Shown here: piece after piece, positions 1-35,511 of the stretch
Layout: each line of letters opens with the position of its first letter
Numbering within the stretch: the stretch's first letter is position 1
IMG/VR virus record: IMGVR_UViG_3300012942_000033
Location: 1 to 35,511 of that record
Source of the DNA: a virus
Lineage: Duplodnaviria; Heunggongvirae; Uroviricota; Caudoviricetes
Direction: 5' to 3' (one strand)
DNA: 35,511 bases
Position numbers and translations under genes: made by a program
Notes under the pieces: model-generated
What the model saw: only the letters and a program-made list of their open reading frames with translations
What the model was told of the DNA's origin: nothing
The model's database searches: none

Positions 1-7
1 CTGGAAT

Positions 8-2491
8 ATGACCTATCCACTACAGTCGCCAGGTACTTCTGTTACCGTCACCGACGAATCCAATTACGCAACGGCTGGTGAAGGCACTGTTCCGCTGATC
101 ATCATCGGCACTCATGAATACAAGGCGCTTCCTTCAGGAACTGGCGTCGCTGAGGGCACCCTGCCTGAGAACGCAAACAAGCTCTACCCAATCACGAGCC
201 AGCGCGAACTCCTCCAGACGTTCGGTAATCCAATCTTCTACACCAAGAACGGCACATCCGTTCATGGCTATGAACTCAATGAGTTTGGTCTTCATGCCGC
301 CTACCAGTATCTTGGTGTCGCGAACCGCGCATTTGTGATTCGCGCTGCGATCGATTACGCCCAGCTTATGCCAACCGCAACAGCACCACGTGGTGAGGCT
401 GCGCAAGGAACTTGCTGGCTTGACACTCTGAACAACACCTGGGGCATTTACGAATGGACCGGTTCACAGTGGGATGATCGCGACCTCTACGTTTTGAATG
501 AACTATCGGATCTAGACCAAAACGCCGCTGAACAGGTTACTGGCCAGAAGATTCCTGATGCCGGCACTGGTGAGGATAATGACCTTGCTATGGTCGTCTT
601 CTACAGCAAGAAGAGCCTATACCAGAAGCTAGGTGGTGCTTGGTATCTAGTTGGTAGTGATGATTGGAAGACTACCAAGGCACAGGGTGGTGCGACACCA
701 AACCTTATCTACAACACCTTTGCTCCAGAGACGAGCACGGTTGGTGACATTCTTGTGAAGATCACCCCTGCTAAATTGTTTGGTGGTATCTCGAGTGCTG
801 CTACCTGGATTTTGAAGACGTTCAATGTCACTACTGGTGCTTGGGATCAGAATCTGGTTCCACTCTACCCTAGCTTCTATGAGAATAGCCTGGCAAAGAC
901 CAGTGGTTCTGTGTTTGTTTCGGTTGGTGCGGATGATGCTCATCCGGCTACTGGAACGATCTCCACAGATTCAGACGGTAACGCGATCTACACGGTAACC
1001 GATCCTGGCACGGCTGTTTTTGAATTCCACACCTACACCAGCTCTTGGGGTGCGTTGGGTGAGGAAGCTGGCCCTGATGAACCAACGAGTGATCCTGATG
1101 AGGGCACTCTCTGGTACAATAACCAGAATATCGTGGTAAACATCAAGGTTTGCGCTCCTGTCAATGGCGTCTCCTCTTGGGTGCCTTACAGCACTCAATA
1201 TCCGGCAACGGATTCCAACGGCGTTCTGCTCCAGGGTAGCGCTCCATCGGTACAATCGGGCGGTGATCCACTAGTCGATAATGACCTCTGGATTGACACC
1301 TCGGATATGGAGAACTTCCCCAAGATGTATCGCCGTACTGGTGGTGCTTGGAAGGCCATTGATGTTGCGAATAACGTCGACCCAGTCAACGGCATCGCGT
1401 TTGGTGAAGAAGCTACGACTTCCGCGTTGGCTTTCCCCACTGGCATGAAACTGTTTGACCTCTCGGCATCGACCAATGATGTCAAGCAATTCACGGGTGG
1501 TCAGTGGACAAATGTCTCGGGTTATGACCTAGATGGTGTTCCATTCTTTGGTCGTAAGGCCCAACGCCAGATGATCGTGAGGGCACTCGCGGCAACAATC
1601 TCTGATAACCAGGATATTCGAGCGGAAACCGTTTACTTCAACCTGCTTGCGGCTCCTGGCTACATTGAGCTCATTGATGAGATGGTCACGCTGAATACTG
1701 ACATGAAGCAGGTTGCTTTCATCGTTGGTGATACGCCGATCCGTTTGGATTCAAGTGGTGCTTCGATTACTCAGTTTGCCAATAATGCCGCTAACGGTAA
1801 TACCGAAGATGGTGTGAGCACTTTCGACTCATATGTTGGTATGTATTACCCTTGGGGTCTAAGCACTAACGTCGATGGTAATGAGGTTATGGTGCCACCA
1901 AGCACTATCGCGCTTCGCACCCTCGCCTACAGTGACTCGGTGAGCTATCCTTGGTTGGCTCCTGCTGGTTTCAACCGCGGTCTTGTTACCAATGCATCGA
2001 GTGTTGGTTACCTCGATAGTGCGGGTGAGTTCAAGGCAGCTATGTTGAATGAGGGTCAGAGAGACATCCTCTACCAGAACAACATCAACCCAATCGCGTA
2101 TATTCCAAACCGCGGTCTGGTTGTATATGGTCAGAAGACTCGCCAGGCAGAGGCAACTTCGCTTGATCGTATCAACGTAGCGCGTCTAATCAATTACCTG
2201 CGTTACAATCTCGATAACATCAGCAAGCCATTCCTCTTCGAGCCAAACGACCTCCACACGCGAGATTCAGCGAAGACGACATTTGAGCGTTTCCTGGCTG
2301 ATCTAGTTGGTCTGCGCGGCCTCTACGACTTTGTTGTGGTTTGTGACGAATCCAACAATACGCCAGAGCGTATTGACCGACACGAGCTTTGGGTGGATAT
2401 TGCTATCCAGCCAGTACAGGCCATCGAGTTCATCTACATTCCAGTTCGCATCGTGGCAACTGGAGATGATCTCGGAACCCTATTCACCTAA
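8..2491 (+). CDS. gp18: Contractile tail sheath protein (T4 gp18-like), 827 aa
   Basis: N-terminal 'LQSPGTSVTVTDES' and 'ITSQRELLQTFGNP'; C-terminal sheath motifs 'PWLAPAGFNRG', 'LYQNNINPI', 'YGQKT', 'LDRINVARL', 'FLFEPND', 'VCDESNNTPERID', 'EFIYIP'. Confidence 0.95.
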   Translation: MTYPLQSPGTSVTVTDESNYATAGEGTVPLIIIGTHEYKALPSGTGVAEGTLPENANKLYPITSQRELLQTFGNPIFYTKNGTSVHGYELNEFGLHAAYQYLGVANRAFVIRAAIDYAQLMPTATAPRGEAAQGTCWLDTLNNTWGIYEWTGSQWDDRDLYVLNELSDLDQNAAEQVTGQKIPDAGTGEDNDLAMVVFYSKKSLYQKLGGAWYLVGSDDWKTTKAQGGATPNLIYNTFAPETSTVGDILVKITPAKLFGGISSAATWILKTFNVTTGAWDQNLVPLYPSFYENSLAKTSGSVFVSVGADDAHPATGTISTDSDGNAIYTVTDPGTAVFEFHTYTSSWGALGEEAGPDEPTSDPDEGTLWYNNQNIVVNIKVCAPVNGVSSWVPYSTQYPATDSNGVLLQGSAPSVQSGGDPLVDNDLWIDTSDMENFPKMYRRTGGAWKAIDVANNVDPVNGIAFGEEATTSALAFPTGMKLFDLSASTNDVKQFTGGQWTNVSGYDLDGVPFFGRKAQRQMIVRALAATISDNQDIRAETVYFNLLAAPGYIELIDEMVTLNTDMKQVAFIVGDTPIRLDSSGASITQFANNAANGNTEDGVSTFDSYVGMYYPWGLSTNVDGNEVMVPPSTIALRTLAYSDSVSYPWLAPAGFNRGLVTNASSVGYLDSAGEFKAAMLNEGQRDILYQNNINPIAYIPNRGLVVYGQKTRQAEATSLDRINVARLINYLRYNLDNISKPFLFEPNDLHTRDSAKTTFERFLADLVGLRGLYDFVVVCDESNNTPERIDRHELWVDIAIQPVQAIEFIYIPVRIVATGDDLGTLFT

Positions 2492-2497
2492 GAAGAA

Positions 2498-2529
2498 CAA
2501 GAGCGGATGGTTCCTACCATCCGCTCTTG
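2498..2529 (+). terminator. Perfect 14-bp hairpin after the sheath stop codon (probable terminator or processing site)
   Basis: CAAGAGCGGATGGT-tcct-ACCATCCGCTCTTG; no immediate U-tract (TTTT about 8 nt downstream). Confidence 0.6.
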
Positions 2530-2543
2530 CCATGACTTTTAGA

Positions 2544-2572
2544 TTGCACTTAGGGCCAGTTTGTCATAAAAC
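2544..2572 (+). promoter_or_regulatory. Candidate sigma70-like promoter for the downstream structured RNA
   Basis: TTGCAC-N17-TAAAAC, enclosed by GCCATGA(2529-35)/TCATGGC(2576-82) inverted repeat; imperfect match. Confidence 0.3.
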
Positions 2573-2577
2573 AGATC

Positions 2578-2940
2578 ATGGCATCGAGGGCTAACGCCCT
2601 GAACCCATAATGTGACCATTGGTGACTGGGCTGTGTGCTGACACATAAAGGTATCTCCGTAGTGGCGTGCGGGATTGGTCATAGCTCTGGAATGAACCAG
2701 ATAAGGTGTGGCGAGGTCCTTTTAGGGTCTCCAGGAGTTTGAAGGTTTCGGCTTTCTAAGGTAACAGGTGCGGGAAGAACTCCCCCGCGTCCCCTTCTAG
2801 GCGTTCGTGTAGGGGGTTAAGTAGATCCGCTGATTCGGCCAGGCTCAGAAGGATCGAATATGGTGAGGAGGCAGGCCCCGGTCATAAGTCCTCAGTGATA
2901 TGGCATCACCCTGTTACCCGATCGGTGAGGTGTTTTCTTT
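2578..2940 (+). ncRNA. Candidate large structured ncRNA (~360 nt), family unknown
   Basis: No credible ORF; more than 10 stems incl. UUCG and UAAC tetraloops; long-range helices 2760-68/2910-18 (9 bp perfect) and 2611-18/2676-83; G-U pairs indicate + strand; ends in T-rich tract. Confidence 0.6.
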
Positions 2941-2966
2941 GACATCCTGTCATCCTGTGTTAAATA
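2939..2966 (+). promoter_or_regulatory. Candidate promoter TTGACA-N16-TAAATA
   Basis: Perfect -35 at 2939-44; TAAATA (2961-66) also matches the late motif seen elsewhere in this window. Confidence 0.5.
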
Positions 2967-2969
2967 GGC

Positions 2970-3272
2970 ATGATGGATAAGGAAATGACTGTGGTAGAAG
3001 CGTTCTACCGTGATGTCTCGGATCTGCTGGGCATCGAAAGCAATTACGAATACAACCCCTACACTCGTGGGGGAACGTATCGAACCCGCTGGAATAACCG
3101 CACGCCTGGCAACGGTCGGTTCGAGGGGTTCGGTTTGATTCGGTTCTTTGGCCCGAATGTGATCCACGTTGTGCTTCACAAACCCGTTCAGATAAACCGT
3201 GTCTACGATAGCACGGAAGCGGTTCTCGATGCGCTGCGAAAAGCAGTTGACACAGAGAACCAGGCGTCTTAA
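2970..3272 (+). CDS. Hypothetical protein, 100 aa (start could be 2973 or 2985)
   Basis: ORF between promoter and Ro60 leader; Arg/Trp/Gly-rich core RTRWNNRTPGNGRFEGFGLIRFFG; no family recognised. Confidence 0.7.
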   Translation: MMDKEMTVVEAFYRDVSDLLGIESNYEYNPYTRGGTYRTRWNNRTPGNGRFEGFGLIRFFGPNVIHVVLHKPVQINRVYDSTEAVLDALRKAVDTENQAS

Positions 3273-3279
3273 TAGGCGC

Positions 3280-3452
3280 TGATCATATCGACCCGTCTGT
3301 TGGTATGATCAAGAGATAACCGTTCATATCTCGAATTCAAAGCTGTGGTTTTGAATCTGAGTGGCCGTCTCCACTCCTTACGATCGATGTCTTCCGGCCC
3401 TAATGTCAGGGGCCAACCTTGCTCATGGGTTTCATGAGCCGAATAAGGAGTG
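3280..3452 (+). promoter_or_regulatory. Structured 5' leader of Ro60: six tandem hairpins plus anti-SD element
   Basis: Hairpins at 3280-3311, 3313-32, 3335-56, 3359-76, 3396-3414, 3421-39; CACTCCTTA (3372-80) is the exact reverse complement of TAAGGAGTG (3444-52, the SD). Confidence 0.75.
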
Positions 3453-3458
3453 ACTACT

Positions 3459-5144
3459 ATGACCAACTACACCAAGACTCTGGCTGGCGTGAATACCCAC
3501 GTGACCACGACCCCTCAGTCGAAGCCCATTGTGGGCCGAGAGGCTGAGATGGCCAAGAATAACGCGGGTGGATTCACCTTCACTATCACGCCCTGGGATC
3601 AGCTGGATCGGTTCCTGATCCTTGGCACCGAGGGTGGAACCTATTACCAGAAGGAGCAGGAGCTTACCGTGCAGAACGCACAGAATGTTCTGCGTCTCAT
3701 CGGGCAGGATGGCGTTCGGGTTGTGAATCGTGTCGTTGAGATCAGCGATGCTGGTCGTGCGGCCAAGAATGATCCTGCGCTCTTTGTGCTCGCAATGGCA
3801 AGTGCGGCTGATGATGAGGCAACGCGTCAGGCGGCTCTAGCAGCTCTGCCGAAGGTTGCTCGTATCGGTACCCATCTGTTCCATTTCGCGGCCTTCGTTG
3901 ATGGTATGCGTGGTTGGGGACGTGCTCTTCGTCGCGCCGTAGCGAACTGGTATCTCGAGATGCCGCTTGACCGTCTGGCCAACCAGGCGATCAAGTATCA
4001 GGCTCGTGATGGTTGGTCGCACCGCGATATGCTGCGTCTGGGCCACCCCAAGACATTTGAGGCAGAGCGTGATGCTATCCTGCGTTGGATGGTCGGTGGT
4101 ATGGATGCCGTGGCATCACAGGAGTATCACCGTGGTTCGACGATCCTTGACAATGAGGTGACTTTGGCCCGTAGCGATGCGACTGACATCCTACACTCGC
4201 AGATCCAGGCATTCGAGGCGGCTAAGAAGGCCACTTCGGCCAAGGATATCATCAAGCTGATCAAGGATGCTGATCTTCCTCGTGAGGCTATTCCAACTCA
4301 GTTCCTCAACGACGCAAAGGTCTGGGAGGCGCTGTTGGCGAATATGCCGCTCGGTGCGATGATCCGTAACCTGGGCAAGATGTCGAGCGTTGGTCTGCTG
4401 ACCTCGATGTCACAGGCGGAGAAGCTCGTTCGGGCTAAGCTGTCGGATGGAGATGTGATCCGCAAGGCACGTCTACACCCTATGGCCATCTTGTCGGCAT
4501 TCCTGACCTACGGTAATGGTCGTGGTGTCAAGGGCAGCAACACTTGGTCTCCAGTTCGCGGTGTTGTGGATGCCTTGGATCAGGCCTTCTATGGTTCGTT
4601 CAAGAACGTGACCCCCACGGGCAAGAACACTATGTTGGCTTTGGATGTTTCGGCATCCATGACCTGGGAGAACTGTGGTGGTGTGCCTGGATTGACTCCT
4701 CGGGTTGGTTCGGCAGCTATGGCTCTGATCACCGCGAATGTCGAGAGCTCCTACGAGTTCGTGGCATTCACGAGTGGTAGTGGCGGCCTGAGCGAGCTCA
4801 AGGTTTCGCCGCGCCAGCGGCTGGATGACGTGGTCAGCACGATCAACCGGCTGTCGATGGGTGGAACGGATTGCGCTCTGCCGATGGTTCATGCGCTTTC
4901 GGCTAAGCTGCCTGTTGAGTCGTTTGCTGTCTACACGGATTCAGAAACGTGGAGTGGTAGGATTCAGCCTTCGGAAGCCTTGAAGAAGTTTCGTGCTTCT
5001 ATGGGTATTCCGGCAAAGTTGGCGGTCGTTGGTATGACTTCTACTGGATTCAGTATCGCCGATCCTCAAGACGCCGGTATGATGGATTTCGTGGGATTTG
5101 ATGCCAGTGCTCCAGCAGTAATGGCTGATTTCTTTCGAGGCTGA
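3459..5144 (+). CDS. rsr: Ro60/Rsr RNA-binding protein (TROVE + vWA domains)
   Basis: TROVE motifs 'NNAGGF', 'LDRFLILGTEGGTYY', 'RIGTHLFHF', 'GWGRALRRAVANWY', 'KYQARDGWSHRDMLRLGHP'; vWA MIDAS 'LALDVSASM', 'GGTDCALP', 'VYTDSETW'; SD AAGGAG 8 nt before ATG 3459. Confidence 0.95.
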   Translation: MTNYTKTLAGVNTHVTTTPQSKPIVGREAEMAKNNAGGFTFTITPWDQLDRFLILGTEGGTYYQKEQELTVQNAQNVLRLIGQDGVRVVNRVVEISDAGRAAKNDPALFVLAMASAADDEATRQAALAALPKVARIGTHLFHFAAFVDGMRGWGRALRRAVANWYLEMPLDRLANQAIKYQARDGWSHRDMLRLGHPKTFEAERDAILRWMVGGMDAVASQEYHRGSTILDNEVTLARSDATDILHSQIQAFEAAKKATSAKDIIKLIKDADLPREAIPTQFLNDAKVWEALLANMPLGAMIRNLGKMSSVGLLTSMSQAEKLVRAKLSDGDVIRKARLHPMAILSAFLTYGNGRGVKGSNTWSPVRGVVDALDQAFYGSFKNVTPTGKNTMLALDVSASMTWENCGGVPGLTPRVGSAAMALITANVESSYEFVAFTSGSGGLSELKVSPRQRLDDVVSTINRLSMGGTDCALPMVHALSAKLPVESFAVYTDSETWSGRIQPSEALKKFRASMGIPAKLAVVGMTSTGFSIADPQDAGMMDFVGFDASAPAVMADFFRG

Positions 5145-5146
5145 AC

Positions 5147-5180
5147 GGATAAGGGAGGCTCCTAAAAGCCTCCCTTATTC
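5147..5180. terminator. Hairpin between convergent rsr and HNH genes (probable bidirectional terminator)
   Basis: GGATAAGGGAGGCT-cctaaa-AGCCTCCCTTATTC, 14 bp with one G-U; overlaps the HNH stop codon. Confidence 0.7.
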
Positions 5181-5872
5181 ATATCTTCATAGAGTTGCAG
5201 GATCGTCTTCCATGAAGACGATCCTTTCTTTATGTTGTCAGTGCTTGATAAGACTTGCAGATTAGACCAATGACCTATAACTTCAGGTTGGATGTCATGA
5301 TCATAACCATCAGCTTTTGAGAAGATGTGATCTAGGTGGTAATCCGAATGTAGGATTTTAAGCCCCTGTGGATCAATAATGTGCTTCATAGCCTTCCAAC
5401 TACGTTCGGTGTATTTCTGCACTTCTCTAACGTACCGTTGGTAATCTGCGAGACTCTCTGGATCATGATAGTGACCATTCATACAGCCAGTGATTCTGGC
5501 CTTTTGACCAGCTAGTTCATATGAACTCAATCCAGTTGTTGGATCTTTAATAGATCTGGTTGATGCTGTCTTCCTAGCCGTTCTTTGGTAGCAATCCAGA
5601 CCATCTTTGATATCGGCTCTTTTGGTTTGCCTCATCTTCTTAGCTGATTTCAGGTAGCCATCTCCCCCTCTGGATTTAGCATTCTTCTGACTAGTGCGTT
5701 GAAAGATCGTCAGACCATCATCACCAATTTGGTTCATAGTAGCTATTCGAGACCTTTGACGGCGGCCAATAACTGCTGGACAGGATGATTGATGCTTTGA
5801 GCAACACCAGAGACCTGATTTGAATTGGTGAATAGCTGTTTGGTTACAACCGTAATCACAGGTAGTCATCAT
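5162..5872 (-). CDS. Free-standing HNH (His-Me finger) homing-endonuclease-like protein, 236 aa
   Basis: C-terminal 'YHLDHIFSK...HWSNLQVLSSTDNIKKG'; N-terminal Cys cluster CDYGC/CCSKHQSSCP; helical internal repeats; antisense to neighbours. Confidence 0.8.
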   Translation of the reverse strand: MMTTCDYGCNQTAIHQFKSGLWCCSKHQSSCPAVIGRRQRSRIATMNQIGDDGLTIFQRTSQKNAKSRGGDGYLKSAKKMRQTKRADIKDGLDCYQRTARKTASTRSIKDPTTGLSSYELAGQKARITGCMNGHYHDPESLADYQRYVREVQKYTERSWKAMKHIIDPQGLKILHSDYHLDHIFSKADGYDHDIQPEVIGHWSNLQVLSSTDNIKKGSSSWKTILQLYEDMNKGGF

Positions 5873-5900
5873 TCTAATCCTTTAATTTGTCACCTATATA

Positions 5901-5930
5901 TTGAAGCCTCCTTGTTGATTTTGCTATAAG
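5901..5930 (+). promoter_or_regulatory. Candidate promoter TTGAAG-N18-TATAAG
   Basis: Upstream of SD GGAGG (5937-41) and ATG 5948; same 18-nt spacing as five other sites in the window. Confidence 0.45.
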
Positions 5931-5947
5931 TTTTCAGGAGGTAACCC

Positions 5948-6364
5948 ATGTCTGAATTGTATATTGTGCCAAGAGGCAATGAAGTTCTCAAGTTCATGTC
6001 AACTATGGATAAGAACCTGGAAGACTACCACCGCTGGAAAGAATTATTTCAGAGCCTACAGGATGAAATTAAAACACGACATCCTTTTGAGATTAGCGGT
6101 GATGCTAAAGTAGCCAAGATTGTTTGGACCTCGTTCAACAAAAAGGATACCCAAGTGATTCTGAATGTTGAGCATAAGGGTTCAACAAGTTCGAGGTATT
6201 GGTTTGAGGTGATTGATCCTCTTTCATTTAGCCCTGAAAGGTTACCAGATTCCTATAGCAATGATGAAGTATATAATACTATCAATGCTTGGGGTTACGA
6301 TAAGAAGGTATTCAATACACAGGTAGCTAAAGACACTGAGAAACTTCTCCAAAAGTATCTATAA
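5948..6364 (+). CDS. Hypothetical protein, 138 aa
   Basis: Strong SD GGAGG then ATG; no family recognised. Confidence 0.8.
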   Translation: MSELYIVPRGNEVLKFMSTMDKNLEDYHRWKELFQSLQDEIKTRHPFEISGDAKVAKIVWTSFNKKDTQVILNVEHKGSTSSRYWFEVIDPLSFSPERLPDSYSNDEVYNTINAWGYDKKVFNTQVAKDTEKLLQKYL

Positions 6365-6422
6365 CCGTTCGTTACGGCTATCATGGCAGACTTCTTCCGC
6401 AACTAAGACACTCTAACTGGAT

Positions 6423-6449
6423 GTGGCGGGTTCCGAACGGGCCCGCCAC
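6423..6449 (+). terminator. GC-rich 11-bp hairpin upstream of the tail tube gene
   Basis: GTGGCGGGTTC-cgaac-GGGCCCGCCAC; weak T-tail, so function uncertain. Confidence 0.4.
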
Positions 6450-6493
6450 TTCCATGACTGGCCAACGAATTAACTGTGCGGTTTTGACATCCA

Positions 6494-6501
6494 GATAAAT
6501 A
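6494..6501 (+). promoter_or_regulatory. T4-like late promoter (GATAAATA)
   Basis: TAAATA core 35 nt before the tube ATG; similar to T4 TATAAATA; recurs before other structural genes. Confidence 0.65.
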
Positions 6502-6535
6502 ACTGAACAACAGTTCAATCTGGAGGATCGAACCC

Positions 6536-7120
6536 ATGGTCGAAACACTCTCGAAGTTCGGCGTACCACTTGGCGGTGGCCAAGGTCGCGGTGGCCTACT
6601 TCAGCTCAAATACAAGTATCGCTACCGCGTTCGTGTGGTGAATTTCGGCCCGATCTCAGGTGGTCTGGATTTCACTCAGCAGGTTCAGACAGCGACCAAG
6701 CCAAAGATCTCACATGAACCAGTCAAGGTTGATAGCTATAACAGCGTCGCCTACTATGCTGGTAAGCATGAGTGGGACACTGTCACTATCACGCTTAAGG
6801 ATGATCTGACCAACAATGTCAGTAAGCTCGTTGGTCACCAGCTACAGAAGCAGCTCAACCACTTCGAACAGACGGCCTTTGCGGCTGGTATCAACTACAA
6901 GTTCGTAACCATTATCGAAACGATGGATGGTGGTAACGATACTGTGATTGATACCTGGACCCTCGAGGGTTGCTTCCTAAGCAATGTGGAATTCAGTGAA
7001 TTGGATTACGCTGAGAGTTCGTTCCAGACGATCTCGCTGACGGTTCGCTATGATAACGCTACCCTGGGCGATGGTCTCATGGCCACCAACCCAGAGATGA
7101 TTCCTGGCACTCGCCTATAA
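6536..7120 (+). CDS. gp19: Tail tube protein (gp19-like), 194 aa
   Basis: 'KYRYRV', 'YYAGKHEWDTVTITLKDD', 'WTLEGCF...ELDY', 'ISLTVRYDNA'; SD GGAGGA. Confidence 0.9.
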   Translation: MVETLSKFGVPLGGGQGRGGLLQLKYKYRYRVRVVNFGPISGGLDFTQQVQTATKPKISHEPVKVDSYNSVAYYAGKHEWDTVTITLKDDLTNNVSKLVGHQLQKQLNHFEQTAFAAGINYKFVTIIETMDGGNDTVIDTWTLEGCFLSNVEFSELDYAESSFQTISLTVRYDNATLGDGLMATNPEMIPGTRL

Positions 7121-7130
7121 GGCTTGAGTT

Positions 7131-8183
7131 ATGGTTGATTCGGCGACAGGCGGTCGCACTACTGATGCGAATGGTCTGCCACTCATGTTGGCAGATAGCC
7201 ATACGGCGTCGAATACCTTTGGTCTTGGGGGTGGGCAATTTTCCAATGCCCCCAAGACCAAGTTCCTCTTCTATGTGAAGTTCTTCCGCCCTGATAGTCA
7301 GGGTGGTTCCGCATGGGAACGTGGTATTGGTCTGGTGGTCAAGAATGTTGATCGCCCTCGGATCTCCTTCAAAACTGAGACCTTGAATCAATACAACCGT
7401 AAACGTGTGGTTCAGACCTCACATGAATTTGACGCTCTACAACTCAAATTCCATGATACGATCAATGAATCAGTGCTCCAGATGTTTTCGGAATATTACC
7501 GCTATTACTATGGTGATAGCGTGGTATCTGGAGCAGGAACGAGTGTCTACGATGTTGTGACTGGAGAACCCTACGAGCTTGGTAAATGGGGATTTCTTCC
7601 ACCTCTTGAAGCTCAGAACTACGCTTACTTCTTCAGCCATATCTCGGTGTATCAGCTCTACAATGGTGTCTATACTCAGTTTGATCTAATCAATCCTAAG
7701 ATCAGCCAGTATAACCCCGATGATTTTGATTACTCATCTGGTGCGATAACCAATGAGATTCAGATCAGCATCGATTTCGAGAGCATTGTTTATCATGACT
7801 CTGCACCTTTGACTGCTGAATTGGCCTCGGAATTTGGTATTGATCGTGCTCAGTTCTGGGATATTCAAGACCGGTATCCATCTAGTGCCAATCCAGGTCT
7901 GGCATCCAATCCAAACAGTATCAAGGGAAGTCTTGGTGACGTGGTGGGGAATGTCTTGACACAAAACCTAGCAAGCCTGGTTACGGGGCAAGGCACTCAA
8001 AGCATTGGTGGTATCGTGAGTAGTATTGCTGGCGCGTATGATGCCAATCGTAGCCTTGCTGTTGGTCAGACCGGTTTGAAGAGCCTCAAGGATCTTGTGA
8101 ATGGTAATACCCAGGGTGCCAAACAAGGTGCCCAAGGTTTGCTGAAGGGCGTTCTTTTCGGTTCCCCTGGGAAGTTCTTCTAA
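7131..8183 (+). CDS. Tube-fold baseplate/tail-tube initiator protein (gp48/gp54-like), 350 aa
   Basis: 'PKTKFLFYVKF', 'VKNVDRPRISF.TETLNQYNRKRVVQT', 'LKFHDT' resemble gp19-fold paralogues; Gly-rich C-terminus; follows the tube gene. Confidence 0.65.
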   Translation: MVDSATGGRTTDANGLPLMLADSHTASNTFGLGGGQFSNAPKTKFLFYVKFFRPDSQGGSAWERGIGLVVKNVDRPRISFKTETLNQYNRKRVVQTSHEFDALQLKFHDTINESVLQMFSEYYRYYYGDSVVSGAGTSVYDVVTGEPYELGKWGFLPPLEAQNYAYFFSHISVYQLYNGVYTQFDLINPKISQYNPDDFDYSSGAITNEIQISIDFESIVYHDSAPLTAELASEFGIDRAQFWDIQDRYPSSANPGLASNPNSIKGSLGDVVGNVLTQNLASLVTGQGTQSIGGIVSSIAGAYDANRSLAVGQTGLKSLKDLVNGNTQGAKQGAQGLLKGVLFGSPGKFF

Positions 8184-8620
8184 TGCCTGGCTATAACCAA
8201 GGGGTTTTCATACCCAAGAACCCTGCCAAATATGTGGGGACCCAACCCATCACATATAGGTCGGCCTGGGAACTCACCTTCATGAACCTATGTGATCAAC
8301 ACCCATATATCCTCCAATGGGCCAGCGAAAGCATCAAGATTCCGTATCAGGATCCATTCACTGGTAAGCTGAGGAACTACATTCCAGATTTCATGATCCT
8401 GTATGTCATTCCATCGACTGGTCAGAAGCGCTTTGAGGTTATTGAAATCAAACCGCTTTCGCAATCAATTCCAGAAGCGGCCCGAACTCGCAAGGATCAG
8501 GAGGCTTTTATCCTCAATGAGGCAAAGTGGAAGGCCGCTTATGCCTGGTGCCGTGCCAATGGAGCAACCTTCCGTGTCATGACCGAACAACAGTTGTACC
8601 GTCAAGCTGGTGGTAAGTAA
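8183..8620 (+). CDS. gp4: Head completion protein (T4 gp4-like, TnsA-like nuclease fold), 145 aa
   Basis: 'YRSAWELTFMNLCD', 'WASESIKIPY', 'YIPDF', 'IEIKP', 'NEAKWKAA..WC'. Confidence 0.9.
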   Translation: MPGYNQGVFIPKNPAKYVGTQPITYRSAWELTFMNLCDQHPYILQWASESIKIPYQDPFTGKLRNYIPDFMILYVIPSTGQKRFEVIEIKPLSQSIPEAARTRKDQEAFILNEAKWKAAYAWCRANGATFRVMTEQQLYRQAGGK

Positions 8621-8634
8621 CCAGAGGTACGATT

Positions 8635-9060
8635 ATGAAATTAGGTATAGTGGGTTACAGCTCTGGTAAGTTTGATGAAGATCAGGCCAAGATCATGATC
8701 CTTAAGGGGATCATGCAGGCAGAGCTTGAAACCAATAGGATGATCACTCAGCTGGTCAGTGGATTAACGGATCAAGGAGTTCCTAGTCTTGCGTATCATC
8801 TAGTCAATGATATGGATATTGAGACCGTTGGTATCGCGTGTGCCAAGGCCTCTGAATATCCATGCTTTCCGGTTGATCAAGAGATCATAGTCGGAGATGA
8901 TTGGGGAGATGAAAGTGAAACCTTCCTTGACCACATTGACGCTCTTGTGAGAGTTGGTGGAGGTGATCAGAGCCTTCGCGAGGTCAAGCAATTCAAGAAG
9001 CTCAAACCTGATGCCTATGTGGTAGAATTTGAGCTACCGAGGGAGGAAGAAGATGACTAA
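8635..9060 (+). CDS. SLOG-superfamily (DprA/YpsA/LOG-like Rossmannoid) protein, 141 aa
   Basis: 'KLGIVGYS', 'LVSGLTDQGVP', 'TVGIAC', 'LVRVGGGDQSLRE' pattern typical of SLOG domains (recalled, not searched). Confidence 0.55.
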   Translation: MKLGIVGYSSGKFDEDQAKIMILKGIMQAELETNRMITQLVSGLTDQGVPSLAYHLVNDMDIETVGIACAKASEYPCFPVDQEIIVGDDWGDESETFLDHIDALVRVGGGDQSLREVKQFKKLKPDAYVVEFELPREEEDD

Positions 9061-9553
9061 GGCTATCACTGATGAACTTGGTCTTCCTAGTCTCCAGGAT
9101 GCACTCAAAGAAGTAGCAGAACAAAGCGGTGAAACCCCTGCTGATCCTCAGGTTGAGCAAATGGCCAACGCTCTTCAGAATGTTGATCCTAAGGATCTAG
9201 TCGTTGAGGATGTCATTGGTGTGAATGATCATACGGCGGAATCCGATGACATTTATGAGATGGCCGTGAAAGCGCATAAGGATCTCCTGGATCTCGGCTT
9301 CAACATCGAACCGAAACATGCTGGTGCAAATGCCTTTACTCCAGCTATGAAAGCCCTGGAGATCGCTCTTAAGGCTAGCCAATCCAAGGCAGCTCGTAAG
9401 ATGGAGCGAATCAAACTCCTGATGGAGAAAGAGGCTCATGAGAAGGAGATGAACCAGGATATCGAGGATGGTGAGATCATCGAGTCAGGTGGTCAGTCAA
9501 TTATCGCCAATCGTAACGATCTAATGGCTAAGATCCGCAAGGGTGAGATCTAA
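9053..9553 (+). CDS. Putative terminase small subunit (gp16-like position and size), 166 aa
   Basis: SD GGAGGA before ATG 9053; helical, 'DLLDLGFNIE', C-terminal 'NRNDLM'; lies between gp4 and terL as in related jumbo phages. Confidence 0.5.
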   Translation: MTKAITDELGLPSLQDALKEVAEQSGETPADPQVEQMANALQNVDPKDLVVEDVIGVNDHTAESDDIYEMAVKAHKDLLDLGFNIEPKHAGANAFTPAMKALEIALKASQSKAARKMERIKLLMEKEAHEKEMNQDIEDGEIIESGGQSIIANRNDLMAKIRKGEI

Positions 9554-9562
9554 GCGACTCTC

Positions 9563-9570
9563 GATAAATA
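9563..9570 (+). promoter_or_regulatory. T4-like late promoter (GATAAATA)
   Basis: Identical octamer to 6494; 30 nt before ATG 9600. Confidence 0.6.
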
Positions 9571-9599
9571 GGTGAAACTCCTATGTGAGAGGCGCGCCC

Positions 9600-10304
9600 A
9601 TGAAGTCTTTTTATCACTACCTGGCTGAGAGCGCTAGGGTCTACAAATACCGCGTCAAGTCGGTCATGCCAATGGATGATCACTTCATCGCAACCCTCAA
9701 AGACGCACTCTTCAAATATGATGTGAAGAGCGTATCCAAACCCAAGAAACTGATGGCGCAGAAGGCACCTCTGGATTTCAGAGACTTCCACATGGCTGAA
9801 GTGTGGGTCGTTGATATCGAGACGGCCATTCCGGCTTCTTCCTACGTTCTAGCGCTCCAATTGAGGAGCGCCCTACAGATTCCTGATAAGATGTTGGTCG
9901 TTCGTGGTGAGAATGAACCAGTCGAAATCGAAGCAGAGAAGATTGAAGAGATTCATAAGGATGATCAGGAGGCTCTCTTGGATCAATCCAATTATGAGGA
10001 AGCTGATCAACCCAAGGAAGTCGCCTATGGTGACGCCTACAACAAGAAGTTCCTCAACTATCTGGCACAGATCAAGGCGGATGGCGATGCCGAGACCGTT
10101 CCAGCAATTGAAGACGTGAAGAAGACCCAGAAGTTCGCCTGGCTAAACCCAAAGGATAAGACTGTCGCTCCTGACTTCAATGAGGAGTTTGATACGGTTA
10201 AGCCAGTTCACAGCAACACCAAGAAAGCAGGAACCAAGGCTGATAAGCCCAACCTGACTGGCAATTATGGTAATTATGACGAGAACGTCAAGAGGAAGGG
10301 CTAA
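9600..10304 (+). CDS. Conserved head-associated protein with capsid-targeting-like N-terminus, 234 aa
   Basis: MKSFYHYLAE resembles the T4 internal-protein leader MKTYQEFIAE; SD GAGAGG. Confidence 0.7.
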   Translation: MKSFYHYLAESARVYKYRVKSVMPMDDHFIATLKDALFKYDVKSVSKPKKLMAQKAPLDFRDFHMAEVWVVDIETAIPASSYVLALQLRSALQIPDKMLVVRGENEPVEIEAEKIEEIHKDDQEALLDQSNYEEADQPKEVAYGDAYNKKFLNYLAQIKADGDAETVPAIEDVKKTQKFAWLNPKDKTVAPDFNEEFDTVKPVHSNTKKAGTKADKPNLTGNYGNYDENVKRKG

Positions 10305-10306
10305 CG

Positions 10307-13018
10307 ATGAGCGATAAAAAGAAGCTAGACGAGGCCGCAACCCTCAATGTCAGCAATGCCGATGGCGATGTGAATTCCAGCACTACCTTTAGTGCTGATG
10401 ATCTTCCACAACTCGCTCTTCTCCTAAAGCACGCTGGCGTTGAATCGGCCATGTTTAATGGCCCAGCCAGCCTCAGTGTTGATCAGCAGACTCCAACTGG
10501 AACGGTCTCGACGAGTATCCAGGCTCCTGATCTACGTTCCATCATGAACATGATGGAACCAGACTTCCAAGCTGCTGGTGATATGGAAGATGCGGTCAAT
10601 GACACGGTATCCGATATGGAGCCAGAAACACCAGAGATTGCCCCTGAGAGCCCCGTTGAAGAGCCGATCGATGATACAGGAGCCGTGGATGCTGTCGTGG
10701 ATGATGAGGGTAATTTGGCCCTTGCTGACGAATCCATTGAACCTGTTCTCGAGAACTCAGAAGACGACTTCTACGAGGAGATGGATAGGTTTGATCCTTC
10801 CAACCTGACTCAGGAGATGGGCACTGACTTCATTGGTGGAACTTATCAGGATTATGATGTCGCGTATAAGCAGGTTCCTGCTGGCGTGGAGATCAGTGAA
10901 GCTGATGAGGATGACCTTATTGAAGAGCTAATGCGCTTTGCCGATAAGCCAGAAGGCCCTGATATGGTTTGCTGGGTTCACCTGGATGAGAATGGCGACC
11001 CCGACACTAGTGTTCCTAATACGCTGGTTGTTGGATGGGCTGTTGGTGATGGTGATGGTGATGATGAGGATGAGGATGATTTAGAAGAAGCCTCAGATGC
11101 TGACCTCCAGACATTCGAAGTATCTGTCGAATGTGCCTGGGAAGCTGGCAATGACGAGGATGAAGACGAATATGAGGATGAGGATGATGATGCCTCTGGT
11201 GGTTGGTCAACTCATTGGGAAACTATCTACAAGAAGATCCAAGCTGCAACCTGGCAGGAAGCCAAAGCTATGGCTGAAGCCGAGATTAAGCATTATGGCG
11301 GTGATGTAGATCCCCAGGGCGCCATGTTTGAGATGATGGATAATGGTTGGGAAGAGGGTAATACTGGTTCCTCGATGACCGAAGAGCATGGCATTTGGGT
11401 GATGAATATCGTTCAAAATGACAGAATGGTCTACGTCAAGGAAGACCTTACCGAGGAAGCTGATTACGATTATCGTGAGCATGACGTTCATCCTAAGACC
11501 TATACCGGCCTAGGTAGCCGAGATATCGTTCAGCCTGACACCAAGAGAGTTCCAGCTCGTTCATCGGATAATCCAATGCCAGAGAGCAAGACCTTCTCCG
11601 ATTATGTCAGGGAAGCTCAGGAGCGTAACCCACTAGCTGAACAGGAGGCCCAGAAGGTTACTACCCAGACCCTTCTGGATGAGTTTCGACTCCAAGAGCT
11701 AAGCAGAGACACCCTGGATTCCTACACCGCAAAAGCGAAGGCTTCAAAAGCTAGCAATGAGAAGAAAGCAGGAACTCTTGACGATCTGATCCGTGACCGA
11801 GAAATCAGATCACGAGCCGGTATTGGTCATAACGATAATGCTGACGCTCGTTTGAAGAGCAAAAGAGCAAAGCATGATCGAAATGCTTGGAAGCGTGAAA
11901 AAGGTCTTGATCGTCTTGGAGCATCTGATGATCAACTAGATGAGATCAGCAACGATACCAAGAATAGCTACTTCAAGAAAGCAGCTGATCAGATCAATCG
12001 TCATGCCAACCATTCAGCTATGCATCGCGAACTTGGCAATCATGACATGGCTGACCAGCATGATGCCCTGATCGCTAAGCGTGCCAAGGGTATGAATGCG
12101 GCCATTGCTAAGGAAGATCACACCTATTCGGCCAAGGCTGCGTCAAAGGGTAAGGATCTTGGTAAGCCTGGTAAGAACTTCGATAAGATCGCCAAGAAGG
12201 CGGCCAAGGAATATGGTTCCAAGGAAGCTGGTGAGCGAGTAGCTGGAGCGATTCTATCAAAGCTTCGCCATAAGCATGAATCAATGGAAGAGGATCTCGA
12301 CATCAAGGATATCAAGAACCATGAGATTGATCTCGATGATCCAGCAAATGATGAGGTGGAGAACCTGAGGAAGGCCTCTCCAGCAAAGCGCTCTAAGATC
12401 ATCAAGGATGTTGAACGCGACATGCATGAAGATGAGCAGCCAGGCGACCGCTATGTCGTGAGGTCAAGGGCTTATCCTCCATATGGTTATCATGTTGTTG
12501 ATACACATGAGCCGGATGTATGGCATAATGCGGTCACACCAATCACAAAGAATCCATATGAAGCTCAGGCTGATGCCGATGTTCTAAATGGCCGACCACA
12601 TCCACAGGATCCTTCGCTAAATGGTGAAGTTGATGAAGGTTACAATGAGGATTATCGCCGTAAGGTGAACCAATATGGTGAACCATTCTACCTGAATACT
12701 GATTGTGGTTATGCCAGCCTTGAGGATATCAAAGCAGGTGCTGGATATTTTGATTACAAGGATGGCTTCACCGTTCTTGAAATGGATCGCAACGGCAAGA
12801 AAGGCCTCAATTACATCACCGGTTATACAAAGACACCAATTGGTACCAAGGTTACCTGTGTGACCCAGACGAGAACCGGTCAAAAGTTCCGCCCTGGTGT
12901 AGTAGTGGCGGCATATACTGATGATGAGGTTGAGCACCAGTACGAGAACGTAGCTGCTGACCTCGCAAGACTAGGCATCACTCCAACTAAAAAGCTGTCA
13001 GTCAAGACATTCGACTAA
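10307..13018 (+). CDS. Large acidic modular head/internal protein (probable protease-processed polyprotein), 903 aa
   Basis: Many (L/I/V)xE sites, D/E tracts, two 'LxE(L/I)SxxTxxSYxxKA' repeats, basic module 'YSAKAASKGKDLGKPGKNFDKIA'. Confidence 0.7.
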   Translation: MSDKKKLDEAATLNVSNADGDVNSSTTFSADDLPQLALLLKHAGVESAMFNGPASLSVDQQTPTGTVSTSIQAPDLRSIMNMMEPDFQAAGDMEDAVNDTVSDMEPETPEIAPESPVEEPIDDTGAVDAVVDDEGNLALADESIEPVLENSEDDFYEEMDRFDPSNLTQEMGTDFIGGTYQDYDVAYKQVPAGVEISEADEDDLIEELMRFADKPEGPDMVCWVHLDENGDPDTSVPNTLVVGWAVGDGDGDDEDEDDLEEASDADLQTFEVSVECAWEAGNDEDEDEYEDEDDDASGGWSTHWETIYKKIQAATWQEAKAMAEAEIKHYGGDVDPQGAMFEMMDNGWEEGNTGSSMTEEHGIWVMNIVQNDRMVYVKEDLTEEADYDYREHDVHPKTYTGLGSRDIVQPDTKRVPARSSDNPMPESKTFSDYVREAQERNPLAEQEAQKVTTQTLLDEFRLQELSRDTLDSYTAKAKASKASNEKKAGTLDDLIRDREIRSRAGIGHNDNADARLKSKRAKHDRNAWKREKGLDRLGASDDQLDEISNDTKNSYFKKAADQINRHANHSAMHRELGNHDMADQHDALIAKRAKGMNAAIAKEDHTYSAKAASKGKDLGKPGKNFDKIAKKAAKEYGSKEAGERVAGAILSKLRHKHESMEEDLDIKDIKNHEIDLDDPANDEVENLRKASPAKRSKIIKDVERDMHEDEQPGDRYVVRSRAYPPYGYHVVDTHEPDVWHNAVTPITKNPYEAQADADVLNGRPHPQDPSLNGEVDEGYNEDYRRKVNQYGEPFYLNTDCGYASLEDIKAGAGYFDYKDGFTVLEMDRNGKKGLNYITGYTKTPIGTKVTCVTQTRTGQKFRPGVVVAAYTDDEVEHQYENVAADLARLGITPTKKLSVKTFD

Positions 13019-13030
13019 TGAAAGGAATCT

Positions 13031-13056
13031 GGGCGACAGTGGAGTGACTGTCGCCC
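13031..13056 (+). promoter_or_regulatory. Perfect 10-bp hairpin in the terL translation initiation region
   Basis: GGGCGACAGT-ggagtg-ACTGTCGCCC between AAAGGA (13021-26) and ATG 13066. Confidence 0.6.
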
Positions 13057-13065
13057 CAATCACCT

Positions 13066-14646
13066 ATGGCTAAAGAAATTGAGATTATCAAGAAGGGTTA
13101 TTCTAAGGATCGCTTCAATCTAAACCAGATTGAAGAGCTCCGCAAATGTATGAAGGACCCTATCTACTTTTGTAAGAACTACGTCAAGATCCAGCACCCT
13201 ATCAAAGGTCGAGTTCCATTCGACCTCTGGGAATACCAGGAAGACATGATTGGTGCTTTTCATGAAAACAGATACTGTATCGCACTAACAGCCCGACAAA
13301 TGGGAAAAACGACAGTGGCGGCTGGATTCCTTCTTTGGAAGGCGATGTTTGAGCCAGATACCACGATCCTTATCGCAGCTAACAAATACACGGCCGCCTT
13401 GGAGATCATGGATAGAATCAGGTTCGCCTATGAGAATCTAGAGCAATACAACTGGTTGCGCTGTGGTGTTGTTGAATACAACAAGGGAACGATATCCTTT
13501 GACAATGGTTCAAGGATCATCAGTCGAGCAACCTCCAAGGATGCCGGTCGTGGTCTTTCGATCTCCTTACTTTACCTGGATGAGTTTGCGTTCGTTCAGC
13601 CCAATAAGGCCGAAGAATTCTGGTCAGCTATTGCACCTACCTTGTCTACTGGTGGTAACTGTATCATCACATCTACTCCAAACAATGATGAGGATCAGTT
13701 CGCCAAGATCTGGTTCGCAGCCATTAACAACCTGGATGAGCATGGTAACGAGATTCCAGGTGGTGTTGGTTCTAACGGTTATAAGCCCATTCGAGTAACA
13801 TGGGATAAGAACCCAGAGCGTGATGAGAAATGGGCTCAGGAGCAGAGATCACAACTAGGTGAGGAGAAGTTCCAACGAGAGTATGAGTGTAAGTTCGTCT
13901 CCGAGGATGAGACCCTTATCAATCCTATGGTTCTTGCCAATCTTTCACCAAATGATCACATCTTCAAGATTGGTGAAATGCGATGGTTCGATGAGCCACA
14001 AGCTAACCACATCTATGGTGCCACTCTAGATCCTTCAATGGGAACCGGTTCTGACTATTCGGCGATTCAGGTCTTCGATATGAGCACTATGACCCAAGTA
14101 GCTGAATGGCGACACAATAAGACGAACATTCAGACGCAGGTGGATATCCTGCGCAAGTCGCTTTTGTATATACATTACACCCTAGCCAACAACCCAGACC
14201 AGGATGGTGATCCGGAGATCTACTGGACAGTAGAGAACAATAGTTTGGGTGAAGCAGCTCTGGTTCAAATCGATAACATCGGCGAGGAGAACTTTCCGGG
14301 TATCTTCACTCATGAACCAAGAAAGACAGGTGGTGGTAGAGGTCGCAAAGGTCTGAATACCAATATGCGAACCAAGATGACTGCCTGCTCACGTTTTAAG
14401 ACTCTCATTGAGACTCATCGGATGACACTGAAGAGTCGAGCTCTCTTGACTGAACTCAAGAATTTCGTGCGAGGTGGTGGTTCATATCAGGCCAAAGCTG
14501 GCATCAATGATGACTTGGTTATGGCTACTCTACAGGTTGTGCGACTCCTACAGATCTGCGCCGATTGGGAAGAGCAGATTGAGGTCAACCTTAAGGACAT
14601 ATCGGATGGAGATGAGAGCTCTGCGCCCATGCCTATCGTAGTCTGA
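13066..14646 (+). CDS. gp17: Terminase large subunit (gp17-like), 526 aa
   Basis: 'YVKIQHP', Q-motif 'LWEYQ', Walker A 'ARQMGKT', Walker B 'LYLDEFAF', 'ITSTPN', nuclease 'LDPSMG.GSDYS' and 'NDDLVMA'. Confidence 0.97.
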   Translation: MAKEIEIIKKGYSKDRFNLNQIEELRKCMKDPIYFCKNYVKIQHPIKGRVPFDLWEYQEDMIGAFHENRYCIALTARQMGKTTVAAGFLLWKAMFEPDTTILIAANKYTAALEIMDRIRFAYENLEQYNWLRCGVVEYNKGTISFDNGSRIISRATSKDAGRGLSISLLYLDEFAFVQPNKAEEFWSAIAPTLSTGGNCIITSTPNNDEDQFAKIWFAAINNLDEHGNEIPGGVGSNGYKPIRVTWDKNPERDEKWAQEQRSQLGEEKFQREYECKFVSEDETLINPMVLANLSPNDHIFKIGEMRWFDEPQANHIYGATLDPSMGTGSDYSAIQVFDMSTMTQVAEWRHNKTNIQTQVDILRKSLLYIHYTLANNPDQDGDPEIYWTVENNSLGEAALVQIDNIGEENFPGIFTHEPRKTGGGRGRKGLNTNMRTKMTACSRFKTLIETHRMTLKSRALLTELKNFVRGGGSYQAKAGINDDLVMATLQVVRLLQICADWEEQIEVNLKDISDGDESSAPMPIVV

Positions 14647-14658
14647 GGTTCGGTTTAC

Positions 14659-14666
14659 GCTAAATA
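14659..14666 (+). promoter_or_regulatory. T4-like late promoter (GCTAAATA)
   Basis: TAAATA core before SD AGGAGG and ATG 14690. Confidence 0.55.
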
Positions 14667-14689
14667 TCAGACTTGTAGGAGGGAATCAC

Positions 14690-17600
14690 ATGAGCTCACT
14701 GTTTGATAGCCTCAGTGAAGAGCTATTCCAGGTTCTTAAGGGATCTGGTAAGACTCTGACGCTCTATGGTTCTGATGGTAACAAGACCTACGATCCTGGA
14801 ACCGCTCGTCGAATGTTTGCCACCCCTGGCAACATGATGGTAAGTGTCGTGGAGGCAGGCTCAGATAGTGAAGTGAAACTCTACTTGAGCGCTTCAGCGG
14901 ATATCAGAGCTATCAGCGGTTTGATCAATACGATCAGGCAGATCACCACTCGTTATAACGTCATGTTTAACGTGAGAAAATACGGCCGCGAACTCCAACC
15001 AAAGGATTTCGCCTACCAGACCGTTGGGGTCTCGGAAGCCAATATGTGGGGTTCGACCAAGACCTCCTACCAGAGGATTGGTTCGAGCAAACTCATCGTG
15101 CGTCATTGTGCTCCAATTCGTGAAGGTGTGATTGGAGCTCGCGGCCGTAACATCTTGAGTATGTTTGTCGAGACCGCCGAAGGCGAACGCTTCAAATTTC
15201 CGGTTACCCATTTGAGTGGTGGCCGAGCATTTGCCCGCCATATGGCACAGGGTGGCAAACCACATGATGTAATTGGAACTCAGATCGTTGAGTTGGCCCA
15301 AGAGAGTCTTCAGTTGGCTCAGACCAATCGCTACATTCGCTATTGCCGCAATATCCTGGATGAATCGGCCAGTGCTTTGCGCCCAATACTCAAAGATCGC
15401 ATTCTTGAGATTCGTAAGGCGTTTCAGAGTCTATCGGGCCCTCGAGGTTACACCAGGGTTCTCGAAGCCGGTCTTCCTACAAAAGCTCTGCTTACCGAGG
15501 ATGAAGCCATAGAGAGTGAGATTGCTCGCCTTCAGACCCTCCTCCAAATTGATTCCAATCATTCACTGGCCGAGGCTCTTAAGCCAGTGGCTCTACTAAC
15601 AATGGGTGAACAAATGACCAACATGAACAACCTGTTTCAGGGTGTCATCGCACTTGGCGAGGATACTGCTGATTCGCTCGTGGAGACACTTGCAGATGAG
15701 TATGGCCACGATATCTCGGGTGTAACCCGTTTTGGCAACCATTTGGCATTTAATGAAGATGTCATGTTTGAGGATGCTCGTTCTTATCTCGACCTCATCG
15801 AAGCAGCCTATACGCTGAATGAGAACGACGCGGTTCTCGATTACGCAACGGCTTGGACCCAGGCACGCTATCGTGCTTCTGGTGAAACTGGTGCGATGGA
15901 TAGGGATCAGGAGAAGAGTGTTGATGAGTTGGCTGATGGCCTGCGTGACATTCTATCGGGTAACATCGAGATGCCCGAATACCCATTTGGTCAGGAACCA
16001 AAGTTCCGTGATGAGAGTGCAGCTATTCGATTCTTCCTGGATCTCTACGTGAGCCAGCACAAACTGGCCAATCCAGCAACCCTCAACTATGTCAGCACTA
16101 TCATTGATAAGATGGCCGAGGGTCAGAAGCTAGATGGTGCTGAGAAGACCATCGCTAAGAAGCTCTACACGGCTCTAGAGGATCATGTTGATGCCAATAT
16201 GCCAGACGTCGATGAGAGTGTGATCGACGAGGCCGGCCCTTATGATGATAAGGAAGGCTGGGATATGGATCACCAGTATTTCAAGGATAACCCTGACAAG
16301 GCCTTCGATATGGAGGTTGAGCATATTGTTGATAACTTTGACATTGATGCCTGGTTGGCTGATGAATATCCAGTGGTCATGAACGGCGATGAGAAGGATG
16401 TTCCTCTTGATGCTGATGAGATGAAGCAGAGCCTTGCTCGTTCCATTGCTCATGAGATGGGCCAGATGGATTACAATGTGAAGCCAGAGCAATTCAGTCA
16501 TGAGGCTGACCAGCTCTTCAAGCACATTCGTAAGGAATGTGAAGACCGCGGTTATCACTTCCAAGATACTGTTCAGGAGTTTGCCGAATGGGAAGAGAAG
16601 CCAGAGCATCACGGTCTTTCGGCCGGCGATCATGTAGCCTCGGATATGGGCCCAGCTGTAGTGGTTTCGGTTGAAGGTGATCTAGCAGTTGTGGAATTCC
16701 TACATGGTGGTACGAAGACCCTCCACGTTGATGACCTGGATAAGGTTCCTGCCCTTGGTGGTGTGGCAGAAGAGAATGAGCTAGCTGAATGGTTCGATAG
16801 TTTTTCGCCAAGAGCCGTGCTTGAGCGCAATGCTATCATGGATGGTTGGGAGAATGGTCTACCAACCCAGGAGAAGAAGACCGTAGCCGGTTTCGACGAT
16901 AATATCAAGAAGGGTGATCGTGTAACTCATCCAAAATATGGTGCGGGTAAGGTCGTTGACGATAACGGCAAATTCGTGAAGGTGGAATTCGATAAGAGTC
17001 ATCCTCGTTTGCCAGAATACCGCACTATCACGGTACAGCCAGGCACACTTACCAAGGCTGGTGGAACTCGCATTGGTAAGCCTATTGATGAGGCCAAGGT
17101 TCCAGTCTATCACAGTGTCTTCAGCCAAAATGATGATGGCACTTGGGGTCACCACTTTGATGCTGATGATGCCCAGGATGCCAAAGATGAAGAGCGTTGG
17201 TTGAAGAACGGTGGCACAAAGGCCATGACGATCAAGGTTCCAAAGGAACAGGCAGATTGGACCAAGGTTGACCCTAATGAGTTCGTGAAGAACCATCTAG
17301 CAGCCAAGGCAAAACCTCAAGTTGCTGAGGATGATCTGAATGAACTCTCCAAGGAGAAGGTGACCGATTACTTTGGTCGAGCGGCAAGCGATCGTGCCCG
17401 TGCTGAGAAGACTGGTCATACCCGTCTATCACATCGTGATCGCGGTCTTGGTCGTGCTTTCAAGAAGATGCATGAATCAATCCTAGCAGAAGGTGTAGAG
17501 CTTCCAGCTGGTGCTCTTGATAAGATTTTCTCGGAACTCCGTGATCTGGCCGACAAGGCCCTAGCTGATCCTGAGGCATATCGTCTTTCAGAGCCAGTTG

Positions 17601-18292
17601 GTGTGGATGACATGTATGAGCAGAATATGGAATTCATGAGCGAATTCGCTTCTTTGTTAGCAGGTGAGTTGCAGGTAAGGCTTCGTGAGCTAGGATACAG
17701 CGACCTCGAAATCACCCATGCGGGTGTGGCTGAGGCCTATCACTTTGGAATCCGTTCTGGTAAGTTCACTGACTATCTGGAGCTCAATGGTGTCGAGGAT
17801 GTTGAGGTTGAAGTCTCCTATTACATGGATGATGACATTCCAATGATTGAAGAGGTCACTGTTAAGCAGACCGGTGAAGCTATTGATCCTGATAGTCTAC
17901 CAGAGAAGGTTCGTCATGAGATGATGAATAAGGCCTTGGAGACTGAAGGAGAGGATGCCGCCGCCGAACAAGATGCCGCATATGATCGTTACCGCGATGA
18001 CATGATGGATCGTAAGCTATATGGTGAGGGTGATGTTCTTGGTGGTGATAAGAGCAAGAACTTGATCAACGATATCAAGGTTCATCATGATGATGATGGC
18101 GAGGATCTAAGCCAGAAGAGCGTTGATGAGCTCAAGCAGGAGATTCGAGATTCTTGGAGAGGTCGTGGAACACTCCAGGGTATTGAATATGCTGACGCCC
18201 GCCGTGCCGAACTTAAGAAGCGTGGTGTGGTGGAAGCCAATGAGAGTGATGAACTCCAAAGCATCCTAAAGAACGCACGATTCCGTAAGTAA
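14690..18292 (+). CDS. Large head/prohead-core-like modular protein, 1200 aa
   Basis: N-terminal domain 'STKTSYQ...RFKFP..HLSGGRAFARH..QGG' recalled from jumbo-phage proteins next to terL; C-terminal modules separated by (L/I/V)xE sites; two SH3/KOW-like modules. Confidence 0.7.
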   Translation: MSSLFDSLSEELFQVLKGSGKTLTLYGSDGNKTYDPGTARRMFATPGNMMVSVVEAGSDSEVKLYLSASADIRAISGLINTIRQITTRYNVMFNVRKYGRELQPKDFAYQTVGVSEANMWGSTKTSYQRIGSSKLIVRHCAPIREGVIGARGRNILSMFVETAEGERFKFPVTHLSGGRAFARHMAQGGKPHDVIGTQIVELAQESLQLAQTNRYIRYCRNILDESASALRPILKDRILEIRKAFQSLSGPRGYTRVLEAGLPTKALLTEDEAIESEIARLQTLLQIDSNHSLAEALKPVALLTMGEQMTNMNNLFQGVIALGEDTADSLVETLADEYGHDISGVTRFGNHLAFNEDVMFEDARSYLDLIEAAYTLNENDAVLDYATAWTQARYRASGETGAMDRDQEKSVDELADGLRDILSGNIEMPEYPFGQEPKFRDESAAIRFFLDLYVSQHKLANPATLNYVSTIIDKMAEGQKLDGAEKTIAKKLYTALEDHVDANMPDVDESVIDEAGPYDDKEGWDMDHQYFKDNPDKAFDMEVEHIVDNFDIDAWLADEYPVVMNGDEKDVPLDADEMKQSLARSIAHEMGQMDYNVKPEQFSHEADQLFKHIRKECEDRGYHFQDTVQEFAEWEEKPEHHGLSAGDHVASDMGPAVVVSVEGDLAVVEFLHGGTKTLHVDDLDKVPALGGVAEENELAEWFDSFSPRAVLERNAIMDGWENGLPTQEKKTVAGFDDNIKKGDRVTHPKYGAGKVVDDNGKFVKVEFDKSHPRLPEYRTITVQPGTLTKAGGTRIGKPIDEAKVPVYHSVFSQNDDGTWGHHFDADDAQDAKDEERWLKNGGTKAMTIKVPKEQADWTKVDPNEFVKNHLAAKAKPQVAEDDLNELSKEKVTDYFGRAASDRARAEKTGHTRLSHRDRGLGRAFKKMHESILAEGVELPAGALDKIFSELRDLADKALADPEAYRLSEPVGVDDMYEQNMEFMSEFASLLAGELQVRLRELGYSDLEITHAGVAEAYHFGIRSGKFTDYLELNGVEDVEVEVSYYMDDDIPMIEEVTVKQTGEAIDPDSLPEKVRHEMMNKALETEGEDAAAEQDAAYDRYRDDMMDRKLYGEGDVLGGDKSKNLINDIKVHHDDDGEDLSQKSVDELKQEIRDSWRGRGTLQGIEYADARRAELKKRGVVEANESDELQSILKNARFRK

Positions 18293-18298
18293 TACCTA

Positions 18299-18339
18299 AT
18301 GGTCGGTTGAGTGGTCTCTGGTTCTTCTCAACCGACCAT
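18299..18339 (+). terminator. 13-bp hairpin after the 1200-aa gene
   Basis: ATGGTCGGTTGAG-N15-CTCAACCGACCAT. Confidence 0.55.
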
Positions 18340-18444
18340 CAAATAGTTCTTCTAGTTCGACCATTGGTTTGATCACTATTTCGTCTTCTAGTTTAGACCA
18401 GAAGTTCATTCTACTAATTGACTAAGTAGTCTGTATGAATGTAG

Positions 18445-18483
18445 AAAGAGGTGTGGCTTTGCGTTGCACCTCTTTTTATTTTT
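18445..18483 (+). terminator. Intrinsic terminator
   Basis: AAAGAGGTG...CACCTCTTT stem followed by TTATTTTT. Confidence 0.7.
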
Positions 18484-18511
18484 GACATAACTAGAGCCTC
18501 ACCTGTATTTG
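18482..18511 (+). promoter_or_regulatory. Candidate promoter TTGACA-N18-TATTTG
   Basis: Directly after the terminator, upstream of ORF 18559; -10 lies in the loop of a GCCT-CACC/GGTG-AGGC repeat. Confidence 0.5.
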
Positions 18512-18558
18512 TGGTGAATAGGCCACTTGGCCCATACATTCATACAACAGGAGGCTTT

Positions 18559-18798
18559 ATGGCTACACTTCAATCTATCCACGGTGACTTTGCTGTCGTT
18601 GATCTCGGACGCTCTGACAAGATGTGGGGTTCAGTTTACCTCACCCAGCAGGGTTATGTTACCAAATATAAAGTCATTGGCCTACATCATACCGCTGAGG
18701 AGGCTGGATTGACCACCATAGCCATAGCCCACGTGGTCAAGATACTCGGTAAGCAGAGCGTGGTGTCGATGATCCACGGAGTGGAATACACCATCTAA
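18559..18798 (+). CDS. Hypothetical protein, 79 aa
   Basis: SD AGGAGG (18549-54) before ATG 18559; the upstream GTG start in the ORF track overlaps a terminator. Confidence 0.75.
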   Translation: MATLQSIHGDFAVVDLGRSDKMWGSVYLTQQGYVTKYKVIGLHHTAEEAGLTTIAIAHVVKILGKQSVVSMIHGVEYTI

Positions 18799-18799
18799 G

Positions 18800-19399
18800 A
18801 TGTTCTATGTCTATGCCCTTACTGATCCTCGCAAGGATAATGAACCTTTCTATATTGGTAAGGGCGTAAACAAACGAGCTAAGCAACATTTCTATCCTAG
18901 TAACCAGAAAAAGCGTTCTTTTAAGAATGCGGTGATCAAGGCTATAAAGGCCGAAGGATTCGAACCTGGTCTAACCTATCTCTTTGAAAACCTGTCTGAG
19001 GAAGATGCACTCGCCAAAGAAATAGAACTTATCAAGAAATATGGTCGACGAGATAAAGGAACAGGAATTCTGGCTAACCAGACTGATGGAGGTGACGGCA
19101 CCTCCGGAAATCTATCAAACATAGGTAGAAAGCATAGTGACGCGACTCGCCGAAAGATGTCAAAATCGCATTTAGGTATTCGAAAAGGTTTAACTGGGCG
19201 TAAGAAAACAGATGAAGAGCGTCTAAAAATTTCAGAATCCATGTTAGGTAAACCAGGTCGTAATCTTGGATACCGTTGGACCGAAGAGCAAAAACAGGCC
19301 TTATCTGAACGACGTATGGGGCAGAAATGCCCAACCGAAGGTAAGAAGCGTGTCTATAGAGAAGATGGTAGTTTCTATTTTTCTTCACCAGAAAGTTGA
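18800..19399 (+). CDS. GIY-YIG homing endonuclease with NUMOD3-like repeats, 199 aa
   Basis: 'FYVYALTDPR...FYIGKG..KR', 'E..ALAKEIELI..YGR', 'LANQTDGGDG'; repeats 'HSDATRRKMSKS', 'TDEERLKISES', 'TEEQKQALSE'. Confidence 0.9.
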   Translation: MFYVYALTDPRKDNEPFYIGKGVNKRAKQHFYPSNQKKRSFKNAVIKAIKAEGFEPGLTYLFENLSEEDALAKEIELIKKYGRRDKGTGILANQTDGGDGTSGNLSNIGRKHSDATRRKMSKSHLGIRKGLTGRKKTDEERLKISESMLGKPGRNLGYRWTEEQKQALSERRMGQKCPTEGKKRVYREDGSFYFSSPES

Positions 19400-19440
19400 A
19401 ATAGGTGATTTCAATTTTGCTCTTTCTGATAACCTGGTTG

Positions 19441-19448
19441 TATAAATA
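19441..19448 (+). promoter_or_regulatory. Exact T4 late consensus TATAAATA upstream of gp32
   Basis: Exact octamer 90 nt before ATG 19539. Confidence 0.6.
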
Positions 19449-19538
19449 GAGAGTGGCAAGAGCGGGAATGCTCTTGGTCACTTGGCACAATAATGGCTCA
19501 TATAATAGCCCAATAAAGATAAGAAGGGACCAACCCAA

Positions 19539-20552
19539 ATGGCTACTCTTGACGAAATCAGAGCAAAATTACTTTCACAGCAGACCAAGTCGGAAGGCAA
19601 TCGGTCGGGCGGCGATAATTCCATGTATCCGTTCTGGAACACACCTGAAGGCGGTCAGACACTGATCCGCTTCCTTCCAGACGGTGACCCCAACAACACA
19701 TTTTTCTGGGCCGAGCGTCTAGTCATCAAGCTACCCTTCCAGGGTATCAAGGGTGAGCATGACCGTGAGGTTCTGGTTCAGGTGCCCTGCATGGAAATGT
19801 ATGGTGAAACCTGTCCAATTCTAGCAGAAACCCGCCCTTGGTGGAAGGATGATTCTCTTCAGCCAATGGCCCGCAAGTATTGGAAGAAGAAGTCTTACCT
19901 CTTCCAGGGCTTTGTGGTTCAGAGTGGTTTCGAGGAGAAGGAAACTCCTGAGAATCCAATCCGCCGCTTCATGATCAACCCAAGTATCTTCGAAATCATC
20001 AAGGGTTCTCTGATGAATCCTGAGATGGAAGACCTACCAACCGATTATGTCGCTGGTCGTGATTTCAAGTTGGTCAAGACTTCGAAGGGTGGATATGCCA
20101 ACTACTCCACCAGCAACTGGTCGTTCAAGACCCGTTCGCTGAGCCCTGATGAGGCGCAGGCTATTGAGACTCATGGTCTGAATAACCTAAAGGATTACCT
20201 ACCTGCCAAGCCAACGGCTGAGCAGCTTGAGGCAATCAAGGAGATGTTCCAGGCATCCGTGAATGATGAGGCTTATGATCCTGCGCGTTGGTCGCAGTTC
20301 TACAAGCCATCGGGTGGCAATTGGAATAACTCCAATACCGCTTCGGCTCCTGCGTCGACTCCTGCTCCGGCGGCCTCGACTCCAACTGCTGATCCGTTCG
20401 CTGCCCTACAGCGCGCGACTCAAGCGGCACCGCAGGTCGAAGAGACTGTGGCACCTGCACCAGTAGCGGCACCTACCCGCCCAGCAGGTACTCCTGATGC
20501 GAATGAGATCCTCCGTCGCATTAAGGAGAAGCAGGCCGGCCTAAACGGCTAA
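19539..20552 (+). CDS. gp32: Single-stranded DNA-binding protein (gp32-like), 337 aa
   Basis: 'MATLDEIRAKL', 'YPFWN', 'IRFLPDGD', 'VQVPCMEMYGETCP', 'YWKKKSY', 'GRDFKLVKT..GGYANYSTS'; Ala/Pro linker and C-terminal helix. Confidence 0.92.
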   Translation: MATLDEIRAKLLSQQTKSEGNRSGGDNSMYPFWNTPEGGQTLIRFLPDGDPNNTFFWAERLVIKLPFQGIKGEHDREVLVQVPCMEMYGETCPILAETRPWWKDDSLQPMARKYWKKKSYLFQGFVVQSGFEEKETPENPIRRFMINPSIFEIIKGSLMNPEMEDLPTDYVAGRDFKLVKTSKGGYANYSTSNWSFKTRSLSPDEAQAIETHGLNNLKDYLPAKPTAEQLEAIKEMFQASVNDEAYDPARWSQFYKPSGGNWNNSNTASAPASTPAPAASTPTADPFAALQRATQAAPQVEETVAPAPVAAPTRPAGTPDANEILRRIKEKQAGLNG

Positions 20553-20556
20553 ACAA

Positions 20557-20590
20557 TGATGGGGTGGCTGGCTCCTTAGCCACCCCATTA
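20557..20590 (+). terminator. 13-bp hairpin after gp32
   Basis: TGATGGGGTGGCT-ggctcctt-AGCCACCCCATTA. Confidence 0.6.
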
Positions 20591-20711
20591 CTCTCCTAGA
20601 AGATCGTCCTGGTGGCCGCAATAAGCGGGCGTGTCATGTCGCGCGGCTCGGAGGATGCCTTTGAAATAGAAGGCAATGACACTTTGGCTCAAATAGAAAG
20701 AGAACAAAACC

Positions 20712-21818
20712 ATGAGACCAGTAGACCTCTCCAAATTTCGCAAAGATATCACCAAAGGCCTGGATGGTATTTCGGTTGGCTTCAACGATCCAAAGTATTG
20801 GATCTCCACAGGTAGTTACGCCCTCAACTATGCTGTGAGTGGTGATTTCACTAGGGGTATTCCACTTGGTAAGGTCACCATGTTTGCTGGCCAGTCGGGT
20901 TCCGGCAAATCCTACCTGGCTTCAGGCAACCTAGTCAAGAACGCACAGGATCAGGGCTACTTTGTAGTGCTAATTGATTCCGAGAACGCACTTGATTCGG
21001 ATTGGTTGACCGCACTAGACGTTGATGTCAGCGAAGACAAGCTGCTGAAGATCAATGCTGCGATGATTGATGATGTGGCGAAGATCATCAGTGACTTCAT
21101 GAAGAACTTCAAGGCAACCTACTCTGGTGTTCCACGTGAGGATCGCCCAAAGGTTCTCTTCGTTGTTGATTCGCTGGGTATGCTCCTGACGCCAACTGAT
21201 GTGAATCAGTTCGAAGCTGGTGAGATGAAGGGTGATATGGGCCGTAAGCCTAAGGCTCTGAATGCGCTGGTGCGTAACTGTGTGAATATGTTTGGTGAGT
21301 GGGACGTTGGTCTAGTTTGTACCAACCACAGCTACGCAAGCCAGGATATGTTCGACCCCGATGACAAGATTACCGGTGGTCAGGGCTTCATCTACGCTTC
21401 CTCGATTGTGCTCGCTATGCGCAAGCTCAAGCTGAAGGAAGACGAGGATGGTAACAAGACGTCAACGGTTCAGGGCATCCGGTCTCAGATCAAGATCATG
21501 AAGACCAGATATAACAAGCCCTTCGAGACGGTTGAGTTGAAGATTCCTTGGGATAGTGGTCTAGATCCATATTCAGGTCTTCTGGATATGTTTGAAGCAA
21601 AGCAGCTATTCGTCAAGGAAGGTAACAAACTGAAGTACACGGCTCTGGATGGCACCGAGCATAAGTATTTCCGCAAGCAAATTGGCCACGACTTGCTAGA
21701 CCTGGTGATGCTCGAGTTTCCTACTCATATGGAGCGTCGCGAGGCAGCTGAAGCGGCTGCCAAGGCGGAAGAGCTTGCCCGGATGGCCGCCGAGGATGCC
21801 GCAGAAACAGATGAGTAA
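20712..21818 (+). CDS. uvsX: RecA-like recombinase UvsX, 368 aa
   Basis: 'ISTGSYALN', Walker A 'GQSGSGKS', 'IDSENA', 'VVDSLG', 'TNH.Y', 'GGQGFIYASS', 'KTRY.KPF'. Confidence 0.95.
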   Translation: MRPVDLSKFRKDITKGLDGISVGFNDPKYWISTGSYALNYAVSGDFTRGIPLGKVTMFAGQSGSGKSYLASGNLVKNAQDQGYFVVLIDSENALDSDWLTALDVDVSEDKLLKINAAMIDDVAKIISDFMKNFKATYSGVPREDRPKVLFVVDSLGMLLTPTDVNQFEAGEMKGDMGRKPKALNALVRNCVNMFGEWDVGLVCTNHSYASQDMFDPDDKITGGQGFIYASSIVLAMRKLKLKEDEDGNKTSTVQGIRSQIKIMKTRYNKPFETVELKIPWDSGLDPYSGLLDMFEAKQLFVKEGNKLKYTALDGTEHKYFRKQIGHDLLDLVMLEFPTHMERREAAEAAAKAEELARMAAEDAAETDE

Positions 21819-21820
21819 GA

Positions 21821-22057
21821 ATGAGTAGCGAAAGCAAACTAGTAGTTGAACTTTGGGATTACTTTAGGGACCTTATTGGTTCCAACAAGAGAGTAGAAGC
21901 CGCAACCCATCTCCTGAGATTATTCGAGGAATATGGAATAGACGTTCAGCCCACCGAGATTGAAGGCGAATGCGAATATCTCGATGAGGCCATCCTAGCT
22001 CTTAGCGATGCTGATGAGGATGAAGATGACGATTATGGCTTCGAAGAGGGTGACTGA
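21821..22057 (+). CDS. Small acidic hypothetical protein, 78 aa
   Basis: Tightly packed after uvsX; acidic C-terminus. Confidence 0.75.
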   Translation: MSSESKLVVELWDYFRDLIGSNKRVEAATHLLRLFEEYGIDVQPTEIEGECEYLDEAILALSDADEDEDDDYGFEEGD

Positions 22058-22067
22058 ATATTGATAA

Positions 22068-22099
22068 GGTAGCACTTGACCAGTTAGGTCAGTGCTACC
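22068..22099. promoter_or_regulatory. Inverted repeat containing TTGACC upstream of uvsY
   Basis: GGTAGCAC-t-TGACC-agtta-GGTCA-GTGCTACC. Confidence 0.45.
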
Positions 22100-22115
22100 A
22101 ATCAAAGGAAGACTG

Positions 22116-22601
22116 ATGAGTAAATGGTACAGTAGAGTCACGGCCAACCCCGCTGATTATACACCTCTAGTAGATGCTATCGTGTATTTCGAGACTGAAC
22201 TTGAAGAGGCCAAATTTGAGACTAAGCTCAAAGGAAGCCTCGAGAAGGCAAGCGCTCGCCTGCCAGGTATCACAGCTCATCGGTTTGGTCAGCTACAGGA
22301 AGTTGAAGCCATCCTGAAGTACCTTCAGATCCGTATGGATGAGGTCAAAGGAGCGGCTTTCAAGAAATACCTCGAGCATTACCAGAAGGCCCTCAGTTCG
22401 AGGGATGCTGAAAAGTATGCTGATGCTGATCAGAAGGTTATTGAGATAGCCCTGCTGATCAATCAGATTGCTTTGGTTCGCAATCAGTATCTAGCAATCA
22501 TGAAGGGGTTGGATGCCAAGAACTGGCAAATTTCGAATCTAACCCGATTGAAAGCCGCCGGTTTCGAGGATTATTCAGTAGACGATAACCCCACCCGATA
22601 G
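22116..22601 (+). CDS. uvsY: Recombination mediator UvsY-like protein, 161 aa
   Basis: Helical, after uvsX; 'RFGQLQEVEAIL', 'YLEHY.KALSSRDAEKY', 'KGLDAKNWQI.N..RL'; SD AAGGAAG before ATG 22116. Confidence 0.75.
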   Translation: MSKWYSRVTANPADYTPLVDAIVYFETELEEAKFETKLKGSLEKASARLPGITAHRFGQLQEVEAILKYLQIRMDEVKGAAFKKYLEHYQKALSSRDAEKYADADQKVIEIALLINQIALVRNQYLAIMKGLDAKNWQISNLTRLKAAGFEDYSVDDNPTR

Positions 22602-22602
22602 A

Positions 22603-22657
22603 TGATCCACAAAGTTATCCACAGGCGGGTCTTTTGGCCCGCCTGTGTTGTGAATGA
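22603..22657. repeat. Cluster of DnaA-box-like 9-mers
   Basis: TGATCCACA (22603-11), perfect TTATCCACA (22615-23), TCATTCACA on - strand (22649-57). Confidence 0.45.
22620..22647 (+). terminator. 12-bp hairpin after uvsY
   Basis: CACAGGCGGGTC-tttt-GGCCCGCCTGTG. Confidence 0.6.
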
Positions 22658-22670
22658 GCGATATTTGGCG

Positions 22671-22698
22671 TTGACACATCTGATAAAACGCTTAAACT
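22671..22698 (+). promoter_or_regulatory. Candidate promoter TTGACA-N16-TAAACT
   Basis: Perfect -35 and TAnnnT -10, upstream of SD GGAG and ATG 22735. Confidence 0.55.
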
Positions 22699-22734
22699 GG
22701 ACCACAAGATACGCTGTTGAGATCGGAGTAAAGC

Positions 22735-23913
22735 ATGAAGGTTTTCGTTCGCCGTGGTGACTGGTCAGGCCAAGTCATTTCCGGTAAGACCTTCGAACTT
22801 TTCAAAGCCTTGTCGATGGGTCAGAAAGGCCCATTCATTACTGTGATCGGCACAGGGGTAAATCAGGATAACGGTCGGCCATTCCCCCAGCGCAATTTCC
22901 GGATCGGCATCAAGGATCCGGATGATTTTGAGCTGGAGGATAAGAACGCTGATATCTTTGCTCCTCGAATGAGGACGATTTTCAGTGGCGCTCCTGACCC
23001 CTCATTGCGAAAGTTCGTGCCAGGGGATGCCGTAATCGGCAAGATCGAGGCAGCTAGTCATATAAATGCTAGGTCTGATGAGACTGATGAGCAGATCAAA
23101 GAGCGCATCAGTGAGCGGTTCACCATCCTACAGAACCTGACCGCCGATATTGCGCGAGGCAACATTAAGGGTCTTGTGGTTAGCGGCGCATCAGGCGTGG
23201 GTAAGAGCTTTGAAGTCGAAGCGGCCCTTAATAGGGATTCGCTCCTTGACAAGTTGAGCTTCAACGCTGATGCTTCCGATCAGAATACTCGGCGTATTGG
23301 TCAGGGTGGTTCTTTCAAAGCTCGCTACAATATCGTCAAGGGTTATAGCACCGCTCCTGCGCTCTACATGACGCTCTATGAATACAGCGAATCCAGGGAG
23401 ACCCTGGTCTTTGATGACTGTGACAGCGTCTTGGGCGATGAAACCTCGCTCAACATCCTCAAAGCGGCCCTCGATACCTCGGGTAAGCGACTGATTAGCT
23501 GGCGTAGTCAGAGTCGTAATGGCACTGATGCGCCCAATCAGTTCGAGTTCAAGGGTAGCGTGATCTTCATCACGAATATCAACTTCGAGAAGATCGTCGA
23601 AAAGGGTACCGCTCGGTTGGCCCCGCACCTCGAGGCCATCATGTCTCGATGCTTGTATCTGGATCTGACCATTGATACGGTTCGCGAAAAGCTCGTTCGG
23701 ATCGAGCATGTCGCTCGCGATTTGCGAATGCTGGAGCGCGAGTTCAAGTTGGAACCCAACGAGATCGAAGAGGTTCTTACCTGGACCCACAAACATGCCC
23801 GTAGATTCCGTGAGCTTAGTCTGCGCAAGGTCGGTCAGTTGGCCTCGCTCCGCAAGAGCTCACACCTTGACTGGGAGAGGGTCGCGCAAGTCACCCTGTT
23901 GAGGCAGCGATGA
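22735..23913 (+). CDS. P-loop AAA+-type ATPase conserved in large phages, 392 aa
   Basis: Walker A 'GASGVGKS', Walker B 'LVFDDCD', 'LNILKAALD', 'FEFKGSVIFITN', 'AIMSR'. Confidence 0.85.
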   Translation: MKVFVRRGDWSGQVISGKTFELFKALSMGQKGPFITVIGTGVNQDNGRPFPQRNFRIGIKDPDDFELEDKNADIFAPRMRTIFSGAPDPSLRKFVPGDAVIGKIEAASHINARSDETDEQIKERISERFTILQNLTADIARGNIKGLVVSGASGVGKSFEVEAALNRDSLLDKLSFNADASDQNTRRIGQGGSFKARYNIVKGYSTAPALYMTLYEYSESRETLVFDDCDSVLGDETSLNILKAALDTSGKRLISWRSQSRNGTDAPNQFEFKGSVIFITNINFEKIVEKGTARLAPHLEAIMSRCLYLDLTIDTVREKLVRIEHVARDLRMLEREFKLEPNEIEEVLTWTHKHARRFRELSLRKVGQLASLRKSSHLDWERVAQVTLLRQR

Positions 23914-24287
23914 GGTTTGCTGATCATAACCACGCGGTAGATGCTTTCCCCAAAGAGGATGAACTCAGCTTCTTCATGGATCTTGGTAGCATCTTTTCAG
24001 GTGCCGAGAACTCCGCTGATGAAATCGAGAAGGTCTTGAGCTGGCTCATTCATAATTGCCAACACAGATGGCAATGGATTGTGAATGAATCGGTGATCTA
24101 CCGTGCTGATGATAATGGTAAGACTACCTTACCTGACGGCTCCAGGGTCTCCGTTAGCGATATGCGGAGACGCCTATGGATCAATTTTGATTCTCGTGAC
24201 GATGCCATGCTATCTCGGATCACATTGGTTGATCTGAGGAACGCTCGCTATGCTAACTGTGGAATCCTGTCTTCGAGCATTAGCTAG
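23910..24287 (+). CDS. Hypothetical protein ('F...DAML' paralogue family), 125 aa
   Basis: ATGA overlap with ATPase; C-terminal 'WINFDSRDDAML'. Confidence 0.7.
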   Translation: MRFADHNHAVDAFPKEDELSFFMDLGSIFSGAENSADEIEKVLSWLIHNCQHRWQWIVNESVIYRADDNGKTTLPDGSRVSVSDMRRRLWINFDSRDDAMLSRITLVDLRNARYANCGILSSSIS

Positions 24288-24918
24288 AATCACAGATAGC
24301 CCACCATGTGACCGATCGGGTCACACCTATGCGATTACAAACTCCTGGGATCATCGGTTCATCAACGATGTCTGGTCGTATGTTGATCAGGGTCAGGCAA
24401 TCAGCACATCACAGAGCGATATCGTGTTGAAGCTGGTTCAGAAATACCGAGATCATTTGATAGAATCGGGTATCAGCGAGAGCAATCTAGATGGATTGCT
24501 GACTCTTCCAGTCTATGAAAAGACGCCTTATCAGAGCACCAAACTTCTTAGAGAAGTTCGCTATGCCGGCGATAACAAGTTGGTCTTCAGGTGTAAATTC
24601 AACGCTGGTATCATCGAGGATATCAAGAAACTCAAGGGTTCAAATCACTTCCAATGTCAGGTCTACCCTTTGTTCCTACGCGATTCTAAGTTGTGGGTCG
24701 TTGATATCAATTCGGGGAATTGGGAAAGGGCCATGGATATCATCAAGCGCCATAATTTTGGATTTGATGACCAGGTTGCCAACTACTTCCTTGAAGTTTC
24801 GAACGCCCTTAACGGAACAAGCGCTATTGAGGTTGAAGACACTGTGATTCACATCACAGTTAGGAACGATGACTTTCTGGATAGTTGGGTTAACGGATTG
24901 GTGAAGTTGGAATCGTAA
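24250..24918 (+). CDS. Hypothetical protein with HARP-like domain, 222 aa
   Basis: 'LVFRCKFNAGIIEDIKKL...LWVVD' resembles the HARP pattern; coupled (TAATG) to the SNF2-like gene. Confidence 0.55.
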   Translation: MLTVESCLRALARITDSPPCDRSGHTYAITNSWDHRFINDVWSYVDQGQAISTSQSDIVLKLVQKYRDHLIESGISESNLDGLLTLPVYEKTPYQSTKLLREVRYAGDNKLVFRCKFNAGIIEDIKKLKGSNHFQCQVYPLFLRDSKLWVVDINSGNWERAMDIIKRHNFGFDDQVANYFLEVSNALNGTSAIEVEDTVIHITVRNDDFLDSWVNGLVKLES

Positions 24919-26435
24919 TGTTTGATAACAAGACCCTACCTAGGAATCCGGGTATCGCTCGCCGTCTGCTTACGTTTGGGCAGATGAACGGTATGACCTT
25001 TGATGAGAAGCTGGTAGAGCTAGCCAGCGAAGATCTAATCACACATGACGATCTAAAGGAAGCCCCCTTCAATCTAACGACCCAAGGCCTCTATGCTCTT
25101 CAGCATATTAGGGACTGGAATTCTAGAGCGGTGATCCTTGGTATTGGCCCAGATCGTGCTCGAGAGGTTGCTCTGACCAATGTCTGGATGCGAGGTGGTC
25201 AGACACTCATTTTGGCCCAACCATCCTGCTATGCAGAATGGGCCTCATTGATCAAGATGGCATGGCCCGAAGCCAAGATCAGTGTTTTCGGTAACCCTCG
25301 ATACCATGATAAAAACCTATCCTATCCCCATGGTGTCAATTTCTCGGATAAGCCTGATCTGGATGCCGACTTCTTTGTCTCTAGTTACGGTGGCGTGATC
25401 TGGCATGATCTTTGTGGCCACGTGACTGTCAACCAAACGATTGTCGAGGAACTCGATCATCAGAGCGCAATCAACTACCGATGGGAAGAGGCGGTTCGAG
25501 GTCTAGTTAGTGAACTACCCCATCCTGTCTTCATCCAGAACATTTTCAACCTACCAAGCGATCATGGTCGGGATAATCTGGCTAGCCTCCAGATGCATTC
25601 CAGCAGAGCATTTAGCTTCATGTTTGATCTGATTTCAGAGTACCTCTGGGCTGGTCTGGATATCGCCTTACCGTTCAAAGGTTCGATCAGGGAGATAGAG
25701 GATTACCTAGCGGCACGTTCCTATCAGGGTTATGACATATTCAAATTGCTGACCATCTTTGGAGTTAGCACGCATCTACTTGATGAAATGAATGGCTTTA
25801 TGCCACCTCTGGTATTCAGAGACTTGACGATTCAGCAATTGAAAGTATCCAAAAGTTCCAAACGATCTGGATCTGGCTTGTATCGCCTTGTAGAGCGAGA
25901 ACGGGATTTAGCAGCCCAACAGGGCCAGTCTATGAGCGTTATAACCAGAGCAGCATTAGATGGTAATGATACCGCATTGACCCTTGTAGGGGACCTCATG
26001 ACTACTCAGTGGTCTAACCTAAAAGCTAATCATGTGAAGGTCACACATGGGGCTATGACGACCCGGTTCTCCAAGAGCTTGATCCTAGTTCATAATCATG
26101 ATCTGAAGCGTGGCTTGAAGCTTCATTTCGGGGCGGCTATTGATGATCTTACTTCAGATCCAGAGACATCCAAGGAGAGGTTTATCCAAGAGCAGTCACG
26201 ATGGACCATATATGCTGGGCTCAAACCCTTGGCTTCTTTGATTGTTACTTTGGATGAACTACAGAACAATCCTAAACTCCTCGATGTTGCGAACTTCCTC
26301 TTCGTGCCTGAATGGAAGACCACCGAAGAGGAATATGGCTCGCTGAAGGAGTTGGCTGATCAACATGGCACCAGGCTGGTTCTAACCATCCTTGACAGCA
26401 CGTTTGAAGAAAGAGTTTACCAGCACCTCCACTGA
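24918..26435 (+). CDS. Degenerate SNF2-family helicase-like protein (catalytic motifs lost), 505 aa
   Basis: SNF2 scaffold segments 'TLILAQPSCYAEW..LI..AWP...ISVFG', 'FFVSSYG', 'STFEERVY' are present; Walker A is replaced by 'GIGPDRAR' and DExH by 'EELDH'. Confidence 0.6.
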   Translation: MFDNKTLPRNPGIARRLLTFGQMNGMTFDEKLVELASEDLITHDDLKEAPFNLTTQGLYALQHIRDWNSRAVILGIGPDRAREVALTNVWMRGGQTLILAQPSCYAEWASLIKMAWPEAKISVFGNPRYHDKNLSYPHGVNFSDKPDLDADFFVSSYGGVIWHDLCGHVTVNQTIVEELDHQSAINYRWEEAVRGLVSELPHPVFIQNIFNLPSDHGRDNLASLQMHSSRAFSFMFDLISEYLWAGLDIALPFKGSIREIEDYLAARSYQGYDIFKLLTIFGVSTHLLDEMNGFMPPLVFRDLTIQQLKVSKSSKRSGSGLYRLVERERDLAAQQGQSMSVITRAALDGNDTALTLVGDLMTTQWSNLKANHVKVTHGAMTTRFSKSLILVHNHDLKRGLKLHFGAAIDDLTSDPETSKERFIQEQSRWTIYAGLKPLASLIVTLDELQNNPKLLDVANFLFVPEWKTTEEEYGSLKELADQHGTRLVLTILDSTFEERVYQHLH

Positions 26436-26439
26436 CAGG

Positions 26440-26445
26440 TAAATA
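26440..26445 (+). promoter_or_regulatory. TAAATA late-type motif upstream of uvsW
   Basis: GGTAAATA just after the SNF2-like stop codon. Confidence 0.35.
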
Positions 26446-26471
26446 GTAAGCTGGAGGGTGTCTCCAGTTTA

Positions 26472-26517
26472 TAGACGTAGCCCTGCTGAACTCTGTATAT
26501 TGGAGTGCAGTAGGGCT
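26472..26517 (+). promoter_or_regulatory. Candidate promoter TAGACG-N18-TATATT embedded in a long inverted repeat
   Basis: AGCCCTGCTG-a-ACTCT-gtatatt-GGAGT-g-CAGTAGGGCT (26479-26517). Confidence 0.45.
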
Positions 26518-26553
26518 TTCCTATGACCCACATAACAAAACATAAGTGGTCGC

Positions 26554-28047
26554 ATGACAATCAAAAAATGTACCCTTGTGATTCACGATGAAGTGAATGC
26601 AAGTTTCAAAGATCTAGATCCCCAGACTAGACGCGAATGTGAAGCAGCCTTGAAGTTCTTCATTCATGCTGCTCGTCACATGCCAGCTTTTAAGTTAGGT
26701 CGTTGGGATGGTTGTGCGCGTTTCTTTGCGCTCAATGGTAACACCTATGTGAACCTCTTAGATAGGGTTCTAGATATCATTATCAACGCTGGTTATGATA
26801 TTGAACTTGAGGATCATCGGATTGCGAGAACCTTTGAGTTTCCATTCGTTGATGAAGACTTCGTATCCAACAATGCCCCAAACCCAGTGTGGCCTAAGGG
26901 TCACCCAGTTGAAGGCCAGCCGATCAAGCTGCGTGATTACCAGGTTGAAATCATTCGATCTTTTTTGGAGAATCCCCAGTGTGTGCAGGAGATTGCTACT
27001 GGGGCTGGCAAAACGCTCTTGACAGCAACCCTGAGCTATCTGTGTGAAGAACATGGCAGAACCATCGTCATTGTACCCAATAAGAGCCTCGTTGACCAGA
27101 CTGAAGCTGATTACAAGAACCTAGGTCTGGATGTTGGTGTCTACTATGGTGACCGCAAGGATTACGGTAAGACCCACACCATCTGCACGTGGCAGAGCCT
27201 ATCCATCATGGATAAGAATTCCAAGAAGAATACACTCAAGCCTACCCAGCAGGACATTGACACGTTCACCAAGGATGTGGTTGCTGTGATGGTCGATGAG
27301 ACCCATATGGCGAAGGCTGATAAGCTGAAATCATTGCTTTGTGGGCCATTCGCCAATGTGCCAATCCGTTGGGGTTTAACTGGAACGGTACCCAAGGAAG
27401 ATCATGAGTTCACATCAATCCTAGCTGGTATTGGCCCTGTCGTAAATCGTCTTTCGGCCAAAGAGCTCCAAGATAAAGACGTTCTCGCCAAATGCCACGT
27501 TGATATTATCCAGCTCATGGATAGTTTGGAGTTCGACTCGTTCCATGAGGAAAACAACTTCCTAGTCACTGATTCTAACCATCTGGATTGGATCAGTGAC
27601 TTTGCGATCAAGCAGAGTCAATCAGGTAACACGTTGGTTCTGGTGAATCGGGTTGAAACTGGCAAGGAGTTGGAGGAGCGAATTCCAGATAGCACTTTCG
27701 TCTATGGCAATGTGAAAGCTCAAGACCGTAAGGATGCCTATGATGAAATTGGCCAGGGGACCAATCAGATTGTTATTGCGAGTTATGGCGTAGCCGCAGT
27801 GGGTATCAACATTCCTCGTATCTTCAACCTCATCTTAGTCGAACCAGGTAAGAGCTTCGTTCGGGTCATCCAATCCATTGGTCGTGGTATTCGTAAGGCT
27901 AAGGATAAGGATTACGTTCAGATCTTCGACATCGCGTCTACGTGTAAGTTCAGTGCTCGCCATGTGACCGCTCGGAAGAAAATCTACAAGGATGCCAGCT
28001 ATCCTCACACCGTGAGGAAGGTCAATTACATCCAGGATCTATCCTGA
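26554..28047 (+). CDS. uvsW: UvsW-like SF2 DNA helicase, 497 aa
   Basis: 'PAFKLGRWDG', 'LRDYQ', Walker A 'ATGAGKT', 'VDETH', 'GLTGT', 'AVGINIPRI', 'QSIGRGIR'. Confidence 0.93.
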   Translation: MTIKKCTLVIHDEVNASFKDLDPQTRRECEAALKFFIHAARHMPAFKLGRWDGCARFFALNGNTYVNLLDRVLDIIINAGYDIELEDHRIARTFEFPFVDEDFVSNNAPNPVWPKGHPVEGQPIKLRDYQVEIIRSFLENPQCVQEIATGAGKTLLTATLSYLCEEHGRTIVIVPNKSLVDQTEADYKNLGLDVGVYYGDRKDYGKTHTICTWQSLSIMDKNSKKNTLKPTQQDIDTFTKDVVAVMVDETHMAKADKLKSLLCGPFANVPIRWGLTGTVPKEDHEFTSILAGIGPVVNRLSAKELQDKDVLAKCHVDIIQLMDSLEFDSFHEENNFLVTDSNHLDWISDFAIKQSQSGNTLVLVNRVETGKELEERIPDSTFVYGNVKAQDRKDAYDEIGQGTNQIVIASYGVAAVGINIPRIFNLILVEPGKSFVRVIQSIGRGIRKAKDKDYVQIFDIASTCKFSARHVTARKKIYKDASYPHTVRKVNYIQDLS

Positions 28048-28124
28048 TACTGGTATTGAAGCCCCATCATACAATCACCACTTCTAGGATTATTCCTTCG
28101 GTGGATCTAAGGTAAAAGCGTAAA

Positions 28125-28625
28125 ATGAGAATCCTAACAACCGACAACCAACCATTTGAGATGAATAACATACCCGATGAAGTCGATGATATCAGGTATT
28201 GTGTAATCGACTATTCGGATCAGGCGAATATCGATTATGTATTCATTCCGTTACTCTTCTTGGAGAGTTTCAATAGCCCTGCGGTCGATCTGCGTCTTGG
28301 CAAATATAGGGTTCAGATGCCGATGGATTGGAGCATCGTAATTGGTGATAAGAACTCAGGTGATCTTGAGATCCTATCCTTGAAGCAATTGAATGATCGC
28401 CCCTTTGATGCTTTCTCGATCAACCCTATCAACGGCTATATGCCGTACTTTCATGATATTGAAATCATGAATGTCTTCCCCGATGTCAAATGGTACTTCC
28501 CCAAATTGAAATACGGCCATATCCTCGCCACTCCACTCGACGATAGTGATTCTCCTCAGTGTTGCTTCTTCGTCAAAGATACCAACAAGATTCCTGAGCA
28601 CCTGGATATCACTCAACTGGTCTGA
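28125..28625 (+). CDS. Conserved hypothetical protein, 166 aa
   Basis: Clean ORF following uvsW; 'MRILT.DN..F', 'WYFPKLK.G' recalled from jumbo-phage proteins in this position. Confidence 0.8.
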   Translation: MRILTTDNQPFEMNNIPDEVDDIRYCVIDYSDQANIDYVFIPLLFLESFNSPAVDLRLGKYRVQMPMDWSIVIGDKNSGDLEILSLKQLNDRPFDAFSINPINGYMPYFHDIEIMNVFPDVKWYFPKLKYGHILATPLDDSDSPQCCFFVKDTNKIPEHLDITQLV

Positions 28626-28912
28626 TGGGTAAATTGATCATCCTACCAGGGGTAGACCTGGATCCACCTAATCGTAATGAGTTGGTCGATGAGGCCTCCG
28701 AAATCATCATGAAGGAGATTGCTGGGGTCTTCGTTGAGCAGAAGTTCGAGCCAGGATGTCTAGGTGCCTGGCACCGAGAGGTTCGTGACTATTTCTGGAG
28801 GCAGGAGATCCTGCTCATTGACCGAGACTTCCGATATGAAGATCTACGACGATGGAAGCACTTTTGGCGAGATCAGACCCTCAAGTTCATAGCGAGTAAG
28901 CGTATCCGATAA
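28625..28912 (+). CDS. Hypothetical protein, 95 aa
   Basis: TGATG overlap with the upstream gene. Confidence 0.65.
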   Translation: MGKLIILPGVDLDPPNRNELVDEASEIIMKEIAGVFVEQKFEPGCLGAWHREVRDYFWRQEILLIDRDFRYEDLRRWKHFWRDQTLKFIASKRIR

Positions 28913-28913
28913 A

Positions 28914-28943
28914 TTGACGCAGCAAGATGCACCACGTTAGGGT
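28914..28943 (+). promoter_or_regulatory. Candidate promoter TTGACG-N18-TAGGGT
   Basis: AAATTGACG shared with 31822 and 34071; intergenic before ORF 28950. Confidence 0.5.
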
Positions 28944-28949
28944 TGGGTC

Positions 28950-29207
28950 ATGGAAGCTAAGATCACCATTCCCCAACCCTATCCAGTCATCTGGGATTGG
29001 AAGGTCAGTCGAGAAACAGAGGTGATCGACTGGATGCGGAAGAATATCCAAAGCAAGCATGAGGGATTCTTCCTTTGTAAGGGTTCTGGTAAGATCGTCG
29101 TGAATAGTGATCATATTGATCATTGCAATATGGATGATGTGATCATTTGGCTCTTTGAAAGCCCTCGAGATGCAATGCTCTTCAAACTGACTTGGGGTGG
29201 AAAATAA
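28950..29207 (+). CDS. Hypothetical protein ('F...DAMLFKL.W' family), 85 aa
   Basis: C-terminal 'WLFESPRDAMLFKLTWG'. Confidence 0.75.
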   Translation: MEAKITIPQPYPVIWDWKVSRETEVIDWMRKNIQSKHEGFFLCKGSGKIVVNSDHIDHCNMDDVIIWLFESPRDAMLFKLTWGGK

Positions 29208-29731
29208 TGGCAAAGAAACCGGTCACACCGAAGGCACCAAGCAAGCCAAAGCTAGACATCAAAGATGAGATGTTTCACGCAGAGCGCAAGGATTTCAATT
29301 GGCTAGATGAGCAATCGGAAGAGCTGAAGAAGACCTTTAGCCCCCTGATCGCTATGAAGTGGTTCAGTGTGGAATTCAAAGAACCAGACCACTACATCTT
29401 CATGGTTAATGAACTCCTGAACATCAACGACTTTTGGGAAATATCCGGTAAGCATCCTGATCTAGCCTGGCGCATTCTGTGTGCCATAGGTAGAGGCCGA
29501 AAGGATGGTGACCGTAGTCACGGCTGGGTGCCTTTGGCCAATAGGCGAAAGACGGTAAGCAGGGTGGATAGTGTCTTTCTACAGCTCTATCCACAATTGA
29601 ACGATGAGGAATTGGCTCTCCTGAGGAGTAAGTATGACAAAGAGTCATTCAAACAACTCCTCAGAGATATGGGTATGGCTGATAATGAGATCAAACCTCT
29701 TGTCGAGGAATTCAAGAAAACCAATGGCTGA
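29207..29731 (+). CDS. Putative clamp-loader small subunit (gp62-like), 174 aa
   Basis: 'FSPLIAMKWFS', 'VNELLN', 'KHPDLAWRILC' pattern recalled for gp62-like proteins; TAATG overlap. Confidence 0.6.
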   Translation: MAKKPVTPKAPSKPKLDIKDEMFHAERKDFNWLDEQSEELKKTFSPLIAMKWFSVEFKEPDHYIFMVNELLNINDFWEISGKHPDLAWRILCAIGRGRKDGDRSHGWVPLANRRKTVSRVDSVFLQLYPQLNDEELALLRSKYDKESFKQLLRDMGMADNEIKPLVEEFKKTNG

Positions 29732-30461
29732 GGTGACTGAGAAACCCAAGAGAGCTAAGAAGGTCAAAGTGGTCGCTCCACCACCCGCACCTGGTTTTGC
29801 CTGTGAATTCTGTAAGAAGTCATTCTCCAAAGAAAGCACCCTGATCAACCACATGTGTGAAAAGAAGCGTAGGTGGTTGTGGAAGGATGAACGGTATATC
29901 AGGATCGGCTTTATGGCCTTCCAGAAGTTCTACGAGCTTTCGGTGCGATCGAAGAAGTTGAAGTCATATGAGGATTTCATGGATTCCAATTACTTCAGCG
30001 CTTTCACCAAATTTGGTCGATACATTGAGCATATCAACGCCATTGAGGTGTCGGGTTTCACCGAGATGCTTATCAAGAATAACATCAAGCTCGATGATTG
30101 GACCAATGAAATCTGGTATGAAAGTTGGACACGCGAGCTCACAAGAAAAGAGCTTCCGCTCAAGGCTGTAGAGCGAAACATTCTCCTCATGGAGCAATGG
30201 GGGCGCGAAACTGGTGAGAATTGGGTAGACTTCTTTCGCAAAGTTAGCACCTCGCAGGCCACTCTTTGGATTAAAAAGGGTAGGATATCACCCTGGTTAC
30301 TCTACAGCGGTGTGGGCCAACCGTTATTCGATAGACTTTCAGACGAGCAATTGGGTCTGGTTAGAGAATGGATCAATCCACTCTTTTGGAATTCAAAAAT
30401 CCGAGAGCACAAGGAAGAGGTTGATCAGATTCGTAAAATCCTTGAAGAGGCAGGTGTGTAA
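29724..30461 (+). CDS. Hypothetical protein with N-terminal C2HC zinc finger, 245 aa
   Basis: 'FACEFCKKSFSKESTLINHMCEKKRRW'; C-terminal 'GRISPWLLY'. Confidence 0.8.
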   Translation: MAEVTEKPKRAKKVKVVAPPPAPGFACEFCKKSFSKESTLINHMCEKKRRWLWKDERYIRIGFMAFQKFYELSVRSKKLKSYEDFMDSNYFSAFTKFGRYIEHINAIEVSGFTEMLIKNNIKLDDWTNEIWYESWTRELTRKELPLKAVERNILLMEQWGRETGENWVDFFRKVSTSQATLWIKKGRISPWLLYSGVGQPLFDRLSDEQLGLVREWINPLFWNSKIREHKEEVDQIRKILEEAGV

Positions 30462-31165
30462 TGGCGATTATTGATCCAAATAGTTCTTGGAGCCCTAGCA
30501 ATCGTGATACCTATTATGATTCTCTGAATAACAAGCTGGCCATTTTTAACGGAGACCAGTGGAGTTACGCTGATCCACCCAAGCCCACTCCGGAAGAACT
30601 AGAGAGGATGGATGAGTATCAGAGATCCAAAGAGCTCAAGGATGCGGAACACAAGGAGAAACTTGAAGCTCTGAAGACCGTGTTTCCACGTGGCTATAAG
30701 TCAATTGATCACTTTGATGTTATGGTTGATATTGCGCGGATGGATCAACTCAACCCCCTGTATGAGAAGGTTCTCAAAGAGTTTGAGGATGCTCAGACTG
30801 CCCTCCATCGCGCGGCAAACAAACTAGCTAGTGCGGTGAAGTTGACTGATTCGGAGAAGATTGAAGAAGCCAGCAAGAAGATTGAGGATTTGAACTCCTT
30901 CAATTCAGGTATGGCTTCAATGTCTACCAGATACGGTCTCCACCCATCTTACGCCTCGACCCTCTATGGTAAGAATATCTCCACAGCGACACTAGCAAAC
31001 ACGACCCAGGGATTAGCAACTCAGGTTATGGGCCCAACAGGGCCCATGGGCCCTATGGGTGCTCAGGGACCTGCTGGCCCTAAGGGCGATAAAGGAGAAC
31101 CTGGTGATCCAGGAACTTCCTCTTGGGATGGTATTCGCAACTGGTTCAGGGGCCTTTTGAAATGA
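30461..31165 (+). CDS. Coiled-coil protein with short collagen-like (G-X-Y) tract, 234 aa
   Basis: GPTGPMGPMGAQGPAGPKGDKGEPGDPGTS near the C-terminus. Confidence 0.75.
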   Translation: MAIIDPNSSWSPSNRDTYYDSLNNKLAIFNGDQWSYADPPKPTPEELERMDEYQRSKELKDAEHKEKLEALKTVFPRGYKSIDHFDVMVDIARMDQLNPLYEKVLKEFEDAQTALHRAANKLASAVKLTDSEKIEEASKKIEDLNSFNSGMASMSTRYGLHPSYASTLYGKNISTATLANTTQGLATQVMGPTGPMGPMGAQGPAGPKGDKGEPGDPGTSSWDGIRNWFRGLLK

Positions 31166-31488
31166 AGTTCACAAAGAGCAACATGGCTTACAACCGTGAA
31201 GACATGATCGATTTTGCGAGGAAGTCAGAGAACGTCTTCTACAAATCGGCTTTGATGGCCTATGATACCGCGTCTGAGGTCGTGGCATTGGCTGAAGCAG
31301 AACGAGATGCGGCCTTTGAAAAGCTAGCCATGCAGATCAAGCTCATGGATGATGACACGTATAGCCGTTCAGCTCTAGATGCGGATGAACTCTCCGGTTT
31401 AACCAAAGGTGATAAGATCATGTATCTGATTAGCAAGGGTAAGTTCCGTTTGGGTCACACCAGGATCTGTTTGGATGATGACGCATAA
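31162..31488 (+). CDS. Hypothetical protein, 108 aa
   Basis: ATGA overlap at 31162. Confidence 0.7.
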   Translation: MKFTKSNMAYNREDMIDFARKSENVFYKSALMAYDTASEVVALAEAERDAAFEKLAMQIKLMDDDTYSRSALDADELSGLTKGDKIMYLISKGKFRLGHTRICLDDDA

Positions 31489-31496
31489 GTAATCAT

Positions 31497-31838
31497 ATGG
31501 AAGACGATGATAACATCCTATGGAACATGTATGGCGGTGGAAGTGTAACACCTAAACCATCTGCCCCTCCACCCGAGAAGTTCAAGATGGCAAGTCGTGT
31601 CATCGGTGGCATGAAGGCACAGAACAGTCATACTAAGACTATCGAACTTGATGGCGAGTTCCACACTTTCCCCAAAGCCGAGTATGTGGCTCAACTTGAG
31701 GCACAACTCAAAGAAGTTCGCCAGCAATTCCGAGACCTTCAGACCAAGCAACAGCGTCTGGTAAGGGCCAACAATCGTGCGCTTGAGAAGATCCGCCAGA
31801 TCGAGATTGAGCTGGCTAACAAAATTGACGCACGGTAG
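31497..31838 (+). CDS. Hypothetical coiled-coil protein, 113 aa
   Basis: C-terminal heptad-rich helix. Confidence 0.75.
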   Translation: MEDDDNILWNMYGGGSVTPKPSAPPPEKFKMASRVIGGMKAQNSHTKTIELDGEFHTFPKAEYVAQLEAQLKEVRQQFRDLQTKQQRLVRANNRALEKIRQIEIELANKIDAR

Positions 31839-31854
31839 TCAGAGTTCGTAATCT
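31825..31854 (+). promoter_or_regulatory. Candidate promoter TTGACG-N18-TAATCT
   Basis: Ends 6 nt before ATG 31861 (possibly a leaderless mRNA); flanked by GTCAGA/TCTGGT repeat. Confidence 0.5.
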
Positions 31855-31860
31855 GGTCTA

Positions 31861-32466
31861 ATGGGTAAGAAGATACCAGATGTAGATATTGACTTCAAGG
31901 ACCGTGATGCGGCGCTTGAAAACCTTCTACATATCCCCGCCAGTCGTCTAGAGAAGGGCGATCTCAAGAAGCACATCGTTGGAGTGTACTTTCAAAGCAT
32001 ACCCAGAGATCCCCTTACAGGGTTGGCTAGCATACCCTATGATGCCGCGGAACAACGGGGTTATTTCAAGCTGGATTTCCTCAACCTTGGTGTCTACAAA
32101 GGCGTCAGAGATGAAGCCCACTTAGATGCCTTGGTGTCTCGCGAACCTATGTGGGAAATGCTTGAGGATCAGGTGATTGTTGATCAGCTCTTCCATCTAT
32201 CTGGTCATTATGACATTGTGAGCGCCTATAAGCCCAAGTCAATCTATCAGTTGGCTATGGTTCTAGCTCTTATCAGGCCCGGTAAACGACATCTTCAAGG
32301 TCTGGATTGGAATCTCATAGAGGGTGATATATGGACCAGTGACAGTGAGGAATACACGTTCAAACGGGCTCATGCGATAAGCTATTCGCATGTTATTGTA
32401 GTGCAAATGAATCTACTGCTGGAACAAGCACTTGCAGAACCGTCGCTACAGCCTGACGATCAGTGA
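31861..32466 (+). CDS. Minimal DNA polymerase III alpha (DnaE)-like protein, 201 aa
   Basis: 'PDVDIDF', 'KHIVGVY', 'YFKLDFLNL', 'FKRAHAISY' match DnaE PDIDIDF / HAAGVV / KFDFLGL / FNKSHAAAY. Confidence 0.8.
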   Translation: MGKKIPDVDIDFKDRDAALENLLHIPASRLEKGDLKKHIVGVYFQSIPRDPLTGLASIPYDAAEQRGYFKLDFLNLGVYKGVRDEAHLDALVSREPMWEMLEDQVIVDQLFHLSGHYDIVSAYKPKSIYQLAMVLALIRPGKRHLQGLDWNLIEGDIWTSDSEEYTFKRAHAISYSHVIVVQMNLLLEQALAEPSLQPDDQ

Positions 32467-32815
32467 TCTTCGACCATTCCGCCCCTATCTGGAGGTGGAT
32501 GTCATCAGCACAATCTATCCAACTGAGATGCGAATCTGCTCAATACCTTTGACTCAATTGGCTAGCCATGAGATAGGTCTTCAGGATGGTAGGTTCTTGA
32601 ATTTTTCAACCCATACACAGGATCACCTGGTAGGTTATTGGATCGCCGCCGACCAGAATTTGGAGCAAGACTTTACGACCAAGTTGACATGGATAGACCA
32701 GAATGTGAAGGCTGATTGGTATTTCGAGATGTCAATGATCCATATAGGTCAAATCAGAATGATTTGGAGTTTCATTGATGTTAATGAGGCGATGCTCTTC
32801 AAATTGAGCTTCTAG
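32432..32815 (+). CDS. Hypothetical protein ('F...EAMLFKL' family), up to 127 aa
   Basis: C-terminal 'WSFIDVNEAMLFKLSF'; start uncertain. Confidence 0.65.
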   Translation: MQNRRYSLTISDLRPFRPYLEVDVISTIYPTEMRICSIPLTQLASHEIGLQDGRFLNFSTHTQDHLVGYWIAADQNLEQDFTTKLTWIDQNVKADWYFEMSMIHIGQIRMIWSFIDVNEAMLFKLSF

Positions 32816-33177
32816 TCTTGCTTTCGAACCAATTGGATTTGGCGGCGCTTGATTCTTTTGACCATGATGGTATCCAAGGAGACACTTGGCCCCTCGATAA
32901 TTTCAAAATCGTTGGTGATGAACGTCTTGAGATATGGGCGGAATACTGCCCATCTGTCTTTGAGGATTACGTTGATTGGCATCTGGCGATTGGTTTCCCA
33001 CCACCATTCATCACCAAGTTGCAAGAAGAGCTTCTTTGCTTCTTCATCTGGTAACAGGTTGTAGACGTAGATGCTGGTGATCTGATTATCAGAATTGCCA
33101 ATGATACCCAGGTATTCTTGGTCAAGGTATCGACCAAGCGTGAGAAATGGAAACTTTTCTAGTTGGGGAAGCGACAC
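32812..33177 (-). CDS. Conserved hypothetical protein, 121 aa
   Basis: 'EKFPFLT', 'EYLGII.N', 'LGDEWWWETNRQMPINVIL'; has its own minus-strand TAAATA promoter. Confidence 0.8.
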   Translation of the reverse strand: MSLPQLEKFPFLTLGRYLDQEYLGIIGNSDNQITSIYVYNLLPDEEAKKLFLQLGDEWWWETNRQMPINVILKDRWAVFRPYLKTFITNDFEIIEGPSVSLDTIMVKRIKRRQIQLVRKQD

Positions 33178-33196
33178 TCTGAACCTGTAAACCGAA

Positions 33197-33215
33197 CTAA
33201 ATACAGGGTATTTAG
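33197..33215. promoter_or_regulatory. Palindromic pair of divergent late promoters
   Basis: CTAAATAC-agg-GTATTTAG: TAAATA on both strands between divergent genes. Confidence 0.6.
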
Positions 33216-33246
33216 CCCAGCCCTGAATGGCTTCCTGAGGATCGGC

Positions 33247-34077
33247 ATGACTGTTTTCATCTACGAGATCAAGAGAAAAGTCGAGCTCACTCTGAGGGAG
33301 ACTGAAGGTCTAGTGAATTGGAACCTGCCCATGGATAGCAATGATTTTCGCATCTTCAAGGATGTCACGAATACCATCGAGTTCGTGGTCAGAGATACTG
33401 ATCGCAAACCCATTAACATGATGGGTAGAACGGCTCAAATCACGATGTATGATCAACGTAATCGTGAGATGATGTGGCAACATCCGCTCAATGTGATCAA
33501 TGATGCTAAGGGCCTTTGCCAATTGAATATCACTTCTGATGTGACCTCTGATTGGTACCTTGCAACCTACTCCTACAGCATTACGGTTCAGAACCTAGAT
33601 GGCTCGGTTCATATGTTGTATGTGGATCAACATGAAGGCCAGAGCGGGTTCTTTGAATTAGCTCAGGGGCCTAGCTTTGAACCTCAACCAAGCGTCGAAA
33701 TTCCTGGTGACAAGCTGAAGTTTGAACAACAGGGTGAGGATGATGATCTTCATTATCAATTCACTAGTGCCTTGCCAGGTTCCATGAAGAGACATAACTT
33801 CTCTGGTCTTCATACCGCTGTAGCATTCTTCGAGAACTTCTCAGGCACTCTGTTGGTTCAGGGTAGCATTGAAGAAGGCACGCCAACGGATAGTGGTGAA
33901 TGGTTTGATATCGAGACTCGACATTATGATCACAAGACTGGTGCGGATTCATTCAACATCCTAGCTAATCTCCAATGGGTCAGATTCCGTCTTTGGAACC
34001 GTTACTTTGATGATGGTTCAGGTGTGATCCTCGATGCCAATAAGGGTAAGTTGGTCAAACTGGTATATAGAAATTGA
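33247..34077 (+). CDS. Probable virion structural protein (beta-rich, BppU-like N-domain possible), 276 aa
   Basis: SD GAGGA before ATG 33247; 'NTIEFVVRDTDRKPIN..G'; late promoter upstream. Confidence 0.7.
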   Translation: MTVFIYEIKRKVELTLRETEGLVNWNLPMDSNDFRIFKDVTNTIEFVVRDTDRKPINMMGRTAQITMYDQRNREMMWQHPLNVINDAKGLCQLNITSDVTSDWYLATYSYSITVQNLDGSVHMLYVDQHEGQSGFFELAQGPSFEPQPSVEIPGDKLKFEQQGEDDDLHYQFTSALPGSMKRHNFSGLHTAVAFFENFSGTLLVQGSIEEGTPTDSGEWFDIETRHYDHKTGADSFNILANLQWVRFRLWNRYFDDGSGVILDANKGKLVKLVYRN

Positions 34078-34116
34078 CGGCCAGATGGGTTCTCACCTAT
34101 TGTGCAGAGAACCCAT
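34074..34116 (+). promoter_or_regulatory. Candidate promoter TTGACG-N18-TATTGT with -10 in the loop of a perfect 10-bp inverted repeat
   Basis: ATGGGTTCTC(34085-94)...GAGAACCCAT(34107-16). Confidence 0.55.
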
Positions 34117-34135
34117 TTAGAAGAAGAGGCCGTTA

Positions 34136-35511
34136 ATGCCCGGAATTGATTATTCTGCGCGATACCGTGATTATGCGCGATTCACTCCAGCCATCAGTGA
34201 AATGTACACCAGGTATGTGGTGAATGACAACCCAAAGAGAGAACCTCCGGTTACGCGACCTGAGCTAGACTTCCTCAATCCTGAGACTGGTCTCTTCTAT
34301 CTACCTTGTTCGCTCTATAGTGCGGGACAGGCCGCCAAGAGTGCTGGTATGTCACACAAGAAGGATATGGTCACTGGCCGGGATAAGAGCCACACGACCA
34401 TCCTTGGTGATTCGGGTGGATTCCAGATCCAGACTGGTGCGATTCCATTCAAAGGTGATGAAACCCGTAATCGCATGATGAAGTGGATGGAAGAGAACTG
34501 TGATTGGTCGATGATTCTTGATTTCCCCACTGGGGGTATCGATATGGGTACAATCACACCGCATACTGAACGTCTGAAGAGTGGGCCGTTTGTAACCAAT
34601 CCTGATGGCTCCTTAGCTCTGGATAAGAATGGCAACAAGATTCCAAATCCTTTGGCAGATTGGGGTAACGGTGATCGTCTTGCTGAGCTGTGTAACAGTA
34701 ACGGTTTTTCTGAAGCGTATAACACCTGCTTGCTTCAGACCCTGATCAATAACGATTGGTTCGTAGCTAATCGAACGCCGGGCGCGACAAAGTTTCTTAA
34801 TGTGGTTCAGGGTCGTAATAACTCTGAAAGTGAGTATTGGTACCAACAGGTTAAGCATTATCCTTTTGAAGGGTGGTCGCTTGCTGCTAACCACAAAGAG
34901 AATTTTGAGATGACTTTGAGTCGTATCATTCAGATGCGTGATGATGGTCTTCTTAATGATCGTGACTGGATGCACTTCTTGGGTGTTGGTAAATTCCAAC
35001 ACGGTTGTGTCTACACTACTATCCAGCGTTGTATCAGAGAATCAGTAAACGATAAGTTCACGATCTCCTACGATGTGAGTTCACCATTCACTTTGGCTGC
35101 CTATGGTAAGGTCTTCGTTGGTTACAATGTAGACAAAAACAGTTGGTCGATCCAAGGTGAGAAACTTGATGGTCGTCACTTCCTACCTACAAATACCTAC
35201 ACTGATGATGACGGTGTTGAGCAAATTGGCCATGAGATGATTTCTACGGGTAAGGGCCGTACAGAATACCTCCTTGATAAGAATGGGAACAGGATTCCAC
35301 TACCACCTAAGGGTGCGGAAGCAGACCGGCCATTCCTCGATGTGTTGCGTGAAATGTATCAGGATCGTCTTGGTAAAGAATCTGGTGGTCGCTTCGTTGA
35401 AACTGAAGTCGGCAAGCGTCTTACCATGGGTGATATCTGTGTCAACGTGGATCCAAAGTTCACCTCGACTTGGGACGTGGTCAGCTATGCGCTCCTGATG
35501 AATCATAACAT
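34136..35511 (+). CDS. TGT/DpdA-like (tRNA-guanine transglycosylase fold) protein, 3'-truncated by window edge (>458 aa; absent from the ORF track)
   Basis: Manually translated open frame from ATG 34136 (MPGIDYSARY...); signature 'ILGDSGGFQI', 'MILDFP', 'FLNVVQG', 'HFLGVG', 'ISYDVSSP'; no stop before 35511. Confidence 0.8.
   Translation, partial: MPGIDYSARYRDYARFTPAISEMYTRYVVNDNPKREPPVTRPELDFLNPETGLFYLPCSLYSAGQAAKSAGMSHKKDMVTGRDKSHTTILGDSGGFQIQTGAIPFKGDETRNRMMKWMEENCDWSMILDFPTGGIDMGTITPHTERLKSGPFVTNPDGSLALDKNGNKIPNPLADWGNGDRLAELCNSNGFSEAYNTCLLQTLINNDWFVANRTPGATKFLNVVQGRNNSESEYWYQQVKHYPFEGWSLAANHKENFEMTLSRIIQMRDDGLLNDRDWMHFLGVGKFQHGCVYTTIQRCIRESVNDKFTISYDVSSPFTLAAYGKVFVGYNVDKNSWSIQGEKLDGRHFLPTNTYTDDDGVEQIGHEMISTGKGRTEYLLDKNGNRIPLPPKGAEADRPFLDVLREMYQDRLGKESGGRFVETEVGKRLTMGDICVNVDPKFTSTWDVVSYALLMNHN

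What the first reader, a model, noticed from the sequence alone, without database searches (positions are those of the whole stretch)
2578..2940. Candidate ~360-nt ornate ncRNA of unknown family beside a phage Ro60 gene
Seen: an ORF-free interval that folds almost completely on the + strand. Elements: AGGGC-UAAC-GCCCU (2587-2600); helix 2611-18/2676-83 enclosing hairpins 2632-45 and 2653-75 (the latter with a bulged C); hairpins 2686-2701, 2713-31 and GAAGGU-UUCG-GCUUUC (2741-56). A perfect 9-bp long-range helix GGUAACAGG(2760-68)/CCUGUUACC(2910-18) closes a multi-way junction of five hairpins (2770-88, 2791-2816 with UUCG, 2824-55, 2864-94, 2895-2909). A possible pseudoknot pairs GGAGUUU (2734-40) with the loop GAACUCC (2777-83). 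It has a candidate promoter upstream and a T-tract downstream. Established: Ro60 proteins act with Y RNAs, which in bacteria are usually ~100-150 nt and often tRNA-like. Inference: this is a much larger RNA with no canonical GGUCCGA/UUGAC helix or T-arm, possibly a new Ro60 partner or scaffold, or an independent phage RNA.
Basis: partly seen in the sequence, partly recalled or inferred. Interest (0 to 1): 0.88.

Follow-up and report, generated by a model that had tools for sequence, protein, structure and literature searches.

The report
New pseudoknotted phage RNA family
The gap between the tail-sheath gene and the Ro60 gene of this giant soil phage encodes a real, intricately folded RNA of about 345 bases whose front half belongs to an apparently undescribed RNA family, found in many unrelated phages, often inside tRNA gene clusters and mostly without any Ro60 gene.

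Summary
Window 2581-2925 (+) is a structured RNA. Across ten related jumbo-phage loci, 97% of 99 proposed pairs form and 55 pairs show compensatory double changes (0/500 shuffles). The single-sequence folding energy is no better than shuffles (z = +0.26), so comparative data carry the case.

No Rfam family matches, including Y_RNA and YrlA. The 5' domain (2581-2709) is one member of a family I verified in 55 IMG/VR loci. Its core is a pseudoknotted junction. The knot CCCA/UGGG covaries to CCUA/UAGG, CUCA/UGAG and CCAA/UUGG.

Members lie between the sheath and tube genes, upstream of DNA polymerase genes, or inside tRNA arrays directly abutting tRNAs. There was one copy in each of the five genomes searched whole. 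Only one of 185,579 prokaryote species genomes had a match.

The 3' domain (2713-2925) is confined to this clade, L055 and L035.

Ro60 lies close downstream in four groups of loci. It is absent from four near-complete genomes that carry the RNA. It also looks like an insertion relative to L055 (sheath-RNA-orf100-tube).

Most likely this is a stable, trans-acting RNA linked to tRNA or RNA metabolism. Ro60 partnership is possible (about 0.2) but not required. Function is untested.

The scan has reported other unnamed phage tRNA-array RNAs; none was shown to be this family.

The parts
2501..2528 (+). Terminator-like hairpin ending the sheath transcript (AGAGCGGATGG...CCATCCGCTCT). It is not part of the RNA but marks its upstream limit.
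   Evidence: Sequence read. The Rfam E-value scan aligned it only as a generic terminator stem.
2544..2572 (+). Promoter-like site TTGCAC-17-CATAAA, 8 nt upstream of the first paired base.
   Evidence: The same position in relatives holds TTGTAT-17-TATACA, TTGAGT-17-TATAAG, TTGCGC-17-TATAAG, TTGCTT-17-TATAAG and TTGCAA-17-TATAAA. This is consensus only; no transcript start was mapped.
2581..2709 (+). 5' domain, the family core. P1 2581-85/2705-09; P2 2587-92/2595-2600; J2/3 CUGAACCCAUAA 2599-2610; P3 2611-19/2675-83; P4a 2625-26/2651-52; P4 2631-36/2641-46; UAAAGGUA 2646-53; P5 2658-61/2668-71; P6 2686-90/2697-2701.
   Evidence: Covariance model R1 finds 55 loci. In these, 92% of cells are paired and 35 of 41 pairs carry double changes; the covariation score is 0.73 against 0.18 in shuffles and about 0.08 with slid partners.
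2604..2630 (+). Core pseudoknot PK1: CCCA 2604-2607 pairs with UGGG 2627-2630.
   Evidence: A search pattern that left both tetramers free returned only complementary combinations among the CM-verified hits: CCCA/UGGG 42, CCUA/UAGG 10, CUCA/UGAG 2, CCAA/UUGG 1. All 55 sequences are 100% paired here.
2713..2925 (+). Clade-specific 3' domain. P7 2713-20/2724-31; hairpin 2741-56; P8 2759-66/2912-19 closing a junction of P9 2768-74/2784-90, P10 2791-2801/2806-16, P11 2824-33/2845-55 and P12 2863-67/2905-09 (with 2868-72/2888-93 and 2874-76/2881-83); invariant junction (C)GAAUA 2855-60; 3' tail GAUCG 2920-24.
   Evidence: Model R2 finds this domain only in the window clade, L055 and L035 among 44 loci.
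2734..2783 (+). Pseudoknot PK2: GGAGUU 2734-39 pairs with the P9 loop AACUCC 2778-83.
   Evidence: GGAGU/ACUCC changes to GUGAU/AUCAC in L005, L006, L019, L013 and L025. Six pairs are 100% paired and four carry double changes. L055 has GAGUC/GACUC and L035 has UCGGCU/AGCCGA, read by eye.
2926..2939 (+). 3' trailer with a T-tract (GUGAGGUGUUUUCUUU); probable 3' end region.
   Evidence: Sequence read. No canonical terminator was called. L011, L087 and L064 have clear hairpin + U-run terminators after their copies.

Best explanation
Window about 2578-2930 (+) is the gene of a stable, trans-acting, highly structured RNA of about 345-360 nt.

Shown:
- It folds into two domains.
- The 5' domain is a member of an uncatalogued RNA family that is widespread in phages. 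Its core is a three-way junction locked by a 4-bp pseudoknot. Conserved unpaired stretches (CUGAA...UAA, GGUGAC, UAANGGUA) frame the knot.
- The 3' domain is a lineage-specific four-arm junction with a second pseudoknot (PK2) between the P9 loop and the segment just upstream of P8.

Inferred:
- Here the RNA is made from its own sigma-70-like promoter.
- In other phages the same core is cut out of tRNA precursors, because it abuts tRNA genes.
- The invariant core surface is a docking site for a component conserved across very different hosts, most plausibly part of the tRNA, translation or RNA-turnover machinery.
- The RNA therefore acts as a scaffold or decoy during infection.

Ro60 is a neighbour in an islet of RNA-related genes. 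It may use this RNA in this clade, but the family does not depend on it.
For: Structure:
- 97% of 99 pairs form across ten loci and 55 carry double changes.
- For the core, 35 of 41 pairs covary across 55 loci.
- Both pseudoknots covary.

Not coding: 1-2 nt indels occur and substitutions follow pairing, not codons.

Independent gene:
- The -35/-10-like pair is conserved upstream.
- Relatives have terminators after their copies.
- There is a single copy in each of the five genomes searched.

Its context changes while the core stays the same:
- between sheath and tube genes (L080, L094, L053, L064, L110, L118)
- upstream of family-A DNA polymerase genes (shown for L078 by Pfam; L059, L048, L052 and L057 have a similar ~820-870-aa ORF)
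- inside tRNA arrays directly abutting tRNAs (L067, L079, L090, L125, L130, L106, L133), with tmRNA or RNase P RNA genes nearby.

Phage-restricted: one hit in 185,579 prokaryote species genomes.

Independence from Ro60:
- No TROVE gene in G002 (97% complete), G005, G006 (both 100%) or G008 (91%).
- L055 has the full RNA but no Ro60 between orf100 and tube.

Weak hint of expression: three wastewater metatranscriptome runs hold contigs of 288-360 nt that carry a close relative's RNA. In run X6 that contig has depth 177, against 27.9 and 49.9 for the contigs of the flanking genes.
Against: - No experiment or raw-read data show the transcript, its ends or its stability for this phage. Contig depth is a poor measure, and RNA libraries can contain DNA.
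- The single-sequence folding energy is not better than shuffles.
- No binding partner has been identified, and no neighbouring protein gene is conserved across the family.
- The link to tRNA or RNA metabolism rests on gene neighbourhood only.
- Sequence conservation of the junction motifs is partly imposed by the search patterns used to collect members.
- A ribozyme or a small-molecule aptamer would give the same comparative signature.
Confidence: 0.55

Rival explanations
1. A Ro60 partner: a giant, two-module Y-RNA-like adaptor. Ro60 would bind the clade-specific 3' domain (for example around the invariant CGAAUA junction or the GAUCG tail), and the conserved core would recruit a second factor.
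For: - The RNA lies upstream of Ro60 on the same strand, within about 0.5-3.5 kb, in the window clade, L011, L041 and G004/L076.
- Two further genomes have both genes far apart.
- Overall about 5 of 17 records or groups outside the window clade that carry the RNA encode TROVE. From my own knowledge this is far above what I would expect for phages in general; I did not measure it.
- Bacterial Y RNAs lie within 4 kb of Ro60 on the same strand (PMC4201824).
- Phage phiLo Y-like RNAs were located through a CGAA motif upstream of Ro60 (PMC12135203).
- This phage fragment has no canonical YrlA.
Against: - The core occurs in four near-complete genomes without TROVE.
- L055 and L035 carry the 3' domain without an adjacent Ro60.
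- L041, which is next to Ro60, has only the core.
- L008 and L009 have Ro60 but no RNA hit within the locus.
- The motif GNCGAAN0-1G is not met: the window has AUCGAAUA. The C of CGAA is the last base of P11, and that pair covaries in L055.
- The Ro60 5' leader (about 3378-3445) is itself conserved, structured and carries two CGAA motifs, so it is a competing candidate.
Confidence: 0.2
2. A ribozyme, for example one that processes itself or neighbouring tRNAs out of long precursors.
For: - The core is a compact pseudoknot with invariant unpaired nucleotides.
- Members directly abut tRNA genes.
- There is precedent: HDV-like theta ribozymes lie next to phage tRNAs (PMC10879173).
Against: - Many members are stand-alone genes with a promoter and terminator and a long closing stem, so they need no processing.
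- There was no match to any ribozyme family in Rfam.
- No conserved candidate cleavage site was identified.
Confidence: 0.1
3. A decoy for host tRNA-directed or RNA-directed defence enzymes, or a binder or sponge for a small molecule. In this reading it is an aptamer acting in trans.
For: - The family is restricted to phages.
- It lies within tRNA arrays, which in some phages counter tRNA-cleaving defences (from my own knowledge).
- The pattern of invariant junctions and variable stems resembles a riboswitch aptamer.
Against: - The same core occurs in phages whose local GC content ranges from 33% to 68%, so presumably in very different hosts. Defence systems, by contrast, are patchy.
- No expression platform or regulated downstream gene is evident.
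- No ligand clue comes from the neighbours.
Confidence: 0.12
4. A cis-acting part of an mRNA: a 3' UTR stabiliser of the sheath message, or a 5' leader controlling orf100, Ro60 or tube expression.
For: - In sheath-linked phages it always follows the highly expressed sheath gene.
- In L080 no terminator is evident between the RNA and the tube gene.
Against: - A terminator-like hairpin and a promoter-like site separate it from the sheath gene.
- L011, L087 and L064 have terminators downstream of it.
- The flanking genes differ completely between lineages: tube, DNA polymerase or tRNAs.
Confidence: 0.03

Closest known systems
Bacterial and phage Y RNAs (YrlA, Rfam RF02553; D. radiodurans Yrn1; Thermus phage phiLo Yrl1/Yrl2), which bind Ro60
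   Same: - Non-coding, and encoded upstream of a Ro60 gene on the same strand within 4 kb.
- Modular build.
- In many family members a stem is formed by the 5' and 3' ends.
- Associated with tRNA biology.
   Different: - About three times larger.
- No match to RF00019 or RF02553.
- No T-arm or D-arm.
- GNCGAAN0-1G is not met.
- The core family occurs mostly without Ro60.
- Ro60 binding is untested.
T4 rnaC and rnaD (species 1 and 2 RNAs): small stable RNAs of unknown function in the T4 tRNA cluster
   Same: Phage-encoded structured RNAs that lie in or beside tRNA arrays, are probably released by tRNA-processing enzymes, and have no known function.
   Different: - No sequence or structure similarity: model R1 finds nothing in T4.
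- From the sequence read, the stretch annotated rnaC carries a T-arm-like GGUUCGAAUCC near its 3' end.
- This family has a pseudoknotted junction instead.
Large ornate phage and prophage RNAs (GOLLD RF01998, ROOL RF03087)
   Same: - Unusually complex, multi-junction, pseudoknotted non-coding RNAs.
- Common in phages and often near tRNA genes.
- Found by comparative analysis, with function unknown.
   Different: - No Rfam match.
- Smaller: 135-nt core, about 345 nt here.
- Unrelated consensus.
- No evidence for or against multimer formation.
HDV-like theta ribozymes next to phage tRNAs (PMC10879173)
   Same: Small pseudoknotted RNAs placed directly beside phage tRNA genes.
   Different: - Different topology: a three-way junction plus one pseudoknot, not a nested double pseudoknot.
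- No match to HDV-type Rfam models.
- No cleavage shown.

Membership tests
Y RNA / YrlA (Ro60-associated RNAs) | Match to the family covariance models (Rfam RF00019 Y_RNA, RF02553 YrlA) | tested here: not met
   There was no Rfam hit at gathering score in the window and nothing at E <= 10 within 2578-2940. RF02553 over the whole 125-kb record gives only a 15-bit match, at a tRNA gene.
Y RNA / YrlA (Ro60-associated RNAs) | tRNA-like T-arm and D-arm (PMC4201824) | tested here: not met
   ARAGORN finds no tRNA-like gene in the window. No GUUCRANYC-type loop appears in the covariation-supported structure.
Y RNA / YrlA (Ro60-associated RNAs) | Ro60-binding motif GNCGAAN0-1G near the 5' end or in the terminal stem (PMC4201824); CGAA in an internal bulge (PMC12135203) | tested here: inconclusive
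   A conserved CGAAUA exists at 2855-60 in the 3' domain, but it reads AUCGAAUA, not GNCGAA. Its C is the last base of P11, and that pair covaries in L055.
Y RNA / YrlA (Ro60-associated RNAs) | Encoded within about 4 kb of Ro60 on the same strand | tested here: met
   The RNA ends about 520 nt upstream of Ro60 (3450-5144). The same arrangement holds in L002-L006, L013, L019, L011, L041 and G004.
Y RNA / YrlA (Ro60-associated RNAs) | Occurs together with Ro60 across genomes | tested here: not met
   No TROVE gene is found in four records that carry the RNA and are 91-100% complete. L055 has the full RNA, yet no Ro60 lies between orf100 and tube.
Y RNA / YrlA (Ro60-associated RNAs) | Physically bound by Ro60 | not testable with these tools
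   This needs a gel-shift assay or immunoprecipitation.
Known large or stable RNAs (tmRNA, RNase P RNA, 6S, SRP, GOLLD, ROOL, OLE, raiA, group I/II introns) | Match to the Rfam model or to ARAGORN | tested here: not met
   As positive controls in the same runs, RNase P class A was found in L069 and tRNAs were found in several loci.
T4 rnaC/rnaD and the unnamed ~350-nt T5 RNA noted earlier in this scan | Homology of sequence and structure | tested here: not met
   Model R1 finds nothing in the complete T4 and T5 records.
Riboswitch or cis-regulatory leader | Constant position upstream of a functionally coherent set of genes, with an expression platform | tested here: not met
   The downstream neighbours vary: orf100, tube, DNA polymerase, tRNAs or terminators.

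The most novel reading that the evidence does not exclude
The 345-nt RNA is a two-module adaptor. Its widespread pseudoknotted core docks onto a universally conserved component of the tRNA or translation machinery. The clade-specific 3' domain tethers the phage Ro60 ring, and through it a host 3'-to-5' exonuclease such as PNPase. This would give a phage-encoded, Y-RNA-like machine built on an RNA scaffold unrelated to known Y RNAs.
Probability: 0.12. Interest if true: 0.9.

Novelty: categorically new. Interest (0 to 1): 0.76.

Why it matters
If the comparative evidence holds up, this adds a well-defined new RNA family: a ~135-nt pseudoknotted core supported by covariation in 35 of 41 pairs. 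It is spread across very different phages and placed among their tRNA, tmRNA and RNase P RNA genes.

Stable non-tRNA RNAs in phage tRNA clusters have gone unexplained since T4 rnaC and rnaD. A family with such a sharply conserved core offers a tractable entry point through structure determination, pull-downs and deletion in a cultivable relative.

The expanded two-domain form beside Ro60 gives a concrete, testable candidate for a non-canonical Ro60 partner in phages that lack YrlA-type RNAs.

The case also shows that a shuffled-sequence energy z-score alone would have wrongly dismissed a real RNA.

Tried and rejected
- **Folding energy.** MFE z-scores were +0.26 on the + strand and +0.61 on the - strand. 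They are not informative here.
- **Rfam.** No hit at gathering score in the window, none at E <= 10 on 2450-3000, and none for the RNA in 16 relatives' loci.
- **GenBank phages.** blastn of the window RNA and of two small members found no match.
- **T4 and T5.** Model R1 found no match in either, so this is not rnaC/rnaD and not the T5 RNA reported earlier in the scan.
- **18-mer scan.** It returned five chance hits in coding DNA (L012, L015, L016, L018, L023). The first degenerate pattern also returned many chance coding hits, which the covariance model removed.
- **Protein-coding reading.** Only short, unconserved ORFs overlap the region, and the homologues differ by 1-2 nt indels.
- **RNase P-like and 16S-like words** (GAACCC, AUAAGGUA, ACUGGG...GUAAAG). 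I recalled these resemblances from memory and judged them coincidental; they were not tested.
- **GAUCG motif.** It is shared by the RNA's 3' tail and the Ro60 leader but is not enriched in the window. Its meaning is unknown.
- **Expression.** No RNA holder is listed for the window's own sequence; DNA holders are soil metagenomes. The RNA-library hits are small shares from relatives. Run X3 laid nothing.
- **Literature.** Full-text searches for the motif sequences gave nothing relevant. The IMG/VR-wide screen of candidate structured RNAs (PMC10690425) may contain this family, but its supplementary files are not held.
- **Model R2.** It did not detect the divergent 3' part of L011.

Full report
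**Setting.** The window is the first 35.5 kb of a 125-kb IMG/VR virus record that CheckV rates 27% complete, so it is a fragment of a jumbo phage. Relatives have contigs of 416-465 kb. The interval 2492-2969 lies between the tail-sheath gene (8-2491; Pfam Phage_sheath_1C) and a 100-aa ORF (2970-3272). Ro60 follows at 3450-5144 (TROVE 2e-41, vWA_Ro60 2e-56). The window's DNA is held by soil metagenome runs.

Comparative data reverse that verdict. The interval is conserved at the DNA level in every related sheath-orf100-Ro60 locus (82% to about 69% identity; nhmmer 3e-94 to 1e-25). An unfitted MAFFT alignment of ten copies shows invariant blocks separated by variable stretches that change in pairs.
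- RNAalifold predicts 93 pairs, 51 of them with compensatory double changes.
- 55 pairs carry double changes, against 35.3 +/- 3.0 in shuffles (0/500) and 8-14 when partners are slid by 1-3 columns.
- Invariant G-U pairs fix the + strand.
- The 1-2 nt indels and pair-wise substitutions exclude a coding reading.

The exception is the local hairpin 2895-2909. The homologues replace it with a long-range helix, 2863-67/2905-09.

**What it is.** No Rfam 15 family matches the window at gathering score, and nothing reaches E <= 10 inside the RNA. ARAGORN finds no tRNA or tmRNA in the window.

The key result came from searching IMG/VR with the two most conserved words of the 5' domain (TGAACCCATA...GACTGGG). 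Besides chance hits in coding DNA, this returned many short RNAs that share only the 5' domain. A covariance model of window 2578-2712 (R1) separates true members from chance hits. After a second, relaxed pattern search, R1 verifies 55 loci. On that alignment:
- 92% of cells pair;
- 35 of 41 pairs show double changes;
- the covariation score is 0.73, against 0.18 in shuffles and about 0.08 with slid partners.

These small members also have no Rfam match. The same run found an RNase P class A RNA in L069 and several tRNAs, which serve as positive controls.

The family core consists of:
- a closing stem P1, often 10-18 bp and formed by the two ends of the RNA;
- hairpin P2;
- the junction CUGAACCCAUAA;
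- a 9-bp stem P3 enclosing GGUGACUGGGA, hairpin P4, UAANGGUA and hairpin P5;
- an optional hairpin P6.

The second pattern left the tetramers CCCA and UGGG free. Every model-verified hit still had complementary tetramers: CCCA/UGGG 42, CCUA/UAGG 10, CUCA/UGAG 2, CCAA/UUGG 1.

In L125 the RNA is squeezed into 103 nt between two tRNA genes and lacks P1 and P2. The minimal unit is therefore the pseudoknotted P3 domain plus P6.

**The 3' domain.** Window 2713-2925 is a second, four-arm junction. A model of this domain (R2) finds it only in the window clade, L055 and L035 among 44 loci that carry the core or a Ro60 gene. L011 has a divergent extension of similar length, with a clear promoter and an intrinsic terminator. 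Other subfamilies carry different 3' extensions.

**Context.** There is one copy in each of the five genomes searched whole. Members are found in three settings:
- Between the sheath gene and a 195-aa gp19-like tail-tube gene, in distantly related myoviruses whose sheath proteins are 42-48% identical to the window's.
- Immediately upstream of family-A DNA polymerase genes in GC-rich smaller phages (Pfam tested only L078).
- Inside tRNA arrays, directly abutting tRNA genes, sometimes with tmRNA genes nearby.

A strict pattern found a single hit in one genome each of 185,579 prokaryote species. blastn found nothing in 50,697 GenBank phage records. A -35/-10-like pair with 16-18 nt spacing lies just upstream in most sheath-linked members. 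This all indicates an independent gene for a stable RNA rather than a cis-regulatory element.

The phage fragment also encodes a permuted tmRNA and five tRNAs elsewhere.

**Expression.** Evidence is weak. Wastewater metatranscriptome runs X5, X6 and X10 each hold a short contig (311, 360 and 288 nt) that carries a close relative's RNA. In X6 that contig has depth 177, against 27.9 and 49.9 for contigs of the flanking sheath-like and orf100-like genes. Contigs cannot define transcript ends or levels, and RNA libraries may contain DNA.

**Ro60.** Arguments for a link:
- The RNA lies upstream of Ro60 on the same strand in the window clade, L011 (Ro60 54% identical), L041 (46%) and G004/L076 (RNA at 117.5 kb, TROVE at 120.3 kb).
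- Two more genomes hold both genes far apart.
- This matches the placement rule for bacterial Y RNAs (PMC4201824).
- No canonical YrlA exists in the record.

Arguments against dependence:
- Four records that carry the RNA and are 91-100% complete have no TROVE gene.
- L008 and L009 have Ro60 but no RNA hit in the locus.
- L041, next to Ro60, has only the core.
- L055, the closest outgroup, reads sheath - full RNA - orf100 - tube.

The proposed bacterial Ro60 motif GNCGAAN0-1G is not met. The conserved CGAAUA at 2855-60 has its C inside a base pair that covaries in L055.

A competing Ro60 ligand exists. The 70-nt Ro60 leader (about 3378-3445) is strongly conserved, has two covarying hairpins and two CGAA motifs. 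That is the type of feature used to find the Y-like RNAs of Thermus phage phiLo (PMC12135203).

**Most likely mechanism.** Shown: a two-domain, doubly pseudoknotted RNA whose core is a phage-wide family. Inferred:
- It is transcribed on its own here and processed out of tRNA precursors elsewhere.
- The invariant unpaired nucleotides around the knot form a recognition surface for something conserved across hosts whose phages span 33-68% local GC.
- Its steady company of tRNA, tmRNA, RNase P RNA and Ro60 genes points to tRNA, translation or RNA-turnover machinery.

I put about 0.55 on this scaffold-or-decoy reading. I put 0.2 on a true Ro60 partnership of the 3' domain, about 0.1 each on a ribozyme and on a ligand- or defence-related decoy, and very little on a cis element.

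**Comparison with known systems.**
- It behaves like the unexplained stable RNAs of the T4 tRNA cluster, but it is unrelated to them and to T5.
- It shares placement and modularity with Y RNAs but fails their model, T-arm and D-arm, and co-occurrence tests.
- It resembles GOLLD and ROOL only in being ornate and phage-borne.
- A large IMG/VR screen of candidate structured RNAs (PMC10690425) may have listed it anonymously. I could not check this.
- Earlier notes of this scan describe other unnamed phage tRNA-array RNAs. I could not show that any of them is this family.

Noticed in passing
window 3378-3445: The Ro60 5' leader is conserved in all relatives: AGAUCGAA, hairpin GGUCC-UAAUGUCA-GGACC, hairpin GCUCGUG-GGUUU-CACGAGC, then CCGAA before the Shine-Dalgarno site. 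Both stems covary and there are two CGAA motifs. It could be a Y-RNA-like element or an autoregulatory Ro60 site.
   Followed up: partly
window 3280-3376: A run of hairpins with CCGUC-type loops lies between orf100 and the Ro60 leader. It is present in the window, L002 and L013 but absent from L003, L005, L006 and L019.
   Followed up: partly
window 3280-6535: Ro60, a convergent 236-aa gene (no Pfam match) and orf138 lie between orf100 and the tail-tube gene (6536-7120). L055 has orf100 directly followed by tube, so this block looks like an insertion into an ancestral sheath-RNA-(orf100)-tube arrangement.
   Followed up: partly
window 2940-2975: A strong promoter-like TTGACA-17-TAAATA ends only 2 nt before the orf100 start codons (ATGATGG at 2970). 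L002 and L055 have the same arrangement, so orf100 may be translated from a leaderless mRNA.
   Followed up: no
G000 61781-62288 and 116994-125191 (outside the window): The phage record encodes a permuted tmRNA (tag ANDNTVEVALAA) and five tRNAs.
   Followed up: no
L069 3400-3695: A phage contig encodes a bacterial class A RNase P RNA (185 bits) beside a tRNA-Val. It lies about 1.2 kb upstream of its copy of the new RNA, and all of these follow the sheath gene.
   Followed up: no
window 2920-2925, 3382-3387, 6526-6531: GAUCG(R) recurs at the 3' tail of the RNA (invariant in all full-length copies), at the start of the Ro60 leader and just before the tube start codon. The word is not enriched in the window overall. 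In the window the tail forms the 8-nt palindrome CCGAUCGG.
   Followed up: partly
L130 4860-5000 (-): In some tRNA-array members the 5' strand of P2 can pair instead with a downstream GUUACCAC to make a longer terminal stem, so P1 and P2 may be mutually exclusive there.
   Followed up: no
L100 3527-3665: This is the only prokaryote-genome hit of the core: a Pirellulales MAG contig (37 bits with R1). It may be a prophage or a binned phage contig.
   Followed up: no

What the first reader, a model, noticed from the sequence alone, without database searches (positions are those of the whole stretch)
3280..3376. Four back-to-back hairpins presenting the same NCYGU loop in register (threonine-anticodon-like)
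Seen: hairpins 3280-3311, 3313-32, 3335-56 and 3359-76 are separated by only 1-2 nt. Their stems differ, but each has an 8-nt apical segment N-C-Y-G-U-N-N-N (cCCGUcug, aCCGUuca, gCUGUggu, gCCGUcuc). A fifth hairpin (3396-3414) has a 7-nt loop AA-UGU-CA with UGU in anticodon register. Conserved loops on variable stems is the signature of multi-site protein-binding RNA. Established: CGU and UGU are tRNA-Thr anticodons, and the E. coli thrS operator uses CGU/UGU anticodon-mimic hairpins bound by ThrRS. Inference: the array may be an anticodon-mimic operator or decoy (for ThrRS or a host anticodon nuclease), or a binding platform for Ro60 or the upstream ORF. The Ro60 N-terminus (MTNYTKTLAGVNTHVTTTPQ) is also Thr-rich.
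Basis: partly seen in the sequence, partly recalled or inferred. Interest (0 to 1): 0.8.

Follow-up and report, generated by a model that had tools for sequence, protein, structure and literature searches.

The report
Three-loop RNA cassette before phage Ro60
The gap before a giant phage's Ro60 gene holds a real, conserved cassette of four RNA hairpins, three of them showing the same CCGUC loop, which probably docks an unknown factor that controls Ro60 translation; it does not look like a threonine tRNA anticodon arm.

Summary
The four hairpins are real, at the stated coordinates, on the + strand. Three of them (HP1, HP2, HP4) carry a CCGU(C/U) loop. HP3 is a plain tetraloop hairpin, not an NCYGU loop.

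The same four-hairpin cassette occurs in five related giant-phage lineages. In all 12 tabulated CCGU-type loops (four complete lineages) the motif is kept, while the stems of HP1-HP3 are rewritten with compensatory changes.

The cassette is accessory. It is missing from at least eight other lineages that keep the rest of the leader, it occurs once per genome, and it appears to move by recombination.

HP4's 3' arm is part of an anti-Shine-Dalgarno sequence. My best reading is therefore a multivalent docking platform for an unknown factor, coupled to an anti-SD switch on Ro60 translation.

The threonine-anticodon reading fails the structural tests: loop length, no U33, no purine 37, no fixed register. 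GUC (Asp) fits as well as CGU (Thr). One cassette-bearing phage does encode its own ThrRS, but two ThrRS-bearing relatives lack the cassette, so that link is weak.

Hairpin 5 belongs to a different element that is conserved in every relative. No expression data could be obtained. The same scan had already noted the anti-SD pairing on this window.

The parts
3280..3311 (+). HP1: 13-bp hairpin with apical loop CCGUCU (3293-3298).
   Evidence: RNAfold. Homologous hairpins in L139, L011 and L010 have entirely different stems but the loop CCGUCC. In pairwise comparisons, 24 of 33 base-pair positions changed on both sides and all remain canonical.
3313..3332 (+). HP2: 6-bp hairpin with loop ACCGUUCA (3319-3326).
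   Evidence: Homologous loops are CCGUCU, ACCGUCCG, ACCGUCCCG and ACCCGUCAUAG, on covarying stems.
3335..3356 (+). HP3: 9-bp spacer hairpin with tetraloop UGUG. It is not a member of the loop motif.
   Evidence: Homologues carry GUAA (L011, L010, L017, L021) or AACA (L139) tetraloops on covarying stems.
3359..3376 (+). HP4: 6-bp hairpin GAGUGG/CCACUC with loop CCGUCU (3365-3370). The 5' arm acts as an anti-anti-SD and the 3' arm is the start of the anti-SD.
   Evidence: The stem sequence is conserved (GAGUGG/CCACUC in window, L010 and L021; GAGUG/CACUC in L139; GAGG/CCUC in L011), unlike HP1-3. This is as expected if the 3' arm must also pair with the SD.
3372..3380 (+). Anti-SD CACUCCUUA, the exact complement of 3444-3452. 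It overlaps the 3' arm of HP4.
   Evidence: Read directly from the sequence. It forms in the MFE of the longer transcript. An equivalent complementarity of 5-9 nt is present in all five array-bearing lineages.
3382..3387 (+). GAUCGA motif between the array and HP5, marking the 3' boundary of the cassette.
   Evidence: Present in 14 of 15 related leaders. In array-less relatives it follows the ORF100 stop codon within 2 to about 36 nt.
3396..3414 (+). HP5: 6-bp hairpin with loop AAUGUCA. It is part of the universal leader, not of the cassette.
   Evidence: Present in 15 of 15 leaders. The loop reads N-AUGUCA, and two stem pairs show compensatory changes.
3417..3448 (+). HP6 (3421-3439) extended by CCUU (3417-3420) pairing with AAGG (3445-3448), which masks the 5' half of the SD.
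   Evidence: RNAalifold consensus over 15 leaders, with one compensatory pair; window MFE.
3444..3461 (+). Shine-Dalgarno region UAAGGAGUG (3444-3452) and the rsr start codon AUG (3459-3461).
   Evidence: Sequence. The ORF carries TROVE plus the Ro60 vWA domain. The SD is predicted paired in every modelled state.
2970..3272 (+). ORF100: a conserved 100-aa protein gene immediately upstream and probably co-transcribed. The array begins 8 nt after its stop codon.
   Evidence: Ten homologues, mean column identity 75%. No Pfam or PHROG family. AF2 model with pLDDT 78 and an alpha-beta5-alpha fold, with no clear structural match.

Best explanation
The four hairpins form one discrete, accessory RNA cassette. 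It lies in the intercistronic leader between a conserved 100-aa ORF and the Ro60 (rsr) gene of a roughly 460-kb phage. The cassette displays three copies of the apical-loop motif CCGUC(Y), on HP1, HP2 and HP4, plus one spacer tetraloop hairpin (HP3).

Its last hairpin is built from an SD-like 5' arm (GAGUGG) and an anti-SD 3' arm (CCACUC, continuing as CUUA). HP4 and a 9-bp anti-SD:SD helix therefore exclude each other.

Proposed mechanism (inferred, not shown): a sequence-specific factor, most likely a multimeric RNA-binding protein, binds the three loops. Binding at HP4 holds the anti-SD inside HP4 and so shifts the leader toward a translatable state. Without the factor, the anti-SD:SD helix adds to the SD masking already supplied by the universal HP5/HP6 junction.

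Shown: the structures, the covariation, the conserved loops, the anti-SD complementarity, one copy per genome, and the patchy distribution.

Inferred: that a factor binds, which factor it is, and the direction of the effect.
For: - Structure: the fold is significant and strand-specific.
- Conservation: five lineages (window, L011, L139, L010/L017, L021) share the same HP1-HP2-HP3-HP4 order. CCGU is present in all 12 loops of the four complete lineages, and CCGUC in 10 of 12. The stems of HP1-3 are almost fully replaced by compensatory changes.
- HP4: its stem alone is conserved in sequence, and its 3' arm plus the next bases complement the SD in all five lineages (9, 8, 8 of 9, 7 plus 2, and 5 nt).
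- Energetics: in the window the two states are close, -69.7 kcal/mol with the anti-SD:SD helix against -66.0 with HP4 enforced. P(SD unpaired) rises from 0.00 to 0.11.
- Locus specificity: the array occurs once in the complete 435,856-bp relative and once in the 125-kb record, so it belongs to this locus and is not a dispersed repeat.
- No RNA partner nearby: there is no complementary GACGG site in the window and none at a conserved position in relatives, which points to a trans factor.
- Not a known family: no Rfam family and no tRNA matches.
Against: - No binding or expression data exist.
- The cassette is absent from at least eight related lineages, including close ones (86% Ro60 identity), which keep ORF100, HP5/HP6 and rsr. 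Whatever it does is dispensable.
- The SD is predicted masked even when HP4 is enforced (P unpaired 0.04-0.26). In L010 and L021 HP4 is already the preferred state. The switch is therefore at most a modulator.
- No candidate binding protein co-varies cleanly with the cassette.
Confidence: 0.45

Rival explanations
1. Anticodon-arm mimicry read by an aminoacyl-tRNA synthetase. The loops imitate the tRNA-Thr anticodon CGU, or equally the tRNA-Asp anticodon GUC. Free ThrRS or AspRS, phage or host, binds them and couples Ro60 translation to tRNA availability.
For: - The complete array-bearing genome G001 encodes a truncated ThrRS: 398 aa, TIGR00418 474 bits against a cutoff of 383.65. It lies next to about 54 tRNA genes, including tRNA-Thr CGU, UGU and GGU.
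- Three complete or nearly complete array-less relatives have no HGTP anticodon-domain protein.
- The L139 HP4 is a 5-bp stem with the 7-nt loop CCGUCAC. It matches the phage tRNA-Asp loop UUGUCAC at GUCAC.
- Translational control through anticodon-loop mimics is established for thrS and for yeast AspRS (PMC9976931).
Against: - Only one loop (L139 HP4, CCGUCAC) has the canonical 7-nt length, and by loop register its anticodon reads GUC, not CGU. No loop in any lineage has U33, and none places a purine directly after the CGU triplet. Compare UUCGUGU in the E. coli operator and UUNGUAA in the phage tRNA-Thr genes.
- The register is inconsistent: CGU falls at loop positions 2-4, 3-5 or 4-6.
- There are three sites, but ThrRS is a dimer (textbook knowledge).
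- The contigs of 372,409 and 958,096 bp carry both the phage ThrRS and Ro60, as judged by a match of contig lengths. The leaders of those lineages, read from same-cluster copies on 21-kb and 481-kb contigs (L134, L135), have no array.
- aaRS content is patchy in this clade anyway: SerRS-like in G002 and G004, class IIb in G003.
- There are no such hairpins upstream of the phage thrS.
- The Thr-rich Ro60 N-terminus does not track the array.
Confidence: 0.13
2. A Y-RNA-like effector module. The array, together with the adjacent GAUCGA(A) motif and the HP5/HP6 junction, is a Ro60-bound RNA that may be processed from the mRNA. Its three identical loops would tether a multimeric host enzyme, for example trimeric PNPase through its KH/S1 arms, as Y RNAs do.
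For: - Y RNAs are encoded next to rsr and are modular: a Ro60-binding stem carrying a CGAA-type motif plus an effector-binding part (PMC4201824).
- Phage phiLo Ro60 binds two upstream Y-like RNAs and host PNPase (PMC12135203).
- A GAUCGA(A) motif follows the array in 14 of 15 leaders.
- There are exactly three CCGUC hairpins in all five lineages.
Against: - No Rfam Y RNA or YrlA hit, even at E = 10.
- The strict GNCGAAN0-1G motif is not met: G sits at -3, and the window reads CGAU.
- No tRNA-like T or D arms.
- The motif lies 3' of the array, not on the 5' strand of a terminal stem.
- The array is absent from most relatives, although all of them keep Ro60.
- Nothing is known about PNPase's sequence preference for CCGUC.
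Confidence: 0.15
3. A purely structural element: a stabiliser or insulator between two cistrons, or a self-contained tertiary fold. On this reading the CCGUC loops are conserved for RNA-RNA contacts or folding, not for a trans factor.
For: - Strong back-to-back hairpins start 8 nt after the ORF100 stop codon.
- HP3 carries a GNRA tetraloop (GUAA) in the L011, L010/L017 and L021 lineages. Such loops often dock into receptors.
- The cassette is dispensable in many relatives.
Against: - No complementary GACGG sequence lies nearby in the window.
- Three identical loops that are invariant across lineages, while loop length varies from 6 to 11 nt, fit sequence-specific reading better than a fixed tertiary contact.
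- The window's HP3 loop is UGUG and L139's is AACA, so the GNRA loop is not conserved.
Confidence: 0.12
4. A decoy or tripwire for a host anticodon nuclease or other loop-specific RNase. The loops would offer Y-G-U-N targets, as in the tRNAs with GUN anticodons.
For: - Both the array loops (CCGUC) and the universal HP5 loop (AUGUCA) contain YGUC.
- The phage carries a large tRNA set.
- Earlier notes of this scan report RNA-repair genes in this genome. I did not check them.
- In bacteria, Ro60 operons respond to tRNA damage (PMC7790460, abstract seen).
Against: This rests entirely on motif resemblance recalled from the literature. No nuclease was identified. One copy of an mRNA leader is a poor stoichiometric decoy. 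The loops lack U33.
Confidence: 0.05

Closest known systems
E. coli thrS translational operator (ThrRS autoregulation through anticodon-arm mimics)
   Same: Hairpins in an mRNA leader next to the ribosome-binding site, with a G-U-containing loop motif repeated on more than one hairpin. The regulatory logic is a protein that reads loops.
   Different: - Operator domain 2 has a 7-nt loop, UUCGUGU, with U33 and purine-37 equivalents. Here the loops are 6-11 nt, begin with CC, and are followed by a pyrimidine.
- The operator has two sites for a dimer; here there are three.
- The operator controls thrS itself; this array precedes rsr.
- The operator blocks ribosome binding directly; here the link to the SD runs through an anti-SD arm.
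CsrB/RsmZ-type RNAs and CsrA-bound leaders (the same short loop motif on many different stems)
   Same: The architecture is identical in principle: several adjacent hairpins whose stems drift while a short apical motif is kept. In some mRNA leaders one site overlaps the SD region.
   Different: - The motif is CCGUC, not A(N)GGA.
- There are only three sites.
- The element is embedded between two cistrons of a phage mRNA.
- No CsrA-like partner was identified, and it is unknown whether it acts as a sponge or a switch.
Bacterial and phage Y RNAs (YrlA, Yrn1, phiLo Yrl1/Yrl2)
   Same: Structured RNA encoded directly beside rsr, with a CGA(A)-containing motif adjacent and a modular design in which one part could recruit an effector.
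   Different: - No Rfam hit.
- No tRNA-like T/D domain.
- No terminal stem carrying GNCGAAN0-1G on its 5' strand.
- It lies inside the rsr leader and is absent from most close relatives.
Three-element anti-SD switches in bacterial and phage leaders (anti-anti-SD / anti-SD / SD)
   Same: HP4's 5' arm (GAGUGG) resembles the SD, and its 3' arm plus CUUA is an exact 9-nt anti-SD. The two foldings exclude each other and are close in energy.
   Different: The element that would set the switch is an apical-loop motif repeated on two further upstream hairpins. The SD is additionally masked by a second, universal structure (HP6 with CCUU:AAGG).

Membership tests
tRNA-Thr anticodon-arm mimic (thrS-operator type) | 7-nt apical loop on a short stem, as in an anticodon arm | tested here: not met
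   Window loops are 6, 8 and 6 nt. Across five lineages they are 6, 8, 9 or 11 nt, with a single 7-nt case, the L139 HP4. The references are 7 nt: E. coli operator domain 2 UUCGUGU and phage tRNA-Thr UUNGUAA.
tRNA-Thr anticodon-arm mimic (thrS-operator type) | U at loop position 2 (U33) directly before the anticodon-like triplet | tested here: not met
   C precedes CGU in all 12 tabulated loops and in the three L021 loops.
tRNA-Thr anticodon-arm mimic (thrS-operator type) | NGU triplet in a fixed register (loop positions 3-5), followed by a purine (position 37) | tested here: not met
   CGU falls at positions 2-4 in the loops that begin with CCGU, 3-5 in the ACCGU loops, and 4-6 in L139 HP2. 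The next base is always C or U. Read by register, the 6-nt and 7-nt loops give GUC (Asp), not CGU.
tRNA-Thr anticodon-arm mimic (thrS-operator type) | Lies in the leader of the synthetase gene it regulates | tested here: not met
   The array precedes rsr. The phage thrS of G001 has a short upstream spacer of about 50 nt with no such hairpins.
tRNA-Thr anticodon-arm mimic (thrS-operator type) | Co-occurrence with, or binding by, ThrRS | tested here: inconclusive
   - G001 has both the array and ThrRS. G002, G003 and G004 have neither.
- Two lineages with ThrRS and Ro60 lack the array.
- The window's contig ends about 20 kb short of the syntenic thrS position.
- Binding cannot be tested with these tools.
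Y RNA (YrlA / Yrn1) | Match to the Rfam covariance models | tested here: not met
   No hit at gathering score over the window, and no Y RNA or YrlA hit at E up to 10 over 2400-3600.
Y RNA (YrlA / Yrn1) | GNCGAAN0-1G motif on the 5' strand of a stem formed by the RNA's ends (PMC4201824) | tested here: not met
   The leader has GAUCGAUG in the window and GAUCGAA in the relatives whose leaders read CGAA. G is at -3 instead of -2, and the motif lies 3' of the array.
Y RNA (YrlA / Yrn1) | tRNA-like domain (T and D arms) | tested here: not met
   ARAGORN finds nothing in the window. No T-loop-like hairpin is present among HP1-HP6.
Y RNA (YrlA / Yrn1) | Encoded beside a Ro60 gene | tested here: met
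   The array ends 82 nt before the rsr start codon. The ORF carries TROVE plus the Ro60 vWA domain.
Multi-hairpin protein-docking RNA (CsrB/RsmZ principle) | The same short motif in the apical loops of three or more hairpins whose stems differ and covary | tested here: met
   CCGU is in 12 of 12 loops. For HP1, 24 of 33 pairwise base-pair positions changed on both sides and all remain paired.
Multi-hairpin protein-docking RNA (CsrB/RsmZ principle) | GGA-type motif bound by CsrA/RsmA | tested here: not met
   The motif is CCGUC. No GGA is present in these loops.
Anti-SD translational switch | An upstream segment complementary to the SD that is shared with an alternative hairpin | tested here: met
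   3372-3380 is the exact complement of 3444-3452, and 3372-3376 is also part of HP4's 3' arm (3371-3376). The complementarity is kept in all five array lineages.
Anti-SD translational switch | A change of translation when the switch is set | not testable with these tools
   Needs reporter fusions or toeprinting.

The most novel reading that the evidence does not exclude
The cassette is a tRNA-status sensor. Its three CCGUC loops are degenerate anticodon-arm look-alikes (CGU for Thr, GUC for Asp) read by a free aminoacyl-tRNA synthetase, such as the phage's own truncated ThrRS, or cut by a host anticodon nuclease. Ro60, an RNA-quality-control protein, would then be made only when the tRNA pool is damaged or depleted. 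That would be a phage-encoded link between tRNA-targeting defence and RNA repair.
Probability: 0.12. Interest if true: 0.85.

Novelty: new variant of a known kind. Interest (0 to 1): 0.5.

Why it matters
How phage Ro60 genes are controlled is, as far as I know, not established, and the RNA partners of phage Ro60 are only beginning to be described (PMC12135203). This locus offers a compact, testable RNA element.

The element has three identical loops wired to an anti-SD arm. It exists in natural 'with' and 'without' versions in otherwise near-identical leaders, which amounts to a ready-made deletion series.

Finding what binds CCGUC would identify a regulator or partner of phage Ro60. It would also settle whether the recurring association of phage Ro60 genes with tRNA-like RNA parts extends to bare hairpin loops.

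If nothing binds, the element is still a clean example of a recombination-mobile structured RNA cassette.

Tried and rejected
- Rfam at gathering score and at E up to 10: nothing in 3273-3449. ARAGORN: no tRNA or tmRNA in the window.
- Dispersed repeat or regulon: a scan of the 125-kb record for CCGTC/CCGTT-loop hairpins and a triple-motif pattern in five related genomes found only the rsr leader. The same pattern in five ThrRS-bearing, Ro60-less giant phages gave nothing hairpin-like, with counts like the control except in the GC-rich G007.
- Kissing partner: there is no GACGG in the window within about 1 kb upstream and 1.9 kb downstream, and none at a conserved position in relatives.
- HP4-based pattern in viral contigs: one unrelated GC-rich hairpin (L025), discarded.
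- ORF100 as an anticodon-binding protein: the Atlas listed an HGTP_anticodon cluster at TM 0.52. My better AF2 model (pLDDT 78) matched such domains only at Z about 5, deep in the noise. The best hit was Z 8.6 to Mediator Med17C, and Foldseek on PDB gave nothing below E = 0.4. The lead was dropped.
- Phage thrS autoregulation by similar hairpins: none upstream of the G001 thrS.
- AspRS or TGT as partners: no class IIb aaRS in G001, and no TGT in any of the five genomes.
- Minus-strand ORF 3269-3466 (65 aa) as the reason for conservation: rejected, because the segment is absent from most relatives and the changes in it are compensatory stem changes.
- Resemblance of CCGUC and CACCUCCUUA to 16S rRNA segments: recalled from memory only. 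A 5-mer match is expected by chance, and the anti-SD is explained by its own SD.
- P0125 (Ro60 88% identical, 125,051-bp contig): not on record for look-up.

Full report
**Setting**

The window is the first 35.5 kb of a 125-kb IMG/VR virus record that is about 27% complete. The record is collinear with complete relatives of 416-465 kb, so the source is a giant tailed phage.

The finding lies between a conserved 100-aa ORF (2970-3272) and a Ro60 gene (AUG at 3459; TROVE plus Ro60-vWA domains). Both lie between the tail-sheath and tail-tube genes.

**Observation**

- The opposite strand folds worse, and HP1 uses G-U pairs, so the structure is + strand RNA.
- The loops are CCGUCU (HP1), ACCGUUCA (HP2), UGUG (HP3) and CCGUCU (HP4).
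- Three loops therefore share CCGU(C/U), anchored at the 5' edge of the loop. HP3 does not share it.
- Nothing in Rfam and no tRNA matches.

**Comparative test**

I collected related leaders in three ways: with the Ro60 protein, with a 22-nt pattern from the HP5/HP6 core in viral and metagenome contigs, and through Ro60 homologues in public assemblies.

*Cassette-bearing lineages.* Five lineages carry a four-hairpin cassette in the same place and order: the window, L011, L139, L010/L017 and L021 (partial).
- HP1 loops: CCGUCU, CCGUCC, CCGUCC, CCGUCC.
- HP2 loops: ACCGUUCA, CCGUCU, ACCCGUCAUAG, ACCGUCCG, ACCGUCCCG.
- HP3 loops: UGUG, GUAA, AACA, GUAA, GUAA.
- HP4 loops: CCGUCU, CCGUUCCA, CCGUCAC, CCGUCACC, CCGUCUCU.

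*Covariation.* The stems of HP1-3 are almost completely different between lineages, yet every pair stays canonical. For HP1, 24 of 33 pairwise base-pair comparisons changed on both sides. The hairpins and the loop motif are therefore under selection as RNA.

*Cassette-less lineages.* At least eight other lineages have the same ORF100, the same GAUCGA motif, HP5, HP6 and SD, but no cassette: L014/L019, L012, L015, L013, L022, L023, L134, L135 and L136/L138. They have at most one unrelated hairpin.

*Phylogeny.* On a Ro60 tree the cassette sits in two separate clades, with an array-less lineage nested in one of them. This needs at least 2-3 gains or losses. L139's Ro60 groups with the window's clade, but its first residues are of the other clade's type, which points to recombination at the leader.

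*Copy number.* The cassette occurs once per genome.

**The rest of the leader**

HP5 (loop N-AUGUCA), HP6 and a CCUU:AAGG extension that masks the SD are present in 15 of 15 leaders, with compensatory changes.

**Link to translation**

I confirmed this and extended it.
- The complementarity is kept in all five array lineages, at 5-9 nt.
- It explains why HP4's stem alone is conserved in sequence: GAGUGG resembles the SD, and CCACUC begins the anti-SD.
- In the window the two foldings are close in energy: -69.7 kcal/mol with the anti-SD:SD helix against -66.0 with HP4 enforced.
- The SD is nevertheless predicted mostly paired in all states, because the universal HP6 extension and a proximal helix also cover it.

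**The threonine hypothesis**

*Against it.* I folded the real E. coli thrS leader. Domain 2 gives a 7-nt loop, UUCGUGU. The related phage's own tRNA-Thr genes have loops UUCGUAA, UUUGUAA and UUGGUAA.
- The array loops share only the three letters CGU with these. They lack U33, and a pyrimidine, never a purine, follows CGU. Their lengths are wrong, and they have no fixed register.
- By loop position, several of them read GUC (Asp) instead.
- The Thr-rich Ro60 N-terminus does not follow the array.

*In its favour.* The complete array-bearing genome G001 encodes a truncated ThrRS. Three complete or nearly complete array-less relatives do not.

*Follow-up of that lead.*
- The phage ThrRS clade has about 26 members.
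- Matching contig lengths shows that two further contigs carry both ThrRS and Ro60. Same-cluster copies of those lineages have no array.
- Synthetase content is patchy in this clade.
- The window's contig stops inside the tRNA cluster, about 20 kb short of where thrS would be.

The link therefore rests on a single genome.

**ORF100**

ORF100 folds confidently (pLDDT 78) into a sheet flanked by two helices. It has no convincing structural relative and no family.

**Verdict**

- The most likely function is a three-site docking platform for an unknown factor, coupled to an anti-SD arm that modulates Ro60 translation.
- The Thr-anticodon reading is not supported structurally. It survives only as a minority possibility, on the strength of one co-occurring ThrRS.
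- A Y-RNA-like effector module, a purely structural element and a nuclease decoy remain possible.
- Earlier notes of this scan describe other phage Ro60-like genes flanked by RNAs with tRNA-like or anticodon-arm heads. They are unverified leads and were not tested here.
- No expression data could be obtained.

Noticed in passing
window 3382-3452: A universal structured leader of rsr: GAUCGA, HP5 (invariant loop AUGUCA), the invariant linker CCAACCUUG, HP6, and CCUU:AAGG pairing that masks the SD. It is present in 15 of 15 related leaders, with compensatory changes. In several relatives the GAUCG segment also pairs with the spacer between the SD and the AUG, closing a three-way junction. It looks like a conserved translational operator in its own right.
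   Followed up: partly
window 2939-2975: A conserved promoter-like motif, TTGACA-N16-TGnTAAATA, ends 4-7 nt before the ORF100 AUG in the window and the relatives checked. ORF100 may therefore be translated from a leaderless mRNA, and the hairpin array would be intercistronic rather than a 5' UTR.
   Followed up: no
window 2970-3272: ORF100 is strongly conserved (mean column identity 75% over 10 lineages; invariant RWNNR-PGNGRFEG-G). It is always directly upstream of rsr, has an alpha-beta5-alpha fold (pLDDT 78), and has no Pfam or PHROG family and no clear structural relative.
   Followed up: partly
window 2570-2930: A non-coding stretch of about 360 nt between the sheath gene and ORF100 is highly conserved in four lineages (window, L002, L003, L006), with apparent compensatory changes (alignment A1). 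It contains GAUCGAAU (2864-2871), the same motif that follows the hairpin array. Another agent of this scan has already followed it up as a new RNA family (e1-5418385).
   Followed up: partly
L038:1486-2682 (G001, 435,856-bp relative): A truncated phage threonine-tRNA ligase of 398 aa (catalytic core plus anticodon-binding domain, no N-terminal editing domains). It belongs to a clade of about 26 phage sequences whose nearest cellular relatives are alphaproteobacterial ThrRS (about 61% identity), which hints at the host group. It lies next to a Bax1-I family gene and a cluster of about 54 tRNA genes.
   Followed up: partly
G001-G004 (relatives): The synthetase repertoire differs between otherwise collinear giant phages: ThrRS in G001, a roughly 430-aa class II core protein without an anticodon domain (probably SerRS) in G002 and G004, and a 599-aa class IIb synthetase in G003.
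   Followed up: no
L139:1201-1290 compared with window 3459-3548: L139's Ro60 is 88% identical to the window's overall, but its first 20 or so residues (MSNSKNTLMGAILPNQ) are of the other clade's type. This indicates a recombination breakpoint at the leader and 5' end of rsr.
   Followed up: no
window 5162-5872 (- strand); L134:3498-4202: A convergent endonuclease gene follows rsr: HNH/endonuclease VII-like in the window (PHROG hits), and a GIY-YIG/NUMOD3 gene at the same place in L134. Different homing-type endonucleases at one locus fit with this being a recombination hot spot.
   Followed up: no
G000:C1:61781-62288 (outside the window): ARAGORN calls a permuted tmRNA-like gene with tag peptide ANDNTVEVALAA in the phage record. 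Five tRNA genes lie at 116,994-125,191, where the contig ends.
   Followed up: no

What the first reader, a model, noticed from the sequence alone, without database searches (positions are those of the whole stretch)
3359..3461. Mutually exclusive anti-SD switch controlling Ro60 translation
Seen: CACUCCUUA (3372-80) is the exact 9-nt complement of UAAGGAGUG (3444-52), which contains the rsr Shine-Dalgarno. The duplex can extend via UCG(3384-86)/CGA(3440-42), enclosing hairpins 3396-3414 and 3421-39 as a three-way junction. The same nucleotides 3372-76 form the 3' arm of the fourth NCYGU hairpin (GAGUGG/CCACUC), so the two folds compete. Inference: ligand binding to the loop array would free the SD (ON), and its absence would occlude it (OFF). 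This is a riboswitch-like translational control of a phage RNA-quality-control protein that I do not recognise as described.
Basis: partly seen in the sequence, partly recalled or inferred. Interest (0 to 1): 0.78.

Follow-up and report, generated by a model that had tools for sequence, protein, structure and literature searches.

The report
Y-RNA-like Ro60 site in rsr leader

Summary
CACUCCUUA (3372-80) is the exact complement of UAAGGAGUG (3444-52), the duplex is in the minimum-energy fold, and it overlaps hairpin 3359-76.

The anti-SD is not the conserved feature. Across nine related leaders the helix shows no compensatory change. About half of the core-bearing relatives lack it. Predicted occlusion of the ribosome site is no greater than with shuffled upstream sequence.

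The conserved feature is a ~65-nt core (3382-3450), found once per genome and always in front of rsr. Both of its hairpins covary. Hairpin 3421-39 with its flanks (CUUG-CUC...GAG-C-CGAA) carries the signature of the Ro60-binding stem of Y RNAs. One relative's YrlA-like RNA has the same stem letters. In the leader the order is circularly permuted, and the motif ends 3 nt before GGAG.

The same hairpin type (UUG-stem-loop-stem-CCG) lies within 35 nt of the start codon in 29 of 65 distinct phage rsr leaders (0.18 expected) and in 8 of 80 bacterial ones.

Best reading (~0.45): Ro60 binds its own leader and blocks initiation. The SD:anti-SD helix is a lineage-specific closing helix. A ligand-sensing riboswitch is unlikely. 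Earlier notes of this scan reported Ro-site-like hairpins at rsr starts on other DNA.

The parts
3359..3376 (+). Hairpin 4 of the upstream hairpin array (GAGUGG / loop CCGUCU / CCACUC). Its 3' arm overlaps the anti-SD.
   Evidence: Sequence. -7.2 kcal/mol alone. Two pairs change on both sides among 9 array-bearing relatives.
3372..3380 (+). Far-upstream anti-SD CACUCCUUA
   Evidence: Exact complement of 3444-52. Present in the MFE. 2 of 300 shuffles give a 9-mer. No covariation.
3382..3387 (+). Conserved 5' motif GAUCGA (CGA-type). UCG 3384-86 can pair with CGA 3440-42.
   Evidence: Conserved in 11 of 12 cores of A2 and in L033, L037, L207 and Phosso. The pairing is invariant, so covariation cannot test it.
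3392..3395 (+). UUCC next to hairpin H-A. It is an internal alternative partner of GGAG 3447-50; the CC is invariant.
3396..3414 (+). Hairpin H-A (GGCCCU / AAUGUCA / GGGGCC). It corresponds to stem 2 of a Y RNA.
   Evidence: 3 pairs change on both sides. It sits directly before AAC-CUUG, as stem 2 does in the Rfam YrlA consensus.
3415..3420 (+). Linker AACCUU. Together with G3421 it forms AAC-CUUG, the counterpart of the AACUUG 3'-strand motif of Y RNAs.
   Evidence: Invariant in A2. AACUUG appears in the YrlA and sbRNA consensus and in the relatives' YrlA-like RNAs.
3421..3439 (+). Hairpin H-B (GCUCAUG / GGUUU / CAUGAGC). It is the capped counterpart of the Y-RNA terminal stem.
   Evidence: Covariation G-C, G-U, A-U. 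Same letters as the stem of the YrlA-like RNA L112 of relative G002.
3440..3443 (+). CGAA. With C3439 it gives C-CGAA, the GNCGAA Ro60/Rsr motif. It lies 3 nt before GGAG.
   Evidence: Invariant. Motif definition from PMC4201824. The 3-nt spacing holds in 11 of 12 cores.
3444..3452 (+). UAAGGAGUG: the Shine-Dalgarno (AAGGAG 3445-50) and its flank, the 3' strand of the anti-SD duplex
3459..5144 (+). rsr (Ro60 homologue, 561 aa, TROVE + vWA_Ro60)
2970..3272 (+). Upstream 100-aa ORF (P0002), syntenic with the leader and rsr in this phage clade and in phage Phosso. Function unknown.

Best explanation
Region 3382-3450 is a cis element of the rsr mRNA leader that imitates a minimal Y RNA in circularly permuted order.

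Reading 5' to 3', the parts are:
- hairpin H-A, equivalent to Y-RNA stem 2;
- the linker AAC-CUUG;
- hairpin H-B, equivalent to the Y-RNA terminal stem, capped by a loop where a Y RNA has its ends;
- C-CGAA, the motif that Ro60/Rsr proteins recognise.

The chain then runs into the Shine-Dalgarno after only 3 nt.

Proposed mechanism (inferred, not shown): free phage Ro60 binds this mimic and sterically blocks 30S binding. Ro60 synthesis is then tied to how much Ro60 is not occupied by the phage's real Y RNAs or by substrates. This is the same logic as ribosomal-protein and ThrRS autoregulation by mimicry.

Pairing of the SD with upstream pyrimidines closes the permuted fold. In this window that is the 9-nt anti-SD 3372-80. 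Elsewhere it may be only the invariant CC before H-A. This closing helix would reinforce repression. The far-upstream anti-SD and its competitor hairpin 4 are accessories of one sub-lineage, not the conserved core.
For: Conservation and structure of the core:
- The core is far better conserved than its flanks. Both hairpins have compensatory changes.
- It is single-copy and lies only before rsr in five related phage genomes.
- It persists down to 63% Ro60 identity.

Match to Y RNAs:
- The Rfam YrlA consensus and hits show the order stem1-CGAA ... stem2-AAACUUG-stem1'.
- Complete relatives G001-G003 carry full-length, sub-threshold YrlA-like RNAs elsewhere in the genome. Their stems are N-C-CG(A/U) ... 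UUG-N'. One (L112, in G002) has GACGAG-CCGA / CUUG-CUCGUC, the same letters as H-B.
- GNCGAA is the proposed Rsr-recognition motif, and Ro60 contacts mainly that strand (PMC4201824).
- A phage Ro60 binds CGAA-bearing hairpin RNAs encoded just upstream of its own gene in vitro (PMC12135203).

Position next to the RBS:
- The CGAA-to-GGAG spacing is fixed at 3 nt in 11 of 12 cores.
- There is no room for a terminator or promoter between the hairpin and the SD. No promoter-like site was found on the + strand.

Generality:
- A UUG-stem-loop-stem-CCG hairpin ends within 35 nt of the start codon in 29 of 65 distinct phage rsr leaders, against 0.18 in shuffles.
- The same holds in 8 of 80 bacterial rsr leaders, against 0.72.
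- The strict motif occurs 18 times in leaders, 6 times elsewhere on the + strand and 0 times on the - strand in 282 kb.
- In L207, UUG became UCG, which keeps the pairing with G of CGA.
Against: - There is no binding, expression or transcript-end data. No RNA sequencing run holds this phage.
- The invariant positions (CGAA, UUG, CC, GAUCGA) cannot be tested by covariation.
- The element does not match Rfam YrlA or any other family.
- The hairpin could instead be cut out as a small Y-like RNA.
- Many rsr genes lack such a hairpin (36 of 65 phage and 72 of 80 bacterial leaders), so it is not essential to Ro60 biology.
- The direction of any regulation, repression or activation, is not determined.
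- CGA 3440-42 has two competing partners: UCG 3384-86, or U3419/U3420 with C3440 bulged. I could not decide between them.
Confidence: 0.45

Rival explanations
1. The core is simply this phage clade's rsr-linked Y-like RNA. It would be a hairpin-type Yrl or YrlB-like RNA, co-transcribed with rsr and cut out, and it would act in trans as a Ro60 partner. It would have no role in rsr translation.
For: - Y RNAs lie upstream of rsr and are processed from a common precursor in M. smegmatis and D. radiodurans (PMC4201824).
- Phage phiLo Yrl1 and Yrl2 lie upstream of Ro60 and bind it in vitro.
- The core carries both Y-RNA stem motifs.
Against: - The motif order is permuted. The CGAA strand is the 3' arm of a capped hairpin, unlike every canonical Y RNA seen here.
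- The 3-nt spacing to GGAG is fixed, which a free-standing RNA gene would not need.
- The relatives already have canonical YrlA-like RNAs elsewhere.
- The CGAA arm faces the RBS consistently in 29 diverse leaders.
Confidence: 0.25
2. One reading: an RNA-only, ligand-responsive switch. Binding of a ligand to the hairpin-loop array favours hairpin 4, frees the anti-SD from the SD and turns translation on.
For: - The 9-nt complement, the mutually exclusive folds and the MFE with the SD sequestered.
- Six close lineages keep the anti-SD in their MFE.
- Phosso and L216 have an analogous triad of SD-like arm, anti-SD and SD next to GAUCGA.
Against: - No covariation in the helix.
- The helix is lost in L210 and L033, and absent from about half of the core-bearing lineages together with the whole array.
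- RBS opening energy is not above the shuffled controls.
- With hairpin 4 formed, the SD still pairs with UUCC.
- The relative stability of the two folds differs widely. Hairpin 4 is -7.2 kcal/mol here and -16.4 in Phosso, where it wins.
- No riboswitch family matches, and no candidate ligand is evident.
Confidence: 0.07
3. The core is recognised by something other than Ro60: the syntenic 100-aa protein P0002, a host factor, or a ribonuclease. It would act as an mRNA stability or processing element, and the Y-RNA resemblance would be incidental.
For: - P0002 is co-linear with the leader and rsr throughout the clade and in Phosso.
- The GAUCGA motif and the H-A loop are conserved without an explanation.
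Against: - The UUG...C-CGA hairpin also precedes rsr in lineages whose upstream gene ends in unrelated sequence, for example L052 and L055 (same contigs as L007 and L008). I did not check the other leaders for P0002.
- Distant P0002 homologues occur without an adjacent rsr.
- P0002 has no recognisable RNA-binding fold.
- The match to the phages' own Y-RNA stems is letter-for-letter in one relative.
Confidence: 0.12

Closest known systems
Bacterial and phage Y RNAs of the YrlA type (Rfam RF02553; Chen et al. 2014, PMC4201824)
   Same: - Encoded next to rsr.
- Carries C-CGAA on one strand and (A)ACUUG on the other strand of a stem.
- Has a second stem directly before AACUUG.
- The stem letters are identical to those of a YrlA-like RNA of a related phage.
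   Different: - Circularly permuted. The stem is capped by a loop where a Y RNA has its termini.
- No tRNA-like domain.
- ~65 nt rather than 105-145 nt.
- No Rfam score.
- Embedded in an mRNA leader 3 nt from the SD.
Yrl1 and Yrl2 of Thermus phage phiLo (PMC12135203)
   Same: Short CGAA-bearing hairpin RNAs taken from the non-coding region directly upstream of a phage Ro60 gene. That Ro60 binds them in EMSA and cryo-EM.
   Different: - They were defined by prediction as free RNAs, and no cis-regulatory role was proposed.
- phiLo was not among the phage records that matched this Ro60, so I did not compare sequence or motif order.
Autogenous translational operators that mimic the protein's main RNA ligand (E. 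coli thrS operator and tRNA-Thr; ribosomal-protein leaders and rRNA; MS2 coat protein and the replicase RBS hairpin). From my own knowledge, not checked here.
   Same: A copy of the protein's natural RNA target placed at or next to the RBS of its own gene. Free protein would compete with the ribosome.
   Different: - No experiment exists for Ro60.
- I found no paper in the held library reporting Ro60 autoregulation.
- Here the mimic is a permuted copy rather than a direct one.
Translational riboswitches built as three-way junctions whose closing region sequesters the SD, for example the adenine (add) riboswitch. From my own knowledge.
   Same: Two hairpins of 6-7 bp on a junction, closed by a helix that includes the SD.
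   Different: - No sequence or covariance-model match to any riboswitch class.
- The closing helix is not conserved and shows no covariation.
- No ligand is indicated.

Membership tests
Y RNA, YrlA type (Rfam RF02553) | Scores at or above the family's covariance-model threshold (69 bits) | tested here: not met
   No hit in 2500-6000 even at E<=10. None in the whole window at gathering. The only own-record hit is 15 bits, at the far end of the record.
Y RNA, YrlA type (Rfam RF02553) | Terminal stem formed by the 5' and 3' ends, with GNCGAA on the 5' strand and CUUG on the 3' strand | tested here: not met
   Both motifs are present but in the reverse order, on a loop-capped hairpin. The canonical order is seen in L056 and L107-L112.
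Y RNA, YrlA type (Rfam RF02553) | tRNA-like T and D arms | tested here: not met
   ARAGORN finds nothing in the window. No tRNA or YrlA match over the leader.
Y RNA in the broad sense (Ro60-bound RNA encoded beside rsr) | Physically bound by the cognate Ro60 | not testable with these tools
   The only support is by analogy to phiLo Yrl1 and Yrl2 and the GNCGAA motif.
Y RNA in the broad sense (Ro60-bound RNA encoded beside rsr) | Encoded adjacent to rsr on the same strand | tested here: met
   The core ends 15 nt before the rsr ATG. The position is the same in all relatives.
Riboswitch | Membership of a described aptamer class | tested here: not met
   No Rfam 15 family at E<=10 over the leader.
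Riboswitch | Conserved expression platform: SD sequestration maintained by covariation across relatives | tested here: not met
   0 pairs change on both sides. The anti-SD is absent in many core-bearing lineages. Opening energy does not exceed shuffles.
Riboswitch | Binds a small-molecule ligand | not testable with these tools
   No gene-context hint of a metabolite. The downstream gene encodes an RNA-binding protein.
Autogenous translational operator by molecular mimicry | Copy of the protein's natural RNA target within its own mRNA | tested here: met
   CUUG-CUC...GAG-C-CGAA equals the stem of the related phage's YrlA-like RNA and fits the YrlA consensus architecture.
Autogenous translational operator by molecular mimicry | Site overlaps or abuts the ribosome-binding site | tested here: met
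   CGAA ends 3 nt before GGAG in 11 of 12 cores. Hairpins of the same type end within 35 nt of the start codon in 29 of 65 phage leaders.
Autogenous translational operator by molecular mimicry | The protein represses its own translation through the site | not testable with these tools
   Needs EMSA, toeprinting and reporter assays.

The most novel reading that the evidence does not exclude
The rsr leader folds into a circularly permuted Y RNA, and the SD paired with upstream pyrimidines forms its closing helix. Ro60 binding would lock this fold. Translation of Ro60 would then report the balance between free Ro60 and its RNA load (Y RNAs and damaged or misfolded RNAs). This feedback device would be shared, in simpler hairpin form, by many phage rsr genes and some bacterial ones.
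Probability: 0.35. Interest if true: 0.75.

Novelty: new variant of a known kind. Interest (0 to 1): 0.58.

Why it matters
Ro60 and its Y RNAs are studied in animals and bacteria alike, and how cells or phages set the amount of Ro60 relative to its RNA partners is unknown. I found no paper in the held library describing Ro60 control of its own mRNA.

A Y-RNA mimic placed at the ribosome-binding site would give a simple and directly testable mechanism. The test is practical because a cultured relative, Sinorhizobium phage Phosso, has the same gene order and an analogous leader.

The element would also be a natural minimal Ro60-binding RNA of about 45-65 nt, useful for structural work. It would show that Y-RNA architecture tolerates circular permutation.

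For annotation, the hairpin UUG-stem-loop-stem-C-CGA just before an rsr start codon is a recognisable feature, present in 29 of 65 phage leaders sampled.

Tried and rejected
- **Rfam.** Searches of the window and of 2500-6000 gave nothing over the leader. ARAGORN found no tRNA.
- **Promoter reading.** TTGCTC followed 17 nt later by AATAAG could look like a promoter. I rejected this because the distance from UUG to CCGA varies from about 13 to 30 nt across leaders, the stems covary, G-U pairs fit only the + strand as RNA, and the scan found no + strand promoter.
- **Terminator reading.** Rejected: no U tract follows H-B.
- **RNA-only occlusion.** The opening energy of the RBS was not above shuffled-upstream controls in any of 15 lineages, with or without the far-upstream region.
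- **Far-upstream anti-SD by duplex energy.** Notable only in the window.
- **Pseudoknots considered by eye and dropped** because relatives do not keep them: AACC with the GGUU loop of H-B (lost in L002), and the H-A loop GUCA with UGAC after the SD (lost in L214, L213, L010).
- **Upstream ORF from the AUG made by GAUCGAUG.** Not conserved (L004 and L010 lack the AUG).
- **Alternative canonical-order pairing GAUCGA/UUGCUC.** Possible (5 pairs and one mismatch), but much weaker than H-B and untestable.
- **P0002.** No Pfam or PHROG family. The Atlas gave only weak leads. The AlphaFold model (pLDDT 80) has no PDB match.
- **phiLo.** It was not among the phage records that matched this Ro60, so Yrl2 could not be compared directly.
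- **Formal pair counts for hairpin 4.** These are blurred by one-column alignment shifts in L001 and L212.
Full report
**Setting**

The window is the first 35.5 kb of a 125-kb IMG/VR virus record that is about 27% complete. Its relatives are 416-469 kb giant phages.

ORF 3459-5144 encodes a Ro60/Rsr homologue with TROVE and vWA_Ro60 domains. It follows a 100-aa ORF of unknown function (2970-3272) and a 186-nt gap.

**Check of the observation**

- CACUCCUUA at 3372-80 is the exact complement of UAAGGAGUG at 3444-52.
- AAGGAG (3445-50) lies 8 nt before the AUG at 3459.
- UCG 3384-86 can pair with CGA 3440-42.
- Hairpins 3396-3414 and 3421-39 lie between them.
- Positions 3372-76 are also the 3' arm of hairpin GAGUGG/CCACUC (3359-76).

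RNAfold puts exactly this three-way junction in the MFE. SD pairing probabilities are 0.89-1.0. Enforcing hairpin 4 costs 3.6 kcal/mol. A fully open RBS costs 8.8 kcal/mol.

A 9-nt perfect complement arose in 2 of 300 shuffles of the upstream sequence.

**What is conserved**

I collected upstream regions of related Ro60 genes from several sources: IMG/VR, JGI metagenomes, and contigs that encode homologues of the upstream ORF.

They show a block of about 65 nt that is far better conserved than its surroundings. It runs from GAUCGA through two hairpins to GAGCCGAA-N3-GGAG (window 3382-3450).

In 12 distinct sequences, both hairpins have compensatory changes. H-A has 3 pairs and H-B has 1 pair changed on both sides, and 97% of cells are paired against 31-54% in slid controls.

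A covariance model of the block finds it once per genome, always before rsr, in five related phage genomes. It also finds diverged forms down to 63% Ro60 identity.

The GCCGAA-to-GGAG spacing is 3 nt in 11 of 12 cores. In L023 the block starts 2 nt after the stop codon of the upstream ORF. The block is therefore part of a polycistronic leader.

**What the core resembles**

No Rfam family matches. The letters are nevertheless those of the Ro60-binding stem of Y RNAs.

- Chen et al. 2014 define GNCGAA near the 5' end of bacterial Y RNAs as the likely Rsr contact. It is related to GGUCCGA of animal Y RNAs, and Ro60 touches mainly that strand.
- The Rfam YrlA consensus and sub-threshold hits in other phage rsr loci show this order: stem 1 5' strand, CGAA, stem 2, tRNA-like domain, stem 2', AAACUUG, stem 1'.
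- Complete relatives G001-G003 carry full-length YrlA-like RNAs (30-39 bits) far from rsr. These lie in regions that also give many partial, tRNA-like matches. Their terminal stems are N-C-CG(A/U) ... UUG-N'.
- One of them, in the same genome as leader L013, reads GACGAG-CCGA ... CUUG-CUCGUC.

The leader has the same two strands in the opposite order: H-A, then AAC-CUUG-CUCAUG, the loop GGUUU, and CAUGAG-C-CGAA. This is a circular permutation of a minimal Y RNA:
- H-A takes the place of stem 2.
- H-B takes the place of stem 1, capped where a Y RNA has its ends.
- The chain leaves the structure right after CGAA and enters the SD.

In L207, UUG is UCG. This keeps the pairing with the G of CGA.

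**Generality**

I listed 130 nt upstream of about 55 other phage Ro60 genes. A hairpin of the form UUG-stem-loop-stem-CCG(A) just before the SD turned up in many unrelated leaders.

- Counted formally, it ends within 35 nt of the start codon in 29 of 65 distinct leaders, against 0.18 in shuffles. With CCGA the count is 18 of 65, against 0.07.
- The stems are entirely different between lineages, while UUG and C-CG stay fixed.
- The strict motif occurs 18 times in leaders, 6 times elsewhere on the + strand and never on the - strand in 282 kb.
- Among the 80 bacterial rsr genes most similar to this one, 8 have it, against 0.72 expected. In some of these CGAA abuts the SD directly.

Earlier notes of this scan reported Ro-site-like hairpins at rsr starts in other genomes. 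I reached the reading before I saw them, and I tested the phage-wide and bacterial distribution myself.

**Evaluation of the anti-SD switch**

For the switch:
- Six close lineages keep ACUCCUU(A) directly before (U)AGAUCGA, and their MFE uses it: window, L001, L212, L213, L214 and L021.
- Phage Phosso (Ro60 49% identical, same gene order) has an analogous triad with changed letters. It has an SD-like arm AAGGGAGAG, then CUCUCCUU, then GAUCGAA, and later the SD AAGGAGAG.
- L216 has yet another version.

Against the switch:
- Across nine array-bearing leaders the helix has no pair changed on both sides, and five of its nine pairs only decay.
- When the SD flank changed from GUG to GUA or GUU, the anti-SD did not follow.
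- Hairpin 4 does show compensatory changes (L214, L210). In L210 that change destroyed complementarity to the SD.
- The array and the far-upstream anti-SD are missing from L002, L004, L022, L023, L025, L209 and L037-39, which keep the core.
- RBS opening energy is not above shuffled-upstream controls in any of 15 lineages.
- With hairpin 4 formed, the SD is still predicted to pair with UUCC 3392-95, which stacks on H-A. The proposed ON state is therefore not open.
- The balance of the two folds ranges from SD-sequestered (here) to anti-SD-sequestered (Phosso).

My conclusion is that the duplex is real and probably forms in this phage. It is best seen as a lineage-specific way of closing the permuted Y-like fold, not as the conserved sensor. 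Nothing suggests a small-molecule ligand.

**Mechanism proposed, and its status**

Shown by the data:
- The core is conserved.
- Its two hairpins are supported by covariation.
- Its motifs match Y-RNA stems.
- It abuts the SD.
- The hairpin type recurs before rsr genes.

Inferred:
- Ro60 binds the core.
- Binding blocks initiation.
- The phage's Y RNAs or RNA substrates relieve the block.

Undecided:
- Whether CGA 3440-42 pairs with UCG 3384-86 or with U3419/U3420 with C3440 bulged.
- What the conserved GAUCGA motif and the H-A loop do.
- Whether the leader is also cleaved to give a free small RNA.

I put the autoregulatory operator at about 0.45, a purely trans-acting processed Y-like RNA at 0.25, another binding partner or a stability element at 0.12, and the ligand-sensing anti-SD switch at 0.07.

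**Novelty**

Y-like RNAs upstream of rsr are known, including in phages (PMC4201824, PMC12135203). Autoregulation by mimicry is a classical principle.

I found two things undescribed in the held library. One is the permuted, RBS-abutting form. The other is the idea that Ro60 controls its own translation through it.

I file this as a new variant of a known kind. It is testable with a cultured phage.

Noticed in passing
window 3280-3376: Four back-to-back hairpins with variable stems and loops containing CCGUC(U/C) or CUGUGG. The array is present in window, L001, L010/L017, L021, L033, L210 and L212-214, with completely different stems and the same CCGUC loops. It is absent from other core-bearing relatives. 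In most relatives the third hairpin has a GNRA-type loop (GUAA, GUGA or GAAA) instead. Function unknown; possibly a protein-binding array.
   Followed up: partly
window 2970-3272 (P0002): A 100-aa protein family of 23 clusters, restricted to this phage group. It has an invariant TRWNNR..G.GRFEG.G.IR.F motif. It sits upstream of the leader and rsr here and in Sinorhizobium phage Phosso (41% identity). The two most distant homologues (P0024, P0025) are not followed directly by rsr. The AlphaFold model (pLDDT 80; helix, six strands, helix) has no PDB match.
   Followed up: partly
L107-L112 (relatives G001-G003, e.g. G002:463617-463726): The complete giant-phage relatives encode several full-length, sub-threshold YrlA-like RNAs (30-39 bits). 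These have T- and D-arm-like sequences, GGGUUAUC, and C-CG(A/U)/UUG terminal stems. They lie in regions with many tRNA-like matches, more than 100 kb from rsr. The window's own record, only 27% complete, shows just a 15-bit tRNA-like match at 125162-125222.
   Followed up: partly
L056:499-1130: One phage rsr locus has three tandem Y-like RNAs upstream of rsr. One is a YrlA-like hit (40 bits). One matches the nematode stem-bulge RNA family RF01656 (26 bits; GGUUAUC and CAACUUG motifs). The third has a canonical-order stem GUGAGCCGAA...CUUGCUCAC followed by a terminator-like hairpin.
   Followed up: no
L001:2920-2935 (closest relative): The anti-SD of the closest relative reads CACCUCCUUA. From my own knowledge this is the same as the 3' end of E. 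coli-type 16S rRNA. It follows trivially from complementarity to a very long SD, but it means the leader carries a cis copy of the ribosome's own anti-SD.
   Followed up: no
L215:461-606 (Sinorhizobium phage Phosso, PV764938.1 290158-290303): This cultured 469-kb phage has the same gene order: P0002 homologue, structured leader, Ro60, then the tail tube gene. Its leader contains GAUCGAA, a UUG-CCC...GGG-CCGGA hairpin before the SD, and a strong hairpin (-16.4 kcal/mol) whose arms are SD-like and anti-SD-like. It is a practical experimental system.
   Followed up: partly
window 5199-5225: A 12-bp terminator-like hairpin followed by a U-rich tail lies downstream of the rsr stop. It falls inside the convergent ORF 5162-5872 (PHROG 5104, function unknown).
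   Followed up: no
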